Source of the DNA: Pseudomonadota bacterium
Lineage (GTDB): Bacteria; Myxococcota; JACRCW01; JAFGSX01
DNA length: 18,684 bases
NCBI GenBank assembly: GCA_043821645.1
Contig: JBDRCO010000107.1
Location: 1-18,684 of the forward strand
Direction: 5' to 3'
Below the pieces are notes generated by a model. That model did no database searches. It was not told the DNA's origin and was given only the letters and a program-made list of their open reading frames with translations. Made by a program: the position numbers and the translations under genes. Positions 1-18,684 of the stretch are shown here, one piece after another (position 1 is the first letter of the stretch; the number at the start of each line of letters is the position of its first letter).

Positions 1-1278
1 ATCGACAAGGCGCTGGCCGCTGCTCCGAGCTCGTTCAAGCTGTACGACGTGTTGGGCCGCGAAACGCACGATATGTGCGGTGACAATGTACACTTCACCC
101 CGGGCTCGGCGGCGATCAATATCCTCGACGACGAGGCCGACAAGACGCGGCCGCCCACTACCGCGGATTACGTCAACTACGTCAAGGTCGTCAGCCAGCT
201 CGACAACATCGCGTCCCAGAGCACGGCGGTTGTACCGGCCGACGTGCATCAGAACATCTCCGACAGCTACAGGTTGTACCTTAGCCTCATGTTCTGTGAG
301 AAGGCGGTCGTTACCGGGACCTTCACCATCGACGCCTTCAACGTCATGAAGGATCTTCAGCTCGCGGTACGGGGCGGCGAGGCGGAGCTAAAGGACAAGC
401 CGCTTACCGTATTCTCGTGCTGTCCCACCGCACCGCTGAAATGGAGTGACGTTACCTCGCAGAACGTGGTCGATTGCGCCCGCTATTCGATCCCCGTCGA
501 ATACATATCGATGCCCTTGTCGGGCTTCGTCGCCCCGGTAACACTGGTGGGGTCGCTCGTGCAGCACACGGCTGAGACGTTAAGCGGTATCATCATAAGC
601 CAGTTAACGAACCCGGGTACGCCCGTGCTCTACGGCGGCTCGCCGGCCATCTTCGACGTTCGTTATGAGACGACACCTATGGGTGCGGTGGAGACCATGA
701 TGATGGACTGCGCCTACAACGAGATCGGCAAGCACCTGGGCGTGCCGACCCAGGCCTACATCGGTCTGTCCGACGCCAAGCGCCTCGACGCCCAGGCGGG
801 AATGGAGACCACCATGGGCGCCACCCTGGCGGCGCTCAGCGGCATCAACAACATCTCGGGCCCGGGCATGCTCGACTTCGAGAGCGCGTTTTCCCTCGAC
901 AAGCTGGTGCTGGATAACGAGATCTGCGGCATGGCCCTGCGCCTGACTCGCGGCATCGAGCCTCGCGACGATTTTCCGGCGCGGCCACACTTCGAGGAGC
1001 TGCTGCGCGAGGGACACCTGCTCATCGCGAAGCACACCCGACGTCATCTCAAGGCCGAGCTGCACTATCCGGGTCCGCTGATCGATCGCATGAACAGCGC
1101 GCGCTACCGCGAGGAGGGCAGCCGTGATCTGCAGGCCCGGGCTCGCTCCGAGGTGGAGCGCCTGCTCGCCACCTGGCAGCCGCCAGCGCTCGATGAGGCC
1201 ACCCGGGCGGCCCTGGGCGAGCGCATGCTGGTCGAGCTCAAGCGCCACGGCATGGACCAGCTGCCGGAGCTGGCGTGA
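1..1278 (+). CDS. Trimethylamine methyltransferase (MttB) superfamily protein, non-pyrrolysine; 5'-truncated by the window edge
   Basis: Frame 1 is open from base 1 (IDKALAAAPSSFKLYD...), so the GTG at 49 is not the true start. MttB-type motifs: APVTLVGSLVQHTAETLSG, PGTPVLYG, GAVET, SDAKRLDAQAGMET, GMLDFESAFSLDKLVLDNE. No in-frame TAG. Confidence 0.9.
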   Translation: MDKALAAAPSSFKLYDVLGRETHDMCGDNVHFTPGSAAINILDDEADKTRPPTTADYVNYVKVVSQLDNIASQSTAVVPADVHQNISDSYRLYLSLMFCEKAVVTGTFTIDAFNVMKDLQLAVRGGEAELKDKPLTVFSCCPTAPLKWSDVTSQNVVDCARYSIPVEYISMPLSGFVAPVTLVGSLVQHTAETLSGIIISQLTNPGTPVLYGGSPAIFDVRYETTPMGAVETMMMDCAYNEIGKHLGVPTQAYIGLSDAKRLDAQAGMETTMGATLAALSGINNISGPGMLDFESAFSLDKLVLDNEICGMALRLTRGIEPRDDFPARPHFEELLREGHLLIAKHTRRHLKAELHYPGPLIDRMNSARYREEGSRDLQARARSEVERLLATWQPPALDEATRAALGERMLVELKRHGMDQLPELA

Positions 1279-2048
1279 GCACGGTGCAGGTCGAGATCCC
1301 GCTGGCAGACATCCTGCCGTCGCGAGCCGCGGTGCTCGCAAGCCAGGGCATCGTGGCGGAGAACCTGGCTCCGGCGCGCATCCTCGCCCTGGCAGACCAG
1401 GCCCTCGCGCTGCTCGGCGAGCAAGTCCAGGCGCGCGGGCTGTGGCGGCGTGTCGATGCCTCGACCCTGTCCCGGGTGTACGAGGGCCAGGGCCGCAACG
1501 CGCCGGGTCCCATTCTCGACGTGGCCAGGCAGGCGCTGCACCAGGTGCTGTTCGTGGTGACCCTGGGCCAGCGTGTGTGCGACGCCATCGCGGCCCTGTT
1601 CGCGGCTCACGACTTTGCCCTGGCCAGCTTTCTTGACGGTGCGGCGAGCGAGATGGCGGACCGGGCCTCGACCTGGATGGAGTGGCAGGCGGCCCAGGCC
1701 CTGGGGGCCGAGCACGATCCCGGGCACCTGGTGCTGGCCTACAGCCCTGGCTACTGCGGCTGGCATCTCAGCGGCCAGGCCGCGCTGTTCGATCAGCTCG
1801 AGCCCGCCACCATTGGCGTGCAGCTCACCGAGAGCTTCCTGATGTCGCCGGTCAAGTCGGTGTCGGGCGTGCTGCTCGATGGACCTCCGGCCATCCATCG
1901 CATCGAGGCGCGCTACGGCTTCTGCGCGAACTGCCGCAGCAGGTCCTGCGTGGTGCGACGACGATTCATCGACGATCCTGAAGCCCGCAAGGAGATCCAC
2001 GACCATGACAGAACTGACGGCAGTCGCGCAGGCGATCGAGGCCGGTGA
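1275..2048 (+). CDS. Stand-alone B12-dependent methionine synthase activation (AdoMet-binding reactivation) domain protein
   Basis: Motifs FVVTLG, YSPGYCGW and IGVQLTESFLMSPVKSVSG match the MetH C-terminal domain. GTGA overlap with the upstream stop. C-terminal CxxCxxxxC. Confidence 0.85.
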   Translation: MSTVQVEIPLADILPSRAAVLASQGIVAENLAPARILALADQALALLGEQVQARGLWRRVDASTLSRVYEGQGRNAPGPILDVARQALHQVLFVVTLGQRVCDAIAALFAAHDFALASFLDGAASEMADRASTWMEWQAAQALGAEHDPGHLVLAYSPGYCGWHLSGQAALFDQLEPATIGVQLTESFLMSPVKSVSGVLLDGPPAIHRIEARYGFCANCRSRSCVVRRRFIDDPEARKEIHDHDRTDGSRAGDRGR

Positions 2049-2640
2049 CGACGAGACTGTGGCCAGCCTGACCCGGCAGGCCCTCGATCAAGGAATGGGC
2101 GCCAAGCAGATCCTCGACCAGGGATTGCTCGCCGGGATGCAGGTGGTGGGAGAGAAGTTCCGTCGTCACGACATCTTCTTGCCCGATGTGTTGCTGGCGG
2201 CCAAGGCCCTGTACGCGGGTCTCGACATCGTCCGCCCCGCCCTCGAGGCCAACGACATCCCGGCCCGGGGTACCGTGGTCCTGGGCTCGGTGCAGGGTGA
2301 CCTGCACGACATCGGCAAGAACCTGGTGGGCATCATGTTGCGCGGCGCGGGCTTCGAGGTGGTGGACCTGGGGCACGACGTTCCTGCGGCCCGCTTCGTC
2401 GACACTGCCGTCGACAGGAGCGCGCGCATCATCGGCTGCTCGGCCCTGCTCACCACCACCATGCCGGTGATGAAGCAGGTGTCGGATCTCCTCCGGGAAC
2501 GCGGTCTCGCCGACAAGATCCACCTCATCGTGGGAGGCGCGCCGCTCAACGATGGCTTCGCCCGGGAGATCGGCGCCGCGGGCTATGGCTTCGACGCCAT
2601 GAAGGCGGTGCAGCTGTGCACCCGCCTGTGTGAGGCCTGA
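2005..2640 (+). CDS. Corrinoid (cobalamin-binding) methyl-carrier protein, MttC/MtbC-like
   Basis: ATG at 2005 follows AAGGAG (1989-1994). Cap domain GMQVVGEKF..IFLPDV; DxHxxG motif GDLHDIGKNLV; SALLTTT; VGGAP. Confidence 0.93.
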   Translation: MTELTAVAQAIEAGDDETVASLTRQALDQGMGAKQILDQGLLAGMQVVGEKFRRHDIFLPDVLLAAKALYAGLDIVRPALEANDIPARGTVVLGSVQGDLHDIGKNLVGIMLRGAGFEVVDLGHDVPAARFVDTAVDRSARIIGCSALLTTTMPVMKQVSDLLRERGLADKIHLIVGGAPLNDGFAREIGAAGYGFDAMKAVQLCTRLCEA

Positions 2641-2641
2641 G

Positions 2642-3529
2642 ATGAGCGAATTACAAGCGCGCCTGCGCGAGGGTCGTCCCGTGCTCCTCGACGGTGGCCT
2701 GGGGACACAGCTCATGGCGCGAGGCATGGCCGTGGGAGCCTGTACCGAGCTCATGGTGCTCGAGCACCCGGACTGGCTCGAGGACATCGCGCGCGCCTAC
2801 GCCGCGGCCGGTGCCGACGTGGTCACGGCCAACAGCTTTGGCGCCTCGCCGCTCAAGCTCAAGCGCTATGACCTGGATGCGCGGGCTGCCGAGCTCAACC
2901 GCATCGCGGTGGAGCTGGCGCGACGCGGCGGTGGCGACGAGGTGTGGATCGCCGGCGACGTGGGTCCCTCGGGCGAGCTGCTGCAGCCCTTTGGTGACGC
3001 TGCGCCCGGTGCCGTGCGCGCGAGCTATGTCGCGCAATGTCGCGCCCTGGCCGAGGCCGGAGTCGACCTGTTCATCGTCGAGACCATGATCGATCTCAAC
3101 GAGGCGGTGCTGGCGCTGGAGGCCGCGCGGGAAGTCGCTCCGGACCTGCCGGTGCTGGCCACCATGACCTTCGACGCCACGCCACGGGGCTTCTTCACGG
3201 TCATGGGCAATCCCGTGGACAAGGTCTGCGCCGCCCTGGCCGCCGCCGGTGCCGACGCCGTGGGCGCCAACTGCGGGCACGGGGGACGCACCCTGGTCGA
3301 GGTGGCGCGGGCCTTCGTGCAGCACAGCACTTTGCCTGTGGTCATACAGCCCAACGCCGGCCTGCCCGAGCTGGTCGATGGACAGGCCTGCTATCGCGAG
3401 ACGCCCGGGTTCCTGGTCGAGCGGGCGCGCGAGCTGCTGGACCTGGGCGTGCGCATCGTGGGCGGCTGCTGCGGCACCACCCCCGAGCACATCGCTGCCT
3501 TGCGCGCTCTCATCGACGAGCGCGGGTAG
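2642..3529 (+). CDS. Homocysteine S-methyltransferase family protein (MetH N-terminal / BHMT-like Zn domain)
   Basis: LLDGGLGTQL, GADVVTANSFG, VDLFIVET, Zn-ligand motifs GANCG and GGCCGTTPEHI, QPNAGLP. ATG at 2642 lies just after the upstream stop (alternative start 2630). Confidence 0.93.
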   Translation: MSELQARLREGRPVLLDGGLGTQLMARGMAVGACTELMVLEHPDWLEDIARAYAAAGADVVTANSFGASPLKLKRYDLDARAAELNRIAVELARRGGGDEVWIAGDVGPSGELLQPFGDAAPGAVRASYVAQCRALAEAGVDLFIVETMIDLNEAVLALEAAREVAPDLPVLATMTFDATPRGFFTVMGNPVDKVCAALAAAGADAVGANCGHGGRTLVEVARAFVQHSTLPVVIQPNAGLPELVDGQACYRETPGFLVERARELLDLGVRIVGGCCGTTPEHIAALRALIDERG

Positions 3530-3578
3530 ATTCGTTCCTCGTGCAACGTGGAACCTGGAATGCGGAACACAGGCCGCG

Positions 3579-4049
3579 CTACTGCCGCGCATCCTCGTCG
3601 GCGATGACGCGGTAGATGTCTTCGGCTGTCTGCGCCTCGAGCACGCGCTGGCGGAAACCGGCGTCCTTGAACAGGCGGGAGATCCGGGCCAGGGCCTTGA
3701 GGTGCAGGCCGGCCGAATTTTCTGGCGCCAGCAGCACGATGAAGATGCGCGATGGCTGGTTGTCGATGGCCGAGAAATCCAGCCCTTCGCGCTTGATGCC
3801 GAGGCAGGCCGAGATCCCGGGGAGTCCACCCAGCTTGCCATGCGGGATGGCCACGCCGTCGGAGATGCCGGTCGAGGCCAGGCGCTCGCGCTCGAGGAGA
3901 ACCTCGACCACCCGGCCGACGTCGCCCTCCTTGAGATGCTCGTCGCAGGTGACGAGGTGACCGGCGAGCTCGCGCAGCACGGAGGTCTTGTCGGCCGCCT
4001 CAAGCGACGCGATGACGCGGTCCGGCGTGATGAAATCGACGATTCTCAT
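3579..4049 (-). CDS. ptsN: PTS IIA(Ntr) nitrogen-regulatory protein
   Basis: ERE..STGI..GVAIPH phospho-His motif and HLKALARISRL; canonical position after rpoN-hpf. Confidence 0.9.
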   Translation of the reverse strand: MRIVDFITPDRVIASLEAADKTSVLRELAGHLVTCDEHLKEGDVGRVVEVLLERERLASTGISDGVAIPHGKLGGLPGISACLGIKREGLDFSAIDNQPSRIFIVLLAPENSAGLHLKALARISRLFKDAGFRQRVLEAQTAEDIYRVIADEDARQ

Positions 4050-4130
4050 GGCACAGGGGTCCCTCGAGAAGCGAGGACCTTGCCCCCTTCCGCAGCCCTG
4101 GTCAAGAGCCTTCGGACCTCGCGATCTCTC

Positions 4131-4715
4131 TCAGGAAGGAGCTCCTGCGGCGACCTCGGTACTGGCCTCGATGAGGCCGTAGGTGTCGTCCTTGCGGCGG
4201 AAGATGACGTTGATCTGGTTGGTGATGACGTTCTGGAACACCAGCAGATCGCTGTCCAGGAGATCCATCTGCATGACCGCTTCGTCCAGGGTCATGGGGG
4301 CGGTGAGGTACTCGTTGGTCTTCACCACCCGCGGCGGTGTGGCGTCCACCTGCACCTCGTCGTCCGAGCCCAGGCCTTCGATCACGTTGAAGCGCACCCG
4401 GAAGGGCGCGTCGGTCGCGCGCGGCTGGTGGCGCTTGAGCTTCTCGCGATAGCGCTTGAGCTGGCGCTCGATCTTCTCGATGGCGCGGTCGATCGAGGCG
4501 TACATGTCCTCGCTCTTCTCGGCGCCGCGGATCTGGACTCCGTTGGTGGTGATGCTGATGTCCGCCTTGTGCATGTACTTCTCGAGCGACAAGACGACGT
4601 GGGCATCGGTGGGTTTGTTGATGAACTTGACGATTTTCTGGACCTTGTCCGTGGCGTGGTCCTTGAGAGCCGGTGTGGCCTCCATCTGACGGAAGGTGAC
4701 GGAGACTTGCATCAT
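4131..4715 (-). CDS. hpf: Ribosome hibernation promoting factor, long form (RaiA/HPF plus C-terminal domain)
   Basis: DMYASIDRAIEKIERQLKRYREK and C-terminal PMTLDEAVMQMDLL...NVIFRRKDDTYGLI. SD AGGAGG at 4724-4719. Start is 4715 or 4712. Confidence 0.93.
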   Translation of the reverse strand: MMQVSVTFRQMEATPALKDHATDKVQKIVKFINKPTDAHVVLSLEKYMHKADISITTNGVQIRGAEKSEDMYASIDRAIEKIERQLKRYREKLKRHQPRATDAPFRVRFNVIEGLGSDDEVQVDATPPRVVKTNEYLTAPMTLDEAVMQMDLLDSDLLVFQNVITNQINVIFRRKDDTYGLIEASTEVAAGAPS

Positions 4716-4731
4716 CGACCTCCTGTGCAGA

Positions 4732-6360
4732 TCAGAAGATCTGCTTGCGCTTGGATGACGGGAGGATCCCCATCATCTCTCGATATTTCGCAACGGTGCG
4801 CCTGGCGATCTCGATCTTGCGATCGCGCAGCAGCTTGACGATCTGGGCGTCGGACAGCGGCCGCTTGGGGTCCTCGCCTCCGACGATCTCCTTGATGTGA
4901 TTCTTGACCGACTCGCTGGCGATGTCATCGCCGTCGGTACGCCGGATCGACGAGTTGAAGAAGTACTTCAGCTCGAAGATGCCCTGGGGTGTGTGCGCGT
5001 ACTTGTTGCTGGTGACGCGGCTGATGGTGGATTCGTGCATGCCGATGTCCCGGGCCACGTCCTGCAACACCATGGGACGCAGGTGTTGCGCGCCGCGCTC
5101 GAAGAAATCGCGCTGGTAGGTGAGGATGGACTCCATGACCCGGTAGATGGTGCGCTGGCGTTGGTGGATGGACCGGATGAGCCAGGTCGCCGAGCGCAAC
5201 TTGTCGCGGATGTAGGTCCGGGTCTCGCCCCGGGAGCGCGCCTCCTTGAGCTGGTTGCGATAGAAGCGGCTGATGCGCAGCTTGGGCAGACCGTCCTCGT
5301 TGAGCGTGATGGTGAACTCGTCGCCCACCTTCTGCACGAAGATGTCGGGCGTGATGTACTGGGCCTCGGGGGGGGCACCGCCGCTGGAGAACGAGCGCCC
5401 CGGCTTGGGTTCGAGCGCTTGCAGGATCTTGAGCGCCTCGCCCACGTCCTCGAGTGTGACCTTGAGCACCTTGACGATGTTCTTGAAGTTGCGGTTCTCG
5501 ATGTCCTTGAGGTGATCGCGCACCATCAGGAACACCAGGTCGTCGTCGTCGTAGCCCAGCACGTCGAGCTGCACCAGCAGGCAATCGCGCAGGTCCAGCG
5601 AGCACACGCCCACGGGATCGAAGCGCTGGATCTTGTGGCGCACGTTCTCGATCCACTCGATGGGTACCTCGAGCTCGTCGGCGACGATGGCCAGGGCGTG
5701 GGGCGGCGGCTCCGCTGCTGTTGCTTCCTGCGGGAGCTCCGCGGCGTTCGCCGGCGTGGCCTCCGCGGGAGCGCCCTCGGCGTCCGGCAGGGCCTCGGTC
5801 GCGAGCGCGTCCGGCGCACGGATCTGCTCGGGACCACTGGGTTCCCCGGCACCAAGCACCAGGTAGCCGTATTCGTTGATGTCACCGATCAGGCGGGCGC
5901 CAATCTCCTGCTCCAGCTCGTGCAGGGCGCTGAGCTTGAGCTGCCACAGCAGGTGCTCCTGCAGGGTCTCGGCCCGGGTGAGGGTCTGCTCGACTCCCGG
6001 CAATTCTTCCATGCCCGCGCGCACATTGGAGCCGGCGGGTTGGTAGGAGTAGCTGTCGGCCATGGCCTCCCAGGGGATGTCCAGGCCGCCGCCATCGCTC
6101 ACCGCTTCGACCCGGCCCTCGGACGGGGGCTCCGCCGGCGGCGCGCTGAACTGGCCCTCGGTGCCGCCCTGAACGGCTTCCACGTCGCCGGACTCTGCCC
6201 TGTCCTCGAGCACAGGATTCTCCAGCATCTGCTGGGTCACCATCTCGTTCAGCTCGAGGCGGTTGAGCTGCAACAGCTTGATGGCAAGCTGCAGCTGGGG
6301 TGTCATCACCAGTTGCTGGCTGAGCTTGAGGGACAGGTTCTGCTTGAGTTCGAGCGCCAT
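4732..6360 (-). CDS. rpoN: RNA polymerase sigma-54 factor
   Basis: Region I QQLVMTPQLQLAIKLLQL, HTH MHESTISRVT, RpoN box ARRTVAKYRE. Start placed at MALELKQ (ATG 6360). Confidence 0.98.
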   Translation of the reverse strand: MALELKQNLSLKLSQQLVMTPQLQLAIKLLQLNRLELNEMVTQQMLENPVLEDRAESGDVEAVQGGTEGQFSAPPAEPPSEGRVEAVSDGGGLDIPWEAMADSYSYQPAGSNVRAGMEELPGVEQTLTRAETLQEHLLWQLKLSALHELEQEIGARLIGDINEYGYLVLGAGEPSGPEQIRAPDALATEALPDAEGAPAEATPANAAELPQEATAAEPPPHALAIVADELEVPIEWIENVRHKIQRFDPVGVCSLDLRDCLLVQLDVLGYDDDDLVFLMVRDHLKDIENRNFKNIVKVLKVTLEDVGEALKILQALEPKPGRSFSSGGAPPEAQYITPDIFVQKVGDEFTITLNEDGLPKLRISRFYRNQLKEARSRGETRTYIRDKLRSATWLIRSIHQRQRTIYRVMESILTYQRDFFERGAQHLRPMVLQDVARDIGMHESTISRVTSNKYAHTPQGIFELKYFFNSSIRRTDGDDIASESVKNHIKEIVGGEDPKRPLSDAQIVKLLRDRKIEIARRTVAKYREMMGILPSSKRKQIF

Positions 6361-6414
6361 GGGCCTGCAAGGGCGCACAAAAAACGTGCGCTTGGGTCAT
6401 CTTCAAAGCAGGTT

Positions 6415-6420
6415 ATTATA
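6415..6420 (-). promoter_or_regulatory. Putative sigma70-type -10 box (TATAAT) for rpoN-hpf-ptsN
   Basis: ATTATA on + is a perfect TATAAT on -, in an AT-rich intergenic patch about 55 nt upstream of the rpoN ATG. The -35 position (ATGCCT) is weak. Confidence 0.55.
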
Positions 6421-6450
6421 GGCGTGCAGCATGAAAAAGGCATCTGCCAA

Positions 6451-7449
6451 ATGAGACTTGATCCGGCTGATCTCGGGACCCCACTTGCCGACGCAGGCAG
6501 CAGCAGCCTGCGCCACGCGCTCGTCTGCACTCTGCTCGTCGCCAGCCTCACCGCTTGCCCGGACAAGGCCCGCCCCGGGACGCCCGAAAGACCGTTGCGT
6601 CTGATGCTGTTTCCGGCCAGCAGCGGACCCCAGTTGCAGGAGGCGCGGCAGACCCTGGCCCGGTTCCTGAGCGAGCGCACGGGCCTGCAGGTGGTGACCC
6701 GTGAGCCGGTGGATTCCTTCGATGCGGTGCAGCAGCTGGGCTCGGGCCAGGTCGACGCGGCCCTGCTCAATGATCTGAGCTTCTTGCTGGCCGAGGACAC
6801 CTATCGCGTGCAGGCACGGCTGCGGATGCTGCGCCAGGGCGGCTCCGAGCACCGGGCACAGATCATCGTGCATCGCGACGCAGGCTTTGCCAGCCCGACG
6901 GCCCTGCATGGCAAGCGCGTGGCCTATGTCGATCCCTACTCCATGACCGGTTTCGTGCTGGTGGCTCACCTGCTGCGGCAACACGGCGTCGAGCCCGGGA
7001 GCACCAGCTTCGTGGGCTCCCACCTCGAGGCCGTGCGCCAGGTGCTGTCGGGCGATGCCGATGCGGCGGCCACCTACGTCGACGAGTCGCTGGGTCCGGG
7101 TCTGCCAGGCGATCTGCGGGCCGGGCTCCTGCCGCGCTTCCCGGACGCCGCCGATCGTCTGATCTCTCTGGCCACCACCGTGGCCGTGCCCAATGAGCCG
7201 GTGGCTTTCACCCGGGGTCTGGATGAGGACCTGGTGCAGAGGCTGTGTGCGGCCCTCAAGGCCGCGGCGAGCGATCCCGCAGCTCTGCAGGCCCTGCAGG
7301 CCCTGGGGAACGTCGGTGGTTTCGTCGATGCCCGAGGCGAGGACTACGCCCAGCTGCGACTCATGCTCGGCAGCCTGGGCAAGAATGTCGACGACGGCGT
7401 GCCAGGTGGCTGGAAGCTGAAGCTGCGCACGGCTGATAGCGTTCGCTGA
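6451..7449 (+). CDS. PhnD-like phosphate/phosphite/phosphonate ABC substrate-binding protein, probable lipoprotein
   Basis: LSERTGLQV, GQVDAALL, LHGKRVAYVDPYSMTG, GSHLEAVRQVLSGDADAAA, VPNEP. Hydrophobic stretch ending in lipobox LTAC. Start uncertain. Confidence 0.8.
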   Translation: MRLDPADLGTPLADAGSSSLRHALVCTLLVASLTACPDKARPGTPERPLRLMLFPASSGPQLQEARQTLARFLSERTGLQVVTREPVDSFDAVQQLGSGQVDAALLNDLSFLLAEDTYRVQARLRMLRQGGSEHRAQIIVHRDAGFASPTALHGKRVAYVDPYSMTGFVLVAHLLRQHGVEPGSTSFVGSHLEAVRQVLSGDADAAATYVDESLGPGLPGDLRAGLLPRFPDAADRLISLATTVAVPNEPVAFTRGLDEDLVQRLCAALKAAASDPAALQALQALGNVGGFVDARGEDYAQLRLMLGSLGKNVDDGVPGGWKLKLRTADSVR

Positions 7450-7465
7450 GGATCGGCTCCTCTCA

Positions 7466-7506
7466 CCCACCACACCTGCGGTGGGCGACGCAGACCTGCC
7501 GGGTCT
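7466..7506. terminator. Hairpins between convergent genes, possible terminator
   Basis: CCCACC(7466-71)/GGTGGG(7480-85) and AGACC(7492-96)/GGTCT(7502-06). No clear U-tract. Confidence 0.3.
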
Positions 7507-8562
7507 CTACCAGCTTGCTGGAGCGTAGCTGGTCTCGTCACCCCAGGGCGGCTCGCGGGCGACGATCTCGAAGGGGGCGCGGCCCTGGCACGCTAGCCGT
7601 CGATGCTGGCCGGTGATTTCTCGAACCTCCAGCTCCAGCGAGCCCAGGAGCTGGTTGCAGTTGTAGCGCACGCTGCCGTCGACGTCAGGGTAACGCACGC
7701 GCAGCATGCCCTCGCGCGGTGCGGTCCAGCGACCCTCGAGCACCAGCTCGGGGCTGCGTGCAGCAAAGGTCCAATCGCCGAGGGCATAGCGCGCGTGCGT
7801 GGGCTCGCCCAGCAGACCCAATCCGGCCCCCTTGAGGTGGCGCAGGCGGTTGAAGGCGTGGTGCTTGCCGTCGAGGACCAGCTCGCAGCTCATCAGGGTG
7901 TTGCTGCCGCGCTGCGTGGCCACCGCCTCGAAGGCACAGTCCGCTGCGTCGTCGAAGCGCGGGCAGGCGCCCCAGGCCCAGCCGTCCTGCATGGCGCGGC
8001 CAAAGGTGTGACCCTGGGTCAACATCGCCCCGTCGAGAGAGATCGCATCCGAGTCCAGGTGCAGGCTGCCCTGCACCGCGGCCTGGCTATTGGGCGAGGT
8101 GTGGTGGGAGCGCGAGATCGCGCGCGCAAGCCAGGGGTTGGCGACGGAACGAAAGGTGGCACTCGCCGGATCGAAGCGCAGGTCCCAGGCCACCGTGGCG
8201 TCGCTCTGGGTCACGCGGCCGCGTGCCAGGCCATTGTTGAAGAACGCGTGCTCGCCCAGGTGCAGCCCGAAGCGCGCCTGCTCGAAGCGCACCTGATCCA
8301 GGGGCAGGGCCTGGGTCAGTCTGAGGTCACGGCCTCCGGGCCGCCCATCCCGCACCAGGGCCCACAGCCGCGCATCCGAGGAGCCGTCGTGCCGTTGCAG
8401 CAGCGAGTGACGGAACCACAGCGCGAGGGCCTGGGTCGGATGCAGCACGATGGCGTACCACTGCTCGTACTGCGGGGCACCCCGGGGACTGGGCCAGGTC
8501 CGGACGGGCTGATTGTCGCGGTCATTCGGGGGTGGGGCAGCGACAGACGCGTAGGCTGGCAT
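7507..8562 (-). CDS. Hypothetical protein, tocopherol cyclase / CrtC / AttH-like beta-barrel
   Basis: YEQWY near the N-terminus, WDLRF, QGHTFG...WAWG resemble the E-x-W-Y and (H/K)-x-W-G...W-x-W patterns of this fold. Start ATG 8562 (track gives 8598). Confidence 0.55.
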   Translation of the reverse strand: MPAYASVAAPPPNDRDNQPVRTWPSPRGAPQYEQWYAIVLHPTQALALWFRHSLLQRHDGSSDARLWALVRDGRPGGRDLRLTQALPLDQVRFEQARFGLHLGEHAFFNNGLARGRVTQSDATVAWDLRFDPASATFRSVANPWLARAISRSHHTSPNSQAAVQGSLHLDSDAISLDGAMLTQGHTFGRAMQDGWAWGACPRFDDAADCAFEAVATQRGSNTLMSCELVLDGKHHAFNRLRHLKGAGLGLLGEPTHARYALGDWTFAARSPELVLEGRWTAPREGMLRVRYPDVDGSVRYNCNQLLGSLELEVREITGQHRRLACQGRAPFEIVAREPPWGDETSYAPASW

Positions 8563-8625
8563 GCGACACCGCCTTTCGGAGGACGGCCGGCCCGCCACCG
8601 ATTAGCGGAAGCGCGCCCCGTATGT

Positions 8626-8634
8626 TGTTATGAT
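8626..8634 (+). promoter_or_regulatory. Putative extended -10 promoter (TGn-TATGAT) for dacB operon
   Basis: TGTTATGAT in an AT-rich patch about 30 nt upstream of ATG 8663. Confidence 0.45.
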
Positions 8635-8662
8635 GGGTGCTGGACTGCGAGACAAGGATGAA

Positions 8663-10261
8663 ATGCGTCAGGCCCTCGCCATCATCGCCCTGCTTCTCGC
8701 GCTGATCCTCGACGGAGAACAGTCTGTCGGCGCCAGCGACGGCAGCGTCGACGTTGCCGAACACCCGCCTGACACCGCGTTGGCCCCGGCATCCCTGGAC
8801 CCTGGAAGCACGGACACGGCGGAAGCCCTGCTCGAGATCTCGCCGCTGCTCGACGGCAACGTCCGCGCCATGATCACTCACGCCCTCACACATCCGGCCC
8901 TGCGCGGTGCTCGCGTCGGTCTCTACGCGGCCTCTCTCGACAGTGGGGCCATGCTGCTGCGCAAGAATCCGCACCTCCTGCTCAACCCTGCCTCCAATGC
9001 CAAGCTCGTCACCTCGGCCGCGGCCCTGGCCCTGCTGGGGCCCGAGCATCGCTTCGCCACCTTCTATGCCAGCGACGGGGAGATCGTGAACGGCACGCTG
9101 CAGGGGAACCTGTACGTGCGGGGTCGGGGCGATCCCACCATCAGCACCGAGCGCCTGCTGGCGGTGCTTCACGAGCTCAAGCTGCTGGGTATCACGAAGA
9201 TCGAGGGCCGCGTTCTCGTCGACGACAGCTTCTTCGATGGCGTGCGCGAGGCCAAGGGCTGGGAGCAGGAGGACAGCGATCGCGCCTACGCTGCGCCAGT
9301 GGGTGCCCTGTCCCTCAACTACAACACGGTCACCGTGATCGCCCGCCCCGGTCCCTTCGTGGGGAGCCCCGCGATCCTGACCGTGGATCCGCCCAGCGAC
9401 TACATCCAGCTCGACGCCAAGGTGACCACCAGCGACTGGAATGCGCGACTGTACATGCGCAGCTTCGAGCGCGGTGGCCGCAACGTGGTGCGCCTGCGCG
9501 GCCACGTCAGCAGCGACGGCGGACCGCAACGCATCTACCGGCGGGTCAGCGATCCCGCCCTGCATTTCGCGAGCGCGCTGGTGGGCATGTTGAACGATGC
9601 CGGTATCTCGGTGCAGCGGCACCCCGGCCGCGCCTACACGCCGGACCGGGCCCGGGTGCTGGTGACCGATCGCTCGCCGCGCCTGGCCACGGTCGTGGCA
9701 GAACTCAACAAGTGGTCCAATAACTTCATCGCCGAGATGTTGATCAAGACCCTGGGGGCCGAGATCGCCGGGACCCCCGGGAGCTTCGAGCGCGGCCTGG
9801 CCGTGGCGCGGCAGTTCCTCGAGACCGAGGTCGGCTGGCGTCATGGCAGCTACGTGTTCAATAACGGCAGTGGACTCAACGACGTCAATCGCTTCTCCAC
9901 GGAACAGATCGCGCAGCTGCTGCGTTACATGCACGGCCACGCCGAGGCCGGGCATGAGTTCGTGTCCAGCCTGGGGGTCGCGGGTCGCCAGGGAACCATC
10001 GCCCTGCGCCTTCGCGACACCGCCGCGGACCGCCGGCTGCGGGCCAAGACCGGGACCCTGAGCCACGTCAGTGCGCTCAGCGGCTACGTCGTGACCGCCA
10101 GCGGTGAGCCCCTGGTCTTCTCCATCCTGGTCAACGGGTATGATGGCTCGACGCGGCCGATCTGGGAGGTCCAGGACATGATCGGCGAGGCCCTGGCCAT
10201 GTACGCCGGCGACCTGCGCGATCGGATGGATGCCACCGCGCTGCACAGGAGCGAGCCGTGA
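8663..10261 (+). CDS. dacB: D-Ala-D-Ala carboxypeptidase/endopeptidase (PBP4, peptidase S13)
   Basis: SxxK (PASNAK), GRGDPT, SxN (SNNFIAE), NGSGL, KTG (AKTGTL). Signal peptide after ATG 8663, preceded by AAGGA. Confidence 0.93.
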   Translation: MRQALAIIALLLALILDGEQSVGASDGSVDVAEHPPDTALAPASLDPGSTDTAEALLEISPLLDGNVRAMITHALTHPALRGARVGLYAASLDSGAMLLRKNPHLLLNPASNAKLVTSAAALALLGPEHRFATFYASDGEIVNGTLQGNLYVRGRGDPTISTERLLAVLHELKLLGITKIEGRVLVDDSFFDGVREAKGWEQEDSDRAYAAPVGALSLNYNTVTVIARPGPFVGSPAILTVDPPSDYIQLDAKVTTSDWNARLYMRSFERGGRNVVRLRGHVSSDGGPQRIYRRVSDPALHFASALVGMLNDAGISVQRHPGRAYTPDRARVLVTDRSPRLATVVAELNKWSNNFIAEMLIKTLGAEIAGTPGSFERGLAVARQFLETEVGWRHGSYVFNNGSGLNDVNRFSTEQIAQLLRYMHGHAEAGHEFVSSLGVAGRQGTIALRLRDTAADRRLRAKTGTLSHVSALSGYVVTASGEPLVFSILVNGYDGSTRPIWEVQDMIGEALAMYAGDLRDRMDATALHRSEP

Positions 10262-11967
10262 AGGTCTTCCTGGGTGCGGCCTTGATCCTTCTGTCCACTC
10301 CCGTGCTGGCCGCGGAACTGTTTCCCCTGCCCTCGGCGCTCGAGCCCAACGTGCGCTTCTGGCGCCGGGTGTACGCGGAGTGGCCGACCAATCGCTACGC
10401 CATTCACGACGACCAGCAGCTGGATATCGTGTACCGGGTGATCGCCGCCACCGATGGTCGCGAGGCCAAGGTCAAGAACGCCAAGGCCGAGATCGAGGAC
10501 GCCCTGGGCCGGCTGGATGCACGCCGCCCGAGCAGCGAAAGCGGGCTCACAGGTGCCGAGCTCGAGGCCTTCCGGGCCCTCTCCGGCTCGAGCGATCCAG
10601 CGCGTTTTGCCCGGGCTCGCGGCCACGTGCGGCACCAGAAAGGGCAGCGCGATCGCTTTGCCGAGGCCCTGCGCACCAGTGGACGCTACCGCCCGCAGAT
10701 CGAGAAGATCCTGGTCGACCACGGCCTGCCCCGGGAGCTGCTGGCCGTGATCTACGTCGAATCGATGTTCAACACCCATGCCCGCAGCTTCTCGGGCGCA
10801 CTGGGCCTGTGGCAGTTCATGCCCTACACCGGCCGCGAATATCTCAACATCAACAAGGTTGTCGACGAGCGCCGCGATCCCATCATCGCCAGCTACGCTG
10901 CGGCCAGCTACCTGCGCAGTGCCTACAAGCGTCTCGGGGCATGGCCTCTGGCCATCACCTCGTACAACTACGGCATGAACGGCATGGCCCGGGCTGTCAA
11001 GGCGGTGGGCACCACCGAGATCGCCACGGTGCTGTCGAGCTACCGCAGCGGGCGGCTGGGCTTTGCCGCCAAGAACTACTACACCGAGTTCCTGGCTGCA
11101 CTCGACGTCATGCAGAATCCAGGGCGCTACTTCCCGGAGGTGACGCCTGCCTCACCCTGGCGCTATGACGTGGTCCGGCTCCCGGGCGCAACCACGGTCC
11201 CGGCACTGGACAAGGCCGGTTCGGTGTCCGCCAAGGACCTGACGACGCTGAATCCTGCTCTCAACCGCGAGGCCCTGCAGGGGCGGGTGCGCCTCCCGGC
11301 GGGGATGTCCCTGCGCATTCCTCGAGGCCGGACGGAGTCCTTCGTGGCGTCCCTGGGGTCGGTTCGGGATCTGCGTCGCGGAGATGAGGAGAGAGGCCGT
11401 CGCTACACGGTTCGAGGAGGCGACTCCATCACCAGCATTGCACGCCGTCACGGTGTGACCCAGGGGCAGCTGCTCGCCGCCAACCACCTGGCTCGCGACG
11501 CCACCCTGTACAAGGGCATGAACCTGATCGTGCCGCCCAAGGCGGCGGGGTACACCCTGTACCCGGAGGCGCGCGAGATGCCTGTGCCCGAGCTTCCCGC
11601 CGGGGTCGCTGTGGCCGCCCGCAGCGTCGAGCCTGAGCCCGAGCTGGAGCCTGAGCCTGAGCGGGAGCCGCCAAAGCGCGTGGCCACGGCCATCCCTCGC
11701 GCCGAGGTGCGCACCAGGACCGTGCGCGAACCCCCACCGCCGCGGCGCCATGCCCGCCGGGTGCGGCTGCCTGGGACCCGGGCGATCGTGCTGGCAGGAC
11801 CGGTCACGGCTGACGAGGGAGGGGCTGCCGCTGCCCTCGAGGCCGAGATCGCCGTCGACGTGCTGGCTGGCACCATGGACCTGCCTGCGGTGGATGTCGT
11901 GGCGGGCGTGCCCGCCGTCCTCGACGAACCGATGCCTGAGCCGTCGCAGACCCCCGACGCGGCCTGA
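10258..11967 (+). CDS. MltD-like lytic transglycosylase (SLT domain plus LysM) with low-complexity C-terminal tail
   Basis: Signal peptide; VESMFN (catalytic Glu), GLWQFMP, DERRDP, SYNYG; LysM YTVRGGDSITSIARRHGV. GTGA overlap with dacB. Confidence 0.9.
   Translation: MKVFLGAALILLSTPVLAAELFPLPSALEPNVRFWRRVYAEWPTNRYAIHDDQQLDIVYRVIAATDGREAKVKNAKAEIEDALGRLDARRPSSESGLTGAELEAFRALSGSSDPARFARARGHVRHQKGQRDRFAEALRTSGRYRPQIEKILVDHGLPRELLAVIYVESMFNTHARSFSGALGLWQFMPYTGREYLNINKVVDERRDPIIASYAAASYLRSAYKRLGAWPLAITSYNYGMNGMARAVKAVGTTEIATVLSSYRSGRLGFAAKNYYTEFLAALDVMQNPGRYFPEVTPASPWRYDVVRLPGATTVPALDKAGSVSAKDLTTLNPALNREALQGRVRLPAGMSLRIPRGRTESFVASLGSVRDLRRGDEERGRRYTVRGGDSITSIARRHGVTQGQLLAANHLARDATLYKGMNLIVPPKAAGYTLYPEAREMPVPELPAGVAVAARSVEPEPELEPEPEREPPKRVATAIPRAEVRTRTVREPPPPRRHARRVRLPGTRAIVLAGPVTADEGGAAAALEAEIAVDVLAGTMDLPAVDVVAGVPAVLDEPMPEPSQTPDAA
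11629..11670 (+). repeat. Imperfect in-frame 6-nt tandem repeat (GAGCCN-like x7) encoding an (EP)n linker
   Basis: gagcct gagccc gagctg gagcct gagcct gagcgg gagccg. Confidence 0.7.
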
Positions 11968-12028
11968 GTCCGCCCTCTGTCGTGTCCCGGTTGACCGGGC
12001 GGCGCACCCGTTGTCTGCTGGGTGCATC

Positions 12029-13468
12029 ATGCGCGGCGTGTTGCCACAGCCATCGGTGGTCTACGAGGTCCTGATCGATCGTTTCAGCCGATCGCAGGAT
12101 GGCGTGACGGCAGTCCAGGCCTGGGGCGAGGAGGATGACCGGCACCTTGTTCACGGCGGCGACCTGCGCGGCGTGACCCGGCGCCTGGATCACCTTGTCG
12201 AGCTCGGCGTGGACACCTTGTTGCTGTCACCGGTGTGGCCGTCGACCAGCGCGCTCGGCGACGAGATCGAGGACTTCTTCTCGGTCTCGCCGGCCCTGGG
12301 TGGCGAGGAGGCCTTCGACGAGTTGCTGCAGGCTGCCCAGCAGCGGGGAATGTGGGTCCTGCTCACCGGGCTGTTCGATCGCGTTGGCCACAAGCACGAC
12401 TGGTTCGTCGAGGCCACGACCCAGGAGCTCGACGACGGACGCATCGATCCCAGCCAGCGCCGGCGCTCGTTCTTCTCCTTCGAGCAGGCGCCCTTTGGCC
12501 ATGCCGCGTACCGGGGAGATCAGACGCAGCCCGAACTCAACCTGCAGGACTATCACCTGCGTCACAAGCTCCTGCATGGCGACCGCTCCGTGCTGCGGAC
12601 CTGGATAGACCGTGGCATCAACGGCTGGCGCATCGACCACGCCGAGTCCCTGGGCTACGAGGTGCTGGGCGAGATCCTGCGGGCCTCGCGCAATGCCAAC
12701 CCCGACTGCCTGGTCATCGGCGACGCCCGGGCCTTCGCGGCGCGCGAGGTGCGCGACGGCCTGGTCGACGGGGTGGTCAACCACTACCTGCGCGAGGCCG
12801 TGGTGGCCTTTCTGCGCGGCCGGGTGCCGGCCCAGGAACTGGGGCGGGTGCTCGAGCAGCAGGTGCTGCGCTACGGTTCGCGCGGTCTGTCCCGCTGCTT
12901 CAACGTGCTGTCCAGTGCCGGGGATCCTCGCCTGCTGTCCTTGCTCGACGGCGATGCCCGGCGCATGCACCTGGCGGTGCAGCTTCAGTACGCGCTCCCT
13001 GGAGCGGCGGTGGTCTTCTACGGCGATGAGGTCGGTCTGGTCGGCGCGGAGCTGGCGTCGTGCCGCCGGCCCATGGAATGGGATCGCGGCCGCTGGAACC
13101 CGGACCTGCTGCAGGCGTACAAGCAGATGGGAGCGCTGCGCCGTGCCCAGCGCGCCCTGGTCAGCGGCGACGTGACCAACCTGACGCCGAGTGGCGAGCC
13201 CGACGTCTTTGCCCTGGCCCGCTCCTGTGGCAATCCGCGAGACACCGTGGTGGCCGCCTTCAATCGCAGCGACCGGGCGCGGGAGGTGACTCTGTTCGTG
13301 GCCGTGGGAGGCATGGTCGATGGTCTGCCCATGCGCGATGCCCTGAGCGAGACGCAGGCCGTCTTCCGCAACGGGGTGCTCGACCTGGTGATACCGGCGC
13401 ATGGCGCCGTGATCCTGGCCCCGGCCCTCGATGCCTTGGCGGGATATCGGTTTCTCAAGGATCGCTGA
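12029..13468 (+). CDS. GH13 alpha-amylase family protein (neopullulanase/maltodextrin glucosidase-like) with degenerate catalytic motifs
   Basis: VYEVLIDRF, GGDLRGVTRRLDHLVELGV, PELN, GWRID, PGAAVVFYGDEVG, CRRPMEW. Start placed at ATG 12029 because the track start overlaps the MltD-like gene. Confidence 0.88.
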   Translation: MRGVLPQPSVVYEVLIDRFSRSQDGVTAVQAWGEEDDRHLVHGGDLRGVTRRLDHLVELGVDTLLLSPVWPSTSALGDEIEDFFSVSPALGGEEAFDELLQAAQQRGMWVLLTGLFDRVGHKHDWFVEATTQELDDGRIDPSQRRRSFFSFEQAPFGHAAYRGDQTQPELNLQDYHLRHKLLHGDRSVLRTWIDRGINGWRIDHAESLGYEVLGEILRASRNANPDCLVIGDARAFAAREVRDGLVDGVVNHYLREAVVAFLRGRVPAQELGRVLEQQVLRYGSRGLSRCFNVLSSAGDPRLLSLLDGDARRMHLAVQLQYALPGAAVVFYGDEVGLVGAELASCRRPMEWDRGRWNPDLLQAYKQMGALRRAQRALVSGDVTNLTPSGEPDVFALARSCGNPRDTVVAAFNRSDRAREVTLFVAVGGMVDGLPMRDALSETQAVFRNGVLDLVIPAHGAVILAPALDALAGYRFLKDR

Positions 13469-13914
13469 TGGTGCTGCTGCAGACCGCGCTGGCCCTGTGG
13501 CTGGGGCTCCTGCTGGCCTCGGGGCTTCACGAGCTGGGCCACGCCGTGGTGGCCCGCGGCGCGGGTGCGCGGCGGATCCAGCTTCGCGTCGGGTACGGCC
13601 CTGGACTTTTTCACCTGTGCCTCGCAGGCGGCAGGCTTCAGCTCGGGCTGCTCTTCCCCGTCGGGGGCTGCTGCAGCTTCGAAGGGGACCTGCCCTGGCG
13701 CGCCGCGCTGGCCGAGCGCGCCGCAGGGTCGCTGGTCAACCTCGGCATCGCTGCGCTGCTGGCGCTGGCCTGGCCGATGATCGCTGGCGTCGTGGCCTGG
13801 AGCGTCCTGGTGGCCCAGCTCGCGGTTGGCCTGGGTCAGCTGGTGCCGCTGGGCGAGCTCGATGGCGCGCAGCTCAAGCGGCTGCTGCACAGCCCGCAGC
13901 GCACGTCGCCCTGA
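13468..13914 (+). CDS. Small M50 / site-2 protease family membrane metallopeptidase (148 aa)
   Basis: HELGH in a hydrophobic helix, VGYGP, AAGSLVN (AGPxxN-like), QLVPLGELDG (NxxPxxxLDG-like). TGATG coupling with the GH13 gene. Confidence 0.75.
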   Translation: MVLLQTALALWLGLLLASGLHELGHAVVARGAGARRIQLRVGYGPGLFHLCLAGGRLQLGLLFPVGGCCSFEGDLPWRAALAERAAGSLVNLGIAALLALAWPMIAGVVAWSVLVAQLAVGLGQLVPLGELDGAQLKRLLHSPQRTSP

Positions 13915-13945
13915 ACTCTGGTGGGCGGCATCGAGGCTGCGGCCC

Positions 13946-14887
13946 TCATCCGAGGACAAGCTCTCGCAGCAGATCGTAGACCCGGCCCACGGTCTCCAGG
14001 GACTGGCGCTGCAGCGCCTCGGGCACCTTTGCCAGGTGCTCGGTCACGCCACAGACGTCGGCACCCAGCACGCGACGCGCGCGTCCCAGGCGCCGCAAGA
14101 GCTGCTCCAGCTCGTCGAACTCGAGCTCGCCCTGGTTGTCGGAGGGTGCCGTGATGCCGCCGTCGCCGGTGCGGCGCCAGTCCGTGACCAGCCCCCGGCG
14201 CAGCACGTCGAGATCGACGCTCAGATAGATCGCGTCGCCACGCAGGCTGTCTGGCTCGAAGGCGGCGAGGTCGCGCCAGCGCACCACCAGGGCGCGGTCG
14301 ATACGGCGCGGGTTGGCGGGCAGGCGTTGCACCCGGGCGCTGCGCACCGAGGCATTGCGGCGGGCCGCCACGCCATGGTGCCGCGACGCGCGCAGCACGA
14401 CCTCCCCGACGTCGTCGGGATGTGCCAGGTACTGGCGCAGCTTGGCGAAGACCTCGCACCGATAATAGGTGATCTCATTGCCCAGGATCAGGCCTGGCAG
14501 ATCGTGCTGCTCGGGGCTGGTGTTCAAACCCAGCAGCACACCCTCATGGACCTCGGGGATCTCCAGGATCGCACCCACGAAAGACGCGCAGTCGAGCTTC
14601 CAGCGAAAGCGCGTGTCCTTGTCGGGGTGGGCGTCGACGTGAACGTAGCTCACGCTGTTCCGGCGGCACAGCCCCTCGACCACGGCGTAGGTCTCGTGGT
14701 GAAAGTTTCCCGAGCCGTTGAGCACCACGAAGGGCCCCTCGGGCACCGGGCGCAGCCGCGCCTTCAGGGTCTCGGGCCTGCGGCCGGCGGCTGGCCAGGT
14801 GACGTCGATGGTGGTGCCCCGGGTGCGGCCAAGATACTCGGCCACGCGCAGCGCTTCAGGGTAGTCGATGACAACGGTCGAGAGCAC
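13946..14887 (-). CDS. Arginase/ureohydrolase-fold protein of unknown substrate
   Basis: GSGNFHH, HVDAHPD, YLSVDLDVL, QGEL, GADVCG. GTG start overlaps the upstream TAG. Confidence 0.8.
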   Translation of the reverse strand: MLSTVVIDYPEALRVAEYLGRTRGTTIDVTWPAAGRRPETLKARLRPVPEGPFVVLNGSGNFHHETYAVVEGLCRRNSVSYVHVDAHPDKDTRFRWKLDCASFVGAILEIPEVHEGVLLGLNTSPEQHDLPGLILGNEITYYRCEVFAKLRQYLAHPDDVGEVVLRASRHHGVAARRNASVRSARVQRLPANPRRIDRALVVRWRDLAAFEPDSLRGDAIYLSVDLDVLRRGLVTDWRRTGDGGITAPSDNQGELEFDELEQLLRRLGRARRVLGADVCGVTEHLAKVPEALQRQSLETVGRVYDLLRELVLG

Positions 14888-15993
14888 TAGGTCAGGACCA
14901 GGAAGTAGAACAGTCCGCCGCCCAGGAGGGCCACCAGCAGCAACACCCCGATGAGGATGATGATCTCGGCCTTGCCACCCCCGACCTTGACCTCGAGCTC
15001 CCCCGAGGCACCATCGCCCTCGGCGCCTTTGAGATCCGTGGGGCCGTCGGCCAGCTCGCCGCCTGCACCTCCCGGGGCGTCCCCGTCCAGGGCGGGCTCC
15101 TGGTCGCCGTCCTCGTCCCCCAGGTCCGGTGACAGATCCTCATCGTCCTCGTCGCCACTCTCCTCCTCATCGCCCTCCTCGTCGGCGTCTTCCTCTTCGT
15201 CCTCTCCGTCTTCCTCCTCATCGAGGCCCTCTCCCGCCACGGTCTCCTGATCCTCGAAGGCCGGGATGCCGTCGAGCTTGCCCAGGATGGAGGCCGTGGG
15301 ATCGATGAAGGTCAGACGCACGGCGCCGAGCATGATCTCGTCCGAGTCCGACATGGCGCGGGCACCGGAGATCTTCTTGTCGTTGATCACCACTCCGTTC
15401 TTGGAGCTCAGATCCTCGATGGTGATGCCTCCCCAGTCCTTGCGCACCAGGGCGTGGCGGCGCGAGATGTTGGCGTCGTTGATGCACAGGTCGCAGTCCG
15501 ACGAGCGCCCGATGACAACCTCGGCGATGGCGTCCGACAGCTCGAAACGCTTGCCCTCGTCGGGGCCGTTCATGACGCGCAGGTAAGGGTGCTCGTTGGC
15601 CTCACCCATCGAGGCGAGCACCTCCTGCACCATGCGCCGCGCCAGCTGCTCGGTGCGCTCGCTGGAGCCAAACTCCAGGGGCTTGTCGGCAACCCGGCTG
15701 TACTGGATCTTGAAGTGCATGACCTGCACGGTGTCGCCGTCCCGGAGCAGCTTCTTGCCGCCCTGGCCCAGGGGCTTGCTGTTGTGCAAGGTGCCGTGCG
15801 TCGAGTTCAGATCCTCGATGAAGTACTCGCCATTCTCGAAGATGAGCCGGGCGTGACGACGGCTCACCGTGGTCAAGGGGATCTGGATGTCATTGTGGGA
15901 ATCGCGGCCCATGGTGACCACGTCCTGGTCAAACTCATAGAGAAACTCCCGGGCTTCCTTGCCCGGAATCTCCATGCGGACGTTGAGTCTCAT
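14887..15993 (-). CDS. Tandem FHA-domain protein with acidic linker and C-terminal transmembrane helix
   Basis: FHA1: GRDSHND...VSRRHA...DLNSTHGT. FHA2: GRSSDCD...ISRRHA...DLSSKNGV. D/E-rich tract, then IIILIGVLLLVALLGGGLFYFLVL. Confidence 0.9.
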   Translation of the reverse strand: MRLNVRMEIPGKEAREFLYEFDQDVVTMGRDSHNDIQIPLTTVSRRHARLIFENGEYFIEDLNSTHGTLHNSKPLGQGGKKLLRDGDTVQVMHFKIQYSRVADKPLEFGSSERTEQLARRMVQEVLASMGEANEHPYLRVMNGPDEGKRFELSDAIAEVVIGRSSDCDLCINDANISRRHALVRKDWGGITIEDLSSKNGVVINDKKISGARAMSDSDEIMLGAVRLTFIDPTASILGKLDGIPAFEDQETVAGEGLDEEEDGEDEEEDADEEGDEEESGDEDDEDLSPDLGDEDGDQEPALDGDAPGGAGGELADGPTDLKGAEGDGASGELEVKVGGGKAEIIILIGVLLLVALLGGGLFYFLVLT

Positions 15994-16015
15994 AGGCACG
16001 GTTCGTGTCCTGCCG

Positions 16016-17218
16016 TCACTGCGCCTCGAGGGCGCGCACTGTCTCCTTGCAGGTCTCGACCTCGGTCGGGTGCTGGTCGCCGGCGCAGCCGATGAATTGC
16101 CGGCAATAGGTCAGGGCCTTGTCCCTGTCCAGCACACGCCGGTAGTGCTCGCCCAGCTGGAACTGGGCCAGACAGTACTCGGGGTCGAGCTTGACCGTGT
16201 TCTCGCACTCGACCACGGCCATGTCGACCAGGCCCTTGGCAAAGAAGGCCAGGCACAGCCCGTAGTGAGCTGGAGCGTAGCCTGGATTCTGCTGGATCTG
16301 TTCGATGTAGCGCTTGATCGACTCGCTCTGCATCGACGCCCCCTTGTAGGCCAGGGGGAGCTCGTTGGCGCAGATGGGGTTGTCCTTGTTGGCAGCCAGA
16401 CACTGGATGAAGTGGAACAGCGCCTCATCGAAGCGACCCACCGCCAGGTACAGGTGCGCCAGGTTGCCGTGGCAGGTCTCGTGGGTCACGTCGATCTCGA
16501 GGCAGCGCTTGAAGTAGCGCTCGGCCTCCCCGGTGTGCTCTCGCTTCTTGTTCTCGGTGGTGGCGTTCTCGGCCCGGAAGGTCTCGATGACACCCATGTC
16601 GTGATAGGCGCCGGTGTGGGTCGGGGCCAGTTCGAAGATCTTCCTGTATTCGCGATCGGCCTTCTCGTACCACTCCAGTTCCTTGCTGAAGTCGCGCTTG
16701 TCCTCGGGTCGGCGCAGCTGCTCGCCGCGCTCGATCTGGCCCAGGCGCAGGTAGCACAGGGCCAGGTTGTAGCGTGCATCCATGTAGGCCGGATCGATCT
16801 CGACAGCGGAATCGAACATGCTGGCGGCCTTGGCGAAGTCCTCGTTCTTGAAATCCATGACCCCCAGGTTGTTGCGGGCCTGGGCGAAGTCGTTGTTGAA
16901 ACGGATGGCTTCCTTGAAGAAGCCGCGCGCCTTTTCGTCGACGCCACGGTAGTACCAGACCAGTCCCAGGCCATTGAGACATTCGGCGTTCTTGGGATCG
17001 TACTGCAGGCAGATCTCGCAGCGGGTCTCGGCGCGGTCAGGGTCCTGCTTCTCGAGATACTGCACGCAGGCCGCCTGGTTGCGCAGCATCTCGGGGTGTG
17101 CGCCGGCCTGTTCGGTGCAGGTGGCGCCGACCTGCAGGATCGCGAGAGCCAGGGCGGGCAAGGCCAGGGTGGCCCAGCGGAGCGCCCAGCGCAGCGTCGC
17201 CAGGGGTGTACGTCTCAT
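16016..17218 (-). CDS. Exported Cys-rich TPR protein, possible lipoprotein (PilF/PilW/Tgl-like N-terminal half)
   Basis: Basic-hydrophobic signal ending VGATC; TPR units AECLNGLG, AQARNNLG, DARYNLA, AYHDMG, CHGNLA, AHYGL, AQFQLG. SD GAGGA upstream of ATG 17218. Confidence 0.85.
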   Translation of the reverse strand: MRRTPLATLRWALRWATLALPALALAILQVGATCTEQAGAHPEMLRNQAACVQYLEKQDPDRAETRCEICLQYDPKNAECLNGLGLVWYYRGVDEKARGFFKEAIRFNNDFAQARNNLGVMDFKNEDFAKAASMFDSAVEIDPAYMDARYNLALCYLRLGQIERGEQLRRPEDKRDFSKELEWYEKADREYRKIFELAPTHTGAYHDMGVIETFRAENATTENKKREHTGEAERYFKRCLEIDVTHETCHGNLAHLYLAVGRFDEALFHFIQCLAANKDNPICANELPLAYKGASMQSESIKRYIEQIQQNPGYAPAHYGLCLAFFAKGLVDMAVVECENTVKLDPEYCLAQFQLGEHYRRVLDRDKALTYCRQFIGCAGDQHPTEVETCKETVRALEAQ

Positions 17219-17278
17219 GAATGGATCCTCTCGCACCGCGTCAAACGTGCGCCTCCGACGGAAGCGGAGACTGTTTCG

Positions 17279-17308
17279 ATATTAAGAATGGGGCGCCAGT
17301 AGTGTCAA
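17279..17308 (-). promoter_or_regulatory. Putative sigma70 promoter TTGACA-N18-TAATAT for the TPR-FHA-arginase operon
   Basis: TGTCAA (17303-17308) is a perfect TTGACA on -; ATATTA (17279-17284) is TAATAT on -; spacer 18 nt. Confidence 0.65.
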
Positions 17309-17380
17309 TGAAAGGGTACCCGACGCCCCGGGGCCGTGCTATCGAAGGAGCGTCCAGCGCAACGAGCAGGAGGAGATGCC

Positions 17381-18001
17381 ATGCTTCGTCACGCCTACCA
17401 TGTGTTGGGGATCGCCCTGCTGGCGTGGTCCACCACGGCCACGGCCCAGACCGCCGCGGAACCTGCAGCCACCAAGACAGCCCCCGCCAAGGTCGCACCC
17501 AAGACCGCAGGCAATCCCGTGGTCGTCATCGAGACCAGCAAGGGCCGCATCGTGGCCGAGCTGTTCCCGGACAAGGCGCCGCGCAGCGTCGAGAACTTCA
17601 TCGCGTACGCCGACGCCAAGTTCTACGACGGTCTGGTGTTTCACCGCGTCATCGATGGTTTCATGATCCAGGGCGGTGGCTACTCGGCAGATCTGCAGCC
17701 GCGCCAGGTGCGAGCGCCCATCCCCCTCGAGGCGGGGCGCGGCCTGTCCAACAAGCGTGGGACCCTGGCCCTGGCTCGCACCGCCGCCCCGGACAGCGCG
17801 ACCAGCCAGTTCTTCATCAACCTCGTCGATAACGACAGGCTGGATAGCTATGGCGGTGGCTACGCCGTGTTCGGCCGGGTCACCGAGGGCATGCAGGTCG
17901 TCGACGCCATTGCCAAGGTCAAGACAGCACCGCGGGCTGGACAGCAGGATGCGCCGGTGGAACCCGTCATCCTCAAGAGTGTTCGAGTGACCAAGCGCTA
18001 G
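17381..18001 (+). CDS. ppiA: Cyclophilin-type peptidyl-prolyl cis-trans isomerase, exported
   Basis: FHRVIDGFMIQGGG, RGTLALART, SATSQFFIN, GYAVFGRV. AGGAGGAG before ATG 17381; signal peptide ending ATA-Q. Confidence 0.92.
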   Translation: MLRHAYHVLGIALLAWSTTATAQTAAEPAATKTAPAKVAPKTAGNPVVVIETSKGRIVAELFPDKAPRSVENFIAYADAKFYDGLVFHRVIDGFMIQGGGYSADLQPRQVRAPIPLEAGRGLSNKRGTLALARTAAPDSATSQFFINLVDNDRLDSYGGGYAVFGRVTEGMQVVDAIAKVKTAPRAGQQDAPVEPVILKSVRVTKR

Positions 18002-18186
18002 GGGAGGACCTGCCGCTCGACCGGCAGCCCAGGTCTCTTGGCCTGGCGCGCGGACCCGCCCCGCAAGGCACGGCCGCCGCAACCTTGCCCAGACCTGAAC
18101 GACGAGCACGGGATCTGGTCGCCCGCAGGACCTTGAGGGTATGATGGGCCCACGCCGCGTTTCCGGCGGCGACCTGTGGAGCGGGC

Positions 18187-18684
18187 GTGAGTTACGAGTG
18201 CTCGCAATGCGGTTACACCTTCGACCCCTTCGAGGAGGAGGCCGCCGGACCGTTCAGTGACTGCCCGCGCTGTGGCGGCCTGGCTGTCGAACAGCAGGGC
18301 GCCCCCAAGCCCAGCCAGTTCGAGGCCACCGATCCCTTCGCGGAGCCCGAGGGTGAGATCGATCCCTTCGGTGGCAAGACCGGCGCCCTGCCGCTGTCGC
18401 CCAGTCTCTTTGGCAACTACTTCGTCGAGGCGGGTGGCCCCGGGGCTGCTCCTCCCGCGACGGCGCCCACCACGCCCTTCGAGCAGGTCGAGGACGAACC
18501 CCTGGGCACCGGTGACATTCACCGGGAACCGACCATGTTGTTGCCGGACGAGATGTCAGCGCCGCCACCGACCCGCCCGGCCCAGTCCCCGGCACGGCTG
18601 GCGCCTCGCGAGGTCACCATGCCGGGCCTGTCCCAGCAGAAGGTGCAGATCGCCGGTGCAGATCTGATGAACCCGGTGCCGCAG
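18187..18684 (+). CDS. Zinc-ribbon protein with Pro/acidic low-complexity region; 3'-truncated by the window edge
   Basis: Own translation from GTG 18187 (GGAG upstream): MSYECSQCGYTFDPFEEEAAGPFSDCPRCGG..., open to the window end with GC-rich third positions. Absent from the ORF track because it has no stop. Confidence 0.8.
   Translation, partial: MSYECSQCGYTFDPFEEEAAGPFSDCPRCGGLAVEQQGAPKPSQFEATDPFAEPEGEIDPFGGKTGALPLSPSLFGNYFVEAGGPGAAPPATAPTTPFEQVEDEPLGTGDIHREPTMLLPDEMSAPPPTRPAQSPARLAPREVTMPGLSQQKVQIAGADLMNPVPQ

Follow-up and report, generated by a model that had tools for sequence, protein, structure and literature searches.

The window analysed here, an 18,684-base stretch covering contig positions 1-18684, begins with four translationally coupled genes on the + strand (positions 1-3529). 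Their products are, in order, an MttB-family enzyme, a MetH activation protein resembling TM0269, a corrinoid protein and a homocysteine S-methyltransferase of the Zn type. Because base 1 of the window is also base 1 of its contig (C107), the DNA upstream of the MttB-like gene lies outside the contig and this gene is open at its 5' end. One 2822-base contig of run X1 appears to extend past the window start. The junctions between the four genes overlap or nearly abut: the GTG start of the activation gene lies over the stop of the MttB-like gene in a GTGA overlap (1275-1278), and the ATG of the corrinoid gene at 2005, with AAGGAG 10 nt ahead of it, lies 44 nt inside the activation gene. The last gene likely starts at the ATG at 2642, 1 nt past the corrinoid stop; an alternative GTG at 2630 overlaps the corrinoid gene. 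A promoter and terminator scan of positions 3300-4300 found neither, and the matches of two RNA runs to the window were short pieces at conserved spots only.

Domain identities of the four proteins

The protein encoded at 1-1278 (+ strand) matched PF06253 (MTTB) well above the curated cut-off (222.8 bits against 25, E 6.6e-66) over profile positions 86-489 of 500. This places it in the MttB superfamily as a non-pyrrolysine methyltransferase, presumably one that transfers methyl groups from a donor to a corrinoid protein. Full-length relatives are mostly 484-490 amino acids long, so about 60 N-terminal residues are missing from the window protein.

The activation protein (1275-2048, + strand, 257 amino acids) matched PF02965 (Met_synt_B12) with 31.6 bits (cut-off 25) across residues 156-204 only, and its family profile matched PDB 1J6R with an E value of 8.3e-11. 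The best Foldseek match of its predicted model (pLDDT 90.3) was also 1J6R (E 6.6e-11, TM 0.77 with respect to the target), with MetH reactivation domains next in rank (prob 1.00). Among 69 activation-protein sequences the segment SPGYCGW was at least 95% conserved, and we take its PGY-containing stretch to be the AdoMet-site motif. The family match, the fold and the PGY segment assign this protein to the TM0269-like MetH activation domains.

TM0269 of Thermotoga maritima (PDB 1J6R), for which the functional paper is said to be that of Huang et al. in 2007, is its best match by both sequence profile and fold, and in both proteins the MetH activation domain occurs as a short polypeptide of its own. 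The family found here differs in adding a conserved C-terminal CxxCxxxxC motif (C217, C220 and C225) and the cysteine in SPGYCGW, whereas 1J6R reads SPGY without the cysteine and its match stops at family-profile position 199, before the CxxCxxxxC. In addition, TM0269 partners a MetH polypeptide, whereas the protein found here has a separate corrinoid protein as its partner.

The corrinoid carrier (2005-2640, + strand) has the cap (PF02607, E 1.8e-20) and Rossmann (PF02310, E 2.6e-25) domains of the corrinoid proteins of methyltransferase systems, both above cut-off. It contains GDLHDIGKN, the family form of which (GD.HD.GKNLV) was at least 95% conserved in 63 sequences, as were SALLTTT and GGAP; the DxHxxG within it is presumably the cobalt-ligand motif. 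The methyl acceptor module (2630-3529, + strand) matched PF02574 with 228.1 bits (E 2.6e-67), and the motifs G.NCG.G (C214) and GGCCGT (C279 and C280) were at least 95% conserved in 64 sequences. The family match and the three cysteines, which we assume to be Zn ligands, identify it as a homocysteine S-methyltransferase.

The original prediction had described these genes as a tightly coupled split methionine synthase with an MttB methyltransferase in place of the folate domain. The domain content and the coupling were borne out, and the pterin-binding domain PF00809 was absent from all four proteins in a family-profile search. The label of a split MetH proved imprecise. The split form of the cobalamin-dependent MetH comprises all four modules, including PF00809, and two of the proteins here are closer to other systems. 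The corrinoid protein is nearer to the methylamine and MtgC type (NCBIfam scores of 201 bits for MtgC and 196.6 for pyl_corrinoid, against 132 for metH), and the homocysteine module is nearer to the YitJ (PRK08645, 259 bits) and Bmt (PRK07534, 212 bits) types than to metH (160 bits).

Distribution of the gene order and other methionine routes

Among the 80 best related loci, drawn from many phyla, the four genes were colinear in 63, and in nine more the order was interrupted by contig ends. Median intergenic gaps were 24, 48 and 14 nt. The recurrence of the same order in 63 of these loci indicates that the arrangement is not due to chance, and the four-gene module is common across many phyla rather than special to the host lineage. 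The suggestion that the compact arrangement would be new did not hold. Such a cluster, joining an MttB/MtgB homologue, a homocysteine methyltransferase, a corrinoid protein and an activation protein, was printed in 2022 for Electryoneota MAGs (Williams et al. 2022, Environ Microbiol, PMC9324843). That paper hypothesizes that methionine is made by a corrinoid-dependent route whose methyl donor is unknown, and describes the cluster as present in diverse bacteria and as occurring beside a typical MetH, as it does in the host of the window. The window operon has the same four components and is a further member of this published kind of gene cluster. It differs in lineage, its host being assigned by RpoN to an uncultured group that is Deltaproteobacteria- or Myxococcota-like. 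The four-gene cluster was not found in a set of FASEB conference notes (PMC10147059).

A methyl-THF:corrinoid methyltransferase gene directly upstream would have spoken against the predicted route. In another genome of the same family (G001), the same operon has a divergent 5'-nucleotidase-like gene upstream instead, and a MetH-type pterin match within 7 kb was present in only 1 of the 80 related loci. This locus (L098) encodes, in order, a pterin protein, IclR, the MttB-like enzyme, the activation protein and the corrinoid protein, and is without the homocysteine module. Since the MttB clade is paired with a pterin gene there and with the homocysteine module in at least 63 of the others, it can apparently feed either acceptor, which places the MttB-like enzyme on the donor side.

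The neighborhood gave no indication of the riboswitch or transporter that had been proposed as further evidence. Searches for cobalamin and SAM riboswitches gave no match at gathering score in the window, on the paralogue contig L104 or in 17 related loci, and when flanking open reading frames, predicted with a crude caller, were clustered, no transporter or other family recurred in more than 9 of the 80 loci. With neither a recurrent flanking family nor a riboswitch, the context is uninformative about the donor and about methionine-linked regulation. The most frequent family of flanking open reading frames (at most 9 of the 80 loci) is probably an antisense mis-call.

The host genome, from which the window comes, also encodes a full-length MetH of about 1140 amino acids (contig C43) and a YitJ-like HcyMT-MTHFR (contig C138). 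The operon is thus not the sole methionine route in this genome and is in principle dispensable there. Two other genomes, G041 and G042, likewise have a full MetH beside the module. In the 50 genomes with module-type loci, the MetH pterin module was found in 26, PF01717 in 9, and neither in 16, 11 of which have the full colinear cluster on the locus; 49 of the surveyed genomes are drafts, in which absences may reflect incompleteness. The complete WOR-3 chromosome G095 carries the module, SAH hydrolase and Cys/Met PLP enzymes, and searches of it found no MetH pterin module, no PF01717 (MetE) and no PF02219 MTHFR. The complete genome G045 also has the module and lacks PF02219, and in the complete genome G044 an MTHFR domain is present while the MetH pterin module and MetE are absent.

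These surveys bear on an alternative in which the operon belongs, as one of several arms, to a shared-corrinoid network like MtgBCDE of Ruegeria pomeroyi. Catabolic demethylation would then pass methyl groups to THF via a pterin methyltransferase encoded elsewhere, and the homocysteine module would carry out methyl-THF-dependent methionine synthesis on the same corrinoid protein. The available part of Mausz et al. 2025 (PMC12478193), which covers MtgBCDE and the split MetH of Phaeobacter inhibens, reports genetics in which one Ruegeria corrinoid protein serves an MttB-family donor module and a stand-alone homocysteine module; methionine synthesis and betaine use each require MtgC as well as the pterin protein MtgD, and mtgE is encoded elsewhere. 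In both this system and the window module, a stand-alone corrinoid protein is the one cobalamin carrier shared by a donor module of the MttB family and a stand-alone homocysteine module of the Bmt/PRK07534 type, and we count the Ruegeria link between methylated-amine use and methionine synthesis as a further likeness. Both L098 and the MetH-type pterin modules in 26 of the 50 genomes speak for such a network. The Ruegeria genes, however, are scattered, depend on MtgD for both functions and have reactivation assigned to RamA and DUF1638, whereas the window operon is compact, has no pterin gene and encodes a TM0269-like activation protein, which sets it apart from the Ruegeria-type dual methionine synthase and betaine methyltransferase. 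In the host genome (94.7% complete), a search for a stand-alone pterin module found none at E ≤ 1e-4, the sole match being inside the C43 MetH. At least 63 loci have the homocysteine module as a fixed part of the operon, 79 of the 80 have no pterin gene within 7 kb, and the complete genomes G095 and G045, which lack MTHFR, each have either a single PF00809-type match or none of the MetH type. Together these observations make a shared network of this kind unlikely.

The methyl donor and the direction of transfer

Two characterized identities for the MttB-like protein were rejected. As a trimethylamine methyltransferase MttB proper it scored too low (TIGR02369, 313 bits against a cut-off of 525), and Pyl334 and Tyr364, whose roles in MttB are taken from the available part of PMC9842639, are replaced by Leu256 and Ser286 (fragment numbering). 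At the Pyl334 position 66 of 70 clade members have L and 4 have M, and at the Tyr364 position 69 of 70 have S. MttB of Methanosarcina barkeri (PDB 7XCL) is still the best-scoring solved relative (174.8 bits, against 174 for MtgB, 9YCE), its NCBIfam model was the only one to match, and its Met249 is retained. The second identity was glycine betaine methyltransferase MtgB, in which the available part of PMC13080624 gives Y97, R312, H348 and F356 (D. hafniense numbering) as betaine-binding residues. In a HMMER alignment to 9YCE these correspond to S36, Q251, S286 and E294, a mapping that assumes a +2 offset between the 9YCE chain index and the published numbering, which is our own inference. The replacements are nearly invariant in the clade (S in 69, Q in 70, S in 69 and E in 68 of 70 members). 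The MtgB/MtgC/MtgA system of Desulfitobacterium hafniense (PMC12478193, PMC13080624), as far as the available text describes it, is similar in that a non-pyrrolysine MttB-superfamily enzyme loads a cognate corrinoid protein, but its acceptor is THF, via the pterin-binding MtgA. The chloromethane system CdmB (PMC13222342) was looked at for its mention of the MttB superfamily and put aside.

The pocket positions are therefore polar or acidic (S36, Q251, S286, D292 and E294) and lack the equivalents of Tyr97 and Phe356, which bind the quaternary amine in MtgB (PMC13080624, available part). Such a pocket fits uneasily with a classic quaternary amine donor. The donor is probably not glycine betaine; the likeliest candidates are N-methyl compounds that are protonated or of the onium type. 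Of the predicted folate-independent transfer of an N-methyl group to homocysteine, the direction of flow held up as the most economical reading and is plausible, whereas the quaternary amine donor was weakened by the replacement of the MtgB betaine residues and of the MttB pyrrolysine and Tyr364.

The character of the pocket could also be explained if the MttB-like protein were a non-homologous stand-in for the pterin module, with methyl-THF or some other endogenous C1 carrier as its methyl source; the operon would then be an ordinary housekeeping methionine synthase in four pieces. Conservation of the clade across phyla is very strong (at least 95% at 172 of 425 positions in 70 members, with 61-77% identity to the window protein), the module has no conserved transporter or regulator as a neighbor, and G044 has an MTHFR domain yet neither a MetH pterin module nor MetE to consume methyl-THF. 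This explanation is nevertheless very unlikely, given that G095 and G045 have the module without PF02219 MTHFR, that a full MetH accompanies it in the host genome, G041 and G042, which argues against simple redundancy, and that the characterized MttB-superfamily members named in the available parts of PMC12478193 and PMC13080624 all use methylated amines.

The acceptor is assigned by family membership, and a thiol other than homocysteine might be methylated, or the flow might be reversed, with an S-methyl donor and an MttB-like enzyme that methylates an amine. Against this, a thioether is an unfavorable source of methyl groups for Co(I), the highest scores of the homocysteine module are to models of homocysteine enzymes (PRK08645, PRK07534 and metH), and its conserved cysteine motifs are retained in 64 sequences. 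Although Ruegeria MtgD has been proposed to act both ways (PMC12478193, available part), we regard another thiol or a reversed flow as highly improbable.

A candidate route to methionine

The four genes thus probably constitute a self-contained corrinoid methyl-transfer module, accessory in the host, that runs from the MttB-like enzyme through the corrinoid protein to homocysteine with AdoMet-type repair. The MttB-like TIM-barrel enzyme would demethylate a small compound and load the methyl group onto the Co(I) corrinoid protein, and the homocysteine S-methyltransferase would then shift it from methyl-Co(III) to homocysteine, giving methionine without methyl-THF. Corrinoid that had slipped to Co(II) would be re-methylated by the TM0269-like activation protein with AdoMet and an electron donor encoded elsewhere. 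Because a canonical MetH operates beside it in the host, the module would serve there as an accessory route fed by scavenging of a methyl donor; certain other lineages may have it as their sole methionine synthase. The original prediction is therefore partly supported, and folate-independent methionine synthesis by the module is plausible on the sequence evidence. A biochemical or genetic test of the four-gene module was not found in the literature.

A further proposal is more tentative, and we hold it to be possible rather than probable: that the MttB clade marks out an additional class of methionine synthases, the sole route in genomes without MetH, MetE and MTHFR (such as G095), with a donor outside the known MttB range. 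This donor might be a protonated methylamine, activated by the invariant Asp/Glu pair that replaces pyrrolysine, or a sulfonium, and the invariant four-cysteine site of the activation protein would possibly be an internal metal centre that provides the repair electron. If the module works along the candidate route, many uncultured bacteria would be able to close the methionine/SAM cycle without methyl-folate, using an environmental methyl compound and B12, and the reading of methionine prototrophy, B12 demand and methylated-compound turnover from genomes would change. The window adds another lineage to those with the module, and shows that it can coexist with a full MetH.

The four genes and the activation protein

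The first part of the window (1-3529) encodes, on the forward strand, the four genes that the original prediction had described, and domain matches confirmed all of them. The MttB-family enzyme (1-1278), whose 5' end is open, aligned to positions 86-489 of the 500 in the PF06253 profile (MTTB; E 6.6e-66) and scored 313 bits against TIGR02369, under that model's 525-bit cut-off. It is followed by an activation protein (1275-2048; PF02965, MetH activation domain, 31.6 bits against a cut-off of 25, over residues 156-204 only), a corrinoid protein (2005-2640; B12 cap PF02607 and B12-binding PF02310), and a homocysteine S-methyltransferase, or Hcy module (2630-3529; PF02574, E 2.6e-67). The GTG start of the activation gene overlaps the TGA stop of the MttB gene as GTGA (1275-1278), and the ATG of the corrinoid gene at 2005 lies 44 nt within the activation gene, with AAGGAG 10 nt ahead. 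Candidate starts for the Hcy gene are GTG 2630 and, more likely, ATG 2642, one base past the corrinoid stop. These junctions show coupling of the four genes.

Genes for a ptsN-like EIIA protein (PF00359), hpf (PF02482 and PF16321) and rpoN (sigma-54) were identified by domain matches on the reverse strand at 3579-6378. This cluster converges on the 3' end of the operon across a gap of 50 nt, and a simple scan found no terminator-like site. The ptsN-like, hpf-like and rpoN genes are unrelated to the methionine-synthase module.

The earlier description of the operon as a split MetH proved too simple. For the corrinoid protein, metH (132 bits) was outscored by the MtgC (201 bits) and methylamine-type (197 bits) models; for the Hcy module, metH (160 bits) fell behind the models of YitJ type (259 bits) and Bmt type (212 bits). 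The module combines parts of methylamine type with parts of methionine-synthase type.

A database search with the activation protein found 342 relatives, the named ones being either hypothetical or [quoted passage not shown] proteins. A profile of a 26-sequence alignment, searched against the PDB, had 1J6R (TM0269 of Thermotoga maritima, E 8.3e-11) as its top match, with MetH reactivation domains next. The best fold match of the AlphaFold model (mean pLDDT 90.3) was likewise 1J6R (E 6.6e-11; TM 0.77 on target), followed by the reactivation domains of MetH from Thermus, E. coli and human. Because both profile and fold lead to 1J6R and to MetH reactivation domains, the product of 1275-2048 is a short stand-alone MetH activation domain. 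TM0269 has reportedly been shown to reactivate the MetH of T. maritima.

The invariant positions of the 26-sequence alignment were YSPGYCGW and three C-terminal cysteines, so that the family has four invariant cysteines: C161 in SPGYCGW, and C217, C220 and C225 as a C-terminal CxxCxxxxC. In the profile alignment, 1J6R differs in having SPGY without the cysteine, and the match to it stops ahead of the C-terminal motif; the pLDDT of the model falls to 72-81 at this cysteine region. The four cysteines may form a metal site.

Distribution and conservation of the module

Species-representative genomes scanned with the activation-protein alignment yielded at least 588 relatives, and the best 80 loci were analysed by tblastn. 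As queries served the four proteins of the window, an MTHFR domain, and the pterin segment taken from the MetH of the window's own genome (G000). The MttB, activation, corrinoid and Hcy genes were colinear on one strand in 63 of these 80 loci, with median gaps of 24, 48 and 14 nt. A contig end interrupted nine loci, the activation gene came first in one (L072), and seven had deviating layouts: activation and Hcy genes only (L048 and L071), no MttB (L053), no Hcy gene (L066 and L098), or the activation gene alone (L082 and L101).

According to their record titles, the best 80 loci belong to Gemmatimonadota, Planctomycetota, Ignavibacteria, Zixibacteria, WOR-3, Aminicenantes, Cloacimonadota, Acidobacteriota, Elusimicrobia, Bacteroidota and others. 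Across these phyla the MttB proteins were 61-77% identical to that of the window, and 172 of its 425 positions were at least 95% conserved (70 sequences). In the flanking-ORF survey, no flanking family was shared by more than 9 of the 80 loci.

Among 40 sampled relatives of G000, the only strong activation-protein match (E 7.7e-35) was in G001, a member of the same taxonomic family. It carries the same operon, with an MttB 69% identical to that of the window and a divergent 5'-nucleotidase-like gene upstream. The RpoN sequence places G000 near an uncultured Deltaproteobacteria or Myxococcota-like lineage, being 73% identical to that of a MAG with such a name. Five more of the 40 gave matches with E from 5.8e-11 to 6.2e-16, and in the two of these that were annotated here (G038 and G009) the match sits in other gene contexts. 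In G038, a relative within the window's phylum, one locus (L016, contig C213, 2336-8902) encodes in order a DUF362/ferredoxin protein, a TM0269-like activation protein, an MttB, a pterin-binding protein, a second MttB, and a corrinoid protein. Judged from this layout, the stand-alone activation protein also serves classical MttB-to-THF systems. In the complete Fidelibacterota chromosome (G043:C1), a run of activation, corrinoid and Hcy genes was seen apparently in two copies, at 1099653-1101592 and 2905172-2907019.

The methyl donor and the MttB pocket

The window MttB protein scored 174.8 bits against M. barkeri MttB (7XCL) and 174 bits against D. hafniense MtgB (9YCE). Relative to M. barkeri MttB, pyrrolysine is replaced by Leu and Tyr364 by Ser, while Met249 is kept. 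According to PMC13080624, MtgB binds glycine betaine by Y97, R312, H348 and F356; these align to S36, Q251, S286 and E294 of the window protein, each near-invariant in its clade, in which D292 is invariant. The enzyme is therefore neither MttB proper, which the replaced pyrrolysine and Tyr364 rule out, nor MtgB, which the replacement of all four betaine-binding residues rules out. Glycine betaine is disfavoured as the donor by these alignments, and the uniform pocket of the clade suggests one fixed substrate. From the acidic residues, our guess would be a cationic compound without a carboxylate.

PYLIS_3, the Rfam model of the mttB pyrrolysine insertion element, just passed the gathering threshold in four related loci, each time within the MttB coding sequence (L041, 6462-6561; L046, 6489-6588; L094, 6477-6576; L057, 6450-6549), and had no match in the window. 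The four MttB genes have no in-frame stop despite these matches, which are probably an echo of coding homology.

The G000 draft (7.07 Mb in 140 contigs; completeness 94.7%, contamination 3.95%), in which the window is bases 1-18684 of contig C107, contains a second MttB of the same clade, 67% identical in amino acid sequence to that of the window and cut at its 3' end. Its 2.6-kb contig C125 (L104) has features at 1-1182 (reverse strand) and 1350-2600 (forward strand), comprising this MttB and, upstream and divergent, a membrane gene (PF00361) resembling Mrp/Nuo antiporters. The activation, corrinoid and Hcy genes had no second copy in the G000 assembly; the contig could be a contaminant, or part of a second operon that failed to assemble.

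An unlikely rival reading has methyl-THF or another endogenous C1 carrier as the donor, with the MttB-like protein standing in for the pterin module (PF00809). A MetH-type pterin match within 7 kb was absent from 79 of the 80 best loci and present in one, L098 of Gemmatimonadota. There (3769-8343), a divergent PF00809 gene and an IclR regulator precede the MttB, activation and corrinoid genes, and no Hcy module was found in the 2.5 kb after this run. Judged from this layout, the same MttB clade can also be coupled to a pterin-binding acceptor, with THF receiving the methyl group, which fits a role on the donor side.

Methionine synthesis in host genomes and earlier work

Fifty genomes were surveyed, being the hosts of loci L022-L072 and L094 except L041 and L044, which were searched separately. 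The MetH pterin segment was matched in 26 (E ≤ 1e-8) and PF01717 (MetE family) in nine. Neither was found in 16 of the 50, absences that are weak because all but one of the surveyed genomes are draft MAGs, of unstated completeness. In the fetched loci of these 16, the cluster was full and colinear in 11, cut by a contig end in three, and partial in two.

Six complete chromosomes give firmer ground on absences. Full MetH over the cut-off and no PF01717 match were found in G041 (Phycisphaerales), which also has an MTHFR (PF02219), and in G042 (Gemmatimonadota); G043 has a MetH-like ORF (profile positions 263-1182) and PF02219, and no PF01717 match. No MetH pterin module was found in the other three: G044 (Gemmatimonadota) lacks PF01717 and has PF02219 in a YitJ-like HcyMT-MTHFR fusion, G045 (Zixibacteria) has a 326-aa PF01717 protein and no PF02219, and G095 (WOR-3) has neither family. 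These three make homocysteine, because SAH hydrolase and Cys/Met PLP enzymes are present in each. In G095 the module is the only recognisable means of methylating homocysteine, and methyl-THF is an unlikely donor there because no MTHFR was found.

The G044 fusion is directly preceded by an ORF whose MetH activation domain is of canonical type (E 3.5e-60; G044:C1:1062169-1064330); no B12 domain was reported at this site, on a chromosome without MetH or MetE. In G000, the operon is an accessory route because a full MetH is encoded on C43 and a YitJ-like fusion on C138; PF01717 had no match in that genome.

Mausz et al. 2025 (PMC12478193) showed genetically that in Ruegeria a stand-alone Hcy module and a betaine module of the MttB family draw on one corrinoid protein; that system differs in that a pterin protein is essential and reactivation is assigned to RamA and DUF1638. 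Full-text searches found no test of the four-gene module. The original interpretation is partly borne out: folate-independent methionine synthesis is plausible as a mechanism and favoured by the comparative data, but the predicted class of donor is putative. The claim that the arrangement is novel was not sustained: Williams et al. 2022 (PMC9324843) report the very same cluster in Ca. Electryoneota MAGs, which also have a typical MetH, and in diverse bacteria, and hypothesize a novel corrinoid-dependent methionine synthesis with an unknown donor. Cluster and hypothesis were therefore already known, and the window holds a further case of this putative kind of methionine synthesis.
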